Assembly (NCBI GenBank): GCA_039208735.1
Contig: JBCCQY010000003.1
Coordinates: 64,001-128,000, forward strand
Source: Myxococcota bacterium
GTDB taxonomy: Bacteria; Myxococcota_A; UBA796; GCA-2862545
DNA: 64,000 nucleotides
Reading direction: 5' to 3'
Shown here: positions 1 through 64,000 of the stretch, piece after piece
Layout: every line of letters starts with the position of its first letter
How positions within the stretch are numbered: the stretch's first letter is position 1
Translations under genes and position numbers: made by a program
Notes under the pieces: model-generated
The model's input: the letters and a program-made list of their open reading frames with translations, nothing else
What the model was told of the DNA's origin: nothing
Databases searched by the model: none

Positions 1-1
1 A

Positions 2-952
2 CGCGACCTGTACGCGATCGTGGTGGCGCCGGTGGCGAAGCATCTCCCGGGCGACACCGATGCGCCGCTGCTCGTGGTGCCCGACGCCGCGTTGTGGAGT
101 CTTCCGTTTGCGGCGATGCAGGACGCGAAGGGAGGGTGGTTCGGCCAACGCGCATTGCACTTTGGCGTGTCGGAAGGAGCCGTGGGCACAAGCGGTCGAC
201 GGACGCGGCCGCCTCGGTTTGGAGTCTTGGTGGTGGGCAATCCCGGTGAGGACCGGGCGACGTTGTGCGGCCGAACCCGTCGGTTGACTGCGTTGCAAGG
301 CGCAGAGGCCGAAGCGAGAGCCATTGCAGACCTCGACGGGTTCGCCAAGGTGGATGTGTTGATCGGCGACCAGGCCGATGCGTTACGGCTCGATGCTTGG
401 CACGGATCCTACGGTGTTTTGCACTTCGCAACGCATGGGTTTGTGTGTGATGATGCGCCGCTCGACTCCTTGGTGCAGATCGGTCGAACCCCTCCGAACG
501 TTTGGAACCAGGCGCCAGACGGGACGGTTTCTCGCCGAGATGACCCTCGACTCGTCGTGAAGGAAATGGGTCAGAACGACCGCTTTTTGCCTCGACAGTG
601 GCAGCCCACGCTTCCCTCGGTCCTCACCGCCCGACACGTGCTCGACCATTGGCATCTGAACGCCGATTTGGTCGCCCTGTCAGCTTGCGAGACGGGCCTT
701 GGACAGTCTTCCCATGAGGGCACCATCGGTCTGTTGCGGGCCTTTGTGGCGTCGGGGGCGCGCTCGGTCCTCGTGAGCCTGTGGCCCGTGGACGATGCGA
801 CCACGACCGACCTCATGGTGGCGTTCTACAAAGGCTATCTGGCCCATGGCGACAAGGCGGTCGCCCTGCGTGATGCCGCATCACAGGTGCGCGAGCGGCA
901 TCCGGAGCCCCGATTGTGGGCTCCGTTTGTGCTGGTCGGACCCCCTCAGTAG
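2..952 (+). CDS. CHAT domain (caspase-like) protein, 5' part outside window
   Basis: LLVVPDAALWSLPF, HFATHG (His) and LSACETGLG (Cys) motifs, SLWPVDD, HPxxWAPF; frame open from window start. Confidence 0.9.
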   Translation, partial: RDLYAIVVAPVAKHLPGDTDAPLLVVPDAALWSLPFAAMQDAKGGWFGQRALHFGVSEGAVGTSGRRTRPPRFGVLVVGNPGEDRATLCGRTRRLTALQGAEAEARAIADLDGFAKVDVLIGDQADALRLDAWHGSYGVLHFATHGFVCDDAPLDSLVQIGRTPPNVWNQAPDGTVSRRDDPRLVVKEMGQNDRFLPRQWQPTLPSVLTARHVLDHWHLNADLVALSACETGLGQSSHEGTIGLLRAFVASGARSVLVSLWPVDDATTTDLMVAFYKGYLAHGDKAVALRDAASQVRERHPEPRLWAPFVLVGPPQ

Positions 953-1019
953 GCCAAACCCCCGCCATGAGATGCCTCGGCTGAGGTTGACCATGAGTCT
1001 GCGGTGGCTATTTCCCGGT

Positions 1020-1325
1020 ATGCTTCTTGATCTTGGCCTAGCGGCGCTCCCGTTTGTTGTGGGGGTGGCATCCACCTGGCGGCTCATCTGGCCGCGCTGG
1101 AAGGTCGTTGGTAAGGCCGTGGCGTACTTCGTTGTGGTGGCGCTGCTGTCGAGTTGGCTCGGCCACTGGAGCTTGCTGCTGGCTTATGCGCACCAAACGG
1201 TGGGGCTCGCCTTTCACATCTGGTTCAGCCGCAAGCACGGATTCACCTGGTACGCCGTGGAGGACCCCGAGCGCTACGTCGCGCTGTCGAAGGCGTGGGT
1301 GGGCGCGGGCGACGAATCGCCCTAA
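1020..1325 (+). CDS. small membrane protein
   Basis: about three hydrophobic segments; start could also be 993; stop overlaps the convergent gene. Confidence 0.6.
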   Translation: MLLDLGLAALPFVVGVASTWRLIWPRWKVVGKAVAYFVVVALLSSWLGHWSLLLAYAHQTVGLAFHIWFSRKHGFTWYAVEDPERYVALSKAWVGAGDESP

Positions 1326-2104
1326 CGACCCTTGAACACCCCTTCGCGGCGTTCAAGAAAGCTCTGTAGCCCCTCCGCTGCGTCTTCGGTTGCCATCAGC
1401 TTCCGAGCTTGCGCTGCCAGACCATCGAGCGCCTGCTTCGGTGAATGCTCCACCGCTTGCCGCGATGAAGCCAGCGTGGCCTGCACTCCTAGCGGCGCCC
1501 TGGACGCAATGGTCTTAGCGATGCTCAGCGCACGGTTTGCAACCTCGTCGGGTGCGACGACCTCCTGCACCAGGCCGATCCGATGGGCCTCGGTCGCATC
1601 GAACCGGTCGCCCGTGAGCAGCCAGCGCATGGCATTGCCCCAGCCCGCGACCTGGGGCAGCCGCACCGTGGCGCCGCCGAACGGGAAGATGCCGCGGTTG
1701 ATTTCGATCTGTCCGAACGTCGTGTCTGTACCAGCGATGGCGATGTCCGAGGCGAGGATCATCTCGATGCCGATGGTCAGGCAGTAGCCTTGCACCCCGA
1801 TGACAAGCGGCTTTGTGCGTACACGCGCGCCGATCGACAAGGGATCCACACCCCCCTCGGGAAACAGGGGTTTCCCTGACTGCACCGCCGGGCCAACCTC
1901 GGCAAGGTCGAGGCCCGCGGTGAAGTGGCCGCCGTGGGACGTGATGACGGTCACGCGACCCCCGGGATCGTCGTCGCACGCGGTCACCGCTGCGGCGACC
2001 TCCTGCAGCATCTGAACATCGAAGGCGTTTCGCTTCTCGGCCCGGTCCAGCACGACGTGGTGAACGTGATCCGCGATGGTCACCTGAACGCGTGGCTTCG
2101 TCAT
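1322..2104 (-). CDS. enoyl-CoA hydratase/crotonase family protein
   Basis: RAEKRNAF, FTAGLDL, GIEMILASD, EINRGIFPFGG motifs. Confidence 0.92.
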   Translation of the reverse strand: MTKPRVQVTIADHVHHVVLDRAEKRNAFDVQMLQEVAAAVTACDDDPGGRVTVITSHGGHFTAGLDLAEVGPAVQSGKPLFPEGGVDPLSIGARVRTKPLVIGVQGYCLTIGIEMILASDIAIAGTDTTFGQIEINRGIFPFGGATVRLPQVAGWGNAMRWLLTGDRFDATEAHRIGLVQEVVAPDEVANRALSIAKTIASRAPLGVQATLASSRQAVEHSPKQALDGLAAQARKLMATEDAAEGLQSFLERREGVFKGR

Positions 2105-2252
2105 GTACCCCTCCCGCGGCGCGACGGACGGTCGGCCCTCGACGTGCCGGTTCCCCCGCAGGTAACCTCTGGCCCTCGGAGGAGGTGCCCGTGGATGCCG
2201 CAGCCTGCGTCAGCCCCGGCTGGCACGATGCCCTCGCCGCGGGGATGTAACG

Positions 2253-4295
2253 ATGGTGACGACGACCTTTTGCCGCATTTGCGAGGCCCACTGCGGACTC
2301 CTCGTGACCACCGAGGGGGACCGTGTCACCCAGGTGCGCCCGGACCGAGAGCATCCCGTGAGCCGGGGCTACGTCTGCGGCAAGGGCACCGGGGCGGGCA
2401 GCGTCCATCACGACCCCGCGCGCCTCGACCATCCGCTCGAACGCATCGACGGATCCTACCGAAGGATTTCGTGGTCCGAGGCGCTGCAGAAAATCGGAAC
2501 CCGAGTGCGCGCGTTGCGCAAAACCCACGGCGATCGGTCGATCGCGATGTACACGGGCAACCCCACATTCTTCAACGCGGGGGCCACGCTGTGGTCGTCG
2601 GCCTTCCTCGAGGCGTTGGGATCGCCCAATTTGTTCGCATCGCATTCGGTCGATCTGAACAACAAGTTCCACGTGGCCACCGCCATGTATGGCCGTTCGC
2701 TTGTGCAGCCGGTTCCCGACTTGGCTCGCTGCCGGTACTTCGTCTGCATCGGGTCGAATCCCTTCGTGAGCCAAATGAGTGTGGTGCACCAGCCGCACGC
2801 CTTGCAGACGCTCAAGGCGATCGAAGCCCGTGGGGGACGAGTGGTGGTGATCGACCCGCGACGTACCGAGACGGCCGAGCGGGTGGGGGAGCACCTCGCG
2901 ATCCGTCCCGGTACCGACGCCGTGTTGCTGCTGGGGATGCTTCACACGCTGGTGGACGACGGACTCGCGCCCGAGGTGGTGCGTCAGGTCAACGCGGTGG
3001 CCGAGGGGCTCGAGACCTTGTGTGACGCAGCTCGCGCATGGCCGGCCGACCGGGCGGCATCCATCACGGGTATCGATGCCCAACGGATTCGATCGTTGGC
3101 TCGGGACCTCCGAGATGCGGACGGTGGCGCATTGTACATGTCCACCGGGGTAAACCAAGGCCCCTTCGGCTCCATTGCGGCGTGGCTGGTGCAGGCGCTG
3201 CACGTCGTGACCCAGCAGCTCGACCGGGCCGGCGGATCGTTGGTTCCAAAGGGCGCGTTTCCCGCCTTGCAGTTGGCGAGCTGGCTAGGACTCGGCGGCT
3301 TTGATGCCCATCGAACGCGCGAGGGGCAGCATCACCGAGTCGCGGGCGCGTTTCCCGTAGGGGCCTTGGCCGATGAGATTCGGAGCCCCGCTCCGGACCG
3401 AATTCGGGCGCTTTTCGTGTGTGCGGGCAACCCGGTCCGCTCGGCGGCCGGTCGTCTGGACGAGGCGCTTGAGGAGCTTGATCTGCTCGTTGGGATCGAC
3501 CTGTACCCCAACGACACAACGGCCAAGGCCGACTTCCTGTTGCCCGCGACCGACATGCTCGAACGCAGCGACTTCGCGCTGGCGCACACGTTGCTCCAGC
3601 CAGAGCCTCATGCCCAGTTCACCGAGGCGGTGGTGTCGCCAAAGGCCGAACGGCGAGAAGAATGGCGGATCTTCAAAGATCTAGCGGTGGCCTGTGGGGC
3701 TCCGGTGTGGTCTCCGACCCTGTGTGGCATCGGAGCGCGATTGCCCCTTCATCCCGACCGTTTGATCGCGGGCTTGTTGCGATGGGGGGGCCACACCACG
3801 CACCGTGCGCTGCTCAAGGAGCCCCGCGGCGTGGCCTTGCCGGCCACCGAGCCAGGCAGCTTTCTGGGACGCCGGGTGCCCCGGGGCAAGGTCAACCTCG
3901 CCCCGGACGATGTGGTGGCCGATCTCGATCGACTCGAGGCCACGATCGAGGAATGGACCACGGATGGGCTACGACTCATCGGACGACGGCATCGAAAGCG
4001 CCACAACAGCTGGTTGCCCCGCGAGTCCCGCTCGGCGCTCGGTGCCCTGTGGGTTCACCCCGATGACGCGGCACGGCTCGGCCTCGCCGAGGGCGAAGAG
4101 GTCGTCGTCCGCGGTGCATCGCACGCCATCAAGATCGTGGTGGCCATCACCGACGCCATGCGACAGGGGGTGGTTTCCCTTCCCTACGGCGGTCCCAAGG
4201 GGCTGGATCTCAACCGGCTCATGCCTCCGATGATGGAGCCCGTGAGTGGCCAAGCCGTGTTCAATGGGCATCCGGTCACCATCGAACGGGCTTAG
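2253..4295 (+). CDS. molybdopterin-dependent oxidoreductase
   Basis: N-terminal CxxCxxxC...C Fe-S motif, VIDPRRTETA, IRPGTD, ADFLLPA, C-terminal VHPDDA binding domain. Confidence 0.9.
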   Translation: MVTTTFCRICEAHCGLLVTTEGDRVTQVRPDREHPVSRGYVCGKGTGAGSVHHDPARLDHPLERIDGSYRRISWSEALQKIGTRVRALRKTHGDRSIAMYTGNPTFFNAGATLWSSAFLEALGSPNLFASHSVDLNNKFHVATAMYGRSLVQPVPDLARCRYFVCIGSNPFVSQMSVVHQPHALQTLKAIEARGGRVVVIDPRRTETAERVGEHLAIRPGTDAVLLLGMLHTLVDDGLAPEVVRQVNAVAEGLETLCDAARAWPADRAASITGIDAQRIRSLARDLRDADGGALYMSTGVNQGPFGSIAAWLVQALHVVTQQLDRAGGSLVPKGAFPALQLASWLGLGGFDAHRTREGQHHRVAGAFPVGALADEIRSPAPDRIRALFVCAGNPVRSAAGRLDEALEELDLLVGIDLYPNDTTAKADFLLPATDMLERSDFALAHTLLQPEPHAQFTEAVVSPKAERREEWRIFKDLAVACGAPVWSPTLCGIGARLPLHPDRLIAGLLRWGGHTTHRALLKEPRGVALPATEPGSFLGRRVPRGKVNLAPDDVVADLDRLEATIEEWTTDGLRLIGRRHRKRHNSWLPRESRSALGALWVHPDDAARLGLAEGEEVVVRGASHAIKIVVAITDAMRQGVVSLPYGGPKGLDLNRLMPPMMEPVSGQAVFNGHPVTIERA

Positions 4296-4693
4296 TCGAA
4301 CGGGGTCACGCAGTCGTAGTTGGTCAGCTCGACGATGCGCCCCCCGCGGACGGTCATGAACAAGGCAAGGTGGGCCTCGATGACCGATCCGGCCGGCTGG
4401 GAGCCCAGGTCCACCGCGAGATGACCCTGCCAATGCAGTCGACAAGCGATGCGCTCGCCGTGCACCAACACCTCTTCGGCCGTGTAGCGCTCTTCTCGGA
4501 GCAACGAGGCTCCACGCTTGACGCCCTCGAGCATGGCCGCCTTGTCGTGGCGGCCGCCTTTGGGAGAAAATGTGTTGGGATGCTCGATCTGAATGAGACT
4601 GTCGTCGAACAGGGCGTTCAGTTCGTCGAGGTCCTTACCCTCGATCGCACGGAGGTAGCGGTCGACGAAGGCCTGGGCGTCTGCAGGGGTCAT
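4292..4693 (-). CDS. SnoaL-like/NTF2 family protein
   Basis: about 133 aa; FVDRYLRAIE...GRIVELTNYD pattern. Confidence 0.8.
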   Translation of the reverse strand: MTPADAQAFVDRYLRAIEGKDLDELNALFDDSLIQIEHPNTFSPKGGRHDKAAMLEGVKRGASLLREERYTAEEVLVHGERIACRLHWQGHLAVDLGSQPAGSVIEAHLALFMTVRGGRIVELTNYDCVTPFD

Positions 4694-4748
4694 GATGGCT
4701 CCTCGGGCAAAGATCCCGTATCGCAGCTCGCTTGGTAGTCTGACCGCG

Positions 4749-5495
4749 ATGGACGATCCCAAACCATTGTCGCGCCTTCACGCCCGCGCGCTCGACTACC
4801 CCGAGGCCTATGAAGAACTGCCGTGGGGGCATCCGGCGATCAAGGTGCGCAAGAAGACATTTGTCTTCTGCTCGGCGCTCGACTCAGAAAACCCTGGTAT
4901 CTCGGTTAAACTGACGCAGTCTCGTGAACGAGCGCTCGCTCACGACAGCGTCTCCCCCATGGGCTACGGCCTGAGCAAACACGGGTGGTGTTCGTTTTCG
5001 GACCTCGGCGCAATGCCTCTCGAGGAGCTGTTCGACTACCTCGACGAGTCCTACCGCGCGGTGGCGCCCAAGACGTTGCTGCGCAAGCTCGGGGACGGTC
5101 CTCCTCCGGCTCGAACGGCGCCCTCCGCACCGGTGGACCTCGATGCGCTGCCGCGCGTGTTGGTGGTCGGTGCGGGGCCCCGGCGCGCCCAACGGGCGGT
5201 GCGAGCCTTGGCGGAACGTGGGGTTCCCGCTGCAGCCGTGGGCCTGGAACCTGCCATCGAGGAGGCTGGGGAACTCCAGCCCGAGATTGTCGTGGTGGAC
5301 GGAGCCCGGGAGGCCTTGAGGGCCGGTGAGGTGCTCGAGAGTTTGATGGCGCTGTGTCCCGATGCCCGGTGGTTCGTGGCCGAGCCTCGTCCACGCCTCT
5401 CGGTTCCCGAGTCGGTCATCGTGCTGAAGGAGCCGCCCGGCGCGGCCGATTCGGTCGAAGCAGTCCTCCGTGGGCTCGAGACCAAGGAGACATGA
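4749..5495 (+). CDS. MmcQ/YjbR-family domain fused to a degenerate receiver-like domain
   Basis: EELPWGHPAIKVRKKTF...YGLSKHGW...ESYRAVAPK, then RVLVVG...PEIVVVD. Confidence 0.75.
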   Translation: MDDPKPLSRLHARALDYPEAYEELPWGHPAIKVRKKTFVFCSALDSENPGISVKLTQSRERALAHDSVSPMGYGLSKHGWCSFSDLGAMPLEELFDYLDESYRAVAPKTLLRKLGDGPPPARTAPSAPVDLDALPRVLVVGAGPRRAQRAVRALAERGVPAAAVGLEPAIEEAGELQPEIVVVDGAREALRAGEVLESLMALCPDARWFVAEPRPRLSVPESVIVLKEPPGAADSVEAVLRGLETKET

Positions 5496-6157
5496 TGTTG
5501 CTCGCAGGCCTCTGTGCCATGGCCCTAGGTGCCGAGGGCATCCAGTTCGCTCCGGATCGCCCGGGCGTGGGAGACAGCACGGTGACCACGGGGCCTGGCC
5601 ACGTGGTGATCGAATTGGGCTTTGCGGCCGCCCTGACGCAACGGAGCACGACGTTGTCCACGGGTGGCCTGATCGGTCGCATCGGGCTCGATGATGGGCT
5701 GGAGCTGCGCGTTCGCCTGCCGGACCCGTTTGTGACCGAAGGGGACTTTGGCGTCGGTCCGGCGGGGCTTGGGGCCAAGGTGGGAGGTGTGCTCAACGAC
5801 CGGTGGTCTTCGTCGGTGGTGGCCGAACTCCAGGTGGATCCAAACGATGGCACGGTCGGCGGATTCTTAGGCGGCAACGTGGCCGCGGCCTTCGATCGGG
5901 TGGGGGTCTGGCTAGCCGGGTCCGCCGCGGGCTCCAATGCTGTCACGGTGTTTGCTGGCGGAGGACTTGGGTACAACGTGGACGACGGCGGAGTCTACGT
6001 CAACGCAGGGTACGACTTTGGCGGGTCTACGCTGGCCGGCGTTGGCGCGTATCTGCTTCCGGGAGAGGCGTTTCAGGTCGACGCGAGTTTCGATGTTGCG
6101 GTTGCGGACGGGCAAACGACGTGGCTACCCTCATTCGGCGTCGCCTTCGGCCTCTGA
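5492..6157 (+). CDS. outer-membrane beta-barrel/transporter (MetA-pathway/CoxB-like)
   Basis: signal peptide, PDRPGxxDST motif, alternating beta strands; AAGGAG RBS and ATGA overlap. Confidence 0.65.
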   Translation: MMLLAGLCAMALGAEGIQFAPDRPGVGDSTVTTGPGHVVIELGFAAALTQRSTTLSTGGLIGRIGLDDGLELRVRLPDPFVTEGDFGVGPAGLGAKVGGVLNDRWSSSVVAELQVDPNDGTVGGFLGGNVAAAFDRVGVWLAGSAAGSNAVTVFAGGGLGYNVDDGGVYVNAGYDFGGSTLAGVGAYLLPGEAFQVDASFDVAVADGQTTWLPSFGVAFGL

Positions 6158-7825
6158 GGCTTCCTCTTCGGAGACCAGGGTCACGGCGGGTCGGCCCGAG
6201 AGCGTAAACGCGGCCCAATAGAAGGGATGTCCGAAGCCCTCGGTCGTGCGCACGGCACGTTGGGCTTCGAACAGAGACTCCGAGGCGCCTTTGCCTTTGG
6301 CGAGCTGGGCGTAGAACTCGGTCATCAACACCTGGGTGGCTTTGTCATCGACCTTCCACAGCGACAGGACCTGGGTCTGGGTGCCTGCGAGCACCAAGGC
6401 CCGCCGCAGCCCATGCACGCCATCGCCATTGCGAATCTCGCCAAGCCCGGTTTCGCAGGCGCTCAATACGACGAGTCGAGTGCCCCGAAGATCACGGTTC
6501 GACCACTCTGCCGCCGTCGTGACGTTGCCTTCAAGGTTTGCGCCGGCGAACACAACCCCGCTGCGCAGGTCCGCAATGTCCGTCACGCCGGTGGCGAGCG
6601 GCTCCACGGGCGCGTTTCCGTTCTTCGGACGGCCCAGTCCCCGATCGTCTGACGTGAAGGAGCGTTGGAGGGTGGGCTCGAGGTTCGCTTCGAAGAAGCC
6701 ATGGCTCGCGATGTGCAGGAACTGAGGCCGACTCACCTTGGCGACGGCGGCCTCGGTGGCCTCCGCCCCCCGGAGCACCTGCGTATCGGGGAACGCAGCG
6801 GCGATGGACTCCCCTTCGGCTACGGTGCCGGGAAGCCTCCCCCAGGGCCGACCGGTGCCGTAGTCGATGTCGAAGACGGCCAAGGGGTTGGTGGTTTCGG
6901 CGTCCCAGGCGCCCAAGAAGGGGCGTTCCCGACCGCTCGTCAGGTAGGCGATGCGGGGCAGGTTCCACACGTCATCGGATGCCCGCCCAATCACGAGCTG
7001 GAAGGGGACGTGCGCCAGCAATCCGTCGGGCGAGATGATCACTCGAGGGGCTCGGGTCACCCAGGGCACATCCCCAAAAATACGGGCACGGAGGTCGTCG
7101 GCCAGAGGAGCCACGTCGCGCAGGGCCGTCATCGCACCCCGGAACCGACGCACCGCCTCATCGATGGCCTTGGCGGGCCCGACGTCGACCCCATGGATCG
7201 ATCCCCCGCGTTCCAGGGTGTAGACGGCGTAGCGTTCTTCGCCGTATGTGTCGGATTTCGCGTCCCAGGGTCGGTAGACCACAAACTCGACCAGCAACAT
7301 GCGCGAGTCGAGGGTCGACGCGATGTCGGAAGGCTCGATGAGCGAGGCGATGGCGCGGTAGGGCCGTGATTTGAGGGCGAGGCGCTTCTGGAGTTCGGCC
7401 ACGCGCCCCCGCAGGGCCTTGACCTCCCGACGAGGAGGGTTCTTTCGCGCCAAGAGCTGGTCGAGCTGTTCCGTGGCCAACAGTAGGGCATCGAGCCGCT
7501 GCTGGCCCTCGTCGTCCGCGGTCTCCCTAACGATTTCACGCGTGGCGTACTCGGCGTCGACGAGCTGACCCTTGCGACGCAACAACGTCCGAAGTGCAAG
7601 TGCCGCCCAGCGTGGGTCGGTCGATGCGGTCTTCAGATGCAGGCTCACGACCTTCGAGGTGGTAGCGGCCAAGGGGGCGATAATGGCGCGTCGCTCATCG
7701 GGCGTGCCCACAAGCAACGCATCTCTCACGCGACGGTCTTCAGCATCGAGCAGAACGTCGAGTTGCTCGAGCGTGGGTACGGGAGCGGCGAGGGCACCGA
7801 AGAGCGAAAACAGCAGGGCCAACAT
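6131..7825 (-). CDS. secreted CHAT domain protease
   Basis: signal peptide; ISPDGLLAHVPF, HIASHGF, LSACETGLG, SLWKVDD, HPFYWAAF. Confidence 0.9.
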   Translation of the reverse strand: MLALLFSLFGALAAPVPTLEQLDVLLDAEDRRVRDALLVGTPDERRAIIAPLAATTSKVVSLHLKTASTDPRWAALALRTLLRRKGQLVDAEYATREIVRETADDEGQQRLDALLLATEQLDQLLARKNPPRREVKALRGRVAELQKRLALKSRPYRAIASLIEPSDIASTLDSRMLLVEFVVYRPWDAKSDTYGEERYAVYTLERGGSIHGVDVGPAKAIDEAVRRFRGAMTALRDVAPLADDLRARIFGDVPWVTRAPRVIISPDGLLAHVPFQLVIGRASDDVWNLPRIAYLTSGRERPFLGAWDAETTNPLAVFDIDYGTGRPWGRLPGTVAEGESIAAAFPDTQVLRGAEATEAAVAKVSRPQFLHIASHGFFEANLEPTLQRSFTSDDRGLGRPKNGNAPVEPLATGVTDIADLRSGVVFAGANLEGNVTTAAEWSNRDLRGTRLVVLSACETGLGEIRNGDGVHGLRRALVLAGTQTQVLSLWKVDDKATQVLMTEFYAQLAKGKGASESLFEAQRAVRTTEGFGHPFYWAAFTLSGRPAVTLVSEEEASEAEGDAE

Positions 7826-7854
7826 GCGCCCCGTCTTAGCGGATCCGGCGGAGT

Positions 7855-8403
7855 TTAGCGATGCTCGTTGATAACGGCGAGTTCAATCATCGCCGCCGCG
7901 CCGCTGGTCTGCGCAGTGACGAAGGCAAGCCCCGGACGAATTGCCTGGATTTGGCCTTCCTGGACCTGGAGCACCGTAGGATCGGAACTGACCCACGTGA
8001 CCTCGCCCACGGCGACCGAACGGCCCGATCGTACGGCTGAAAGGTCGAGCCGAGCGGTGTCACCGGGCCGTAGCGACGAGGGGACTCCGGTGACTCGCAA
8101 TTCGGTCACGAGGTCGACCTCGAGGGTCCATGTCACTTCCTGTCCGCGCCAGCGAGCCACCACTGGGGTTCGGCCCGGGCCACGGGCGACGATGTACTCC
8201 GGACGGACTTCGGCGACTTCCCGGCGCGGGACCAAGAGGCGCAACCCCATCGGCTTCGATCCGTCCGACAAACGGAGCGTGGGGCCATCGACGGGACCCA
8301 GCTCGTGAACCTGAATGTGATCTGGACCCTCGATGAGGAGCACGGGGTCCTCGTGCAGGCTGCAGGCTATGGAAAGGCCCACGGAAGCGGTTCGCCAGTT
8401 CAC
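7855..8403 (-). CDS. lipoprotein with C-terminal bacterial Ig-like domain
   Basis: GGAGG RBS before GTG at 8403; SIAC lipobox-like; VTWVSSDPTVLQV...G.A.VTA motif. Confidence 0.7.
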   Translation of the reverse strand: MNWRTASVGLSIACSLHEDPVLLIEGPDHIQVHELGPVDGPTLRLSDGSKPMGLRLLVPRREVAEVRPEYIVARGPGRTPVVARWRGQEVTWTLEVDLVTELRVTGVPSSLRPGDTARLDLSAVRSGRSVAVGEVTWVSSDPTVLQVQEGQIQAIRPGLAFVTAQTSGAAAMIELAVINEHR

Positions 8404-8521
8404 GGGAGAAACCTCCGCACGCGCTAGGACGCGCGTGTCCGCTATGTGGCGGGTGTACAGCCTAGCCCATGCTTTCGCGCGGAACTGGACCGGTGCCGCC
8501 CTGTAACGAGGTGCTCGGATC

Positions 8522-9670
8522 CTACCGGAGTTCGACCACCGCGATCTGGACACCTCGTGACAATCGAGCTGCCGCCTCGGAGGCGCTCGAACCGAGCGGA
8601 AGATGGGACGCGTCCGCGGGGGCTTGCCCGAGTGCGGGGTCGACGGCGACGGTCTGGGCGCCCAGGCGGACCGTGGCCCACGCATGCGGATACAGAGCAG
8701 GTCCCACCGTCCCTTCGCGGTAAACCACCCCCCCGACGGTGTCCGCCTCGAGGCCGAGTTGTCGGGCCAGGTGGACAAACGCCGCCGCCGCCTCATCACA
8801 GTCGCCACGGCCCGCCCGAAGCGCCTCGGCGGCATCCAACGTTCCGGGCTGAGGGACGCCGTCGAGGGTCTGCCTGACGTGAACCACGAGCTTTTGGATC
8901 GCAACGCGCGCGTCGGGCGCATCGGCCACCCAGGTATCGGCCTCGGAGGGAGGATGCGGGGGGATCGGAACGGCGGGGATCTGAAGCCAAATGGGAGCGT
9001 CGGTGCGCGTCACGACGCCATCGACGAGGAACCGGCCGATCAACGCCCGCTCCGCTCGGGGCTGGGCGGCGACGGGGATGGCGTAGAGGCTCACCGGATC
9101 GAAGGTGTCGAAAGAGGTCGGCGCCGAGCCCCGTTCGAGCGTGAAGCTGCCTTGCGTGGCTCGTACGAGGCCTTGGTCGTCCCAGGTCGCCTCGCCCTTC
9201 CCGGCCGAGCCCGTCCAGCGCACGACCGTGGTGTCGGACTGCGCGTCCACTTCGACCTCGCCCGTCACCACTTCGAGGGAAAACGGATCCACGAGCGGCC
9301 AGCGGCCGGACCGTGGGGGAGGCCATGCGTCGGGAAGCCAGGCGGCTCCGGTCCACGTTCGCGACCCCGTGGGGGACCACTGCAGGTAGCTGGCCGCGGG
9401 GCCGTCCGCGGGACCGGCCATGCGACTGCCTCCGCGGACCGCGCGACGGGTGCCTCCCAGTTGAAGCCAGGTCGTGCGGCGTCGCACGATCACCGTTTCA
9501 TCGTCTTCGGAGAAGACCGATCGACGTTCGGTGCCAATGCGCAACGCTTGGCCTTCGATGCCCCGGACCGACAGGACGTAGTCGGTTGATGGGGCATCAC
9601 GTGGCGCCGTTGGGGCCCCTCGGAATGGGTCGGGCGAGGAGCAGCCGAAAAGGAAGAGTGCCAGGACGAC
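8522..9670 (-). CDS. transglutaminase-like lipoprotein (start codon unclear)
   Basis: GDCDE, HAWA, VDPA catalytic triad; LFGC lipobox. Confidence 0.8.
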   Translation of the reverse strand, partial: VVLALFLFGCSSPDPFRGAPTAPRDAPSTDYVLSVRGIEGQALRIGTERRSVFSEDDETVIVRRRTTWLQLGGTRRAVRGGSRMAGPADGPAASYLQWSPTGSRTWTGAAWLPDAWPPPRSGRWPLVDPFSLEVVTGEVEVDAQSDTTVVRWTGSAGKGEATWDDQGLVRATQGSFTLERGSAPTSFDTFDPVSLYAIPVAAQPRAERALIGRFLVDGVVTRTDAPIWLQIPAVPIPPHPPSEADTWVADAPDARVAIQKLVVHVRQTLDGVPQPGTLDAAEALRAGRGDCDEAAAAFVHLARQLGLEADTVGGVVYREGTVGPALYPHAWATVRLGAQTVAVDPALGQAPADASHLPLGSSASEAAARLSRGVQIAVVELR

Positions 9671-9674
9671 CGGA

Positions 9675-10457
9675 CTACTCGTACAGCGAGCGGAAGAACC
9701 GGCTGCTGCGGGTTCCGCCTTCGCAGCTATCCCATGAAAACCAGACGAAATGGGCCTTGCCCTTGATCTGGTCGTAACGCACGAACTTCCAGGCACGGCT
9801 GTCTTCGGAGTTGTCACGATTGTCGCCCATCACGAACACGTGGCCAGGCGGCACCGTCACCTGGCCCCCCGGTTCGGCCCCGGGCGGCGGGTAGTCCGCG
9901 AGGTGGCCGGGAAGCCCCACTCGCGTCAGCATCTCGTGGTCGACGTCGGCAAGGTGCTCAACCCACAGCTTCGTGTCGGCCGGTGTGCACTTGTCGTTCA
10001 CGAACGTGTACCGCTTTTGGTATTCCCGTTCCTGAGGCTCCCCGTCGAGCACCACTTGGTTGTCGATGACCTTGATGGTGTCGCCCGGAATGGCCACGAC
10101 GCGCTTGATGTAGTTGACGGACTCTTGTTCAGGGAAACGGAAGACGATGATGTCGCCGCGTTGGGGATCGCCCCAGTCGAACACCTCGATGCGCGGCACG
10201 ACCCAGAACGTGTCCATGAAGGGGATCTCGATCAGGGTCTGGGGCACCCACAGCCCATACTGGGCCTTACTGACCACAACGTGGTCGCCGATCTGCAACG
10301 TGGGGACCATCGAACCGCTGGGAATGCGGAACGGCTCGAAGACGAAGGTTCGGATGGCGAGCACCGCGAGAATCGCGGGGAGCCAGGTGCGAACGACATC
10401 GCGGACAAAGCCGGCCGTATGCGGGCGATCGTCCTCGATCAAATCCGGATCACTCAC
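9675..10457 (-). CDS. lepB: signal peptidase I
   Basis: IPSGSMVPTL, RGDIIVF, YIKRVV, GDNRDNSEDSR; GAGGAG RBS before GTG. Confidence 0.95.
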   Translation of the reverse strand: MSDPDLIEDDRPHTAGFVRDVVRTWLPAILAVLAIRTFVFEPFRIPSGSMVPTLQIGDHVVVSKAQYGLWVPQTLIEIPFMDTFWVVPRIEVFDWGDPQRGDIIVFRFPEQESVNYIKRVVAIPGDTIKVIDNQVVLDGEPQEREYQKRYTFVNDKCTPADTKLWVEHLADVDHEMLTRVGLPGHLADYPPPGAEPGGQVTVPPGHVFVMGDNRDNSEDSRAWKFVRYDQIKGKAHFVWFSWDSCEGGTRSSRFFRSLYE

Positions 10458-10519
10458 CCGTGCACTCCTCTGGACGTGGCGAACTGTAACCCACGGCCCC
10501 GGGGACGGTAGAGGACATC

Positions 10520-11107
10520 GTGGCCATCGAACACCGTTTGAGACAAGCTGTGCAACGTCCACCGGCTCGGCTGGAGGAAGAGGCGCCTCGCGCCGCGGTT
10601 GCCGCCATCGTAGACGCTCGGGGCGACCTGTTGCTGATGCGGCGCGCCGAACATCCCGATGACCCCTGGTCGGGGCATTTGTCCTTTCCTGGCGGCCGAG
10701 TCGAGCCTTCGGACGTCGACTCGCTGGCCGCTGCCATCCGCGAGACGAGCGAAGAGATCGGGTTTGATCTGTCGCCCGACCAGCTGATCGGGCCGCTCGA
10801 TGATCTGACGACGCGGCCGGTTCGCCGTCACCTCATCATCGAACCGTTTGTGTTCTTCGTGCCCGAACCCGGACCCTTCCAACTCAACGAGGAAGTGCAA
10901 AGCCTCCATCGGGTCCAGCTTGATGCGCTGCTGACCGGCGTGGGACGCACGCAGTTTCCGTTGTCGTGGAAGGGCGAGACGATCGAATTGCCATGTGTGG
11001 ATGTGGATGGGCTCCGACTGTGGGGTCTCACCCTTCGCATGGTGGATGACCTGCTTCACCGCATCGACGGTCGGGGGGTGGGGTTGGGCCGTCCTACGCC
11101 GGAGTGA
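10520..11107 (+). CDS. Nudix hydrolase, CoA pyrophosphatase type
   Basis: WSGHLSFPGG, AAIRETSEEIG Nudix box, LWGLT. Confidence 0.9.
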   Translation: MAIEHRLRQAVQRPPARLEEEAPRAAVAAIVDARGDLLLMRRAEHPDDPWSGHLSFPGGRVEPSDVDSLAAAIRETSEEIGFDLSPDQLIGPLDDLTTRPVRRHLIIEPFVFFVPEPGPFQLNEEVQSLHRVQLDALLTGVGRTQFPLSWKGETIELPCVDVDGLRLWGLTLRMVDDLLHRIDGRGVGLGRPTPE

Positions 11108-11474
11108 GCAGCTGTTCGATCTGCTCGATCCAACTCGACAGCCGCAACGGCTTCCAAAGCACTCGCGCCCCTACGGCGTAGGCCCGGGCTTCGTCGTTGG
11201 GCGTCGCCTGGCCCGTAAAGAGAATCGAAGGGACGTTGGGGTAGCGCGGCCGGAGGGTTTCGAGCAAATCGAGCCCGTTCCGGCCTCCCAGACGGTGATC
11301 CACGCACACCAATGACAGTTCCTCGTCGGACGCCAAGGTCTGCAAGCTGGCTTCCGCTTCGTCGGCGGATGTCGAGGCAACCGCCCGATAGTCAGGGAGA
11401 CATACCTGGATCGCGTCCTGCAGGACCTCCACTAGGTCCGCCTCATCGTCGACAAGAAGGATGACGGGTTTCAA
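11094..11474 (-). CDS. single-domain response regulator
   Basis: ILLVDDE, VDHRL (phosphoacceptor Asp), FTG, KP. Confidence 0.88.
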   Translation of the reverse strand: MKPVILLVDDEADLVEVLQDAIQVCLPDYRAVASTSADEAEASLQTLASDEELSLVCVDHRLGGRNGLDLLETLRPRYPNVPSILFTGQATPNDEARAYAVGARVLWKPLRLSSWIEQIEQLLTPA

Positions 11475-11695
11475 AGCTTGTCCCAAGTGGTGAACGGTTG
11501 CGTCGATGGTGGTACCACAGCCTCGGCGGAATTGCATCGATCCACCTGAAGATGCACGCGATCCTCGTGCCGGATCCGGGCGGCCGGGGACCCGTTGCAA
11601 TGGGCCGCCGAAGGAAACGCCCTGCGAACAACGCCGACAAGCGGCGCGTGGCAGCGCGGCGGGGTTCGCAACTGTAAGGGTACATAGGAGGCTCG

Positions 11696-12601
11696 GTGAC
11701 CGAACCCAACTACGTGTCCCTCGAGGACTTCGCAGCAAACTTCGGGGACGACAGCGACGCCGTTCCCGGCTGGGTCCACCCTCACGCACGGACCCCTGCA
11801 ATTCTCGAAAGGCTCGGCGTACGCTACCGCCTTGAGGACGTGCTCGACACCGTGGTGGCGTTGCAGCGCGCAGAGCGATTGCAGGGCGGCATCTACGCCG
11901 GACCCGCCAGCATGTCCCACGTTTACCGCTCGGTGTTGCAGTCCGCGCGAACCCTGCACGTTGCGGTCCCCCCGGCGATTCTCGCGGGGTGTGGAATGCG
12001 CATGCAGGGCTGCTTTGGCACGGATGGCCGCGCTTTTCTCTACCTGTCGACCTTTTTCTTTGATCCGGCGGACGAGGGCGAGCGTCTGTTCATGGCGGGT
12101 CGATTCTGCGGCTATATCGCCGCGAAGTTGGTGACCGCGAATACCCTTTACGCCCTGATTGCCGACAATGGCGGTGTCCGGTCGATTGCCCGTCGTGGCA
12201 TCGGCCCGGTCCTCGATGTGGTGCTCGCGCCGCTTTCGCTGGGCGTGCGCATCGCGCTGTCGCGATGGCAGCGAGCGTCAGAAGTGACGGCCGACCGGGC
12301 GGGCCTCATCGTGTGTCGGGATATCGAGATGGCCGCCATGGCGCTGATGCGCCAGTCGCTCGGACGGCGGCCGCTCATCGACAAGGAGACCTACCTGGAT
12401 CAGCATCGCAATTCCGATACCTCTCCGGGCCGTTGGGCCGAACTCTTGGCCGGGGCGCCGTGGGTACACAAGCGGATCCGTGCGATGGAGCTGTTTACCC
12501 AGTCGCAAGTGTACGCAGAACTCACGGGAGAGCCGGTCGAGGACCCGATCTCCACCGAAGAACTCAACCAGCGGACCACGCAGATCTTGGGGGTGTCGTG
12601 A
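11696..12601 (+). CDS. M48 peptidase-like protein lacking zinc ligands
   Basis: WQRASEVTADRAGL and P...KRIRAM retained; HExxH position reads RFCGY; AGGAGG RBS. Confidence 0.7.
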   Translation: MTEPNYVSLEDFAANFGDDSDAVPGWVHPHARTPAILERLGVRYRLEDVLDTVVALQRAERLQGGIYAGPASMSHVYRSVLQSARTLHVAVPPAILAGCGMRMQGCFGTDGRAFLYLSTFFFDPADEGERLFMAGRFCGYIAAKLVTANTLYALIADNGGVRSIARRGIGPVLDVVLAPLSLGVRIALSRWQRASEVTADRAGLIVCRDIEMAAMALMRQSLGRRPLIDKETYLDQHRNSDTSPGRWAELLAGAPWVHKRIRAMELFTQSQVYAELTGEPVEDPISTEELNQRTTQILGVS

Positions 12602-14055
12602 TGACGACCGAGCGCATGGTGCAAGACGCACTGCAGGCGGCGGGCGACCCCGCTGGCGCCTTCTTGTGGCGTCGAGTTTGCCGCGATCTCGACGGGGAGC
12701 TTCGGATTGGGGTGGTGGCGAAGGATGAGTCGGTCGCACAGCGATTGGTGCGTCAGGTCGGAACGGCCGATCACGTGGAGTGGGTGACCCTGCGCGCGGC
12801 CGATGCCGATGGCGATGATGGGCAGCCGACCTTGGGGACCCAGGACCGGATGCTGGGCGTCCATGCGCTGGTGTGGGCGACGCCCGCGGTGGCGCCGCTC
12901 GGAGGCGAAGAACGTCGCGGCATGGCGGCGCTGGTCGAAGCGGGCGCCCCGAACCGCCGCGCAGTGGCGATCGCCGACCTGTCGTTGCTTGCCAACATGG
13001 TCCCCGATGAAGGGGACCCCGAGACCCACGCCGCCGCGGTGGCCGAAGAAGCCACCGAAGTGCAGCGGCGTATTGAGTCGTTGGCGGGTGACACCTGGTC
13101 GGTCGTGCGAGGCGATGACCTGCCCACTTGGGTGTCGCAGGCCAAGGAGGCCCACACCGAACTCATTCGAGACCGGCGCCGCACCGTCGCGGATCTGCTG
13201 CTGTCCGATGCCTTGCGGCGCGCCATGGATGCGGTGGAGCAGGCGGCCTCCGACGTCGCTCGGGTCGAGGAGCTGCTCGCCTCGGAGGATGCCCAGCTCG
13301 AGGTGGCACGAAAAGCGGGTCAGCGCGTCGCCGCGCATCTGCTGGGCGCCATTCGTCGGGAAACCGAATCGTTGCTCGTCGACCTCGGCAGTTTCCTCGT
13401 GTCGCTCGAGGGCGACATACCCGGTCAGGTTGAGTCCATCGGTGATCTCGAGACCGTCCGGCGCACCCTGCCCCACTGGTTGCATCACGTCGTCGAGGAG
13501 TGGATGGAAGAGCGCCTCGCAGTATGGCGAGCGCGGATTCTCGAAGACCTGGCCGAAGTGAACATCGATGATGGCGACCTCGACCGTGCACAGCTCCTGG
13601 TGCCGGCCTTACATCCGGCTCCGGTACGCGCCGAAGGCAACTGGACGCAGCGCCTTGGCATCACCGCGGCGGTGGGGGGCGGTGCGGCGATGCTCATCAT
13701 GGGGTGGTGGGTGCCTGGGCTGTTGTCCGTGACCGGAGGCATTGCGTGGTCGGCGCTCGGTCGGCGAGCCGCGGAGGCCCAGAACCGGCGGGCGCTGATC
13801 GACACCAGCATCGAGGCTGTGCGAGGCATGGGCACCGATGCGGACAAGCTGCTGCGCGACCAGCTCCAGGCGCTGGAAGATGAACTCGAACGACTCGGCG
13901 ACGAGCGAGCCGATGCGGTAGCCCAGGATCGAGCCCTTGAACGTGCCGATCTGTCCGCCCAGCGGACGGCCCGGTTCGAACGACAACGGGCGCTCGAAGG
14001 GGTGCTGATGGACCTGGAGCGCCGCATCCAAGGACTTAAGGAGGCCACCGCGTGA
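12601..14055 (+). CDS. dynamin-like partner protein with degenerate GTPase domain, coiled coils and hydrophobic hairpin
   Basis: LRIGVV strand without GxxxxGKS; long helices; Gly-rich hydrophobic hairpin; start and stop overlap both neighbours. Confidence 0.65.
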   Translation: MTTERMVQDALQAAGDPAGAFLWRRVCRDLDGELRIGVVAKDESVAQRLVRQVGTADHVEWVTLRAADADGDDGQPTLGTQDRMLGVHALVWATPAVAPLGGEERRGMAALVEAGAPNRRAVAIADLSLLANMVPDEGDPETHAAAVAEEATEVQRRIESLAGDTWSVVRGDDLPTWVSQAKEAHTELIRDRRRTVADLLLSDALRRAMDAVEQAASDVARVEELLASEDAQLEVARKAGQRVAAHLLGAIRRETESLLVDLGSFLVSLEGDIPGQVESIGDLETVRRTLPHWLHHVVEEWMEERLAVWRARILEDLAEVNIDDGDLDRAQLLVPALHPAPVRAEGNWTQRLGITAAVGGGAAMLIMGWWVPGLLSVTGGIAWSALGRRAAEAQNRRALIDTSIEAVRGMGTDADKLLRDQLQALEDELERLGDERADAVAQDRALERADLSAQRTARFERQRALEGVLMDLERRIQGLKEATA

Positions 14056-16130
14056 GCTCGCACATCCTCGACGACTTCGTCAAGAAGCGAGAGCGTGGCG
14101 CGGACCTTCTCGATCGCCTTGCTGAGGTGGTCGATCGCTTTGGCCTCGACGAGGCCACAGGTCCACCGGCGAGTGACGCGCGTGGAACGGGACCGTCCGC
14201 CTATCTGCGATCGACTGCGCAACGGGTGCGCGAAGGCCGGTTTGTGGTGTTGCTCCTGGGCTGCTTTTCATCCGGCAAGTCGACGCTCCTCAATGCGCTG
14301 CTCGGCCAGCCGGTGCTGCCCGTCAAGGTCAACCCATGCACCGCCATCCTCACCGAACTCGTGTACGCCGAAACGCCATCGGTGACGGTCCATCATCACG
14401 ACAAGGATCCCGAGATCCTCACGATGGAAGCGTTCCTCGACCTGTACCAGCTGCGGACGACGTCGGAGGATGAAGCGGGAGCAGAAGCGACCGACCGCTT
14501 TGGAGGCATCGATCGGGCGGTGGTAGGCTACCCGCTGCCATTGCTTCGAAACGGCGTGGTCCTGCTCGACACGCCAGGTTTGGACGACGATCCGGTGCGC
14601 ACAGCACGCACCTTGTCGAGTCTGCCCGACGCTGATGCGGTCATCGTGGTGTTGTCGGCCAATCGGTTCCTCACCGATCTCGAGCGGAAGACGCTGCGGC
14701 GAGAGTTGCTTCCGCTCGGTCTGACGAATCTGTTTTTCCCGACCACCATGGTGGACTTGCTTTCGCTCCTCTCCGACGATGCCGATGCGGCCCTGGCGGA
14801 CCTCCGGAAGAAGGCTCGAGAGGCCCTGGGACCGCTGGCGCTGGTGAATGGCGAAGACCGCTTCGAGGAACGCTTCTTCGAGATTGACGCCCGGTCAGCC
14901 TTGCGGGCCCGATGGAACGGTAAGGCGGGGGCGCGGCGGCAGCCCGAAGATGCCGATGCCTTTGCCCAGTCGGGATTGGCCCGATTCGAGTCGACCCTCG
15001 AGCGGTTCCTCGTCGACGAGCGCGGTCACGCCCAGCTCGCCCACCTCCACAACACGGCAGTGCGCATCGGCGATGAAGTGCGCCGGGTGGCAGAACTCGA
15101 TCGCGCGACCGCATCTGAGAGCGTCGAGGCGCTGCGCGAGCGCCAGGCGGAGTTGGAACCTCGGTTCGCCGAACTCGAGGTCATCGCCCGACGCGTCGCC
15201 CGCACCGTTGATGGGTTTATCGACCGGCAGCGGGCGCTGGTCTGGCAAGATCTCCGCGAATTCATGGCCAAAACCGAGGCGGAACTTCCGTATGCGGTGG
15301 CTGAGTTCGATCTGGGGGGACTCGCGGGCCTTGACCTGGTGACCCAGCGAGGCCGAGCCCGTGTCGAAGCCCAGATTCGCACCCAGCTCGAAGCGTGGCT
15401 CGAAATGCGCGTGACGAAGTGGCAGGCCTCGCTCAAGCCCCGCATCGAGAACAGCTTGCACGACCTGCGCAAGGAACTCACCGCGGATGCCGCGGACTTT
15501 GACGCCCTGTCCGAGCAGATCGTGACGAACTTCGCGGGTGGGGCGTTCAAGCTGCCGGGGGCACCTTCCGACGATGAACGGGTCGATCCCGTGGAACGCT
15601 GGTTCTCGGTGGCGATGGGCGCCGTGATGTTGTCGCCGGGGGCGATGGCGGCTGGTTGGTCCGAGGGGTTTGACGGCGCGTTGAAAGGCGCGGCCTCCCG
15701 GCTGGGGGTTCGCCTTGCGTTGATTACGCTTGGCGCATTGCTCGGTCCGGTGGGCTGGGCGGGGCTTCTGTTGTACGTCGTTTCCGACGCCGTCTGGCTC
15801 GTGCTGACGGGTGGATCGCAGCTCAAGCGCCTCCGAGAACAGGTGGCCCTACGGCTCAAGGGCCAGTTGGTGCAACAGGTCGATGAGGCCCGCGAAGAGG
15901 TCGAGGAACGTGTGGCCGAGGGCCTACGACCGGTTCGCGATGCGCTTGTCGCAGCAGCTGAAGATGAGGCCCGGGAGCTGCACGCGCTCCTCGAGCGCAC
16001 GATTTCCGCGCGGGAGCAGGCGGTACGCGACGCCGCGGCCCGTTCGGAGGCCTGGACCGAGGCGTTGGAGACCTTCGAGTCGCTGACGGGCGAGCTTCAG
16101 TCCCTCACCGATCGGGAGCCTCCGGCGTAG
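14052..16130 (+). CDS. bacterial dynamin-like GTPase
   Basis: GCFSSGKSTLLNALLG (G1), NPCTA (G2), LLDTPG (G3), helical stalk, hydrophobic paddle. Confidence 0.92.
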   Translation: MSSHILDDFVKKRERGADLLDRLAEVVDRFGLDEATGPPASDARGTGPSAYLRSTAQRVREGRFVVLLLGCFSSGKSTLLNALLGQPVLPVKVNPCTAILTELVYAETPSVTVHHHDKDPEILTMEAFLDLYQLRTTSEDEAGAEATDRFGGIDRAVVGYPLPLLRNGVVLLDTPGLDDDPVRTARTLSSLPDADAVIVVLSANRFLTDLERKTLRRELLPLGLTNLFFPTTMVDLLSLLSDDADAALADLRKKAREALGPLALVNGEDRFEERFFEIDARSALRARWNGKAGARRQPEDADAFAQSGLARFESTLERFLVDERGHAQLAHLHNTAVRIGDEVRRVAELDRATASESVEALRERQAELEPRFAELEVIARRVARTVDGFIDRQRALVWQDLREFMAKTEAELPYAVAEFDLGGLAGLDLVTQRGRARVEAQIRTQLEAWLEMRVTKWQASLKPRIENSLHDLRKELTADAADFDALSEQIVTNFAGGAFKLPGAPSDDERVDPVERWFSVAMGAVMLSPGAMAAGWSEGFDGALKGAASRLGVRLALITLGALLGPVGWAGLLLYVVSDAVWLVLTGGSQLKRLREQVALRLKGQLVQQVDEAREEVEERVAEGLRPVRDALVAAAEDEARELHALLERTISAREQAVRDAAARSEAWTEALETFESLTGELQSLTDREPPA

Positions 16131-16131
16131 G

Positions 16132-17637
16132 TCAGTTCGTGGGCTTCAACGGGGTGAGGGTCGCCTGTGGCGGCGTGGCCGGCAATTCGGGGGCGGCGAC
16201 CAGGCGTTCGATGACGAACTGGCGTGCCCCACCGTTGCGCAGCCGTTGGGCGCCGTAGCTCACCCACTGGTTGTCGAACCAAGGTTCAACCGTCATCGAC
16301 TGGCTGCGTACAAGCGTCCGGTCGTAGGGCACGAGTTCGGTCTCCGCGCGGTCCTCGACGAGGATGCCCCGGTGGAACACGCGCGACACCAGGCGCTCCC
16401 CCGATGCGTAGGCCAGGGTGGCCACGTCGCCGTCCAGGCCGACCTTCACGTGGGGTTCAATTCGGGAGCCGCCCACGTTGCGCATGGGCAATGAGGCATC
16501 CCAGGCCACCGATCCATCGGGATCAATGGCGGCGACAATGGCGTGCGTAAACCAGTATCCGTCGCCCACATCGAGGGTTTGGGCACGAACTCCTCCATCC
16601 ACGTCGACCATGACGACCCGCGGCACGGTGCCCAGTCGAGGAACGAAGATCTCGCCGCTCACCACAATGCGGCCGTCGTGCAGCTGTGCATCGTGGGTCG
16701 CAAACCGGACGTCAATGTCGACGTCGCTGCCTCGGCGCTGGCGCTCCGCCACTTGCTTGCGTTTCTGATTGCGCCGCTCCGGCGGGAGATCGTCGAAAAA
16801 GTGCCCCAGCGAGCTGAAGCTGTGCGTGGCCACGTACGTGAGGTGCCCCGATGGATCGAACCGGGCGGCGTAGAAGCCTTGGGCGCGGGTCCCCGTGGCC
16901 TCGTCGGCGTAGGTGCCCACCGCGAGTTGGTGCCCTTCGTCGAGAACATGACGCTGGATGTCGAGCAGGTTGAGGTCGGGAACCTGCAGCACAATGTCGT
17001 TGGTGAGGCGTCCTGCCTTGGCCACCGCCACGTGCTGGGTGTAGCGCCCTTCGAGAGCGGTGCGGTAACTGACGTCGACCACGCCACGGTCTGGGTCCGC
17101 GGTGAGGCGCTGCAGCTCGATGGTTTCGGGCGTGCGGGGAAGCGAGACGGCCTTCGATACGCCGGACTTCAGGTCGAGGTGGCGCAATCCTCCGCCTTGG
17201 TCGGAGCGACCATCGACCATCACCAGCCAGGCGTCCTTGCCGACCATCTCGAAGTCAACCACGCGCCGGGAACGGTGTTTGAGGGGCACGAACCAGGCCT
17301 GGTAAGTACCGTCGCGCACGTTGTGTCGGGTCACCAACGCCAACGCGCGTCGCTGGAACACGGCCCAAGCTGCATCATCGCGGTAGAGCGTGCGCAGGGG
17401 GGCGTCCGTGACGATTTCGGGTAGGGGCACCGACCACTGCAACGACAGATCGTTGTCGTAGTGCCGCGCGACCATCACGCCGCGATCTTCCGTGTAGATC
17501 ACCAGGCCGTCGTCCCCCACGGGTTCGACCGCCCAAGGTGCGTTTGGTCGAGTGGCGAGCGTGCGTTGATCGACCGTTTCAATCACGTTGGTCGCTGGAA
17601 CGTGGGCCTGCGCGACCAGCGCGGTGACGAGCCACAT
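16132..17637 (-). CDS. secreted beta-rich (propeller-like) hypothetical protein
   Basis: GGAGG RBS, N-terminal hydrophobic leader, repeated D..G..W blade-like motifs. Confidence 0.7.
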   Translation of the reverse strand: MWLVTALVAQAHVPATNVIETVDQRTLATRPNAPWAVEPVGDDGLVIYTEDRGVMVARHYDNDLSLQWSVPLPEIVTDAPLRTLYRDDAAWAVFQRRALALVTRHNVRDGTYQAWFVPLKHRSRRVVDFEMVGKDAWLVMVDGRSDQGGGLRHLDLKSGVSKAVSLPRTPETIELQRLTADPDRGVVDVSYRTALEGRYTQHVAVAKAGRLTNDIVLQVPDLNLLDIQRHVLDEGHQLAVGTYADEATGTRAQGFYAARFDPSGHLTYVATHSFSSLGHFFDDLPPERRNQKRKQVAERQRRGSDVDIDVRFATHDAQLHDGRIVVSGEIFVPRLGTVPRVVMVDVDGGVRAQTLDVGDGYWFTHAIVAAIDPDGSVAWDASLPMRNVGGSRIEPHVKVGLDGDVATLAYASGERLVSRVFHRGILVEDRAETELVPYDRTLVRSQSMTVEPWFDNQWVSYGAQRLRNGGARQFVIERLVAAPELPATPPQATLTPLKPTN

Positions 17638-17742
17638 GGGTCCCTCCGATTGGAGCCTTTCCGTACAGGCATTGTACGTCTTGGCGACATCTTCTGGGGT
17701 CACGGCTGGTCGTTCGGTCGGTTGAAGGCCCTGTCGTCGCGG

Positions 17743-18165
17743 TCAGGGAGGAGGCGGTTGCTCTTGGGTGTAGACCACGAATTGGCGCGTCACGGGGCGG
17801 TTCATCGCACTGTAGATGGGCAGGATCGATTCGTAGGGAACCGACGCATCCACGGTGAGCCACCAGACGCCGCTGTTGTCGGCCTGCCACGAGGCGCCAA
17901 CGAGCATCCCTTTGGACGACAGCCCCCAGGTGGCCAACGCCTCGGTCACCGCGGTCGTCGAGTAGGTCTCGAGCGCGTCGTAGGGCTCTCCTTCGGCGAG
18001 CGTCAACACCGAGGCCTGCCGGGCTCCGTCTTGCACGGCCCGACTCACCGCCTGTCGGGTGAGCCCCCACAAGGCAAAGTCGATGGAGCCGGTGATCATG
18101 ATCAAGGCCACCGGCATGCAAAGCACGAACTCGACGGCGCTGGCTCCTCGTTTGAACCCCATCAT
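17743..18165 (-). CDS. tadE: TadE-like pseudopilin
   Basis: RGASAVEF prepilin motif, hydrophobic helix, GARQAS. Confidence 0.85.
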   Translation of the reverse strand: MMGFKRGASAVEFVLCMPVALIMITGSIDFALWGLTRQAVSRAVQDGARQASVLTLAEGEPYDALETYSTTAVTEALATWGLSSKGMLVGASWQADNSGVWWLTVDASVPYESILPIYSAMNRPVTRQFVVYTQEQPPPP

Positions 18166-18581
18166 CGAGCACTCCGCTGAAATTCGAGGCGCACGACCAC
18201 CTCATCGCTGAGCAGGGAGTGGTCCTGCACCCAAGGAACCACCCCCGAAAAAGGCACGGTGAATTGGCAGCGCAGCACCCGGTTGGGAGCGTCTCCTTCG
18301 AGGGTCGCGGTGGCCACGCAGTCCTTACAGGAGCCCGCTTCCGACTCGTAGGCGGTCTGGATGGCCGCCGAAGCGGCGGCAAGCAACGCGTCGGCATGCG
18401 AATCGTGAATGCCAGGGTCATGCAGCGAACCGGCTCGGCACCCCTCGGCGACTGCACCGCGCACGTTGGCTTGTTCCACCAACAGCCAGCTGTAGTGCAT
18501 GCTCGCACCAACGAAGGCCACGAAAACGGGCAGCAGCAGGGCAAATTCCAAGGCGTTGGCGCCGCGGCGTCGCATGTTCAC
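18162..18581 (-). CDS. tadE: TadE-like pseudopilin
   Basis: RRRGANALEFALLLP motif. Confidence 0.85.
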   Translation of the reverse strand: MNMRRRGANALEFALLLPVFVAFVGASMHYSWLLVEQANVRGAVAEGCRAGSLHDPGIHDSHADALLAAASAAIQTAYESEAGSCKDCVATATLEGDAPNRVLRCQFTVPFSGVVPWVQDHSLLSDEVVVRLEFQRSAR

Positions 18582-19747
18582 TCCACCAACGTGATGGGCA
18601 AGGACTCCGCAATGTCGCGGAAGATGTCATCGAGGTCGCTCGAGTTCTTCGCGAGCACGAAATAGCCATCGCCCTGGGCGACATCGCGCATCCAAGACCC
18701 ATTGGCGCGGTAGCTCACAAGCCAGGTGTGAACCTCCTGTTCCTGCCACACCTTCTTGGACAGCGCGATCGATTCGGACGTGACTTCGCTAGAGCCTCGG
18801 CGAGCCCCGGTGTAGGTGTAGCGCCAGCGCTCCTCGCGATGCCCAAGGGTGTCGCGGAGCGTGTGAGCGCCCACTCCGGCCGGTTGCCCGTCGGTGACCA
18901 CGATCATGGCGCGGTACACGCTCGGATCCTGCTGCTCGGCGAACATCTGTCGGGCCATCTCGATGCCAATTGCGTGGTCGGTGCCCGTCTCGTCTTTGTA
19001 TTCCCGAGGCATGTGCGGCCAGCACTCCCCTTCCGAGAAGTCAGTCGCACGGTCGATCTTGCAGCCCTTGGAGTTTGGCGTGCCCGCTTTGCTGGCCGTC
19101 CGCATGTCCGCCCAAACGTCGCGGACGCCGTTGGTCACGGCCAGTTCCGCGGGTTGCAATGGGGTGAACTCCGTTCCGAATTGACCGTGGAACGTGACCA
19201 TGCCGATGCGGTCGCCGTCGCTCGCCGTCCCCGTGAGTTGGTCGAAGATGGTGACCGCGCCCTCTCTGGCGCCTTCGAAGGGGGTGAATCCCCAAGAGTT
19301 GGTGATGTCCATCACGACGATGGTGTGCAGCGAGCGCACCGCGGCGGTGGCATCCGCGGCGCGAATCGAGGTTCCAAGACCCCAGAAGCTCGCGAACGGC
19401 AAGGTGATGTCGACGTCCACGGCCACTCGAACCGCGTTGGCGGTGTTGGAGTTCACCGTGAAGGCACCGTTCTCGTACATCCCAAACTCGACCGCTTGAG
19501 CCCGGGGCGTCAGTCCTGCGACCCGATTCGCAGCGATGATGCGGCGGGCTGCCGCATCGGCCACGCTGCGGTCGTGCGTGGATCGGAGCCGCAGGATGCC
19601 TGCGTGAGCGGCGGCATCGCAGACCGCCTGGATTTCGGCTTCCGCCAGCCGAATCAGCGACAGGTCAACGAGGAACGCCCCGAAGGCGATGAACACGACC
19701 CCGGCGACTGCAAAGACCGTGGCGTACCCGCCTCGTCGGTGCCCCAT
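18578..19747 (-). CDS. tadG: TadG-like pilus protein with VWA domain
   Basis: RRGG plus TM, VD...Q..CDAAAHAG, DITNS MIDAS-like motif, VVTDG. Confidence 0.8.
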   Translation of the reverse strand: MGHRRGGYATVFAVAGVVFIAFGAFLVDLSLIRLAEAEIQAVCDAAAHAGILRLRSTHDRSVADAAARRIIAANRVAGLTPRAQAVEFGMYENGAFTVNSNTANAVRVAVDVDITLPFASFWGLGTSIRAADATAAVRSLHTIVVMDITNSWGFTPFEGAREGAVTIFDQLTGTASDGDRIGMVTFHGQFGTEFTPLQPAELAVTNGVRDVWADMRTASKAGTPNSKGCKIDRATDFSEGECWPHMPREYKDETGTDHAIGIEMARQMFAEQQDPSVYRAMIVVTDGQPAGVGAHTLRDTLGHREERWRYTYTGARRGSSEVTSESIALSKKVWQEQEVHTWLVSYRANGSWMRDVAQGDGYFVLAKNSSDLDDIFRDIAESLPITLVE

Positions 19748-19790
19748 CAAAACCGTTCTCCTTGCGTGGCGAACGCGATAGGAGGGCGGC

Positions 19791-20318
19791 GTGTCACCCA
19801 CCTACCGACTTTTCCGTTCTGTGATGGCACTCCTCGCGGGCCTCGGCCTACTGGTGTGGAGTGCTCAGGTCCCCCTTCCCTTCGTCGGTCCCGAGACCTC
19901 GTTGTTGAGCTTCGCTATGGTGCTGATTGCGCTGTTGGGCGGGGTTCGCTTGGCGACGGTGACCACGGCGGTCTACGTCGGACTGGTCTATGTCGGCCGA
20001 TTGCCCTGGCAGGGACTCGATCCGTCCGCGCTGCAGCTCCCCCAGGAACAGCAGCTGGGCTACCTCGGGGGGCTGGTCGCAGGGGCGTTTCTCACCGGAT
20101 TGTTGTACCGCCGAAACAGCTGGCTCGGCCTATCGTTCGCGGCATTCGTCGGGCACGTGGCGCTGTTTGGGGTGGGCGTGGCCGTATTGGCCCAGACCAT
20201 GGGGCCTACCTTCGCCATGGTCGGCGGTGCCTGGCCCTACGTTTTCGGCGCCGTCGTGAAGAGCGTGTTTGCCGCCCTGCTGGTGGCCATCTTCCGGCCC
20301 CCGTTCGACGACCCGTAG
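19791..20318 (+). CDS. bioY: biotin transporter BioY
   Basis: AQVPLPF, ALLGG, GYLGG, multi-TM, about 175 aa. Confidence 0.7.
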   Translation: MSPTYRLFRSVMALLAGLGLLVWSAQVPLPFVGPETSLLSFAMVLIALLGGVRLATVTTAVYVGLVYVGRLPWQGLDPSALQLPQEQQLGYLGGLVAGAFLTGLLYRRNSWLGLSFAAFVGHVALFGVGVAVLAQTMGPTFAMVGGAWPYVFGAVVKSVFAALLVAIFRPPFDDP

Positions 20319-20321
20319 TCA

Positions 20322-21149
20322 TCAGGCCGACGGTGGCGTCACGTAGGTGTGGAACTCTCCTCGCTCGCCGAACGCGTCGATTTCATCGGGCAGCGAGGCG
20401 ACGAACCGTGCGTCGTAGACCTGCCCCACCTCACCGTGCCCCCCCGGAGTGGCGGACAGGGTGATGTGAGCCTTAGACGACCACAATCGCGTCTTTAGCG
20501 CATCGTAGGGAACCTGCCAGAGGGGAAACGCCAGTTCGATCCCACGAGGTTCGGCCCAAGGGCCCAGCGTCTGCTCTCGGAACCCTCGAATCTCCTTGAG
20601 ATGAAGGTCCCCAAATGCCAGGCGGGCCACCGGCGTGACGCGGTTCACGGTGTCGAGCCCTTCGTAGACGACGTCCGCGTACGGTCGATCGGGGCGCAAG
20701 GGAACCATCAGGAGGTCCACGTCGAGCCAGCGTGCTTGGGCTTCGATGGCCTGACGGCTCACTTCTTGATGCGCCACGAGATCGTAGCGCGGATCGAAGG
20801 TGGTCAACCAAAGGACGGTGCGGCCGGCCTCTCGGAGCGCCAACCACGTGAGGTAGCTGTCTTTGCCGCCACTCCAGAACAGGACGTCGACGGGTCCGGT
20901 CGGTCGGGCTTGGGCTCGGACTCGAAAACTCGGCCCTTCCGCGAGCCGCCGCGACTCGGGGTTGGAGACGCCAATGTGCCCGAAGGGGCAGTGCCGGCAA
21001 CCGGATCCACAGCATCGGCCGCGGTCCGCGAGGGTGGTCGCGGTGAACACGTGGTAGCCCGTCGCAGGGTCAAGATAGGTCTTTTGTCCAGCTTCAACCG
21101 CAGCATCGTGCCGCCTCTGCGCTTTGGCCTCGATCATGTTGGCTCTCAC
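20322..21149 (-). CDS. DUF5522-like Cys/His domain fused to diphthine-ammonia ligase-like PP-loop ATPase
   Basis: YLDPATGYHVFT...RGRCCGSGCRHCP; WSGGKDS, FGDLHL, FPLW, GERGEFHT. Confidence 0.85.
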   Translation of the reverse strand: MRANMIEAKAQRRHDAAVEAGQKTYLDPATGYHVFTATTLADRGRCCGSGCRHCPFGHIGVSNPESRRLAEGPSFRVRAQARPTGPVDVLFWSGGKDSYLTWLALREAGRTVLWLTTFDPRYDLVAHQEVSRQAIEAQARWLDVDLLMVPLRPDRPYADVVYEGLDTVNRVTPVARLAFGDLHLKEIRGFREQTLGPWAEPRGIELAFPLWQVPYDALKTRLWSSKAHITLSATPGGHGEVGQVYDARFVASLPDEIDAFGERGEFHTYVTPPSA

Positions 21150-21247
21150 ATTGGAGTCAAGGTCCGTATCGCGAGGCTGCAGGTTTGCAGTGTGGAGCTG
21201 CAGTTTAGGCCTTCTTTGCGGTGGTAATGCACGCCTACGGAGGCGGC

Positions 21248-22078
21248 ATGCATCTCGAAAGCGAAGACGGCACGCAACTCGAAGCCACGCACTACCCCGG
21301 TCCTCAGGCTGGCTGGGTGTTCATCGGCAGCGCGACGGGTGTACCCCAGCGCTTCTACGCGCCCATGGCCCGCTGGCTCGTCGAGAACGTAGGCGTCAAC
21401 GTCCTGACGCTGGACTACCGGGGCGTGGGTGCCTCACGCCCCGAGACGCTGCGGGGCTACCCCGCTACCAAACGAGACTGGGCCCGCGATTTTGCGGCGG
21501 GGGTCGCGTATGCCGCCGAACGGGGACCCACGGTGGTGGTTGGCCACAGCTTTTGTGGCCACGCCTTTGGCATGACCACAGCCCATCGCAAGACCCGGGG
21601 CTGCTACGTGTTCGCTGGAGGGGCGGGGTGGCATGGGTGGATGCCCCGGGGCGAGGGACTTCGCGTCTGGGCGGCGTGGAACGTCCTCCTTCCTCCCTTG
21701 GTGAGCCTCTATGGCTACCTGCCCGCCCGACGGCTCGGCATGGGGGAGGACCTTCCGCGCGGGGTCTACAAGGATTGGCGTCGTTGGTGCAGCTATCCCA
21801 ACTACTTCTTCGACGACCCCTCTGCGGCAGACTTCACGGGGGAGTTCGAACAGGTTGAGGCACCCGTGGTCGCGGTGAACAGCGTAGACGATCGGTGGGC
21901 ACCGCCCCGAAGCGCCCAGGCGCTGTTCGCGCACTACCCCAATCACCGCTTAGTGACGGTCGACCCTTCCGCGCTGGGGGTAAAGGGCATTGGTCACCTG
22001 AACTATGTTCGGCCAAAATGCAAGGCGCTATGGTCAGATATGGGAAATTTCGTTCGTGAACGAATGGAATTGAAATGA
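21248..22078 (+). CDS. alpha/beta hydrolase
   Basis: ATGVPQRFY, DYRGVG, GHSFCG nucleophile elbow, DDRWAP, GHLNY. Confidence 0.88.
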   Translation: MHLESEDGTQLEATHYPGPQAGWVFIGSATGVPQRFYAPMARWLVENVGVNVLTLDYRGVGASRPETLRGYPATKRDWARDFAAGVAYAAERGPTVVVGHSFCGHAFGMTTAHRKTRGCYVFAGGAGWHGWMPRGEGLRVWAAWNVLLPPLVSLYGYLPARRLGMGEDLPRGVYKDWRRWCSYPNYFFDDPSAADFTGEFEQVEAPVVAVNSVDDRWAPPRSAQALFAHYPNHRLVTVDPSALGVKGIGHLNYVRPKCKALWSDMGNFVRERMELK

Positions 22079-22119
22079 TCTGAGGAGGAGGGCGTAGCCA
22101 ACCAAGACGGAGGTCTTCG

Positions 22120-22479
22120 TTGTCCTACTCTTTGACCCGCCCCGATACGCAGAGTCGCAACCTGGCTGTGATCGCGCATCTCGCTGCGTACAGCGGGCTC
22201 ATCTTGCCAGCGCTTGCGCCGATCATCATTCCCATCGTGGTGCTCGCGATCAAGCCTCATGACGAGTACGTGCGGGAACATGCGCTCGAATCGCTGAACC
22301 TCGAGATCACGCTGTGGCTTGCGATCGCGTTCTTTGGCCTGTTGAGCTTCTTGTTGATCGGGTTGCCGTTCTTGCTGGTGACGATTCTGTTCGGGCTCAT
22401 CGCCCCGATTCCCGCCGCCATCGCGGCGGCGACGGGTGAACCGCATCGATACTCGTTCATCATCCGGTTCTTCAACTAG
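22120..22479 (+). CDS. DUF4870 family membrane protein
   Basis: AVIAHL...YVREHALESLN...G..HRYSFIIRF; GGAGG RBS before TTG. Confidence 0.85.
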   Translation: MSYSLTRPDTQSRNLAVIAHLAAYSGLILPALAPIIIPIVVLAIKPHDEYVREHALESLNLEITLWLAIAFFGLLSFLLIGLPFLLVTILFGLIAPIPAAIAAATGEPHRYSFIIRFFN

Positions 22480-22526
22480 CGCTCGCCTCGCTCGGCGGTG
22501 GCTTCTCGTTCGTTACGAGAAGCACC

Positions 22527-24509
22527 ATGAACGGCGCGTGGTTGCACCCCAAACTAAATCCGACGCTGCGGGCGCTCATCAACGCAACGAGCGACGCCAT
22601 CATCGTCACCGACCTAAAGTTCACGATCTTGCGGTTCAATCGAGCCGCCGAGCGGCTGTACGGATGGCGCAAGGACGACGTCGAGGGCCGCATGATTGGG
22701 GAGGTGGTACCGACGACCTACCTCGACGCTGCCCCCGGCGATGTTCTGGAGTCCTTTTGGAAGGAAGGCGCGTGGTCAGGTGAGGTCATTCAGCGTACGC
22801 AAAGCGGCCAGGGTCGCTTCATCGCCTCTTCGGTGAACCTGGTTCGCGATGACGACGGAACGGCGGTGGGCGTCATCGCCATCAACCGTGACATTACGGA
22901 AGCCCGTCGTGCGCAGGCTGCGCGTGGTCTGATCCATCAGCTCGCGCGAAGCATGGTAACGGCACCGGTCGGACGCACCCGCGGTCGGGCCATCGAAGTG
23001 TTGTGCGCGGCACTGGGCAGCCGGAGCGGCCTGCTCGCGGTCGTTGACCATGCGGGCGACCTGTTGTGCTCGACCAACGAGCGCAAGACGTTTGTGTGGC
23101 CGCGTGTGTCGTGGTCGCGGGTGCTACCAGACCAGACCTCGATCATCGAGCTTCGCCAGGCCCCCCACCTTCCCCTGCCGGGGGTGGTGGCTGCGCTTGG
23201 TTCGGTGCTGGTTGGGCCCATTGGCGGCGGCCACGGTCGCCTCGGCTACCTCATACTGCAGCGACCGGCGGACTCTCCAGATTCGAGTGAAGGCCATCTG
23301 CTCGAGCTTCTAAACGAGGCGGCCGACCAGCTCGCACCGATTCTGCGGGCGCAACGCCAGCGAGACCAACAACGTCAAGAGCGTGCGGTGTTGGCAGATC
23401 GGGTGCGCCAGGGCCAGCGACTTGAGGCCGTAGGACGCCTGGCCGGCGGCATTGCGCACGATTTCAGCAACCTGCTCACCATCATCGCCAACCACGCGGA
23501 TCTTGGCTTGCGGCAAGAGGCGGCGGGCAAAACCCAGATGCATCTTGAGGCGATCAGTCGGGCCGCAGACCGTGCCATGGCGTTGACCTCCCAATTGGTG
23601 GCCTTCGGTCGCAAAGCGCCCGGCACGTTGGGCTGCCTCGATCTAGCGGCGGCGTTGCGGGAACTCGAACCGCTCATCCAACGGCTGATCGGCGAAGATA
23701 TCCTGGTCGATGCTTCGATTCTCGAAGAGTCGGTGTGGATTCACGGCCAACGCAGTCCCATGGACCAGATCATGCTCAATCTGGTGGTCAACGCACGGGA
23801 TGCCATGGAAGAAGGCGGGCGACTGACGATGATTCTGGATCGTCAACCGGCGCCAGCCCATGCGGGCCTCGCCCGTGCGGTTCGGCTTGCCGTGCGCGAC
23901 ACGGGGATCGGGATGGCGCCCGAAGTGACCGAACGAGTGTTTGAGCCCTTCTTCACTACCAAAGGACCTGCGCGCGGTTCGGGACTTGGGCTGTTTACGG
24001 TGTACGGCATCGTGCAGCAGCATCAAGGCCATATCGAAGTGGTGTCGACACCCGGAGAGGGAACCGTGTTTTCGGTCTGGTTCCCCGAGGTCGATGCGCC
24101 GCCGCAGGAGGAATTGCCCAAGACCCGCGCCCGGCCGCATCCCGCGGCGGGCCGCAGGGTGCTCCTCGTGGAAGATGAGGCGGATTTGCGGGAGGTGCTG
24201 GCCCAGGCCCTGGGGGAAGCCGGCTACCGTGTGATGGTGGCCTCGGGCCGAACTGAGGCCCTTTCCTACGTAGGCGAGTCATTCGATCTCGTCCTTACCG
24301 ACGTCGTCATGCCCGATGGCTCAGGGGCGGAGGTGGTTGGGGCGTTTCAAGCCAGGCAGCCCGAGGTGCGAACCCTATTCATGTCGGGTCATGCCGGCGA
24401 TGCGATCGAACGGTACGGCCTCGATCCAGCCATTCCTCGCATCGACAAACCGTTTCGCGTCGATGATGTCATCGAGATGGTGGAGTGGATTCTTGGCAAC
24501 CCGCCCTGA
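22527..24509 (+). CDS. PAS hybrid sensor histidine kinase/response regulator
   Basis: [40 protein letters not shown]-terminal receiver. Confidence 0.95.
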
Positions 24510-24565
24510 CGTCTGGCTTGAGGAGGCTTGACCGGGTAATTCGCCTGCCTGCGGAGGAGGATGCC

Positions 24566-24943
24566 ATGTGGGGGATGCGTTGGGGCCTGATGGCTTTGGT
24601 CGTGGGGTGTGGACGACTCGATGGCGAATCGTGGCCTGCGCAAGCCGCAGATGCCACCTGCGATTTCAGCCGCAGCTGTGCCGAAGCCAACTTCTTCACG
24701 CAGTACGACAACATCAATGATTGCCGGGCTGATAACGAGGCGTCGTTGCAGGCTGAGGCCGACGACAACGCGGACTGCGAGTTCAATCAGACAGCAGCGA
24801 GGGCGTGCATCGATGCGCTGAAGGGTTCGTGTCGAACGGCCGGTGAGGAAGCTAAGACCCTGTTTGAACCTTGTCAGATCGTTTGGGACTGTGCCGACGT
24901 CCGCCGGCCCCTTGACCGCGACACGACCGACAGCGGCATCTGA
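24566..24943 (+). CDS. Cys-rich lipoprotein
   Basis: GGAGGAGG RBS, VVGC lipobox, multiple Cys. Confidence 0.75.
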   Translation: MWGMRWGLMALVVGCGRLDGESWPAQAADATCDFSRSCAEANFFTQYDNINDCRADNEASLQAEADDNADCEFNQTAARACIDALKGSCRTAGEEAKTLFEPCQIVWDCADVRRPLDRDTTDSGI

Positions 24944-24986
24944 CAAGGCGAGAGATCGTTCGGAGAGAGGATGGTACGGGACGAGC

Positions 24987-26189
24987 GTGCAACACGTCCT
25001 GATTCTCCTCACCCTGTGGCTCACGCTCTTTACGCAGTCGAGCCAGTTTCTCATCGTTGCGCCGGTTCTACCTCGAATCGGTGAACAGCTGCACGTCGCC
25101 CCGGAGTACCTGGGCTTGCTCGTGACCGGCTATGCCGTGGGCACGGCCATCTTCGCGACGATTGCAGGTCCGATCTCAGACCATGTGGGCCGTCGGGTGA
25201 TCCTTCGCGTGGGAACCCTCGCCATGGGCGTCGTGCTGATGCTTCACGGACTGGCGGCCGATTTCGTTTCGTTACTTGTGTTGCGCTGTATGGCGGGCGC
25301 AGCGTCGGGCATCCTCGCGGGCGCGGCGGTGGCCTACGTAGGCGATGTCGTGCCCTACGAGCGTCGAGGTGCGGCGATGGGCGTTGTGATGTCCGCGATG
25401 GCGTTTGGCCAGATCCTGGGGATTCCGATCGGCACGTTGCTGGCGGGTAGTTTTGGTTTCCAGTCCGCGTTCATCAGCTTCGGGTTTGTGATGGCGGCTG
25501 CCTTTGTCCTGACCATGGTGGCGCTGCCCGACGTAGACATGGGAGACGTCGGACCCCTCGGAATCCGCGAAGCGGTCCAGAGCTACACCTCGTTGTTGTC
25601 ACGGGCCGACATCCGGGCTGTAGCCGCCGCCGCGGTCCTCATGATGCTGTCGGTGTCGAGCTTCATCGTTTACCAACCGACCTGGCTCGAAGAGTCCTTT
25701 GGGGCCAGCCCCAATGCTGTAGCGAGCTTGTTCTTGGTCGGCGGCATTGCGAACGCGCTGTTCGGCCCCCTCGCCGGAAGGCTGTCGGATCGCATCGGGC
25801 GGAAGGGGTTGGTGGTTGGAGGCAGCGTCGCCCTGGCCATTCTGATGATGATCACGCCATTCGTGCCGAATTTCGTGCTCATCTACGGATTGTTCTTCGT
25901 GGTCATGGGCACCGTGGCCCTGCGGATGAGCCCTTACAATGCGCTTCTCACCGCGATGGTCGACCAACACCATCGAGGCTCGTTGATGAGCTTGTCCATG
26001 GCGTTCAGCCAAGTGGGCTTCGCCCTGGGTGCCGCCGTCGCGGGCTGGACCTACGTCGAGTTCGGCTACACGGGCAACGCCATTGCCGCGGGTCTTGGGG
26101 CTCTTGGGGTGGGCGCGATCATTGGTCGGTGGGTCATCGAACCCACCGCCGACGCCGACCATCCGCACGTAACCGACGCTGCCGCGTAG
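24987..26189 (+). CDS. MFS transporter
   Basis: GPISDHVGRR and GRLSDRIGRK motif A, about 12 TM. Confidence 0.92.
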   Translation: MQHVLILLTLWLTLFTQSSQFLIVAPVLPRIGEQLHVAPEYLGLLVTGYAVGTAIFATIAGPISDHVGRRVILRVGTLAMGVVLMLHGLAADFVSLLVLRCMAGAASGILAGAAVAYVGDVVPYERRGAAMGVVMSAMAFGQILGIPIGTLLAGSFGFQSAFISFGFVMAAAFVLTMVALPDVDMGDVGPLGIREAVQSYTSLLSRADIRAVAAAAVLMMLSVSSFIVYQPTWLEESFGASPNAVASLFLVGGIANALFGPLAGRLSDRIGRKGLVVGGSVALAILMMITPFVPNFVLIYGLFFVVMGTVALRMSPYNALLTAMVDQHHRGSLMSLSMAFSQVGFALGAAVAGWTYVEFGYTGNAIAAGLGALGVGAIIGRWVIEPTADADHPHVTDAAA

Positions 26190-26207
26190 AGCGTCAGCGC
26201 CGAGTCA

Positions 26208-26462
26208 TCAGGTGCCGAACGCGACTTGCAGGACGAGCTGGAAGATCTCTTGGGCTTCTTGCAGCCGCCCAAGGTCGACCAGGGTCCGCGCGTAGGCCAA
26301 GGCCTCGAGGGCGGACAAGTCGCCTTCGATGAGGTTGACCACAAGGTCTCGGGAAGGAGCCACCGAGCGGATCAGGTTCAAGCAGGCCTCTTCGTCGACC
26401 TGCATCACATCCCACAACGTCTGAAACCAGAGATTGACGTCCATATGGTCTATGTAGTCCAA
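26208..26462 (-). CDS. small helical hypothetical protein
   Basis: fills the gap between genes; C-terminal TPR-like helix pair (ARTLVDLGRLQEA). Confidence 0.5.
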   Translation of the reverse strand: MDYIDHMDVNLWFQTLWDVMQVDEEACLNLIRSVAPSRDLVVNLIEGDLSALEALAYARTLVDLGRLQEAQEIFQLVLQVAFGT

Positions 26463-26548
26463 TTCTGACCCGCCGGCCGAAATTGTTTGTCACCCGCTCG
26501 ATTGGTGTGTGGCGCGCTACGAGGAACGGACGTGAAGGAGAGCGCATC

Positions 26549-27142
26549 GTGGGTGGATCCGTTTGTGAACAACGCGCCCGTTCGCTGGTGACGGCTTTGC
26601 ATCGAGAGCTCCGGGATCTCGGCTTTCGCAAGCGGGGGTCCTGGCTGCGCGCCGTGCATCCGGCGGAGCCGCTCGGAGTGGCGCAGGTTCTGGGGGTTCA
26701 GCTCACGCAAGGCAGCCAGAAGAAGGATTGCCGCGGCTACATCAACGTTGGGGCGGGTTTGCTGGGGCTTCCGGAGCATTCGTTGGATTCGGAACGGCTT
26801 CGACCACAGGACTGTCTTCTCGCCGAACGCATCGGTGAGCACTGGGATCTCGATGATGATCTCGATGATCTCGCGGCAGAGGTGGGCGAGCAGGCTCAAG
26901 CCTGGTTCGAGGCACGCATCGAGGCAGACGCGTTGCTCGCTCCCTTCGCCGATCGCGACCCATCCACCGTTCGAGCGTGGTTGGGGCAGGTCGAACCCGT
27001 GGTTGCGGCCTGGGTCTCGAGAGGACAAACCGATGCGGCGCGGGAGCTGTTGCTCGCGAAACGGGCGGTCCTCGAGCAACGCTCGGGTGACGCCGTTGAA
27101 CGGCTCGATGCCTTTGGAAAAGCCCTCGGCCTATTGGCGTAA
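26549..27142 (+). CDS. hypothetical protein (DUF4304-like)
   Basis: LRDLGFRKRG..., INVG; GAAGGAG RBS. Confidence 0.6.
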   Translation: MGGSVCEQRARSLVTALHRELRDLGFRKRGSWLRAVHPAEPLGVAQVLGVQLTQGSQKKDCRGYINVGAGLLGLPEHSLDSERLRPQDCLLAERIGEHWDLDDDLDDLAAEVGEQAQAWFEARIEADALLAPFADRDPSTVRAWLGQVEPVVAAWVSRGQTDAARELLLAKRAVLEQRSGDAVERLDAFGKALGLLA

Positions 27143-27154
27143 AGGAGCACGGGC

Positions 27155-28399
27155 ATGCTGGTTTGGTGGGTTGCCTTTGCGTGCACCCCGTCCGACGACG
27201 GTCCCCGACGGGTCGACGTTGCCGCGTTTTGTGAGAAGGAGCCTCTGGCCGGTGTTTGCGGGGGAGTCGGCGTCCCGGGGCTTGCCGTGGGCAGCGACCG
27301 CCAAGGTGAGCACATCGTAGCCCACAGCCGCGCCACGCTGGTCGAAAAACGTCGGGTGTACGAGGAACGCGTCGCGGCCTGGGGGGGCCTCGAACGCGCC
27401 CCGGACCTGGTGGAGGACCCGACGCCCGATGGCTTGGCCGACACCGAGGGGACGTTGTCGCTCCACACCTGTGGCGATCCCCCAGCCGACACGGTCCCCG
27501 ACGGTCTTGGAGGCTGCAAGATGGTGTTTGGGACCGACTCGCGGCGCATCGTCGACAAGGATCAGACCTACCCGAACAACAAGTTCGTGACGTTCACCAT
27601 GGGGTTTGGGCCAGGCGATGATGCTCCACTCAACGTGTGTTCGGGCACCTTCATCGATTCCGATCATGTGCTGACCGCTGCCCACTGCACCTACGACACG
27701 CGGGATGACACCTGGCAGTGGGCGAGTCGTGGCGACATCAATCCCGGCGACGTGCGGACCACACTCGGGGTGGATGAGGGAATGGGCTACGTCTGCCGGG
27801 CCGGCTGGATTGACGATGCGGCGACGTTCCAGGACCGATGCGAGTTTGTGGACGTGCGGTGGGTGCCTGACGAATACATCGCGGCGAGTGACGATCGGAC
27901 GTTACGGGCGGTGAAGCAGGACTACGCCATTCTTAGAGTCCGTCGGGACCACCACCCGCGAGGCCTTGGAGCGGGCGCGTGGATGGCCATTTCGGCCATT
28001 CGAGCCGGCAATCGCTACCAGAAGCGCGAGGCGGTAGTGCATGCCTACCCGGGGGTGCATCCGCCGGGCCGATCTTGGAACTGGGACGCCCGGTCTTTCA
28101 CCAATCAGGGTGAGATGTGGGAGGTCTGGGGAGCCCGTCAGTATCGGGCTACGGGGCCGATTGCTCGAGCCACCACCCGCAACGTCCTTCGCAGCAAGTA
28201 TGATTGTAGTGCCGGGATGTCGGGAGCCGCGGTGTTCTACTACATCAATGACGCAACGGAGTACGCTGGGCAGGCCCATTACATCCTTGGTGTGCACGCC
28301 GCGGATGAGGTCGATAATGACGGGTCAACCGGTGATGACCACTGCGTTGGACCCACCGCCCGGCAATTTCGCGATTGGGCCATCGGCATCCTGCCATGA
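27155..28399 (+). CDS. trypsin-like (V8-type) serine protease, probable lipoprotein
   Basis: CSGTFI..HVLTAAHC, DYA, GMSGA triad; AFAC lipobox. Confidence 0.88.
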   Translation: MLVWWVAFACTPSDDGPRRVDVAAFCEKEPLAGVCGGVGVPGLAVGSDRQGEHIVAHSRATLVEKRRVYEERVAAWGGLERAPDLVEDPTPDGLADTEGTLSLHTCGDPPADTVPDGLGGCKMVFGTDSRRIVDKDQTYPNNKFVTFTMGFGPGDDAPLNVCSGTFIDSDHVLTAAHCTYDTRDDTWQWASRGDINPGDVRTTLGVDEGMGYVCRAGWIDDAATFQDRCEFVDVRWVPDEYIAASDDRTLRAVKQDYAILRVRRDHHPRGLGAGAWMAISAIRAGNRYQKREAVVHAYPGVHPPGRSWNWDARSFTNQGEMWEVWGARQYRATGPIARATTRNVLRSKYDCSAGMSGAAVFYYINDATEYAGQAHYILGVHAADEVDNDGSTGDDHCVGPTARQFRDWAIGILP

Positions 28400-29028
28400 G
28401 GAACTCGACCATGCTGCGCCTGCTGCCTCTTGTCGTTGTCGCTGTGGGTTGTGACGGTTCGCAGATCGATCTCACGCCACTGGTGTTTGGCGACCTTTGC
28501 GAAGACGCGACGTTTGCCCCTGTGACGTCGGATGCGCTGGAGCCCGAGACGCGGGCCCAACTTGACGAGCTGCTCGCCGCGCAGGGCGAGGTGGCCGATG
28601 ACGTGCTGTGGAGCGACGATCTGGCCGACACCATCGCGTTTGCGCTGGCCGTCGAAGAAGGCACGCTAGTGCAGCGCACGGGACCGAACGATTTCTGCCC
28701 TGAAGCGGTGTTTACCACTGTGAACTACACGGTCACGACCGAGTCGGGCCGGCTCGACCTTGCCGCGTCGGGCTCTGTCGATCTCGAGAATGCGTTTCGA
28801 AACGGGGAGCTGCAGCTCAACCACGCATTGGCCTTTGAGGAGTCGGCCCCGATTCGCACCGACCTGGCGCTTGATGAGTGGCAAGATGTCTGGATGAACC
28901 TCGGGTCCCGCGACAAGCAGCTCACCAATGTTGAGGTTGCCTACAGCACGTCGCAGACATCCACACTGTGCCGACGGGCGGCCGTGTTGGCGAGCAAGTC
29001 GGCCTCGCTCGACGCCAACTGCGACTAA
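28396..29028 (+). CDS. lipoprotein, unknown function
   Basis: AVGC lipobox; ATGA overlap with the protease gene. Confidence 0.7.
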   Translation: MRNSTMLRLLPLVVVAVGCDGSQIDLTPLVFGDLCEDATFAPVTSDALEPETRAQLDELLAAQGEVADDVLWSDDLADTIAFALAVEEGTLVQRTGPNDFCPEAVFTTVNYTVTTESGRLDLAASGSVDLENAFRNGELQLNHALAFEESAPIRTDLALDEWQDVWMNLGSRDKQLTNVEVAYSTSQTSTLCRRAAVLASKSASLDANCD

Positions 29029-29336
29029 AGCAGCGCGAAGAATCCAAGCCCTAGCGTCACTACGAGCGTGGCCGCTCCGAGCCCCATGGCCAACAGCGCC
29101 CGCATGAAACGAGGGGTCGGCGGCTCGTGTTCGGCCCGCAGGGCATCGGCTGCGGTTTGGAACCAGCGGATGGTCAAACAGGCGCCCACACCGGTTTCGG
29201 CGAGGGCCACGGCCGCGAGGGCACCGAATGGGCTGCTGACCAACGAGAAGGGATAGGCCACAGCTCCGAATGCGAGCGTGGCCGTCGCGAGCGGCTGCAA
29301 GGCTTGCCAGGGGTCGTCGATCTGTGGCGCAACCAT
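29025..29336 (-). CDS. small membrane protein
   Basis: three hydrophobic segments, GAGGGG RBS. Confidence 0.55.
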   Translation of the reverse strand: MVAPQIDDPWQALQPLATATLAFGAVAYPFSLVSSPFGALAAVALAETGVGACLTIRWFQTAADALRAEHEPPTPRFMRALLAMGLGAATLVVTLGLGFFALL

Positions 29337-29443
29337 CGGTTCCCCTCGGTTGAGGATGAGGCTACGTCGCGAGTCGTCGCGCTATTGCGGCTTGGGTGCG
29401 CCTGCCCGGGCGACAAGCCGCACTCGGGCGACTAGGGGGCCGT

Positions 29444-31312
29444 ATGACGACGAACGCACTGCCCTTTGGACACTGGCCCTCTCCCATCACCGCGGATGAC
29501 CTCTCGGGCGACCTGCGCCTATCTGGCGTGACGTGGGCGGATGACGAGACGGTGGTTTGGAGAGAGGGGCGCTCCGGCAAAGGGGTCCTCGTCGCGGGCA
29601 GTCGGGCTCGGGGGCCGCGGGACCTGACACGCGCCCATGATGTGCAAGCGCAGGTCGGCTATGGAGGCGCTGATTTCACCGTTCACAACGGCGATGTGTA
29701 CTTTTCGGAGCGCGGCGTAGGCCGACTTTGGCGCATGCCCCTCGACGTCGGCGCACCCAGGCCGGTGACTCCCGCCGGGGGACACATTGCCGATCCCCAG
29801 GTGGCCCATGGTTGGGTGCTCTACGTGCATTCGGATTCGGAGGGCATCGATCGCATTGCGGTGGTGGATGCCGAAGGAAAACGTTGGCCCCAGATCCTCG
29901 CTGAGGGTCACGACTTCTATATGCAACCTCGGTTCTCGCCGGATGGGCGGCAGGTTGCGTTCATTGCCTGGGATCACCCTAGGATGCCCTGGGATGGCAC
30001 CACGCTCTACCACGGCCGATTCGAGGACGGACGCCTGCGCGAGGTCACGGCGGTGGCCGGAGGCCCGAAGACCGCCGTGTTCCAACCGGAGCTGCTGGCC
30101 GATGGCACGCTCCTGTACGTCAGCGACGAGACCGGCTGGGGTCAGCTGTGGCGGCATGACCTCACGACCGGTCAGCGAACCCGGCTTAGCGAAGATGGGG
30201 TTGAATACGGGCGACCCGCCTGGGTGCAGGGGCTACGCAGCTACTGTCGCCTTGCTGGCGACCGGGCGGTCGTCTGCATCCGAAACGAACGGGGCATCGA
30301 GCGGCTCGAACGCATCGACCTCGATTCGGGCCAGCGCACCCTCCTCCAATGCGATTCCACGTCGTTCGACCACATTGCAGCGGCCCCCGAAGGCGAACGG
30401 ATTGCCTGGGTGGGCGCCGCGGATCGAACTCCGCCGCGCGTGTGGGTGATGGATCTGGCATCCGGCGAGGTGGAGGTACGGGCGCACGCGTCGATGGAGC
30501 GTGTCGCACCCTCGCGCCTGGCCACCTGCGAACCCATCGCGTGGCCCACGGCGTCCGGCGAAGAGGCCTACGGCATGTTCTACCGGCCCGCCGGCGGTGT
30601 GGGCCCGGATGGGGAACGCCCTCCGCTCATCGTCTTCGTTCACGGGGGGCCGACCACCCAAGTTCGCGCCAGCTGGGATGCGCGCACGCAGTACTTTGCC
30701 ACCCGCGGCTACGCGGTGCTGTGGGTGAACTACCGGGGGAGTACGGGGTTTGGGCGCGCCTACCAAACGCGTCTGCGCGAATCGTGGGGCGTCCTCGACG
30801 TTGAAGACTGCGCATCGGCGGTCGCCTTCCTCGCAGGTCGTGGCGACATCGATGGTGACCGTTGCGTGATCGCGGGTGGCTCAGCCGGGGGATACACGGT
30901 TTGGCAGTCGCTGATTCATGCACCTGACGTATTCGCAGCGGGAATCGCCTATTATGGTGTGGCTGACCTCTTCTCGCTTGCCCGAGACACTCACAAGTTC
31001 GAGTCGAGATACCTCGACTCTCTCGTGGGCACCCTCCCCGAACATACCGCTCGTTACCGAGAACGGTCGCCGGTCTACCATGCCGACAAAATTACGAAGC
31101 CGGTCGCGGTCTATCAAGGGTCTGGGGACCGCGTCGTGCCGCAGAATCAGTCCGATGCGATCGTGAAATCCCTTGTAAAGAACAGGGTTTCTCACGTCTA
31201 CCACATCTACGAGGGCGAAGGGCACGGATTCCGGAAAGCCGAGACGTTGCAGCACTGGTTCGCCAGCATGGAAGAGTTCCTGAAGACCTACGTGCTGATT
31301 CACGGAGCGTGA
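29444..31312 (+). CDS. S9 family prolyl oligopeptidase/acylaminoacyl peptidase
   Basis: FGHWPSPI, HGGPT, NYRGSTGFG, GGSAGG, GEGHGF. Confidence 0.95.
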   Translation: MTTNALPFGHWPSPITADDLSGDLRLSGVTWADDETVVWREGRSGKGVLVAGSRARGPRDLTRAHDVQAQVGYGGADFTVHNGDVYFSERGVGRLWRMPLDVGAPRPVTPAGGHIADPQVAHGWVLYVHSDSEGIDRIAVVDAEGKRWPQILAEGHDFYMQPRFSPDGRQVAFIAWDHPRMPWDGTTLYHGRFEDGRLREVTAVAGGPKTAVFQPELLADGTLLYVSDETGWGQLWRHDLTTGQRTRLSEDGVEYGRPAWVQGLRSYCRLAGDRAVVCIRNERGIERLERIDLDSGQRTLLQCDSTSFDHIAAAPEGERIAWVGAADRTPPRVWVMDLASGEVEVRAHASMERVAPSRLATCEPIAWPTASGEEAYGMFYRPAGGVGPDGERPPLIVFVHGGPTTQVRASWDARTQYFATRGYAVLWVNYRGSTGFGRAYQTRLRESWGVLDVEDCASAVAFLAGRGDIDGDRCVIAGGSAGGYTVWQSLIHAPDVFAAGIAYYGVADLFSLARDTHKFESRYLDSLVGTLPEHTARYRERSPVYHADKITKPVAVYQGSGDRVVPQNQSDAIVKSLVKNRVSHVYHIYEGEGHGFRKAETLQHWFASMEEFLKTYVLIHGA

Positions 31313-31346
31313 ACAGCCGCGGTTCTCTGGGCCATCGACCGGCGTT

Positions 31347-32204
31347 ATGCGCGATTGGTTCGGAGAGAGGTGTTCCTTGGTGACGCACCACCGGCCCTAT
31401 CGCGTAAAGTACTGCCGAATCCTGCGGGATTCGCTCGCCGAGCGCGAAATGACGGCGAAGCAGCTCTCGGATGCTGTCGGGCGCTCCAAATCGTGGACGA
31501 GTCAGATCCTCAACGGCAAACGGTCCCTTCGTCCCGATGGCGCAGAGCGGCTGGCGAGGGCGTTGCGACTTCCAGAGCCCAGACGCCGTGAGCTGATCAC
31601 CTTGGTCCAAATGGATCGGGAGGTCCCAGGCACTTCACGACAGCGGCCCATGGGGGCCTCTGAACTCGTCGAATCGCCAGAGCGGGCCCGCCGGGGGCTG
31701 GCCGAGTGGTACGTGGGAGCAATCGTCGAACTGTCAGGTTGTGAGGGCTATAAACCTGATCCAGGGTGGATCGCGGCGACGCTCCGACCCCGTATTACGC
31801 CTGCGCAGGCGAAAGATGCCATGGACCGGCTCGTACGGATCGGCCTGCTCGACACGGCCTACCGGCGCATCGCATCGAAGGGTGACTTTGGGTTTTCGAC
31901 CGCGCCCGATGCCGAGATGTCGCCGGCCGCCAAGGTGTTTCACCGGGGCCTCAATGACTTGGCGACCGAGGCCCTGGAGCGCAACCAGTCCAATGAACAG
32001 TTCTTTCGAGGCGGATGCGTCGCACTGTCCGATGACAACCTGAAGGAGTTCCGCACCCGGGTCGCCGCCATCGCGAGCGAATACCTCGATGCGCCCATGC
32101 CCGAAAGCGGAACGCCAAACCGGATCTACTTGTTCAACGTCGGCTACTTCCCGGCCAGCCTCTACACCGACACCGAGTACGACCCCGAAGATCTCCCCGA
32201 GTAG
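31347..32204 (+). CDS. XRE-HTH plus DUF4423 (TIGR02147-like) protein
   Basis: SQILNGKRSL HTH; WYVGAIVEL, WIAATL, IYLFNVGYFP. Confidence 0.8.
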   Translation: MRDWFGERCSLVTHHRPYRVKYCRILRDSLAEREMTAKQLSDAVGRSKSWTSQILNGKRSLRPDGAERLARALRLPEPRRRELITLVQMDREVPGTSRQRPMGASELVESPERARRGLAEWYVGAIVELSGCEGYKPDPGWIAATLRPRITPAQAKDAMDRLVRIGLLDTAYRRIASKGDFGFSTAPDAEMSPAAKVFHRGLNDLATEALERNQSNEQFFRGGCVALSDDNLKEFRTRVAAIASEYLDAPMPESGTPNRIYLFNVGYFPASLYTDTEYDPEDLPE

Positions 32205-32207
32205 CGA

Positions 32208-32810
32208 CTACTCGGGCACCAGGCGCCCCTCATCGTCTCGTTGCCAACCCGCAATGGGTGCGTCGTCGGGGCCGCGAAGCGCGTAGCGGAAGTCCGCGCC
32301 CTCGAGCAACGCCTCGTCGAGCCGGGCACCGGTCAAGTCGGCCGCCATAAAGCTCGCATCGCGCAGATCGGCCCCAAACAACCAGGCTTCCGAGAGGTTG
32401 GCTCCCCTGAATCGACCCTTTCGAAGCGACACATCCTTGAGATTGGCTTTGGGCAGCCAGGCCCGCGAGGCCTTTACCGTGCCCCCCGCCCGCGAGATGC
32501 GTCGCACGAGTCCTGCGGTACGCAGCGCGGCTTCATCGGTGTGCCAGTCCCGGTAGTCCTCGAGCTGTTCTTGGTAGCCGCGGAGTCGTTCGCGACGTTG
32601 CCGCACTTCGTCGATCCAGAGGATGACCACTCCGAATAGTGCCACATCGAACGCCAGACCGTTGGCCTCGACCACCACGTCCCGGAGCCACGGCACGCCC
32701 TCGACGCCCCAACCCAAGTGCAACACGAGGTAGTCCAGCCATCCCACCACGATCATGACGATAGTGGCGGCGATCGCGCCCACCTGAACCCGTCCCAACC
32801 AGAAGCTCAC
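32208..32810 (-). CDS. membrane-anchored pentapeptide-repeat protein
   Basis: two TM segments then A(N/D)LxxA pentapeptide repeats. Confidence 0.8.
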   Translation of the reverse strand: MSFWLGRVQVGAIAATIVMIVVGWLDYLVLHLGWGVEGVPWLRDVVVEANGLAFDVALFGVVILWIDEVRQRRERLRGYQEQLEDYRDWHTDEAALRTAGLVRRISRAGGTVKASRAWLPKANLKDVSLRKGRFRGANLSEAWLFGADLRDASFMAADLTGARLDEALLEGADFRYALRGPDDAPIAGWQRDDEGRLVPE

Positions 32811-32917
32811 GCCCTACTCCTCTACGCGCCGAGCCTATGTTGGACCAAAACGTCCTGGGGCGTTGTCGGGAACCGCAAGGTCAAGGGGTTGTCAGTGCAG
32901 GAGATCTTGGAGGTCCC

Positions 32918-33175
32918 ATGATGCTCGTCTCCTCTTTGCTTGCCCTCGCCCTCGTTTCCCCTGCCGTGGCGGGTGATGAACCCAAGACCCAGGTTCCCAC
33001 CTACAAAAAGCGCACGATCATCGACTTCGACAAGGAACTCGAGATCGGCGCCGAGTTGACGAAGCCGACGGGAGAGTCGGTGACCATCTACGAGCCGCCG
33101 AAGGGACCGACGTTGGTGGCGCTGCGTAAGGACTTCAACCGCGAAATGAAGCAGAGCACCGCGCTGGTCAAGTGA
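32918..33175 (+). CDS. GltF/CglF-like small secreted gliding-motility protein
   Basis: signal peptide; YKKRTIIDFD..EIGAELTKPTG...LRKDFNREM. Confidence 0.7.
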   Translation: MMLVSSLLALALVSPAVAGDEPKTQVPTYKKRTIIDFDKELEIGAELTKPTGESVTIYEPPKGPTLVALRKDFNREMKQSTALVK

Positions 33176-34109
33176 GGGTGTGCTGACGTCGCCATTGGCC
33201 AGGCGGCACGCCTGTCACGGCCGAAAACGATCGGCTGAACGAGACCGATGAGGCGTAGCCCACCTCCGTGGCCACCGCGTCGAGCGGCAGTCGACCATCG
33301 CGCAGCAGTTCCTGAGCGCGGTGCACACGCCACCGACGCACGTAGTCGAACGGGGTGAGCCCCACCCGTCGCCGAAACGTCCGGGCAAATTGGGTTCGTG
33401 ACATGCCCGCAATTCGAGCCAGCCCTTCGAGGGTCCAGGCGTCGGCGGGGCGCTCTCCAATCGCGGTCATCGCCTTGGCAACTCCGGGATGCGAGAGGCC
33501 GTCGAGTAGCCCAGGTTCTGGCAGTCCTTCACGGGCCGCTCTTCGAACGAGGTGGATCCAAAGCAGTTCGGTCAGCCGTGACGCGACCACCGGTGACCCC
33601 GCAGCGCCCGAGTCTCGCTCAACCTCGAGCAGGTGGAGGAGTGCTTGGAGCCCTTCGTCCTGCTCCTCTTTGCGCAGCACGAAGAGACTTGGGAACAAGT
33701 CGAATAGCGGGTGGGGGTCGGGGGCGGACCACATGATGTTGGAGGTGAAGATTCGCGCCTTCAGGGGCCCTTCGCCACACCGAACGCGCTTGGAAACGCC
33801 GGGTCCAAGGTCCAGTTGGGCCTCGGCGAGCGGCACCGCATGGGCGTGCTCCGAGGTGCGGCCTCGGTGACCATTGGCTCGCAAAACCCACGCCACGTCC
33901 CCCGGATGGATGACTTGAAGCTCGATGGTGGGGCCATCGAGCCACACCGTGCCTTCCTGCAGTTGGTGGAGGCAGGTTGCGGTGGCCCCATCCGGGAAGA
34001 CCAGCCCCGACGAGCCATAGAGCGTGGATTCGGTCAGGTGGACGGTGCCGATCGCCAGTGCGTCGAGGACCTGGTTCAGCACTTGGGAAGCGGTGGGATC
34101 GATCGCCAT
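33168..34109 (-). CDS. AraC family regulator with cupin domain
   Basis: WTLEGLARIAGMSRTQF, VGYASSVSFSRSF. Confidence 0.92.
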   Translation of the reverse strand: MAIDPTASQVLNQVLDALAIGTVHLTESTLYGSSGLVFPDGATATCLHQLQEGTVWLDGPTIELQVIHPGDVAWVLRANGHRGRTSEHAHAVPLAEAQLDLGPGVSKRVRCGEGPLKARIFTSNIMWSAPDPHPLFDLFPSLFVLRKEEQDEGLQALLHLLEVERDSGAAGSPVVASRLTELLWIHLVRRAAREGLPEPGLLDGLSHPGVAKAMTAIGERPADAWTLEGLARIAGMSRTQFARTFRRRVGLTPFDYVRRWRVHRAQELLRDGRLPLDAVATEVGYASSVSFSRSFSAVTGVPPGQWRRQHTLT

Positions 34110-34194
34110 GCGTACGCCGTATCAAGAATTCGGCACGCCAAGACATGGAGCGTACGGCAGTCGGAGCCTACGAACCCTTCACGAAGGAGGTCTC

Positions 34195-34788
34195 ATGCTC
34201 ACTTGGCTCTTCACCACGGCCTTTGCGGCGGCGCCCTTGCCCGGACCCGACACGCCGCTCCCCGAGATCGATCCCGACAACAAACTGCGCATCGCGCATC
34301 ATGAAGTGATCATCGAGGTTCCCGTCGACGAACTTTATGCTTGGTGGCGTCAGGCCACCCTCGCCGAGTTGGCCGTCGAAACCGAGGTGATTCCGAAGGT
34401 GGAACGCACGGAGTTCCTTCGGGGAGACGTCTGGCAGGGCCAGGGAACGCGACGGCGGGTGTTCCTTGAAGACGGCTCGGTCGCCACCGAGGAAATCCTT
34501 GCCGACGAGGGGCCGGCACGGTTCCGCTATCAAGTGTTTGGCTACACCAGCTCGGCGGCGCGATTCGTTGAGTATGGCGTAGGTGAGTTCAACCTGACAC
34601 CCGAGGGGGCAGAGGCCACGCGGGTGCAATGGACGTATAAGTTTCGGCCTCAGACGATGGTAGGCAAGCTGTTCCTGGGCGGATGGGTACGTCGGAACTG
34701 GAGTCCTTGGATGGAGGGTTACCTCGACAACATGAAAACGGGTGCGGAGGCGGCGATCCGTGCGTCGCAGGGCCAGGCGTCACGGTAG
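34195..34788 (+). CDS. SRPBCC/polyketide-cyclase family protein, secreted
   Basis: AAGGAGG RBS; GTRRRVFLEDG, TRVQWTYKF. Confidence 0.8.
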   Translation: MLTWLFTTAFAAAPLPGPDTPLPEIDPDNKLRIAHHEVIIEVPVDELYAWWRQATLAELAVETEVIPKVERTEFLRGDVWQGQGTRRRVFLEDGSVATEEILADEGPARFRYQVFGYTSSAARFVEYGVGEFNLTPEGAEATRVQWTYKFRPQTMVGKLFLGGWVRRNWSPWMEGYLDNMKTGAEAAIRASQGQASR

Positions 34789-34817
34789 CGTCAAACACGC
34801 GTGCTAGGCTTCGCCGC

Positions 34818-35270
34818 ATGATGAACACAACCTTGTTTGCCTTGTTGTTTGCTGGCTGCGGCGCCCAGAACGCCTCGAGCCCCACTCCCACCCCTACGCC
34901 GGCTCCCGAAGCTCCCGAGGCCGCGGCCAAAGCTACGCCCGCCGAGCCTGCGATGTTGGTTTCGGGCACGATCACGGCACCGGAGGACGCGCCCGAAGCC
35001 AAGGCCGTTTACGTGTCGTTGCGCAAGGCGGGCGTTCCCGGACCCCCACTGGCGGCGAAGCGGCTGCCCGCGGGACCTTTCCCGCTCACGTTTGTCATCA
35101 CTGAAAGCGACCGCCCCATGGTCAACGGGCCCGTGCCGGACGAAGTCGAACTCAAGGTGACGCTCGACGTGGACGGGGACCCGATGTCCAAGAGCGAGAC
35201 CGACCTCGTCTCCATCACGACGGTAGAGCGTGGCGCAAAGGATCTACAGGTCGCCCTCGCACCTCAATAG
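34818..35270 (+). CDS. lipoprotein (CcmI C-terminal-like beta domain)
   Basis: FAGC lipobox, PT linker, GPPLAAKRL..FPLTF. Confidence 0.7.
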   Translation: MMNTTLFALLFAGCGAQNASSPTPTPTPAPEAPEAAAKATPAEPAMLVSGTITAPEDAPEAKAVYVSLRKAGVPGPPLAAKRLPAGPFPLTFVITESDRPMVNGPVPDEVELKVTLDVDGDPMSKSETDLVSITTVERGAKDLQVALAPQ

Positions 35271-35425
35271 GCGGTCCCTCGACCCCAACGCGGCCCGGCC
35301 CGTGCCACCTTGCTCCACTCGTTCGGAGAACGCGCAGCCGCATGTAAGCCAGGAGCGAACGAAGATTCGCACCTGCAGCCATGTGTATACTTGCAATGGC
35401 GAGTCCAGATCTGCATTGTGGATAG

Positions 35426-38400
35426 GTGCGCAATAAACTACACACCTGCCCCGGGTCGCCGGGTCTGTACCGTTCTGACTTCGAGCATGATGCTTGCGGC
35501 ATGGGTTTTGTGGCTCAACTCCAGGGCCACAAATCTCGCCAGATCCTGCTCGATGCTCTTCATGTCCTCGAGCGACTAAGCCACCGCGCGGCTGCGGGCG
35601 CCGATGCTCAGACCGGCGATGGCGCGGGCGTCTTGCTCCAGCTTCCCCATCGCTTCTTCAAGCGCGCGGGGCTCGAGCGGGGCTTCGACATGCCACGACG
35701 CCGCCGATATGCAGTTGGACAGCTCTTTCTGCCCCTGGATCCCAAGGCACGAGAGGCCTGTGAACGCATCGTTGAACAGGTCATCGAGGAAGAGGGCCAG
35801 CGCGTCATTGGTTGGCGCGATGTGCCCGTCGATATCGAGGCTTCGGGGCCGATTGCTCGGGAGGTTCGACCTGCCTTTCGCCAGATTTACGTCGGACGGC
35901 GTCGCGTCCCCCCGACCGCCTTTCAACGGGTGCTTTACGTCATTCGTAAGCGCTTCGAAGAACGAATTCGACAATCTGGTGTCGACCCAGAAGGGCGGTT
36001 CCACTGCGCAAGTTTGTCGGCAGAGACCATTGTCTACAAGGGTTTGTTACAACCGTCGCAACTTTTTTCCTTTTACGAGGATCTTCGCGCCGACGATATG
36101 GTGACGGCAATCGCGTTGGTTCACTCAAGGTTCTCGACGAATACCTTTCCGACCTGGGATCTCGCTCAACCCTTCCACTATGTCTGCCACAACGGGGAGA
36201 TCAACACGCTAAGGGGGAATCGGAATTGGACCCGCGCCCGCCGATCCACCCTCCAATCTGCAAAATTTCCTGGAGGCCTTGAACGGTTGGGGCCTCTCAT
36301 CGTTCCGGGAACGAGCGATTCGGCACAGTTCGACAACATGCTCGAGCTGCTCCACCTTGGGGGACGAAGCCTGCCCCAAGCCATGATGATGATGATTCCT
36401 GAGGCGTGGCGGGGGAATCCCTCGATGCCGGAGGCCCGACGGGATTTCTATCGCTACACCGAGGCGCTCATCGAGCCCTGGGACGGTCCGGCCGCCATGG
36501 CGTTCACCGATGGGACGTTGGTGGGGGCCACCCTCGACCGGAACGGACTTCGGCCGGCCCGCTACCTCGTGACCGATGACGACCGGGTGGTCCTGGCGTC
36601 TGAGACCGGTGTGATCGACATCTCGCCCGAACGGGTTCGGGCAAAGGGGCGTCTTCAACCGGGTCGCATGTTGGTCATCGACACCGAACAGGGCCGCATC
36701 CTTCGCGACGACGAGGTCAAGGCCGACATCGTGTCGCGCTACCCCTACGGGCGCTGGCTCGCGAAGAATGTCTACGAAGTGGACCGTACGGCTGATGACA
36801 TTCGCATTCGCCCCGGCCAACCCTTTTATGGCATTCCGCCATTCCCCGATGGAGCCGTCGGTCCGGTTCCGGATTCAGAGGCCATCCGTCGCCAACAACT
36901 CGCGTTTGGCTACACCGATGAAGACATCGACGTCCTGGTGGCGCCGATGGCCCGTGACGGCGCGGAGCCGATCGGGGCGATGGGCAACGATGCCCCGTTG
37001 GCCTGCCTCTCGGACCAAGCGCCGCCCTTGCCTCGCTATTTCCATCAGCTCTTCGCCCAGGTGACGAACCCGCCTATCGATCCCATCCGGGAAGCGGTGG
37101 TGATGTCGTTGGCCACGGCGTTGGGGCCAGGCGGCAACACGTTCGAGGAGACCCCCGAGCAGTGCCATGTGTTGCAGCTCGAGTCGCCGATTCTGACGAA
37201 CGAAAAGCTGGAAAAGATCGCGAACATTCGTGAAGGGGTGTTCGAGTCTGTGCGTCTCGATCTCACGTTTGACGTGGCGGCGGGGCCCGACGGACTCGAA
37301 CCTGCGATTGAGGCGCTTTGTGAGGCGGCGTCGGCTCGGGTGGACGAGGGGATGAGCGTCCTCATTCTCTCGGACCGGGCGGTCGATGCAGACCACGCCC
37401 CGATTCCTGCATTGCTCGCAGTCAGTGCGGTTCATCAACACTTGGTACGCGAGGGTTCACGCCTGCAGGTAGGGCTCGTTCTCGAAACTGCAGAGGCGAG
37501 GGAAGTCCACGATTTCGCGTGTTTGCTTGGCTACGGGGTGGGGGCGATCAACCCCTACCTTGCGCTCGACACGGTGCACGATCTAGTGCGCGAGGGGCGC
37601 GTCGAGGGCGACCCCGACCGGGCGGTGGCCCGCTACGTGCGTGCGGTCGAAAAGGGGCTGCTCAAGGTGCTCTCGAAGATGGGAATCTCCACCCTGACAT
37701 CGTACCGAGGGGCCCAGATTTTCGAGGCGGTGGGCCTCGATCCTGCGGTCATCGATCGCTACTTCACGGGCACCCCTTCGCGCATTGGCGGCTTGGACCT
37801 GGCCGACATTGGGCGAGAAGCGCTCACGAGACATGACCGCGCAAGCTATGCCGCGGCCGTCGCGCCCGGGTTGCCGACCGGTGGGGACTACCGCTGGCGC
37901 CGTCGGGGAGAGCGGCACAAATGGACCCCCTCCACGATCACAGCGTTGCAACAAGCCACCCGGGTTCCGGGAGGCAACGCGCAGGCGTTCGAGCGCTTCT
38001 GCGCGCTGGTCGACGAAGAAGACGAGGCGCGATGCACCCTGCGCGGTCTCCTTGAATTTGATGTTGAGCCATCGTCGGCCATTCCTCTTGGCGAGGTCGA
38101 ACCGGTCGAGGCCATCGCCCGTCGCTTCGTGACCGGTGCAATGTCGTTCGGCTCGCTGTCCCCCGAAGCCCACGAGACGCTGGCCATCGCCATGAACCGG
38201 CTGGGGGGACGGTCAAACTCCGGTGAGGGAGGCGAGGAGCCCCATCGCTTCTTCCCCGATCCGGACGGGACGGATCGGGGCTCGCGCATCAAGCAGGTGG
38301 CTTCTGGTCGGTTTGGCGTCACCGCGCACTACCTCGTGAACGCAAACGACCTTCAAATCAAGATGGCCCAAGGCGCAAAGCCCGGTGAAGGCGGCCAGCT

Positions 38401-40024
38401 GCCGGGGCACAAAGTGGATGTGCGAATCGCCAGGGTACGGCATTCGACGCCGGGGGTTTCGCTGATTTCGCCCCCGCCCCACCACGACATCTACTCGATC
38501 GAAGACCTGGCTCAGCTGATCTACGACCTACAAGCCATCAATCCGGACGCTCGGGTTAGCGTGAAGCTCGTGAGCGAAGTGGGGGTGGGCACCGTCGCTG
38601 CGGGCGTGGCGAAGGCCTACGCGGGCTGTGTGGTCATCGCCGGCATGGATGGCGGGACAGGTGCCTCGCCTCTTTCGAGCCTCAAGCGAGCCGGCCTGCC
38701 GTGGGAGTTGGGCCTGTCAGAGACCCACCAGGTGCTGACGCGAAACCGGTTGCGGGATCGCATTCGGGTGCAAGTCGACGGGGGGATTCGGACGGGTCGT
38801 GACCTCGCCATTGCAACGCTGCTCGGCGCCGAGGAGTGGGGCGTGGCCACGGCCGCGTTGGTTGTGGAAGGCTGCATCTTGCTGCGCAAGTGCCACAAAA
38901 ACACGTGCTCGGTGGGAATTGCGACCCAAAATCCTGCGCTGCGGGCTCGCTTTGCGGGCTCGCCAGACCACGTCGTGACGTACTTCACGCTTTTGGCCGA
39001 GCATCTGCGCAGCATCATGGCCAAGCTCGGTTTTCGGACTGTCGACGAGATGGTGGGCCGGGTGGACCGCTTGCGTCCGAAGAAGGTGCTGCCCCATGAG
39101 AAGGCCGCGACCCTCGACCTGCAAGCCATCATTGCTCCAGTGGGCGTTCCCGAGGATTGGCCACGCCGTTGCGCGACGCCGCAGCGGGTTGATCAGCAGG
39201 CCCATCTCGACCATCGGATCTTGGAAGCGGCTCCGGCTCCCTGGGACGACGAGGTCCGATTGGCTTTGCCCATTCGCAACGTGGATCGAGCTGTGGGAAC
39301 TCGACTATCGGGTGAGGTCGCGCGACTGCACGGGGCCAACGGTCTTCCCGAGGGCCGCATCGATGTGACGCTTACGGGCTCGGCGGGTCAGAGCTTCGGG
39401 GCCTTCTTGTCACCGGGCATCACGCTGCGCCTCATAGGCGACGGCAATGACTACGTGGGCAAGGGCCTTTGCGGTGGAATTGTGGCGGCTCGGCCCCCGG
39501 AGGGGTCGCCGTTTGCCGCCGAAGATCAGATCCTTGTGGGCAACGTGGTGCTGTACGGTGCCACGTTTGGCCAGGCCTACATCAACGGCCGCGCGGGAGA
39601 ACGGTTTGCGGTGCGCAACAGCGGTGCCGTCGCGGTGGTGGAGGGCACGGGAGACCACGCCTGCGAATACATGACCGGAGGCACGGTGGTCATCCTGGGT
39701 CGAACGGGCCGCAACTTTGGCGCGGGGATGTCGGGTGGCTTTGCCTACGTCTACGACGTTGACCAGCGGTTTCGGGAGCGGTGCAACCTCGAGACCCTGC
39801 GCCTCGATGCCGTTTCAGAGACCGACTGGCGCACCATCATCGACCTCATCGCGCAGCACGTGACGTTCACGGGCAGTTCGCTTGGGAAACGTCTGCTTGA
39901 ACAACCCGGTTTACGCACGAGTTTCGTGAAGGTGGTGCCGCTCGAGTACGAACGTGCGTTGCGGGCGCTCCAGACGTCCACGCCCGTCTTGGCCGCAAAG
40001 GAGGACGCACATGGGTCGCGATGA
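35426..40024 (+). CDS. gltB: glutamate synthase large subunit
   Basis: EHDACG, HSRFSTNT, IKQVASGRFG, GAKPGEGG, CILLRKCHKNTC. Confidence 0.98.
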   Translation: MRNKLHTCPGSPGLYRSDFEHDACGMGFVAQLQGHKSRQILLDALHVLERLSHRAAAGADAQTGDGAGVLLQLPHRFFKRAGLERGFDMPRRRRYAVGQLFLPLDPKAREACERIVEQVIEEEGQRVIGWRDVPVDIEASGPIAREVRPAFRQIYVGRRRVPPTAFQRVLYVIRKRFEERIRQSGVDPEGRFHCASLSAETIVYKGLLQPSQLFSFYEDLRADDMVTAIALVHSRFSTNTFPTWDLAQPFHYVCHNGEINTLRGNRNWTRARRSTLQSAKFPGGLERLGPLIVPGTSDSAQFDNMLELLHLGGRSLPQAMMMMIPEAWRGNPSMPEARRDFYRYTEALIEPWDGPAAMAFTDGTLVGATLDRNGLRPARYLVTDDDRVVLASETGVIDISPERVRAKGRLQPGRMLVIDTEQGRILRDDEVKADIVSRYPYGRWLAKNVYEVDRTADDIRIRPGQPFYGIPPFPDGAVGPVPDSEAIRRQQLAFGYTDEDIDVLVAPMARDGAEPIGAMGNDAPLACLSDQAPPLPRYFHQLFAQVTNPPIDPIREAVVMSLATALGPGGNTFEETPEQCHVLQLESPILTNEKLEKIANIREGVFESVRLDLTFDVAAGPDGLEPAIEALCEAASARVDEGMSVLILSDRAVDADHAPIPALLAVSAVHQHLVREGSRLQVGLVLETAEAREVHDFACLLGYGVGAINPYLALDTVHDLVREGRVEGDPDRAVARYVRAVEKGLLKVLSKMGISTLTSYRGAQIFEAVGLDPAVIDRYFTGTPSRIGGLDLADIGREALTRHDRASYAAAVAPGLPTGGDYRWRRRGERHKWTPSTITALQQATRVPGGNAQAFERFCALVDEEDEARCTLRGLLEFDVEPSSAIPLGEVEPVEAIARRFVTGAMSFGSLSPEAHETLAIAMNRLGGRSNSGEGGEEPHRFFPDPDGTDRGSRIKQVASGRFGVTAHYLVNANDLQIKMAQGAKPGEGGQLPGHKVDVRIARVRHSTPGVSLISPPPHHDIYSIEDLAQLIYDLQAINPDARVSVKLVSEVGVGTVAAGVAKAYAGCVVIAGMDGGTGASPLSSLKRAGLPWELGLSETHQVLTRNRLRDRIRVQVDGGIRTGRDLAIATLLGAEEWGVATAALVVEGCILLRKCHKNTCSVGIATQNPALRARFAGSPDHVVTYFTLLAEHLRSIMAKLGFRTVDEMVGRVDRLRPKKVLPHEKAATLDLQAIIAPVGVPEDWPRRCATPQRVDQQAHLDHRILEAAPAPWDDEVRLALPIRNVDRAVGTRLSGEVARLHGANGLPEGRIDVTLTGSAGQSFGAFLSPGITLRLIGDGNDYVGKGLCGGIVAARPPEGSPFAAEDQILVGNVVLYGATFGQAYINGRAGERFAVRNSGAVAVVEGTGDHACEYMTGGTVVILGRTGRNFGAGMSGGFAYVYDVDQRFRERCNLETLRLDAVSETDWRTIIDLIAQHVTFTGSSLGKRLLEQPGLRTSFVKVVPLEYERALRALQTSTPVLAAKEDAHGSR

Positions 40025-41456
40025 TGGGTTTTTGCGGTGGTCGCGAGCCTCGGCACCGACGCGTTCGGTCGACGAACGACTCAAGGATTCTCTTGAGTTT
40101 CGAGGCGCTCAATCGACCGAAGCCAGTCACGAACAGGCAGGGCGCTGCATGGACTGTGGCATCCCGTTCTGTCATCAGGGCTGTCCCCTCGGCAATGAAA
40201 TCCCCGACTTCAACGATGCGGTGCACCACGGACGTTGGCGTGCGGCGTGGGAACGGCTCTCGGGCACCAATGACTTTCCCGAATTCACGGGGCGCCTTTG
40301 CCCTGCGCCTTGCGAAGCGGCATGCACGCTCGCCATCAATGATGACGCTGTAGCCATCGAGCAGATCGAACTCGACATCGCGGAGCGGGCCTTCGCCGAA
40401 GGATGGGTGCAGCCCATTGAGCCCGCCGTCTCGACGGGCGCCACGGTGGCCATCGTAGGAAGCGGTCCGGCCGGGCTGGCGGCCGCGGCGAGGCTTCGGG
40501 CCGGTGGGCATCGGGTCACCGTGTTCGAGGCAGCGGACCGCATCGGGGGGCTGCTGAGGTACGGCATCCCCGATTTCAAGATGGAAAAGTCGGTTCTGGA
40601 CCGTCGCCTAGAGGTGATGGAGGCGTCCGGCATCGACTTTCGCACCGGGGTGCGCATCGGCGTCGATCGAGGCTACGAGGCGCTGCACCAGGAATACGAC
40701 GCCGTCCTGTTGGCCATGGGCTCCACACGCCCTCGTGATCTGCCGATCGAAGGCCGAACCTTGGCTGGGGTCACCTTCGCCATGGACTTCCTCACGCATC
40801 ACAACCGTCGGGTCGCCGGTCTAGAGGAGGCCCTTTCGGCCCTGTCCGCTCGCGACAAGCGAGTCGTCATCCTTGGGGGTGGCGACACGGGCTCTGACTG
40901 TCTCGGGACGTCGTTGCGCGACGGGGCTCGCGAGGTAGTGCAGATCGAGTTGATGCCGCGACGTCCCCACACCCGCTCCGACGACAATCCGTGGCCGCAC
41001 TGGCCGATGATCCACCGCACTTCGTCGAGCCAACAGGAAGGTGGTGTTCGCGAGTTTGCCGTGCGGACCCAACGGTTTGTGGGTACCGATGGCCAGGTCA
41101 CCGCGATCGAAGCGGTGAGGTTGGTCGCCGATGGGGAGGGCCGGCTGGTTCCGGTGCCCGCCAGCACGTTTACGATCGAGGCAGAGCTGGTCTTGCTGGC
41201 CGTCGGGTTTGTAGGGCCAGATCCCCAGGGCCTGAAGAACTTTGGCGTGGAACTCGATGCCCGAGGCAATGTCGCGGCGAAGGGCTACCGAACGTCGGTG
41301 CCTCGGGTCTACGCGGCCGGAGATGCGCGACGAGGCCAAAGCCTTATCGTTTGGGCGATGGCGGAAGGTCGTGAGGCGGCTCGGGCCATCGATGCAGACC
41401 TTCGGGGGCAAGACAGCGCGTTGCCGACCCGGGGGGCGGACGCTGCGTTTGTGTGA
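40011..41456 (+). CDS. gltD: glutamate synthase small subunit
   Basis: RCMDCGIPFC, GSGPAG, GGGDTGSDC, RRGQSLIVWA. Confidence 0.98.
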   Translation: MGRDDGFLRWSRASAPTRSVDERLKDSLEFRGAQSTEASHEQAGRCMDCGIPFCHQGCPLGNEIPDFNDAVHHGRWRAAWERLSGTNDFPEFTGRLCPAPCEAACTLAINDDAVAIEQIELDIAERAFAEGWVQPIEPAVSTGATVAIVGSGPAGLAAAARLRAGGHRVTVFEAADRIGGLLRYGIPDFKMEKSVLDRRLEVMEASGIDFRTGVRIGVDRGYEALHQEYDAVLLAMGSTRPRDLPIEGRTLAGVTFAMDFLTHHNRRVAGLEEALSALSARDKRVVILGGGDTGSDCLGTSLRDGAREVVQIELMPRRPHTRSDDNPWPHWPMIHRTSSSQQEGGVREFAVRTQRFVGTDGQVTAIEAVRLVADGEGRLVPVPASTFTIEAELVLLAVGFVGPDPQGLKNFGVELDARGNVAAKGYRTSVPRVYAAGDARRGQSLIVWAMAEGREAARAIDADLRGQDSALPTRGADAAFV

Positions 41457-41465
41457 GATCGGAGG

Positions 41466-42440
41466 CTAATCCACCGAAACCAGTGGGAAGAGCTGTAGAT
41501 TGGTGGCCACAAGCCGCTCCGATCGCTTCGAAGCGGTGGCGAGTCGACGGAGACGCTGGTAGGTCTCGGCGAGAATCGACCTCGCTGCTTCATAATCGTC
41601 GTCCGAGATGACGAACACGGCGAAGCTGAACATGCCCTCAGCGTCTCCCTGGCGTACCCGGTCGGTTCCCAGTTCGGAGACGCGTGCCTTGAGCCCCGAA
41701 CCGACGCGCGAAGCTCTGGCTTCGACGGGGGCTACGCTGGTTACGACGTAGCCATCGCCTCGTCGCGCAAGCTGGCCCGATTCCGCCAATAGCTTGATTG
41801 CGTGCTCGACATCGTCAAGGGGCATGCCAAGCTGTGAGGCGAGCCATGGCGCAACCGGGGGGCGGTCGCGGGTGTGGACCCAGAGTTCGACACCAAGCTT
41901 TACGAGCTGGGCGGCTGGATATTCGGCCAAGGCCTTTCGGGCGGCTTCGAGTTGGACCCAACGTCGCGTGAGGCTCGGAAGTTTGGCAGGATCGACCCAG
42001 CACGCGGCAAAATCGGCGAGTCGGAATGTCGTGGCCTGAATGAAGCGCAGCAGGTCGGGCAGCCGTGGCGCCGATTCGCCCCGCAGCCACCGGACCGCAG
42101 CGTGCCGGGTGAATCCGCTGTCCCTGCACAATGCCGTCAACGATCCCGCACGATGCAACAGCCCCAGCAGTTTGCCGAGGTTCGCTTTGTCGGTCGGGTC
42201 GAATTGATCGTCAAGCCAGGGCGGAGCTTGACCTCCGAGGAAGGAGCGCCACGCCTCCACAGGCGAAACCCCCACCCGGCCCGCCACCCGGTGAAACTCG
42301 ATGGCCGAGGGGTAACGGTGCCCGTTCTCCCAGGTGTGAGCTACGTTACTTCGCCGTCCGAGTAGCCGTCGAAAGGCTTCCTGGGACCGATTCCCGCGGA
42401 GAGCCCGAAGTAAGTCAGAAGCGGTTCTTTCAGCGTTCAC
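41466..42440 (-). CDS. double HTH plus DUF4423-like protein
   Basis: LRALRGNRSQ...TWENG HTH, second RWLRG HTH, C-terminal NLQLFPL. Confidence 0.75.
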   Translation of the reverse strand: MNAERTASDLLRALRGNRSQEAFRRLLGRRSNVAHTWENGHRYPSAIEFHRVAGRVGVSPVEAWRSFLGGQAPPWLDDQFDPTDKANLGKLLGLLHRAGSLTALCRDSGFTRHAAVRWLRGESAPRLPDLLRFIQATTFRLADFAACWVDPAKLPSLTRRWVQLEAARKALAEYPAAQLVKLGVELWVHTRDRPPVAPWLASQLGMPLDDVEHAIKLLAESGQLARRGDGYVVTSVAPVEARASRVGSGLKARVSELGTDRVRQGDAEGMFSFAVFVISDDDYEAARSILAETYQRLRRLATASKRSERLVATNLQLFPLVSVD

Positions 42441-42565
42441 TCCCGCAGTTTAGCACAAGCCGAGCGGAATGGCAGGATAGTACGTGCATTTCTGATTGCG
42501 GAGTCGACGAGCGGGGCAGTAGAGTGGTTCACGGAGCGAGCGTGATGCACCCCATCGGAGAACGC

Positions 42566-43234
42566 ATGAAGCTTCCCATCCTTGTGACGTTGGTTTCAGG
42601 ATGCTCGGGTTGGGTCGGGGATATCGGCTTTCTGGAGTGCCCTGAAGTCCCCTTGGGGGACGTCATGCTTGATGAGACGTTGCCGACCCTTCAGCGTTCG
42701 GTGAGGGACCTTCCCGTGTTCGCGGCTTCGCCCTTGCGCACCCGGATTGCCTACGCAGACGGCCGAACCACGGGCGTGTCGGTGCGTGTTGAACCGCTCA
42801 GCGCCACGGTCCAGACGCGATCAGCGGATGAACTCGCCTTCGCCGAGGGGGGCGAATCGTGCCACGAAGTGGTGACGCAGTACCGCATCGAGGCGTTCAC
42901 CGATGATGGGGCCTTCTCGTGGTCGAACACCAACCTGGTTTCGCTTGTGTCGGAAGAAGACGCCGAGCAACTCTTGGTGTCGGTTCCCTTCCACGCCAAC
43001 CTCGGAGACCACATCCTTGAGGTCAACGACTGGACGAAGGCGTTCCTCGAGGCGCATCCCGAGGTGGCTCCCGAGTCGGTGAAGCCATTGGTGTACGAAC
43101 TCGCGCTTGACCTTTCCGAGCCGATTCTGAGCGGCTCGCTCACTCTCATCACGACCCACGACCCTGTGTCGCAAGAGCGTGATGGGCGCATCCTCGTCAG
43201 CACTTCCACCGAGTGGAGTGTCGCCACTTTCTGA
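42566..43234 (+). CDS. lipoprotein, unknown function
   Basis: GGAG RBS, VSGC lipobox. Confidence 0.7.
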   Translation: MKLPILVTLVSGCSGWVGDIGFLECPEVPLGDVMLDETLPTLQRSVRDLPVFAASPLRTRIAYADGRTTGVSVRVEPLSATVQTRSADELAFAEGGESCHEVVTQYRIEAFTDDGAFSWSNTNLVSLVSEEDAEQLLVSVPFHANLGDHILEVNDWTKAFLEAHPEVAPESVKPLVYELALDLSEPILSGSLTLITTHDPVSQERDGRILVSTSTEWSVATF

Positions 43235-43254
43235 CCCTCGACCCTGGAGTCGTC

Positions 43255-44691
43255 GTGTCGTATTCGAAAGCCTTGAACCACCCGCTCTGGGTGGGGGGCC
43301 TCGTTTTGCTCATCGCCAATGACCATTTCTTTAAGGGGGCCGGGTTCCTGCCCGGAGTGGTCACCGGCAAACTGTCCGATGTTGCGGGGTTGATCGTCGC
43401 CCCAACCCTGCTCGCGATGCTGCTTGGCCCGCAACGCGTTCGTCGCGCATTCGCTCACCTTGCCGTAGGATTAATGTTTGCCGCCTTGCAGGTGGTACCG
43501 GCCTTTGCCCAGCTCTGGGATGCGGCCCTTGCGTCCGTCGGGATTCCATTCACGACGGTCTCGGATCCCACCGACCTGATCGCACTTCCTGCTCTGGCCC
43601 TGTCGTGGTGGGCGCTCACGCCAAGCGTGGACGCACCGGTACGGCCGATGCGGCTTGGGTTGTTGCAGGGCACCGGACTCCTCGCGTGCATCGCGACGAG
43701 CCCTCGGGATCGCGAACCGCGGGGTCCATTTGTGACGGAGGTGGAACTGCAGTACCAGGTCGCCCTTCTCAACGACACCGACGCGGTGCAGAACGTCCTG
43801 GTGCGTCAGTTGCGGGGCGACGTCGTGGTGGACTGTGATGCATTGGACGGCCTGACGCCGGGTTCGGTCCTCGTCAGCGAGGTGTTCGACACCGCAGTAC
43901 TTTGGGAATTGGAGCCCAACCGTGCGATTGCGGCACTGGAAAACGTCGAAGAACGTACGTGCCATGCGGTGCTCGTCGATGGCCCGAATGTTGAGCCTCA
44001 TGTGCTGTACTGGCGGTCCCGCAACCCCATTTTTAACGTTCCCATCGCAGGAGATCCCGAGGTGGTCTCCTTGTCTACGTTCGATGACCAGGGCCGAGGG
44101 CTGATTTCGGTCTGGGCCCCGGAACTCGATGGCGAATGCCCCTCGCCATCGGCCCTCGATCGTCTCGATTGGGCGGTTCCCGAGCGTGCGAAATTCACGG
44201 TCCTCGAAGTGGTGCCTGGTCTAGACGGTTGCCTGGCGGTCGAAACGGATTTGCTAAGCGATTCCACCTTGTACGTGTGCATGCCACAGGAACTCTTCCC
44301 CTTTACGACAGGCGACGACGTTGCACTCGACGCATCCAGCGTTCAGCTCTCGCTCACGAGCGATACCTACCAGCTCGATTTGATCCACATGACCGAACGC
44401 ACCTCGCTGCTGAACTTCACGATCGAGCCCGTGAATGTGGAGGGGTGTGGCTGGCGGGTCGAGCCCGAGTGCGGGCATGTAACGGCCGATGCCGGGATCC
44501 GACTGCAAACGCTCGACGATGGGTCCGCTGTCGTGCGTGCGGGTGAGTTGTACGAAATGTCGTCGAGCGACGACCGAACGATCGCAATGTTGGTCACGCG
44601 AGGCGAGCAACGCGCGGTTTCAGTGGTTGACTGTGGCCGCTTCACGGATCGTTTTGACGTCGACGTCGCGGTCCTCACCAGGGAGCCTTGA
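43255..44691 (+). CDS. membrane protein with Cys-rich extracytoplasmic domain
   Basis: NDHFFK...TGKLSDVAGL...DPTDL TM module, internal LLAC. Confidence 0.75.
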   Translation: MSYSKALNHPLWVGGLVLLIANDHFFKGAGFLPGVVTGKLSDVAGLIVAPTLLAMLLGPQRVRRAFAHLAVGLMFAALQVVPAFAQLWDAALASVGIPFTTVSDPTDLIALPALALSWWALTPSVDAPVRPMRLGLLQGTGLLACIATSPRDREPRGPFVTEVELQYQVALLNDTDAVQNVLVRQLRGDVVVDCDALDGLTPGSVLVSEVFDTAVLWELEPNRAIAALENVEERTCHAVLVDGPNVEPHVLYWRSRNPIFNVPIAGDPEVVSLSTFDDQGRGLISVWAPELDGECPSPSALDRLDWAVPERAKFTVLEVVPGLDGCLAVETDLLSDSTLYVCMPQELFPFTTGDDVALDASSVQLSLTSDTYQLDLIHMTERTSLLNFTIEPVNVEGCGWRVEPECGHVTADAGIRLQTLDDGSAVVRAGELYEMSSSDDRTIAMLVTRGEQRAVSVVDCGRFTDRFDVDVAVLTREP

Positions 44692-46199
44692 TCATGTGGT
44701 TGCGCACGCAAGTGTTGTTGTCGCTCTTTGCCTGTGGGGGCGAGTTCGGGGAGCCGGGCTTGAGCGAGTCGAGTACTCCGGTGTCGGGCGTAGGGCAGGG
44801 GGGAGCCCAAGACTTTGGTCAGTTTAGGCAGATCCTGGATGAGGGCGGCATTCCGGGTCCGGAAACGCTCGACGACGTGGGCTTCTTTGCCGAGCATCGG
44901 TTCGAGTTTCCGGATCCCGATTGTGGCGACGAGATCTGCATCCATGGTCGCTACGGCGCGATGGGCAACATGATCGATGGTTCGATCTGCACCGTCGTGC
45001 TGCTCGGCATGAACACGACCCAAACGCTTGAGACCGTCGAACGTCCGGGCATGAACCTCACCGTGATTGTGGACAAGAGCGGCAGCATGTCGGGCTCACC
45101 GATCGCGGAGGTCCGAGCTGGTCTTACCGCCATGCAGAACGTACTGCAGCCCGACGACCTCGTGACGCTTGTCGCGTTTGGTAGCGATGTGGAGGTCTTG
45201 GTCCAGCAGGCACCGCCGGGTGCACTGCTCCAAGGGGCCATCGCTCAAGTCCAGGCTAGTGGGTCGACCGATCTTTACGAGGGGCTGCGAATTGGTCTCG
45301 AAAACGCCGCTGAGGTCGCTACCCCGGACCGTCAGTCCCGCGTGTTGCTGCTGTCAGACGGTCAGCCGACCGAAGGCATCCAAGACACGGCCCGCATGTT
45401 GGGGCTTGCCGAGGCCTACCAAGACCTTGGGATCTCGTTGTCGACGATTGGGCTCGGCAACAGCTTCGATGCGCCCCTCCTGCGTGACCTAGCCGAAGAG
45501 GGGGCGGGGGCGTTCTATTTCGTCGAAGACGAAACGGCGTTGACCGAGGTGTTCGTCGAGGAGGCCAGTGTGTTTTTGGTTCCGCTCGCCGAGGATGCCC
45601 AGATCGAATTGTCGGTCAACTCGAATTGGGACGTGCGCGGCGTCTTCGGCACGAAGCTCTTTGATTTCCGAAGCGACCGTGCAGACATCGAGGTGCCCCG
45701 GCTTCAACTTGCGGGTCGGACGGATGCGCCAGACACCGCTCCACAGGGTCGACGTGGCGGAGGCGGCGGCATCGTGGTTGAGCTGCTGCCACAAGGCGAC
45801 GGAGTGTTGGAAGGCGATGTTGGAACCATCGATCTAAGCTACCGGATCCCCGGCACCGAAGACATCGTCACCCAGCAAGTCACGGTGGAAGGACCCGAGC
45901 AGTTCCGAGATGGCGACCGCTGGTTCTTCGACCCGAGTGTGGAAAAGAGCTTCGTGACCCTCAACCTTTACGTGGCCTTCCAACAGGCCGCCGAGGCGGC
46001 ATCACGCGGGGACGATGGGGCCGCTCTAGGCGTGCTCAACGCGGTCGCGGTCAACGTCGCAGAGTGGCTGCAAAGCAATAGCGATTCCGACATTCTCGAC
46101 GATCTCGTCTATGTGGATCGTTTCCGTGAGAATCTACTGGCCCGCACCCCGGAGCCGCAGCTTCCGCCGGAGCCCAACCCTCCGTGGCCGCAAGACTAA
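44688..46199 (+). CDS. VWA domain lipoprotein (YfbK-like)
   Basis: LFAC lipobox, DKSGSM MIDAS, LLSDG. Confidence 0.88.
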   Translation: MIMWLRTQVLLSLFACGGEFGEPGLSESSTPVSGVGQGGAQDFGQFRQILDEGGIPGPETLDDVGFFAEHRFEFPDPDCGDEICIHGRYGAMGNMIDGSICTVVLLGMNTTQTLETVERPGMNLTVIVDKSGSMSGSPIAEVRAGLTAMQNVLQPDDLVTLVAFGSDVEVLVQQAPPGALLQGAIAQVQASGSTDLYEGLRIGLENAAEVATPDRQSRVLLLSDGQPTEGIQDTARMLGLAEAYQDLGISLSTIGLGNSFDAPLLRDLAEEGAGAFYFVEDETALTEVFVEEASVFLVPLAEDAQIELSVNSNWDVRGVFGTKLFDFRSDRADIEVPRLQLAGRTDAPDTAPQGRRGGGGGIVVELLPQGDGVLEGDVGTIDLSYRIPGTEDIVTQQVTVEGPEQFRDGDRWFFDPSVEKSFVTLNLYVAFQQAAEAASRGDDGAALGVLNAVAVNVAEWLQSNSDSDILDDLVYVDRFRENLLARTPEPQLPPEPNPPWPQD

Positions 46200-46276
46200 C
46201 CAGCTTGCAGGAGCGTAAGCGACGAAAGCTGGGCCGCGTAGGCCAGCAGGGGCGCAGCGCCGAAGGCCAGCGCTCA

Positions 46277-47119
46277 TCAGATTTTGCGGTGCGCGAAGGC
46301 CCACAGACTCCCAAAGAGCAGGGCTATCGTCGCATAGAGCTGGGGAGCCCGTTGCAGGGCCCCCTGCTCGGCCGCGGGAAAGGCGACGGCGAGCACCGCG
46401 AGTGCAGCCGGCAGGTTTTGAACACCGGTTTCAAGCCCGATGGCGAGCCACTGTGGCCGGTCGAAACCCAAGCTCCACCCAGCCATGCTCCCGAGCAACA
46501 ACCCGCCTCCCGACACCCCCGCACAGGCCATGAACAAGGCAGCGGGTGCGGTTTGAATCGAAGCGAATACGTCGGCCGCGCCGGCCGCCAAAATCACGAC
46601 CAACAGACCGAGCCCCGCCAGCCGACCCGTTCGGTCGACGCCATTCGCAAGTTCGGGGCTCCGAGCGCGAAGGGCCATGCCCAAGGGAACGGGCACGGCC
46701 ATCATCGCGAGCGTGAGGGCGATGGCGTTCAACGGTACGGCGATTCCACGGTTCATCAGGAGGAACAGCCAAGCTGGGGTGAGCATGGCCGACGCGATGG
46801 TTGCCGTGACGGTCATCGAAAGGCTCAACGCCAAATCGCCACGCACCAGGTAGGTCAGCATGTTGCTTGCGTTGCCGCCGCCCACCGTGACCATCAACAA
46901 AAGGCCGAGGGTGTCCGACGGCCCGAGTTGCAAGCCGCTGGCCACGCCGAAGCCCAACGCGGGGAGCACCAGAAACTGGCTGGCTAGACCCACCCCAAGC
47001 GCCTGGGGTCGAGCGAGCACCCGCCAAAACACGGCGGGCTTAAGCGAGGCGCCTATTCCGAACATCAACAACACGGTGAGCACACCGTAGAGCACCTGCT
47101 GCCAGACGGGGAGAGCCAC
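46277..47119 (-). CDS. bile acid:sodium symporter family transporter
   Basis: MFGIG, SQF..P, GGNASN, GDLALS, ETGVQN. Confidence 0.92.
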   Translation of the reverse strand: MALPVWQQVLYGVLTVLLMFGIGASLKPAVFWRVLARPQALGVGLASQFLVLPALGFGVASGLQLGPSDTLGLLLMVTVGGGNASNMLTYLVRGDLALSLSMTVTATIASAMLTPAWLFLLMNRGIAVPLNAIALTLAMMAVPVPLGMALRARSPELANGVDRTGRLAGLGLLVVILAAGAADVFASIQTAPAALFMACAGVSGGGLLLGSMAGWSLGFDRPQWLAIGLETGVQNLPAALAVLAVAFPAAEQGALQRAPQLYATIALLFGSLWAFAHRKI

Positions 47120-47784
47120 TACTTTTCGTAGTCTTCGTACGGTTCGTCCGCGAGGAACGCCCCGAGATCGGCATACACGTCGGTGATGGTCTGGGTGATG
47201 GTGTCGGTGCCCGACAAGGGGGCTCTCAAGTGCTCGATGTATTGCCAGGCCACCTTGTCACCCGCCTCTCCATCCACATCGATGAGTGCGATCGACCCTT
47301 CGAAGTAGGGGAACAGCGTTTGACCTTTGAGCATGCCGTAGGTGCACAGAATGACGGCGGGCTCCTCGGCCGTGCCCACTACTGGGTCGCAGAGCCACAG
47401 CACCTCGTAGACGATGTCCGCAAGGTTGCTGCGCGCCGTATGCGTCATTTGCAGACTCCAGGTCGCGCTCGGGTCAGGGTCCTCTTGGATGTTCGAGAAC
47501 GTCGAGTTCCGAAAGTCTGCGGCGACCCGGGGTTCGAGTACGCCGTCGAGTACGTCGAGCATCGGCGCTTCCAGGTTCGCCTTGCCGTGACAGAAGTCGA
47601 AATCGAGGCCGTCCGGCAGTTCGTCTTGGCCGCACTCGAGAGAGAGCGGGCCCACTGGGTGGGCGTCGTCGCCTTCTGCGGGAATGTCGGGAGCGAGGTT
47701 CATGGGAACCGAGGTGGGAATTTCAGGCACGAAGTCCACAGGGGTTCCGCAAGCGAACATCCACAACACGATCGAGGCCGTCAT
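47119..47784 (-). CDS. lipoprotein, unknown function
   Basis: MFAC lipobox, GGAGG RBS, stop/start overlap. Confidence 0.7.
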   Translation of the reverse strand: MTASIVLWMFACGTPVDFVPEIPTSVPMNLAPDIPAEGDDAHPVGPLSLECGQDELPDGLDFDFCHGKANLEAPMLDVLDGVLEPRVAADFRNSTFSNIQEDPDPSATWSLQMTHTARSNLADIVYEVLWLCDPVVGTAEEPAVILCTYGMLKGQTLFPYFEGSIALIDVDGEAGDKVAWQYIEHLRAPLSGTDTITQTITDVYADLGAFLADEPYEDYEK

Positions 47785-47843
47785 GAGGCTTCCTCCGTCG
47801 GGGTCGGCCACCCTACCATCAAGCTTCGCTTGTTCGGGTCTGA

Positions 47844-49535
47844 TCACTCGACTTCATCGAAGCGGACGTTCACCATTCCACCCAGTGATCCATCGGAGCC
47901 CGGCAACGGCAAGGCACTGATCGTTCCACGCCAGCCGTCCACCCGAATCCGACCCAGTGACGGCGCGCGATCACCCTTGCCAATCGCCGCGACCACGCTC
48001 CCCGCGGCCAGACCCACGGTGCTTCCGGCGAGGGTTGAGATGACCAGCGGGTCTAGATTGTCTGGATTGTAGAGGAAGATGACACCCGTAAGCCCCCCTG
48101 CAGCGGCTCCGACGAGTCCCAGTCCATCAATGGCGCCGATGTCTTGCCACGTTGGCTTCCACCCCGCACCCAAGGCGATGCCTGACGTGAGGAGCAACCC
48201 ATTGCCTGCACCGAGTGTGGTGAGCCACTGGGCTTCTTGGTCAAGGTTGGCCAATGATGAGCCCCAGGCGCCGTACCATGTGCCCCAGCCCCCGGCTGAC
48301 AGCAGGGTCAGTGACCCGGACGGCTCAACATCGAGGACCGGAGTGAGGCCGAGGGTCACGAGTGAGCCCGCTCCTGCCGCGGTGAGCGCGTAACCCACGG
48401 GACGACGCGCCTCTGTGGTGGTGTAGTCGGCGTAGACGCCCCAGCCGATCGCCTGGTAGGTCGTCCACGCTCCGAGCGTGCCCAGCAGAATGCCATCGTC
48501 GGCGTCGAGGTTGTAGTGCGGCGCAAGTGCAGCACCGAGCACCTGGCCGCCGATCCCTGCCGCAAGCATGGGCCCGACGATGCGTCGCGCAGGGGCATCC
48601 TGGGATTCAAGGGCAAGCGGGAGCCCCGCTCCAAGGGCGCTGCCCGCAGCCCACCCCGCCACCTGCATGCCGGCCGAGCGGGCCGAAGGTTCGCCAAAGG
48701 ACGACATCAGTAGGGCGCTGCCGTAGCCCACGCCAAGGCCAAGCCGGACCCCTCCCAGCAACTGGCGCCGGCTTGGGTTTTCCTCGAACAGCAGCGGGGA
48801 CCACGCACCGATCCACGCGCCATGACCAAGCGACAAGGCCAGCGACGAGACGCCCGGTTCGGTCCCCGTTCGGTTGGCCAAGGTGCCTAGACCGCCGAAC
48901 AGCGCGGCCGAAGCGATGTTCACCGCCGCCCGAGGCCGAACGTCCCGCTCCGGACGACTCCGGGTCGGCTCGCCGAGGCGAGCAAGATCGTTGAGTCCTG
49001 TGGCCGTCAGCCAGCCAATGCTGGTGGCAAGGGAGAATCGGGCTTGGTCTTCGATCGATGAGGCTCGAGCGCCGAAAGCCGTGCCAAGACCCACTCCAAG
49101 CATCGATCCGGCCAAACCCGCCGCATGGATCCGTTCGATTCGACCTGGTGCGTCCGGGGCGATGAGGGCTCGCCCGACCTGCGTGCCGTAGAAGATTCCG
49201 TGACCGGCGGTCGTGTAAAGCAGGGCTTGCGATTCGTAGTCCCGCTCGGTGGCTCGTGACAAGACGAACGCGGTCGTCAAACCCACTGCTGCGCCACCGA
49301 GCAACCCCGGTGCGATGCCCTGGGTGGTGTGCGCTTGTTCGCTTTCCTCGACGGCTTCTCCGATTAGGAAGCCCGCTTCCGCACCCGCATACGCACCGTA
49401 TGTGGCCCCGAAACTAAGTAGGATCTCGCCGCCGCGTGTCTTCTTGGTACCTCGGTCGGAGACGACCGTGACCGTTTCGGGCTCGTCGTCCGAGACCGTC
49501 TGCGAAAATGCCAGGCTTGTAAGGGCTAACCACAT
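47844..49535 (-). CDS. Gly/Ala-rich multi-helix membrane or secreted protein
   Basis: signal peptide, repeated GxxxGxxxG hydrophobic helices. Confidence 0.7.
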   Translation of the reverse strand: MWLALTSLAFSQTVSDDEPETVTVVSDRGTKKTRGGEILLSFGATYGAYAGAEAGFLIGEAVEESEQAHTTQGIAPGLLGGAAVGLTTAFVLSRATERDYESQALLYTTAGHGIFYGTQVGRALIAPDAPGRIERIHAAGLAGSMLGVGLGTAFGARASSIEDQARFSLATSIGWLTATGLNDLARLGEPTRSRPERDVRPRAAVNIASAALFGGLGTLANRTGTEPGVSSLALSLGHGAWIGAWSPLLFEENPSRRQLLGGVRLGLGVGYGSALLMSSFGEPSARSAGMQVAGWAAGSALGAGLPLALESQDAPARRIVGPMLAAGIGGQVLGAALAPHYNLDADDGILLGTLGAWTTYQAIGWGVYADYTTTEARRPVGYALTAAGAGSLVTLGLTPVLDVEPSGSLTLLSAGGWGTWYGAWGSSLANLDQEAQWLTTLGAGNGLLLTSGIALGAGWKPTWQDIGAIDGLGLVGAAAGGLTGVIFLYNPDNLDPLVISTLAGSTVGLAAGSVVAAIGKGDRAPSLGRIRVDGWRGTISALPLPGSDGSLGGMVNVRFDEVE

Positions 49536-49824
49536 CGGGATCCTCTGTTTTGACCGCCGATGTGTTCACAAAATGTGCCAGGTGGAGCCTGGAAGAAAAG
49601 GAGTTTCGTTGGTTGGGTCTGTCGCCAGAGGGCGTCAGTGTGTCGTCGATCGACGACAAGTGCAAAGAGCAGGAAGCCTCCGACGCGGGTTGCGTGCGAG
49701 ATGATCAGGATTTGAACTGGCCAGTGGGCGGTCGCGAAACCGTGCTGCAACACGCCGCAACACAGCCCTCCATCCAGCAACCTGGTTTTTCGTGATGCTC
49801 CTCTCATCCAACGGAGGTCCTGTC

Positions 49825-50697
49825 ATGTTCAACCCACGCGCCGATCGCACCCTGGCCGTTCCTTCTGCCCAAACGCGTGTTCGTCAGCCTACGGTCGTCG
49901 AAGCGCGGGAGTTGGCTTGGGCCCGTCTCACGTTGCAGGAACTCGTGCCGGGGTCCTACCGGTTTCCCGCGCGCCCGACCTACCGACTCACGGTGCCGAT
50001 CGAGATTGATTGCCGTGTTTCGACGAAAGATTCGCCGGACTGCCCCCCGTGCGCGTTGCTGCCTAGCCAGTTGTTGCTGACGGGTCCGGGCGTGACCACC
50101 ACTCGCTCCTTTGATGGACCTGCGCGCTGCCTCGAAGTCGAGTTTGATGCGGATCGGATTGAAGCGGTCGCGAAGGCCCAGGAACCGAGCTTTTCGGGGT
50201 TCGGCCGCGGTTGGGGGGAGCCCTGGCGAGCCCAGGATGCGCGTGACGCCGTCCTTACGCTGTGGCGGCAAGCCCTTTCGGGACGCGCTTCGGAACAGGA
50301 CGTGCTCTCCACCATTGTAGCCGACCTGCTGAAAGCCCGGGAAGCGGACGAGATGGCGCATCGCCGGCGCGCGTTGTCGGGACCGGTGCGGCGTCGCGTG
50401 GTGGCTCACATCGAAGAGAACCTCCAATCCTCGCTCAAGCTCGCCGAGTTGGCCGAGGTTGCGAAACTCTCTCCGTTCCACTTTGCACGTGCATTTAGGC
50501 ACGACTTGGGCTTGCCCCCGCGGGCCTACGTTCTCGAACGGCGCCTCGCGCGGGCTCGGGAAGCCATTGAAACCACGCAGGATCGGCTCGATTCGATTTC
50601 GTACCGGGTCGGCTTTTCGAGTCAGCAACACATGACCGCTACGTTCCGGCAGCGTCATGGCATCACCCCAGGTGCGCTGCGGCGCCACGGGCACTGA
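49825..50697 (+). CDS. AraC family regulator
   Basis: LSPFHFARAF, VGFSSQQHMT. Confidence 0.9.
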   Translation: MFNPRADRTLAVPSAQTRVRQPTVVEARELAWARLTLQELVPGSYRFPARPTYRLTVPIEIDCRVSTKDSPDCPPCALLPSQLLLTGPGVTTTRSFDGPARCLEVEFDADRIEAVAKAQEPSFSGFGRGWGEPWRAQDARDAVLTLWRQALSGRASEQDVLSTIVADLLKAREADEMAHRRRALSGPVRRRVVAHIEENLQSSLKLAELAEVAKLSPFHFARAFRHDLGLPPRAYVLERRLARAREAIETTQDRLDSISYRVGFSSQQHMTATFRQRHGITPGALRRHGH

Positions 50698-50733
50698 GCC
50701 TGCAGCCTTTGCGCGACTCGCCGATGGCAGGGC

Positions 50734-52017
50734 ATGTCCTCCTTCATTGCTCTGGCCAACCAGCACCTCCGCAACGGCCATGCGGGCCCTGCCGAACAAG
50801 TCCTTCGCGAAGGACTGGCTTCCGATGCGCGCGTCTTCGAGGGATGGTGCATCCTGGCCGACTTGCTGACGCGCCGGCATGCCTACGAAGATGCGCTCGA
50901 GGCCAATCAACGCGCTTTGGCGTTGCTGCCTGATGATCCAAGAGGACTCATCAGCCGAGGTCGAACGCTGCGGGCCTTAAACCGGCGCGAAGAGGCGGTC
51001 GAACTATTCAACCGGGCCCTCGCGAGACCGCCGCTACCCCTGCCGTTGCAGGCGCACGGATTCATGGAACTCGGCCGGACCCTCGACGAATTGTCCCGGC
51101 CGATCGAAGCTTGGCAAGCGATCACGCTCGGACAGCAGATCCGACGCCGCCTGGGGGTCGCGGCGGGCCTAAACAATGGCTGGCTGTCCGAGCACCTTGA
51201 CGCCCTCAACGAATGGCTGCGGGTGCGTCACCACACTTCGCCGATCCCCTGGGATGACCCTAGACCAAGACCCGTGTTCCTCGTCGGGATTCCGCGCTCG
51301 GGGACCACGCTCATGGAGCAGATCCTGGTGGCGGCGGGGTGCGAGAGCACTGCGGAACGTCCGGCCCTCACCGCGGCGTTGGCGGACGTGATGGAAGCCA
51401 ATCCCCATCGGGGCTATCCCGGAAGCCTGGAGCAGTGGCCTGTCGATCTGGTGCGGGCCATTCGGGCGCGGTTCTTCGAGTACGCAGGGTATGGGGACTC
51501 GGTTGCGGTGTTGCACAAGTTGCCCCTCGATCTGCTCCACCTTGGGCTCATCGATCGGGTGTTCGACGGTGCGCCCGTGGTGCTCGCATTCCGCGATCCC
51601 CGCGACACGCTGCTGAGTGGCTACTTCCAAAACCTCGTGCTGAATCCAGCGATGTTCCATTGGACGGAGCCCGAGTCCCTCGCCCGAGCCACGCGCGGCT
51701 TGCTGCAGCTCGCCCGTCGTTATGCGCAATCCCTGACGGGGTTGAACCTGCGGGTGCAGCACTACGCTCGGCTGACCGAGGATCCGTCCACCGAGATGCG
51801 GGCGTTGGTCGAACACGCTCAGCGACCATGGACCGAGCACGTCGCCCAATTTCATGAGACCGCCCGCCACCGGTCGATCGCTACGCCGTCGAGCCATGCG
51901 GTGACGGAGCCCGTCCATCGGCGGGCGAGGGCGCGGTGGCAGATCTACGAACGCCAACTCGCGCCTGTGCTGCCGCTGCTGGACGGGTGTCTGACCTTCA
52001 CCGTCCGAAGCACATGA
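50734..52017 (+). CDS. TPR-containing sulfotransferase
   Basis: N-terminal TPRs; GIPRSGTTL, K.P, RDPRD.LLS, TPS. Confidence 0.9.
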   Translation: MSSFIALANQHLRNGHAGPAEQVLREGLASDARVFEGWCILADLLTRRHAYEDALEANQRALALLPDDPRGLISRGRTLRALNRREEAVELFNRALARPPLPLPLQAHGFMELGRTLDELSRPIEAWQAITLGQQIRRRLGVAAGLNNGWLSEHLDALNEWLRVRHHTSPIPWDDPRPRPVFLVGIPRSGTTLMEQILVAAGCESTAERPALTAALADVMEANPHRGYPGSLEQWPVDLVRAIRARFFEYAGYGDSVAVLHKLPLDLLHLGLIDRVFDGAPVVLAFRDPRDTLLSGYFQNLVLNPAMFHWTEPESLARATRGLLQLARRYAQSLTGLNLRVQHYARLTEDPSTEMRALVEHAQRPWTEHVAQFHETARHRSIATPSSHAVTEPVHRRARARWQIYERQLAPVLPLLDGCLTFTVRST

Positions 52018-52125
52018 TCGTCGCCTAACCGCGACGAGCGCCGGTTTTGTGAGGAAGCGTCCCGTCATGACGTCCCTTTGTCCGGAACCTGCGGTAGAGT
52101 CGCAATTCGCCTTGGAGGAGCAGTT

Positions 52126-53904
52126 ATGGCCTCAACCCTCGTGCACCGCCTGTTCCAGTTCGCAGCTGACCAGCCTAGCGCCCCGGCGCTACACGGACAC
52201 GACCCGCAAGGAAAGCCCACTCTCTTGACGTGGGGGGACTACGGCACCCAGGTTCGTGAGGTTGCGGCAGGCCTCGCGGGGCTGGGGGTCAACGCAGAGG
52301 ATCGCGTGGGCATCATCGCGAACAATCGTCCGGAATGGGTCATTGCCCAGTTTGGGATCATGAGTGCCAATGCGGTGCCTGCACCGATGTATACGACTCT
52401 TCAAGCCGAACAATGCGCGTTCGTCCTGGACCATGCGGATCTCACGGTGGTGTTTTGTGACACCGCCGAGCAAGCGGCCAAGCTTCGCGAGGCGGCGGGG
52501 TCTCGAGCCCTGAAGATCATCGCTTTGGTTCCCTTCGAGGCCGAAGATGTCACGACGCTCGACGAATTGCGGGCGTTGGGACGCGTCGACCTTTCGGTGG
52601 CGCAGGCCCGTATCGATGCCATCGACCCCGATGCGATGGGGCTCTTGATCTACACGTCGGGCACGACCGGCGAGCCCAAGGGGGTGATGCTGCGGCACCG
52701 AGGGCTCACCCTGATGGCAGACGCCACGCTGGATCGGTTCCCCCATCTCAAGAACGGCATCAAGTACGTGTCGTACTTGCCGCTCTGCCACGTCGCAGAG
52801 CAGCTCATGACCAATTACTTCCAGCTGTCTTCGGGGGGCGAGGTTTGGTTCATCGAAGACCCCAAGGACATTCGGGATGCCCTGCTGGAGGTGCGCCCCG
52901 AGGTCTTCCTGGGCGTTCCTCGGGTCTGGGAAAAGATGCAGGCTGCCCTTGAGGCGCGCTTACGTGAGGCCACAGGATTGCGCGCGGCGCTGGCACGCTG
53001 GGCTCTGGCCACCGAGCTACGCGGGTTCGACGCAGACGTGAAGCGCAACGACGGAAAGGAGCGGGTCGGGTTGTTGCGTCGATTGGCGCGTCGTCTCGTG
53101 GTTACGCGCATCAAGGAGGCGATTGGCCTCGACCAGGTGGGCGTCGCGGTGACCGGGGCCGCGCCGATCAGCGAGTCGACGTTGCGGTTCTTCGCCTCGA
53201 TCGGCCTCATCATCTACGAGGGGTACGGGATGTCGGAGACCAGCGGTGTCGCCACATCGGCCGAGTATCGGCGACCCCGCTTCGGTACGGTGGGCAAGCC
53301 GCTGAACTGCGTGGAAATCCAGATTGCCGACGATGGGGAGATCCTGCTCCGCGGACCCATCATGACGACCGGCTACCTCCATCGGGAGGTGCTCACGGCC
53401 GAACTCCTCGACGGGGAGGGGTGGGTGCACACCGGCGACATCGGGAACCTCGATGCGGAAGGGAACCTGACCATCACAGGGCGCAAGAAGGACATCCTCA
53501 TCACGGCAGGGGGAAAGAACATCGCCCCGGCAGAGCTCGAGGCCTACATCCAAAGTATCGAAGGGGTTGGCCAGGCGATGGTCGTGGGCGACCGTCAGCC
53601 CTATCTTGCGGCGCTCGTCACGCTCGACCCCGAGGCGCTCGGCGCCGTGGCCCAAGGAGCGGGGGTCCCGGAGGCTGAGCTGTCCGCCCTCGCCCAGCAG
53701 CCCGAGGTCGCCGCCTGGGTCCAGTCTCAGATCGAAGAGAAGTGCAATGCCCGGGTTGCGCGAGTCCAAACCGTCAAGAAGGCGCGCGTATTGCCTACCG
53801 AATTCACGGTGGATGGTGGAGAGCTGACCCCCACCATGAAGCTACGGCGCAAGGTGGTCATGCAGCGCTACGCCGACGACATCGCGACGCTCTACGCTGG
53901 CTGA
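52126..53904 (+). CDS. long-chain fatty acid-CoA ligase
   Basis: YTSGTTGEPKG, EGYGMSE, TGDIG, GRKKD, LTPTMKLRR. Confidence 0.95.
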   Translation: MASTLVHRLFQFAADQPSAPALHGHDPQGKPTLLTWGDYGTQVREVAAGLAGLGVNAEDRVGIIANNRPEWVIAQFGIMSANAVPAPMYTTLQAEQCAFVLDHADLTVVFCDTAEQAAKLREAAGSRALKIIALVPFEAEDVTTLDELRALGRVDLSVAQARIDAIDPDAMGLLIYTSGTTGEPKGVMLRHRGLTLMADATLDRFPHLKNGIKYVSYLPLCHVAEQLMTNYFQLSSGGEVWFIEDPKDIRDALLEVRPEVFLGVPRVWEKMQAALEARLREATGLRAALARWALATELRGFDADVKRNDGKERVGLLRRLARRLVVTRIKEAIGLDQVGVAVTGAAPISESTLRFFASIGLIIYEGYGMSETSGVATSAEYRRPRFGTVGKPLNCVEIQIADDGEILLRGPIMTTGYLHREVLTAELLDGEGWVHTGDIGNLDAEGNLTITGRKKDILITAGGKNIAPAELEAYIQSIEGVGQAMVVGDRQPYLAALVTLDPEALGAVAQGAGVPEAELSALAQQPEVAAWVQSQIEEKCNARVARVQTVKKARVLPTEFTVDGGELTPTMKLRRKVVMQRYADDIATLYAG

Positions 53905-54025
53905 CCCCACCTTCAACTTTGAAGGAGCACCGGCAAGTGCTGCATCTGCACGGACGCGGGGTCCATCACCTTCATGAATGCACCCGCCTCGGGCACCCTT
54001 CGGGTTTGGCCGCGAACCGGGCGCA

Positions 54026-55447
54026 TCACCCCATGACGTGGGCATCCACCCAGGTGCCATGGAACGTAGGCGGCACATGGTGGGGGAGGGCCAACCGCGC
54101 CACGGTGTCGAGCGTATCGGTGCGCAAAATCCACAACTCGGCTCGCATGGGTTCGGGATTCCACACCACGGTGAGCGCATACCCAGCCGCATCGCCGGCT
54201 TGGGCCACGATGGTCGGCTCGCCCACATGGCACGGGTAGAGTTCGCGAAACCGCACGTCACCCGTGGTGGTATCGACCCGCAGAATGCCACTGAAGTAGT
54301 GGACGGTGCGTTCGGGCGGTTGACCCACGGCGAGAATGGAGGAACCGTGGCGTACCGGGAACTCGGCACCGTAGAGGCTGTGCAACTCGAAGTGGACCCG
54401 TCGCTCGACGAGATCGATGACCAACCGTTCGAGTCGCGGCACGATGCCAGGCTTGTCTCCCGCATACAGGGCGTCTCGGTCGTCGAGGGGAGGGTAGGCC
54501 CCGTAGCGAACCACGTCCAGGCTCAGGCGACGGTCGGTTTCCTCGACGGCATCGGCGATGTGAAACACGAACCCCGGAGGCGCCTCGAGACGTATGGGGG
54601 TTCCGCCGTACCGGGGCACCACCATCACGGTGAGCGGCTCGTCGTCGAAGAGGGTCAGCGCTTGGTACGGCGTCTTGCGGCCGAGGGCAAAGCCCGGCGC
54701 GTCAAAGCGACCTCGGGGGAGCACGAACACCCAATAGTGCTCGGTCAGCCCGAAGTCGTGAACCAGTGAGGGGCTGCCCAGGTGCAGCCGGCGGAGCTCT
54801 TCGATACCCGACTCGCCGATTCGGTGAATGCGCAGCATCGACCGCATCCCGAAGGTAATGCCGAACGCGTGAAGCTCTCCGGTGGCGGGACAAGTGCGGG
54901 GATGCGCCGTGAGGGGATGAACGGGTTGGGCCACCCGGTCAGCCGCATGGTTGACGAGTGCGCCATCGAAGTCGACGGGACCGCGTGTGGCCAGGGTGAC
55001 CGGATCAAGCGCGTAGGGCAGCCCCCCTTCCCAAAGCGCAAGGAGCCTTCCGGCGTGCCAGACCACATTGGTGTTGGCGGGGTTCTTGACCTCAAGCCGA
55101 AGGGTGTTGGCGCGCCATCCCCCCGGCCGATTGGTGCCAAACGACCGAAAGCAGACGCGATCGAAGGCTTCTTCTTGAATGAAGTAGGGCGTGCGCACGA
55201 AGCGATTCGTGTAGTGCACGGTGCCCTTGTCAAACGCCAGACGAAGGACGTGTCCATCACCGTCAAACGGATGGCCGTAGCGCACCGCTCGACGTTCGAG
55301 GCGTCCGGGACCATTGCGAAAGAGTACGCCGTTTAAGGAGGGGGGAACTTGGCCTTCGATGACGGAAAGTTCAACGTTGGTGTGTTCGCTCTTCACCGTT
55401 TGAAGCGCTCGCTCCATCAGCGCTTTCATGACCGGAGGGGTGGGCAT
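54026..55447 (-). CDS. carotenoid oxygenase family protein
   Basis: RNGPG, HPFDGDG; four His ligands (TAHP, VHDF, FHI, FHG). Confidence 0.92.
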   Translation of the reverse strand: MPTPPVMKALMERALQTVKSEHTNVELSVIEGQVPPSLNGVLFRNGPGRLERRAVRYGHPFDGDGHVLRLAFDKGTVHYTNRFVRTPYFIQEEAFDRVCFRSFGTNRPGGWRANTLRLEVKNPANTNVVWHAGRLLALWEGGLPYALDPVTLATRGPVDFDGALVNHAADRVAQPVHPLTAHPRTCPATGELHAFGITFGMRSMLRIHRIGESGIEELRRLHLGSPSLVHDFGLTEHYWVFVLPRGRFDAPGFALGRKTPYQALTLFDDEPLTVMVVPRYGGTPIRLEAPPGFVFHIADAVEETDRRLSLDVVRYGAYPPLDDRDALYAGDKPGIVPRLERLVIDLVERRVHFELHSLYGAEFPVRHGSSILAVGQPPERTVHYFSGILRVDTTTGDVRFRELYPCHVGEPTIVAQAGDAAGYALTVVWNPEPMRAELWILRTDTLDTVARLALPHHVPPTFHGTWVDAHVMG

Positions 55448-55561
55448 TCAACCCGATAACGAGGCGGCCGCACGATTCCACTCTGACGCAAACGGTGGCT
55501 CACACGGAGCGCGGTCATCCTGGACTCATCAGCGGGAACGTTGGTTCCCAAGGAGTCTGCC

Positions 55562-55720
55562 ATGCTTCGTACCGTTGGTTGGTTTGCGACCCTCACGGCG
55601 AGCAGTGCATCACCGGAATCCCGAGACGATGGAACGAGCCCGTCCGATGTGCCGAGCGATAGGCCAGATCCTAAGCCTACGACGCCGAATGTTCCGAAGT
55701 CATCTCCGAGGCCTGCATGA
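55562..55720 (+). CDS. putative 52-aa Pro/Ser-rich small protein
   Basis: AAGGAG 6 nt before ATG; TGA overlaps the next ATG (ATGA). Confidence 0.4.
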   Translation: MLRTVGWFATLTASSASPESRDDGTSPSDVPSDRPDPKPTTPNVPKSSPRPA

Positions 55721-56850
55721 CCCAGCCATTTGATGTTCTCGTCGTGGGCGCCCGTTGCGCGGGTGCCACCACCGCCCTGCACTACGCACGACAGGGCCGC
55801 CGAGTGTTGCTCGTCGACCGTGCGCGGCTTGGATCCGACACCTTGTCCACCCACGCCCTGATGCGTGCGGGCGTCCAAGCGCTCGTGCAGCTGGGGGTGG
55901 AACCGACGCTTCGAGCGCGGGGAACCCCCGTGGTTCGCCACACCACGATTCATTACGGCCGGGAGGCCCCGATCGAAGTTGATATCGTCCCCAAACACGG
56001 CGTCCAGGGCTTGCTAGCGCCGCGTCGCACGGTTCTTGACCGCGTGCTCGTCGAAGCCGCGGTGGACGCCGGGGTGGAGGTTCGATTTGGAACCTCGCTG
56101 CATGCCGTGACCCACGAGGATCACGGTCGCGTCAATGGCGCGGTGCTGCATTGTCGCGGCGTTCGGGAGACCGTGCGGGCGCGTCTGGTCGTGGGGGCCG
56201 ATGGCCGTCGATCCACGGTGGCTGAGCAGGTCGGGGCTCGCACATTGCTGCAGAGTCCGCGCGGAACGTCCAATGCCTACGCCTATGTCTCGGGGTTGCC
56301 CCAAGACACCTACGAGTGGACCTACGATGCGGCAGCTTCCTCCGGTATCATTCCGACAAACGAGGGGTTGGCGTGTGTGTTCGTCTGTGGTGCTCCAAAG
56401 AACGTACAGTCGCGGCTCGCGGCGGACCCAGTGAAAGGGTGGCAACAACTCCTCCGGAGAGCCCACCCCGACGTCGCTGAACGGGTGTTTGCGGGCCATC
56501 GCGAGACCCCGGTGTATCGATTCTCGGGAGCTGTGGGTCACCTCAAGCAGGCCGCAGGGCCTGGCTGGGCCCTGGTCGGTGACGCCGGCTACTTCAAGGA
56601 TCCGCTGACCGCCCATGGCATCACCGATGCGTTGCGGGATGCTGCGCTCCTCGCGTCGGCTACGGACGCTCGAGGCGAGGTGGGGCCGTCGTATGCCGAA
56701 TGCAGGGATACGCTCGCTCGCCCCTTTCTCGCGATTACCGATGCCTTGGCCCGACATGATTGGGACCTCGAGCGCGTTCAATGTCTCCACCAGGCCCTTC
56801 ATGACGAAATGAAGCGGGAACGTTCGTGGTTGTTGGCCCAGGCCGCGTGA
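55717..56850 (+). CDS. FAD-dependent oxidoreductase
   Basis: VVGARCAG, GADGRRS, GWALVGDAG. Confidence 0.9.
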   Translation: MTQPFDVLVVGARCAGATTALHYARQGRRVLLVDRARLGSDTLSTHALMRAGVQALVQLGVEPTLRARGTPVVRHTTIHYGREAPIEVDIVPKHGVQGLLAPRRTVLDRVLVEAAVDAGVEVRFGTSLHAVTHEDHGRVNGAVLHCRGVRETVRARLVVGADGRRSTVAEQVGARTLLQSPRGTSNAYAYVSGLPQDTYEWTYDAAASSGIIPTNEGLACVFVCGAPKNVQSRLAADPVKGWQQLLRRAHPDVAERVFAGHRETPVYRFSGAVGHLKQAAGPGWALVGDAGYFKDPLTAHGITDALRDAALLASATDARGEVGPSYAECRDTLARPFLAITDALARHDWDLERVQCLHQALHDEMKRERSWLLAQAA

Positions 56851-56878
56851 GCCGGAGCCCCCAAGATACAGCGAGGCC

Positions 56879-57940
56879 ATGAAGGTCGATGTCGCGATCG
56901 TTGGTGGGGGGCTTTCCGGCTTGGGTGTGGCGATGGGCCTCCACGAGCGCGGAGGCGACCTGCTGGTCCTTGAGGCCCGCCCCCGACTCGGCGGTCGCAT
57001 GCTTGCCATCGAAGGGCCCCGCGGAGGGCGGTTCGATTTGGGGCCGGCCTGGCTCTGGCCTCACCAAACCCGACTTCGAGCCTTGGCGAACCGGTTTGGC
57101 ATCGCGACCTTCGATCAGCATGTGCACGGGACCACGGTGTTTGAGAATCCGCAGGGAGTGGTGCGACGGGACCTGACGTTGGCCCCGATGGCCGGTTCGT
57201 GGCGCCTCGACGGCGGCTATGGTCGCCTTATTGACGCCGTGGCATCGACCCTTGATCCCGCAAGGATCTGGATCGATGCGTTGGTCGAGCGGGTCCGACA
57301 ACATGGCGACCGCGTTGCCCTCGACCTGGCAGATGGGCGTTCGGTCAACGCTCGCCGCGTGGTCTTCGCGTTACCGCCTCGCCTCGTGGCAGCGCTCCCA
57401 TTCGAACCGTCGCTGTCCCCAGAGTTCAAGACGGCCTTGTCAGGGGTTGCCACCTGGATGGCTGCCTCGGCCAAGGCCATGGCCTTCTATGAAACGCCGT
57501 TTTGGCGCACAAAAGGTCTGTCTGGAGAAGCGATTTCCCATCGAGGACCGCTTGTCGAGATCCACGACGCCTCCACGCACGACGGAGTGGGGGCGGCTCT
57601 TTTCGGCTTCTTGGGCATTCCTCCCGCCGCTCGGCGAACCCATGCGGCCGACCTTCCAGCTGCGGTGCTCGCCCAGCTGTCGTCGTTGTTTGGTCCCGAG
57701 GCCGCCCAGGCGCTCGACGTGGTGGTGATGGACTGGGCGACGGAGCCACTGACGTCGACACCGCGCGACGTGTCCGAGGCGAGCCGTCCCGGGCACCCCA
57801 CCGTGGGGGTCTTGCCTTCCCCAGGGTCGAACTGGGACGACCGAATTGGGCTGGCGGGAGCTGAATGTGGCGCCGACGAACCTGGCTATGCAGAAGGAGC
57901 GTTGCAGGCTGCCGAAGTGGCGCTCGAACGGCTTAACTAA
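56879..57940 (+). CDS. flavin monoamine oxidase family protein
   Basis: GGGLSG, EARPRLGGR, DLGPAW, GYAEGA. Confidence 0.9.
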   Translation: MKVDVAIVGGGLSGLGVAMGLHERGGDLLVLEARPRLGGRMLAIEGPRGGRFDLGPAWLWPHQTRLRALANRFGIATFDQHVHGTTVFENPQGVVRRDLTLAPMAGSWRLDGGYGRLIDAVASTLDPARIWIDALVERVRQHGDRVALDLADGRSVNARRVVFALPPRLVAALPFEPSLSPEFKTALSGVATWMAASAKAMAFYETPFWRTKGLSGEAISHRGPLVEIHDASTHDGVGAALFGFLGIPPAARRTHAADLPAAVLAQLSSLFGPEAAQALDVVVMDWATEPLTSTPRDVSEASRPGHPTVGVLPSPGSNWDDRIGLAGAECGADEPGYAEGALQAAEVALERLN

Positions 57941-58079
57941 GGCTGGACCCTGCATTCAGCAGCGAGAGATCAGTCGGACGCGTCTTGCGCCCCCGCGAGC
58001 CGCACCGGGCAACTTGAGAAAACTGGCTGGGATGTGTCGAAACACGAAGCCGTCGGACGTCTTGTCGATGGAGGTGCTT

Positions 58080-58790
58080 ATGAAGCCCAACGATGTGGTG
58101 TCGCGAGCCGAGTGGCTCGAGGCTCGCAAGAAGTTGCTCGATGCAGAGAAGGCGCTCACTCGGGTTCGCGATGAGGTCTCGGCCCAACGGCGGGCGTTGC
58201 CCTGGGTGCCCGTGACCGAGGCGTATGCGTTTGAAGGACCGTCAGGACCCGCGGTCCTGGCCGATCTGTTCGGCGAATACAGCCAACTTGTGATCTACCA
58301 CTTTATGTTCGGTCCGGCGTGGGACCAAGGCTGCCCCAGCTGTTCGTTCTGGGCCGATGGCATCGAACGGCACGTCGTGCATCTTGCGGCTCGTGACGTT
58401 GCCGTGGCGCTGGTGTCCCGCGCGCCCCGGGACAAGCTCACCGCCTACGCGGCTCGGATGGGTTGGACGACCCCGTGGTACTCGTCATCCAAGTGTCGCT
58501 TCAATCAGGACTTTGGGGTGTCCTTCGACGAAGGAGATGACCGTGCCTACAACTTCGGAACGAGCACGTTCGGGGGTGATGAGGCACCTGGCGTGAGCAT
58601 CTTCGCGAAGGATGGAGAAGGCCGGGTGTTCCACACGTACTCCACGTACGCCCGAGGCCTCGACATGCTCAACACGGCCTACCACTTCCTGGACCTGGTC
58701 CCAAAGGGCAGAGATGAGCAGGATCTTCCCTGGTCCATGGCATGGCTGCGCCGGCGCGACCAGTACGACTCAGTCCCCGAAGCGTCGTAG
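58080..58790 (+). CDS. DUF899 thioredoxin-like protein
   Basis: RRALPWV, YHFMFGP, GCPSCS, HTYSTYARG, LDLVPKGRDE. Confidence 0.92.
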   Translation: MKPNDVVSRAEWLEARKKLLDAEKALTRVRDEVSAQRRALPWVPVTEAYAFEGPSGPAVLADLFGEYSQLVIYHFMFGPAWDQGCPSCSFWADGIERHVVHLAARDVAVALVSRAPRDKLTAYAARMGWTTPWYSSSKCRFNQDFGVSFDEGDDRAYNFGTSTFGGDEAPGVSIFAKDGEGRVFHTYSTYARGLDMLNTAYHFLDLVPKGRDEQDLPWSMAWLRRRDQYDSVPEAS

Positions 58791-58926
58791 GTCGTCCAGC
58801 CTTTTGCGTAAGGGTTTCTCCGCCTGCAAAGCGCGCCAAGGAATCACATCTCCGCTCGTCGCATGAAACGAAATCGGGCGGCCTTGCGCGCGCTCCCATT
58901 CCGCACGCAACAAACTAATTTCCTTT

Positions 58927-58972
58927 GGCGTAGCGCCGAAGGTTGATTCAGACCGGCCTTCGGCGTTGCGCC
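58927..58972 (+). other. 19-bp hairpin in the gap between convergent genes
   Basis: 58927-58945 pairs with 58954-58972; four G-U wobbles and no mismatches on the + strand. Confidence 0.6.
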
Positions 58973-59123
58973 TCGGGTTCGCACGATTTCCAAAGTATTT
59001 GTAGCGCAGCATCCGCTACTTCGCGGATCGACCCCTCCCCAACGACGTTTACTTTGTGGACCAACGACCCGAGAGGGCGACCCGATTCGCTCCAGGGTCT
59101 TCGGTTCGTCAATGCAAGCTGCA

Positions 59124-60392
59124 TCAGCGTTCCACCAGTTCAGGCAGGCTGCGACGACGGCCAGCGATCAGCACCACCAGGCCTACGAACGCCGAGACGA
59201 CGCCAAGGCTTGCCACCGACACGACCTCGAGCCATGCGGTGGCTCGGAGCCACGCGGGGCTTCCGAAGGCGGCCGCGCGAAGTCCGGAGGCCACCTCGGC
59301 GAGGCCTACCACCACGAGCAGCCCGGCAAAACAGGTGGACAACCCACCGAGTGCGGTGACTCCGAAACAGTGGACCGTTGACATGACGGTGAGGTTGAAG
59401 AGGCCCGAGAACAACTGGAGCAGCCCCAGTCGTCGCGTGACGGCAGGATCGAGCACCAAATCGGCTTCGGGCCACGCCCGTGGACCTACGGTCAGGGAGT
59501 CTCTGGCTTGGTCGAGATCATCGGCATCGATGGTTCCCGAGCCAGCCCAGCCGTCGACCCGGGCTCGCGCGGTGTCGGAGGCCATGGGGCGCAGCGCGTC
59601 GGCGAATGCCTCGGCGGAGGGATAGCGGTCGGCGGGCACCCGCTGGAGTGCCCGATGGATCACCGAGTGCAGCGGACCGTCTGGCATGGGCAACTCCCGA
59701 CGGTGCCCCTGGACGATATTGCGTTGGGTTTCAAAGTCGGTTTCGCCGCTGAACGGCCGATACCCGGCCACCATTTCAAACAGGACGGAGCCGAGACTGA
59801 ACACATCGGATCGCGCATCGACTTCGCCTGGATGCTCAACTTGTTCAGGGCTCATGTAGGGAATGGTGCCGAGCGTATGGGCGGCGCGCGTCACGAAGGA
59901 ATCCGCGACCTTCGCAATGCCGAAATCCAGGATCTTCACGTAGGGAGGATGCCCCGGCTCGGCATCCACGAGAAATAGGTTGGCCGGCTTTAGATCACGA
60001 TGGAACACTCGTGAACGGTGCGCGTGGGCCACGCCCGAAAGCACCTGGAGCAGAATGTCAGCGGCTGCGGTGGGCTCGAGCGGTCCTTGGGCGATGATCT
60101 GGGAAAGGTCGTGGCCTTCGAGGTGGTCCATGACCAGCGCGGCCACCCCTTGATCATAGAGGACGTCGGTCACATGCACCAACGCAGGGTGGCGGAGTCG
60201 TGCAAGGACCTGGCCCTCTTTCACGAATCGATCGCGGGCCAATGGATCCTGCTCATGCCCCGCGTGAAGCACCTTGAGCGCGTGCATGGTCTTGAGGACG
60301 CGATGACGAGCCCGGTATACGCTCGATGTGCCGCCTTTGCCCACCAGTGCTTCGATCGTGTAGGAACCGATCTCGGACCCTTCTTTGAGCAC
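59124..60392 (-). CDS. Ser/Thr protein kinase with C-terminal TM segments
   Basis: GKGG, ALK, HRDLKPAN, DFG, YMSPE. Confidence 0.95.
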   Translation of the reverse strand: MLKEGSEIGSYTIEALVGKGGTSSVYRARHRVLKTMHALKVLHAGHEQDPLARDRFVKEGQVLARLRHPALVHVTDVLYDQGVAALVMDHLEGHDLSQIIAQGPLEPTAAADILLQVLSGVAHAHRSRVFHRDLKPANLFLVDAEPGHPPYVKILDFGIAKVADSFVTRAAHTLGTIPYMSPEQVEHPGEVDARSDVFSLGSVLFEMVAGYRPFSGETDFETQRNIVQGHRRELPMPDGPLHSVIHRALQRVPADRYPSAEAFADALRPMASDTARARVDGWAGSGTIDADDLDQARDSLTVGPRAWPEADLVLDPAVTRRLGLLQLFSGLFNLTVMSTVHCFGVTALGGLSTCFAGLLVVVGLAEVASGLRAAAFGSPAWLRATAWLEVVSVASLGVVSAFVGLVVLIAGRRRSLPELVER

Positions 60393-60425
60393 GTGTCCTC
60401 CCCAGATGGGCTCGGGCGACATCGT

Positions 60426-61001
60426 CTAACGCGACTCGGGGCGCTCGGAGACGAGCTGCTCGAGCTGCGAACGGCGGGTCGCCGCGGCATCCGGTGAGGG
60501 GGCCCCTTCATCCACACGTCGCCACACGGTGTGCAGCCGTTCGTAGAGGGCCTGGGTGGTATCTAGCGAAAACCCTGTGAGAAGGTGTTTCTTGCCGCTG
60601 TGCAAGCGGATCAGGACCGCGAGGTGGCGGTTCTCGACGCTCGACACTTCATCCCAGGCGATTCGCTGCGAGCGAAGGCCTGGGGCCTGCAACAGTTGGG
60701 CTTGGGTGGGGGGAGTATCCAGCTCGTCGAGCCAGTCGACGCGAATGCCGCTTGGGTCGAGGCGGATACGACGATAGCGCCTCATCGCGTTGACATGGGG
60801 CGACCGCAGAGGGTCGACCGACATCATGAAGTAGATGGCCGCAACGAACAGAAACCCGAACGGTCCCAGTACGCAAGCCGCGAGGGCGAGAACGGCGAGG
60901 CCCGGCACGAACCGTGCCTGCACCCCAAACCCAGGTGTACGGACCTGGGCGAGCACTGCCCACACTTCCTGTTCGCCGTCGCTCGTATGGTGCTCTTCCA
61001 C
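60426..61001 (-). CDS. membrane protein with PH-like C-terminal domain
   Basis: TM hairpin then IAWDEVSSVE pattern. Confidence 0.6.
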   Translation of the reverse strand: MEEHHTSDGEQEVWAVLAQVRTPGFGVQARFVPGLAVLALAACVLGPFGFLFVAAIYFMMSVDPLRSPHVNAMRRYRRIRLDPSGIRVDWLDELDTPPTQAQLLQAPGLRSQRIAWDEVSSVENRHLAVLIRLHSGKKHLLTGFSLDTTQALYERLHTVWRRVDEGAPSPDAAATRRSQLEQLVSERPESR

Positions 61002-61018
61002 GACCCCTCGTTTTCGAT

Positions 61019-61873
61019 CTACCCCGCATGCGTCGCCATCTCGACAAGCCAATCCGTCACTGCGCGGACACGGGGCACTTGCACGAGGTCGGGGTGCGTA
61101 ACGAGCCAGACCGGGTCGTCGTAGACCGGAGCGGCGGCATTGAGCGGCACCAGCTCGGGGTAGGGCTCCGCCAAGATGTCAGGCAGCAGCGCCATCCCCA
61201 GCCCAGCGACACAGGCCTGCACGATCGCCGACAGCTCGGTCGATCGCATGACCGGCATGATGCGGGGGGCTTCCTCGACCCAAGGGTGTCGGGCTAGCAA
61301 CAGCAGGGCCTCTTTGCCTTCGAGGTCGGTGAGTTCTTCGTTGAGCCCCCGCCCCTCCAACCAGGACCGCGCGGCGTACAGACGAGACTGCACGGTCAAC
61401 AGGCGCCGGGCGATCAGGGTGGGGTCCGTGGGACGACCGATGCGCAACGCCAGATCGGCTTCCCCCCGGCTGATGTCGACGTTGTGCGGTGTACACCAGA
61501 GATCGACCCGCAGTTCAGGGTACTGCGCGCGCAAGTCGGGCAGCCTTGGGGCGATCATCTGGCTTGCCACCGTCTCGATGGTGGAGATTCGAACCCGTCC
61601 TACCGGGCGGTCGCTCTCGCCCCCAGCAAGTCGGATGACGTCGGTGGCTGCACCTTCCGCTCGCTCCGCCGCGGGCACCATTCGCCGCCCCGCGGGCGTG
61701 GCGACCCACCCTCGCGACCCTCGCACGAACAACTTGGTCCTTAGGCCTTCTTCCAAGGCGGCGATGCGACGGCCCACCGTGGTCGGATCAACCCGCAAGG
61801 ACCGGCCTGCGGCCACGAGGGTGCCTTCGCGATGCACTGCGAGGAAGTACCTGAGGTCCGACCAGTCGTACAT
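61019..61873 (-). CDS. LysR family regulator
   Basis: MYDWSDLRYFLAV...TTVGRRIAALE...LFVR; EADLALR. Confidence 0.93.
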   Translation of the reverse strand: MYDWSDLRYFLAVHREGTLVAAGRSLRVDPTTVGRRIAALEEGLRTKLFVRGSRGWVATPAGRRMVPAAERAEGAATDVIRLAGGESDRPVGRVRISTIETVASQMIAPRLPDLRAQYPELRVDLWCTPHNVDISRGEADLALRIGRPTDPTLIARRLLTVQSRLYAARSWLEGRGLNEELTDLEGKEALLLLARHPWVEEAPRIMPVMRSTELSAIVQACVAGLGMALLPDILAEPYPELVPLNAAAPVYDDPVWLVTHPDLVQVPRVRAVTDWLVEMATHAG

Positions 61874-61898
61874 GTCTGCAGTGTAGCGGTTCTGTGTC

Positions 61899-61912
61899 CT
61901 GCACATCTGCAG
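61899..61912. promoter_or_regulatory. dyad CTGCA-N4-TGCAG, candidate LysR operator
   Basis: palindrome between the divergent LysR gene and a small ORF; TCTGCAGTG also repeated at 61875. Confidence 0.35.
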
Positions 61913-61984
61913 TGGAAGGCTGCGAATCTGGCCCTGGTAGTGGCCCAAAAAGCAGGTGATTCCAGGAACAACCGAGGAGGTCTT

Positions 61985-62191
61985 GTGACTTGGTTCGCCA
62001 TGGATGATCTGTTCGAGAACGCCACCCTCGATTTCGAGGTCACGCCCGAAGAGGTGCTCGCTGACTTGCTCTACCACGGCGAAGGGCGGAGACCCCTCGA
62101 CGAACTGGAAGATTCGCTCGAGGCACCGGTCGTCGACGTAGAGCGCCTCCCCAAGTCGAATGGGCGCGAGTGGTGGACCCGCTTCTTCTAA
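61985..62191 (+). CDS. small acidic protein
   Basis: GAGGAGG RBS before GTG; GC-rich third codon positions; ends WWTRFF. Confidence 0.6.
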   Translation: MTWFAMDDLFENATLDFEVTPEEVLADLLYHGEGRRPLDELEDSLEAPVVDVERLPKSNGREWWTRFF

Positions 62192-62197
62192 GCACGT

Positions 62198-62242
62198 GGA
62201 GCGGGGCCCCGAGGTTGTACCCGACCCCGGGGCCAAGGCTCC
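62198..62242 (-). terminator. 3' GC-rich hairpin (terminator or stabilising stem)
   Basis: GGCCCCGGGGU/ACCUCGGGGCC stem plus GGAGC/GCUCC; no U-tract. Confidence 0.45.
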
Positions 62243-62583
62243 GCGATTTCAGTGACCCACGACGTTGAATCGCCCGCATCAGGTTCAGTGGCCGACGTCT
62301 TACTGCTAGACCATGGCTCCATAGTTTTGGGGGAGCCAGGAAGAATTGCACCTCCGTCTTCGGCCGGAGGAGCGGGAGAACTCGAGAGGGTCACCACGGA
62401 AAATGCATCAGTCTCGGAGGATTCGGTTTAGGTGTCGTCGTCGACCACGGCTTTACCGCTGCGTCTGCCAAGTTCCGCCAACCCTGCCCAAGAGATTGCA
62501 GGGTGTAGGATTCGAACCTACACGTCGACGAATTCAGTCTGAAATCCTGAGCTTCAGCTTGCCTCCTGGACCCCAAGGGGTCC
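62198..62583 (-). ncRNA. structured RNA with two circularly permuted tRNA-like domains (YrlA/Y-RNA-like architecture)
   Basis: two T arms, each followed by a perfect 7-bp loop-closed acceptor stem and then a D arm; long closing helices; wobble pairs favour the minus strand; exact ends uncertain. Confidence 0.85.
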
Positions 62584-62898
62584 GAATCTGGCTTAACCGG
62601 TCAGGTGTTGAGTTCCGCCCGCATGGCCGCCACCCGCGATGCCCAAGTGGCTCGTTCGGCGTGGCAATGGCGTACGGTCTGCTCGAGATCAGCGCCTTCG
62701 AGCTGAAGAAGAGTCGAGGCGAAGTTCGCCTTGCGACGAAAGAACCCATCGAGCCCCTGACGGATCCATCCCAGTTTGCTCCATCGGAAAGGAGTAACCT
62801 TGAGTATTGATGAAATCGTGGCGATGGTGCACCTCGATAGTTACATTAGGTTTAGTAGAGAAAGGCCTGATTGAACCATAAAAATTGGGCAATCTGCT

Positions 62899-63711
62899 TT
62901 ACCTACTACGACCTTGGGGCCCTTGCAAGGTGCGCCGAACGAACGACACAATCGCATCTCGTGTGATGTTGGGCCGCTCTCGGGGTGGACTGTGGCCACA
63001 ATGGGCCAGCCTCAATTGGTCTACCGGGCCCGATGCGTGCTTCACGATTGCGTCGCACTGCGCCATGGTGCCAAACGCATCGTCGTACCCCTGAATCAGC
63101 AACGTCGGCACGTCCAGACGAGCCACCTCTTCGGTCATCGTCCAGCTGCGGAACGAAGGCGAGAGCCAAACCGTGGACCAGGCGTCGAACGTGCGATCGA
63201 TGTTGCGATGGTACCGCGCGAGGCGTTCTCGGAACTTGGAGTCAGGAAAGCTCTCGCGAAGGGCCGCGATGGCGGTGATGCAGATGTCTTCCACAAAGAC
63301 GTGCGGCGCGATGGCCACCACCCCTTCCACGTTGGGTTGTTGCGGGTCGCTCGCATAAAGCAGGGCGATCGATGCGCCATCGCTATGCCCGATCAGAATG
63401 CGGGGCCGTTTTCGAAGGGCCGGGTGGGTGTCAAAAAGCACCGACAGCAGAGCGGGAAGCTCCTCTTCGGCCGCTTCGTTGAGGAATCTCGCGGTTCGGG
63501 GCCCGGGCAGTTCGTCTGACGTGCCGTAGCCCTGTCGGCTGTAGATCAGCGCAGGGGATTCGCAGTCGTTGGCGATCTGGGTGGGCCAGTCTCGCCAGTG
63601 GAGGACGGAACCGAGCCCTTGGTGCAGGAAGAGCAGGAGGGGCCCGGGAGCATCGGGGTGGACGATCGCAACCTCAAGGTCGACGCCCGCCACCGACCAC
63701 CGTTGCGTCAT
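62899..63711 (-). CDS. alpha/beta hydrolase
   Basis: FLHQGLGS, GHSDGASIAL, QGYDD, CGHSP; ATGA overlap with upstream gene. Confidence 0.92.
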   Translation of the reverse strand: MTQRWSVAGVDLEVAIVHPDAPGPLLLFLHQGLGSVLHWRDWPTQIANDCESPALIYSRQGYGTSDELPGPRTARFLNEAAEEELPALLSVLFDTHPALRKRPRILIGHSDGASIALLYASDPQQPNVEGVVAIAPHVFVEDICITAIAALRESFPDSKFRERLARYHRNIDRTFDAWSTVWLSPSFRSWTMTEEVARLDVPTLLIQGYDDAFGTMAQCDAIVKHASGPVDQLRLAHCGHSPPRERPNITRDAIVSFVRRTLQGPQGRSR

Positions 63712-64000
63712 CCCTCGAACAACCAGCGAAAGACCTTGGCCCCCATCTCTTGTCGCTTGACTTCGAGATCGTTGGCCCGAGAGCGGGCGCGTTTGACCGC
63801 ATTTCGCAGCGCTTCCAGCCGTTCGAGCAGGGCTTCCTTGCGCGGCGTGGGCAGGGCCCCGGACAAGTGGGTGGTGTGCCAGTGCCCAATGATGACGTCT
63901 TCGGTGATCAGTTGGGTCTGGGCGGGAATCGCGTGATCGTCCTTCACCACCGCATCGTAGAGCACGATGGGGCGCTGGACCTTTTTGGTCTTGTGCGTGA
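63708..64000 (-). CDS. conserved hypothetical protein, C-terminal part (DUF7873-like by recollection)
   Basis: frame open to the window edge: KTKKVQRPIVLY...PAQTQLITEDVIIGHW.T..LSGALP..RK..LLERLE.L..AVK.AR..AN. Confidence 0.75.
   Translation of the reverse strand, partial: THKTKKVQRPIVLYDAVVKDDHAIPAQTQLITEDVIIGHWHTTHLSGALPTPRKEALLERLEALRNAVKRARSRANDLEVKRQEMGAKVFRWLFEG

Follow-up and report, generated by a model that had tools for sequence, protein, structure and literature searches.

A conserved, permuted tRNA-Leu mimic predicted from sequence at the head of an RNA linked to DUF7873

To our knowledge, few bacterial tRNA mimics are known. The tmRNA has no D stem and carries a G3-U70 pair as its alanine mark, and it possesses a tag reading frame, pseudoknots and the protein partner SmpB. 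Two-piece tmRNA is the product of a permuted gene, has a connector helix at the position of a long variable arm, is thought to be processed via RNase P and is charged without an anticodon, as described in PMC3985003. YrlA (RF02553), encoded within 4 kb of Ro60, places its T arm 5′ of its D arm, has an acceptor closed by a loop and lacks an anticodon loop; it is opened at the anticodon stem, which its strands extend (10.1101/312249). In the same source, the closed form is regarded as the usual one for YrlAs, and dimeric tRNA transcripts are proposed as their origin. The 7-bp YrlA of M. smegmatis is reported to be cut by RNase P and to gain CCA (PMC4201824). Permuted tRNA genes are also described in algae and archaea, where the 3′ half comes first, the acceptor is opened by end-processing, the junctions lie at 20/21, 37/38, 50/51 and 59/60 with BHB motifs, and the products are ligated and decode (PMC3978253).

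The window, that is, the whole stretch of 64,000 nucleotides analysed here, contains on its minus strand a candidate two-headed, DUF7873-linked non-coding RNA of ~330 nt (62242..62566; the ends are approximate and were placed from conserved flanks). Its first permuted domain, termed head 1, begins with the entry strand (62524..62531) of an 8-bp helix at the variable-arm position, assigned from folding and homolog comparison. Two unpaired bases lead to the T arm (62505..62521), recognised in the sequence and the alignment, followed by a 7-bp acceptor stem (62481..62504; 3′ strand 62504-62498, 5′ strand 62487-62481) that is closed by a 10-nt loop (62497-62488) with A73 as its first base (62497). 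U8-G9 and a D arm of the long-arm tRNA-Leu type (62461..62478; G13-A22, A14, A15, G18G19, A20a) come next, and then A26 and a stub hairpin of 5 bp with a 3-nt loop in place of the anticodon arm (62447..62459). One base after the stub lies the exit strand of the variable-arm helix (62438..62445), likewise placed by folding and homolog comparison. All of the elements listed for head 1 in the initial annotation were found where it had put them, on the minus strand from 62531 to 62438. A strict permuted-tRNA pattern (T arm, acceptor 3′ strand, loop, acceptor 5′ strand, U8, D arm) matched once in the 9.4-Mb genome, at head 1, and a relaxed pattern matched 32 times, corresponding to 0.0085 per 2.5 kb. 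No tRNA was called in the window by ARAGORN, and an Rfam search over 56000-64000 at E<=10 returned four chance-level matches, none at the RNA.

Head 1 shares with YrlA the order of its arms, the loop-closed acceptor and the lack of an anticodon loop, but differs from it in the exit through the variable arm, the retained stub, the flanking 6-nt repeats, the second head and the position next to DUF7873 instead of Ro60. The difference in exit point from YrlA, which leaves via the anticodon stem in the description of 10.1101/312249, had been pointed out in the initial annotation and stands; the DUF7873 linkage, the 6-nt repeats and the tmRNA precedent for leaving by the variable arm go beyond that annotation. 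Two-piece tmRNA has in common with head 1 the helix at the long-variable-arm position and the permuted gene (PMC3985003); head 1 has no conserved reading frame, however, and contains a Leu-type D arm and A3-U70 in place of G3-U70. The closest likeness in individual positions is to class II tRNA-Leu, which head 1 matches in A73, A15:U48, G18G19, A20a, G13-A22 and C2-G71, and its variable-helix spacing (one unpaired base before, two after) is that of three of the four called host tRNA-Leu genes. Unlike in class II tRNA-Leu, the halves of head 1 are swapped, the acceptor is closed, the anticodon arm is reduced to a stub and the variable arm runs on into the rest of the RNA. In contrast to the ligated, decoding tRNAs of algae and archaea, for which no variable-arm junction is among those described in PMC3978253, head 1 has no anticodon. 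Judged by its sequence features, head 1 is thus a member of neither YrlA nor tmRNA.

Folded by itself, the 98-nt module has z = -2.9, and the variable-arm helix, the T arm, the acceptor and the stub all appear in its minimum-energy structure; the D stem is missing from it, and the tRNA-like fold lies 1 kcal/mol above the minimum. The probability of the variable-arm helix was 0.98 for the module alone versus ~0 in a 411-nt fold (62190-62600), in which the D stem was likewise lost, so that single-sequence thermodynamics alone is no proof of the model. The local hairpin that had been named beforehand as a sign against the model also has a probability of ~0 in the long fold, and was not seen in the homolog alignment.

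The structural model was therefore examined in homologs, of which 154 distinct heads were assembled by a scan that fixed a 7-base acceptor register and left other stem lengths uncounted: 53 with the long-arm Leu D arm (long heads), 31 with a second D-arm type (short heads) and 70 others, mostly corresponding to the second head. Applied to 35 heads, RNAalifold recovered the T, acceptor and D stems, and 12 of the 15 pairs in these stems changed on both sides, with compensatory changes at all seven head 1 acceptor pairs. The variable-arm helix was not recovered in these 35 heads because stub length shifts the register, and for this helix a stub-anchored pairing test was used instead, in which the exit strand was placed from the stub alone and pairs were counted against a six-base segment that stops two bases short of the T stem. 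A stub was present in 44 of the 53 long heads (43 distinct), and the nine without a parsed stub were excluded. With their own strands, 29 of 43 heads formed 6/6 pairs (mean 5.5), versus 4.2% (mean 3.7) when strands were swapped between homologs, although near-copies among the homolog rows cause the counts to overstate independence. The proposal that a long variable-arm helix carries the entry and exit strands is supported by this comparison. The helix exceeded 0.5 in 39 of 51 module-only folds and in 24 of 51 long-context folds.

The stub itself varies widely among the long heads, with stems of 3-8 bp and loops of 3-12 nt (mostly four bases, none seven, with no shared sequence), and two phage copies have a 5-nt linker in its place. 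The claimed absence of an anticodon loop was thus borne out in homologs, in which the stub is a variable hairpin, never parsed with a 7-nt loop, or absent. The acceptor loop ranges from 6 to 66 nt, with a conserved first base. Taken together, the sequence and its homologs indicate that head 1 is a real, conserved, permuted tRNA-Leu mimic that is unable to read a codon.

Opening at the variable arm is not the only geometry in the family. At one locus (L044), a long-Leu head between the same flanks keeps its variable hairpin closed and is opened at the anticodon stem, as are most of the 31 short-type heads. An RNA-first pattern scan yielded 27 loci, 11 of which have DUF7873 within 1.5 kb; the remaining loci are mostly ordinary tandem tRNAs or arrays of permuted heads (L049, L050, L053, L055 and L056; also L064, L065, L069 and L072). 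Leu-type heads in these arrays have closed variable arms by inspection and are open at the anticodon stem, and TROVE was found within a few kb of the arrays in all five array genomes tested. The YrlA scores of these Ro60-adjacent arrays (32-61 bits) all fall under the 69-bit Rfam cut-off, indicating that the cut-off of RF02553 is strict. In the sample, the variable-arm opening accompanied DUF7873, or else the contig end is too near to tell (L057).

The DUF7873 gene overlaps the edge of the window (3′ part, 63708..64000, minus strand; 252 aa) and runs on to G000:C3:128466; its PF25283 match has an E value of 1e-28 for the window fragment and 1.5e-85 for the whole protein. The RNA starts 1.2 kb downstream of this gene on the same strand, and an alpha/beta hydrolase gene lies between them here (62899..63711, minus strand), which is not a conserved part of the cassette. 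The RNA is followed by a G+C-rich hairpin (62205..62234, minus strand), seen in the sequence as a possible 3′ end signal; the terminator scan gave 0 matches, this hairpin not being scored as a terminator, and the Sigma-70 promoter scan also gave 0. A short hairpin directly adjoining the 5′ side of the RNA and, farther upstream, a 7-base motif were noticed by eye in 62570-62600. The motif is shared with L004, where it lies ahead of the RNA, and with L006, where it lies ahead of the DUF7873 gene, and is a possible promoter element.

Of 61 related genomes, seven, including the source genome, gave a DUF7873 match, with head 1 at all seven loci. Genome, viral and metagenome scans yielded 122 distinct full-length DUF7873 loci, 104 of them with at least 500 nt downstream; these were recovered with an alignment query, a single-protein query having given no confirmed match. 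A head was detected by pattern within 2.5 kb at 87 of the 104 loci, versus 0.0085 expected per 2.5 kb from the source-genome background. The head lies on the strand of the DUF7873 gene at 93 of 96 loci and on the opposite strand at three, and the first head follows the stop codon by 46-340 nt in most loci. In L004, L008 and L097 the RNA is inverted and converges on the DUF7873 gene. No third gene is shared by more than five of the 96 head-bearing loci, and TROVE is absent from the recurrent neighbours of DUF7873 loci. The cassette is spread over several phyla and also occurs in phages: the DUF7873 protein matches 75 phage records, and in the two that were opened DUF7873 lies inside a tRNA array, and both heads occupy the unannotated gap behind it. 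Cultured carriers are Actinomadura, Pseudofrankia and phages of Gordonia and Arthrobacter, and those inspected have the short-type head. The closest named homologs of DUF7873 are titled Myxococcota or Myxococcales, among other labels. Weak partial PF25283 matches at L086-L092, L095 and L096, all from one family of the phylum, are perhaps a shorter relative of DUF7873.

The predicted model of DUF7873 (pLDDT 92.6) consists of long helices and a long beta hairpin, and the protein has conserved Lys and Arg residues. The best structural match is DIP1984 of Corynebacterium diphtheriae (PDB 3kdq; Z 9.1, 148 residues aligned, rmsd 6.9 Å, 12% identity), in which the likeness is mostly of long helices. 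No known RNA-binding fold was matched by the model, nothing significant was returned by Foldseek and a profile search, and an Atlas search gave DUF7873 clusters and one unnamed cluster at 0.83. In the literature searched, no mention of DUF7873 and no description of the RNA of its cassette was found. The RNA and DUF7873 thus apparently constitute an unpublished RNA-protein cassette.

Which amino acid, if any, would head 1 accept? In E. coli, A73, A15-U48, G18G19 and A20a matter for LeuRS, G73 is an antideterminant, and tRNA-Leu without its anticodon and variable arms is still charged provided that A73 and the D/T contacts are present, according to PMC9976931. The statement that bacterial LeuRS largely ignores the anticodon is thus right for E. 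coli, as documented in that source. Head 1 of the source genome carries A73, A15:U48, G18G19 and A20a. Among the 53 long heads, N73 is A in 46, G in five and U in two; among the 31 short heads it is A in 23, U in six and G in two, so that A73 is missing from 15 of the 84 Leu-type heads. By comparison, N73 is U in 40 of the 70 other heads. A15:U48 is present in 53 of 53 long heads, although the search pattern fixed A15 and U48 for nine of them, and A20a is part of the definition of the long-head class and hence circular. G-U occurs at 3:70 in one of the 53 long heads. CCA is encoded in seven of the 53 and not at head 1 of the source genome, which is normal for a host that encodes CCA in only 6 of 51 parsed tRNA genes. 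Among the viral matches listed for the long-type D-arm signature, 66 of 128 were called tRNA by ARAGORN, 60 of the 66 as Leu; for the second D-arm type, 117 of the 131 viral matches listed were called, 113 of the 117 as Leu in a short form of 73-79 nt. Comparison with homologs supports the Leu-type identity of head 1, through A15:U48, the D arm that marks tRNA-Leu among the matches listed (60/66) and A73 in 46 of 53.

On the DUF7873 tree, head type changes 6 times versus 23 when shuffled, in a quick tree in which 76 of 112 proteins have a classified head and kin are not independent; independent origins of the two head types are not proved by this tree. Short tRNA-Leu was found in three of five short-head genomes, all three Actinomycetota, and its pattern in none of five long-head genomes, so head type partly follows the tRNA-Leu type of the host. 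The slot of head 1 thus appears to have been filled from two different tRNA-Leu types, for which selection for leucine identity is an easier explanation than inheritance alone. The Leu-type features of head 1 suggest that it may be charged with leucine for a job other than decoding.

Several further observations concern tRNA genes and tRNA-like elements. Phages commonly carry short (73-79 nt) tRNA-Leu genes that lack a long variable arm (L177-L300), and such genes were also seen in the three Actinomycetota genomes (loci L435, L437 and L440-L442). The 62 of 128 listed viral long-Leu D-arm matches that were not called tRNA (within L301-L424) have a Leu-type 5′ half that enters other sequence; some resemble intron-split tRNA-Leu genes, and many do not. 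In the source genome (assembly 92.7% complete), ARAGORN called tRNA-Leu CAG, UAA, GAG and CAA, and UAG was not called. The same genome, which gave no TROVE match, contains three RtcB-like loci and a separate YrlA-like permuted tRNA mimic (L425:1501-1609, equal to G000:C1:17928-18036, plus strand; 49.5 bits versus the 69-bit cut-off) with a 6-bp acceptor and a 3-nt loop. At G000:C65:40859-41382 lies a cluster of four odd tRNA genes (Arg, His, one uncalled and one called Thr), of which some have irregular anticodon arms; the ORF behind them resembles an HNH nuclease by eye, and the last tRNA of this cluster has 19 T-arm bases in common with head 1.

Head 1 is flanked on its entry side by about four copies of a 6-nt repeat, A-R-N-Y-U-S (62532..62560, minus strand; with a 2-nt insertion here), and by the 5′ strand of a closing helix (62561..62566, minus strand), which pairs with 62416-62421 and is complementary in homologs. 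The exit flank (62405..62437, minus strand) contains degenerate repeats, the 3′ strand of the closing helix (62421-62416) and one further repeat. The closing helix is the top covarying column pair, albeit a weak one (0.26), and is absent from the single-sequence fold. Upstream of head 1 in 84 heads, U-N-A pairs number 211 at distance 6 versus 11.7 shuffled, 135 at distance 12 and 68 at distance 18; the unit is also found downstream, and the longest run is upstream. In 49 of the 84 heads, no Watson-Crick covariation was found between the entry-side repeats and the exit strand apart from the closing helix, and a rod formed by mutual pairing of the repeats was rejected on this ground. A peptide-coding role was also considered for the repeats, which translate as alternating basic and hydrophobic residues in the manner of a Lys/Arg-Leu peptide. 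Against it argue the invariant or nearly invariant A at repeat position 1 in the alignment, the implied use of AGR, which makes up 7.6% of Arg codons in linked genes, and insertions that break the 6-nt period in the source genome, L008 and L097. The repeats are more plausibly protein-binding sites.

The second permuted tRNA mimic, head 2 (62290..62365, minus strand), sits 160 nt downstream of head 1, and is open at the anticodon stem, i.e. in YrlA-like geometry, with a 7-bp acceptor and an 11-nt loop. Homologs of head 2 score 33-42 bits on the YrlA model RF02553, below the 69-bit cut-off. Neither head matched RF02553 in the source genome, and head 1 gave no YrlA match in the window or at six long-type homolog loci. 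A match to GNCGAAN0-1G overlaps the anticodon stem of head 2 here; it is absent in L005 and L006, and none was seen by inspection before head 1.

These data are best explained, tentatively and with a rough probability of 0.45, by a mobile cassette composed of DUF7873 and a two-headed tRNA-mimic RNA, whose leucine-type head 1 would be cut, leucylated and used as a decoy or tether. The main rival, which we consider somewhat unlikely, holds that, as in Salmonella YrlA, the acceptor loop remains uncut, that the heads serve only as stable L-shaped docking sites on a DUF7873 scaffold and that the Leu features are leftovers of tandem tRNA-Leu genes. It agrees with the closed state and the dimeric-tRNA origin proposed for YrlAs (10.1101/312249), with the variable N73, with the CCA encoded in 7 of 53 long heads and with the Leu-type permuted heads in Ro60-adjacent YrlA arrays, from which it follows that the Leu features may reflect an origin from tRNA-Leu genes. 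It accounts less well for a compensated 7-bp acceptor (in a scan of fixed 7-base register), a head-specific N73 bias and the filling of the same slot by two different tRNA-Leu types, and the 7-bp YrlA of M. smegmatis is cut and gains CCA according to PMC4201824. More doubtful is an undescribed aminoacylated ribonucleoprotein built on a three-piece RNA in which both heads are cut and leucine is presented on head 1 from a DUF7873-coated arm, as a donor in a non-ribosomal reaction or for tmRNA-style entry into the ribosome. Long-arm and short-arm tRNA-Leu would then represent two or more separate recruitments of leucine identity, since LeuRS disregards both the anticodon arm and the variable arm, so that either is available as an attachment point.

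The other explanations fare worse. A tmRNA-like particle, in which a charged head enters the ribosome, DUF7873 replaces the anticodon arm like SmpB and a Lys/Arg-Leu peptide is translated from the repeats, would fit the exit point and permuted order of two-piece tmRNA (PMC3985003) and the alternating residues encoded by the repeats. It is improbable in view of the codon bias and period-breaking insertions described above, the position of the longest repeat run upstream of the head rather than downstream, the full D arm and stub that the head keeps, the genome's own tmRNA (ARAGORN finds one, only on C127) and the absence of an SmpB-like match for DUF7873 among the matches listed. An ordinary Y RNA of Ro60 (Rsr), with the Ro60 gene located elsewhere, is very improbable: the T-acceptor-D order, the RF02553 scores of head 2 homologs and a TROVE match in 7 of 18 carrier genomes favour it, but no TROVE match was found in the source genome (assembly 92.7% complete) or in 11 of the 18 carriers, TROVE lies on another contig or 3.5 Mb off in three genomes with comparable positions, head 1 is without a YrlA match in the window and at six long-type homolog loci, and the phage copies adjoin DUF7873. 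It is highly improbable that the locus is a DNA relic in which integration left behind halves of tRNA genes, or a structure within the 3′ UTR of the DUF7873 mRNA. The usual placement of the first head shortly after the stop codon and on the same strand (93 versus 3 opposite) would agree with an mRNA element, but the compensatory changes in the acceptor, T and D stems (12/15 pairs) and in the variable-arm helix speak against a relic, and the opposite-strand RNA in L004, L008 and L097, together with the whole gene that intervenes here, points to a separate transcript. There is next to no likelihood that this is a permuted gene spliced into a tRNA-Leu(UAG) missed by ARAGORN, a reading suggested by the absent UAG call and by the permuted tRNA genes of algae and archaea (PMC3978253). 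It is already contradicted by the absent anticodon loop: the stub loop is 3 nt here, homolog loops of 3-12 nt include none of 7 and share no sequence, and two phage copies have no stub. Moreover, the four junction types described in PMC3978253 lie elsewhere and have BHB motifs, and the assembly is incomplete.

Under the preferred reading of a mobile cassette with a leucine-type head, the permuted cloverleaf, the variable-arm exit, the absence of an anticodon, the Leu-type elbow and the association with DUF7873 are supported by the sequence comparisons, and all steps after folding are ones that we infer. The RNA would be transcribed independently or together with DUF7873. By analogy with M. smegmatis YrlA and permuted tmRNA, RNase P is predicted to cut 5′ of 62487 at the 7-bp acceptor; the acceptor loop would then be trimmed to A73 and CCA added, with the cut pieces remaining paired. 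As LeuRS recognises A73 and the D/T elbow rather than the anticodon, it could then charge head 1. DUF7873 subunits would bind the 6-nt repeats beside head 1, giving a leucylated particle that is unable to decode and offers no anticodon loop for cutting. Such a particle would most likely engage host tRNA-handling machinery (LeuRS, EF-Tu or tRNA-targeting enzymes) when phages infect or translation is under stress, serving as a decoy or tether.

What does the family add to the mimics described so far? Among those compared here, tmRNA is charged with alanine, and YrlA has not been reported to be charged. In the DUF7873-linked family, the tRNA-Leu body is opened at the variable arm in some members and at the anticodon stem in others, which provides a natural test of the tolerance of LeuRS, RNase P and the CCA enzyme for a rewired tRNA. 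In addition, DUF7873 gains a candidate RNA partner and a putative binding motif, and an unannotated gap within phage tRNA arrays is filled by a two-headed RNA.
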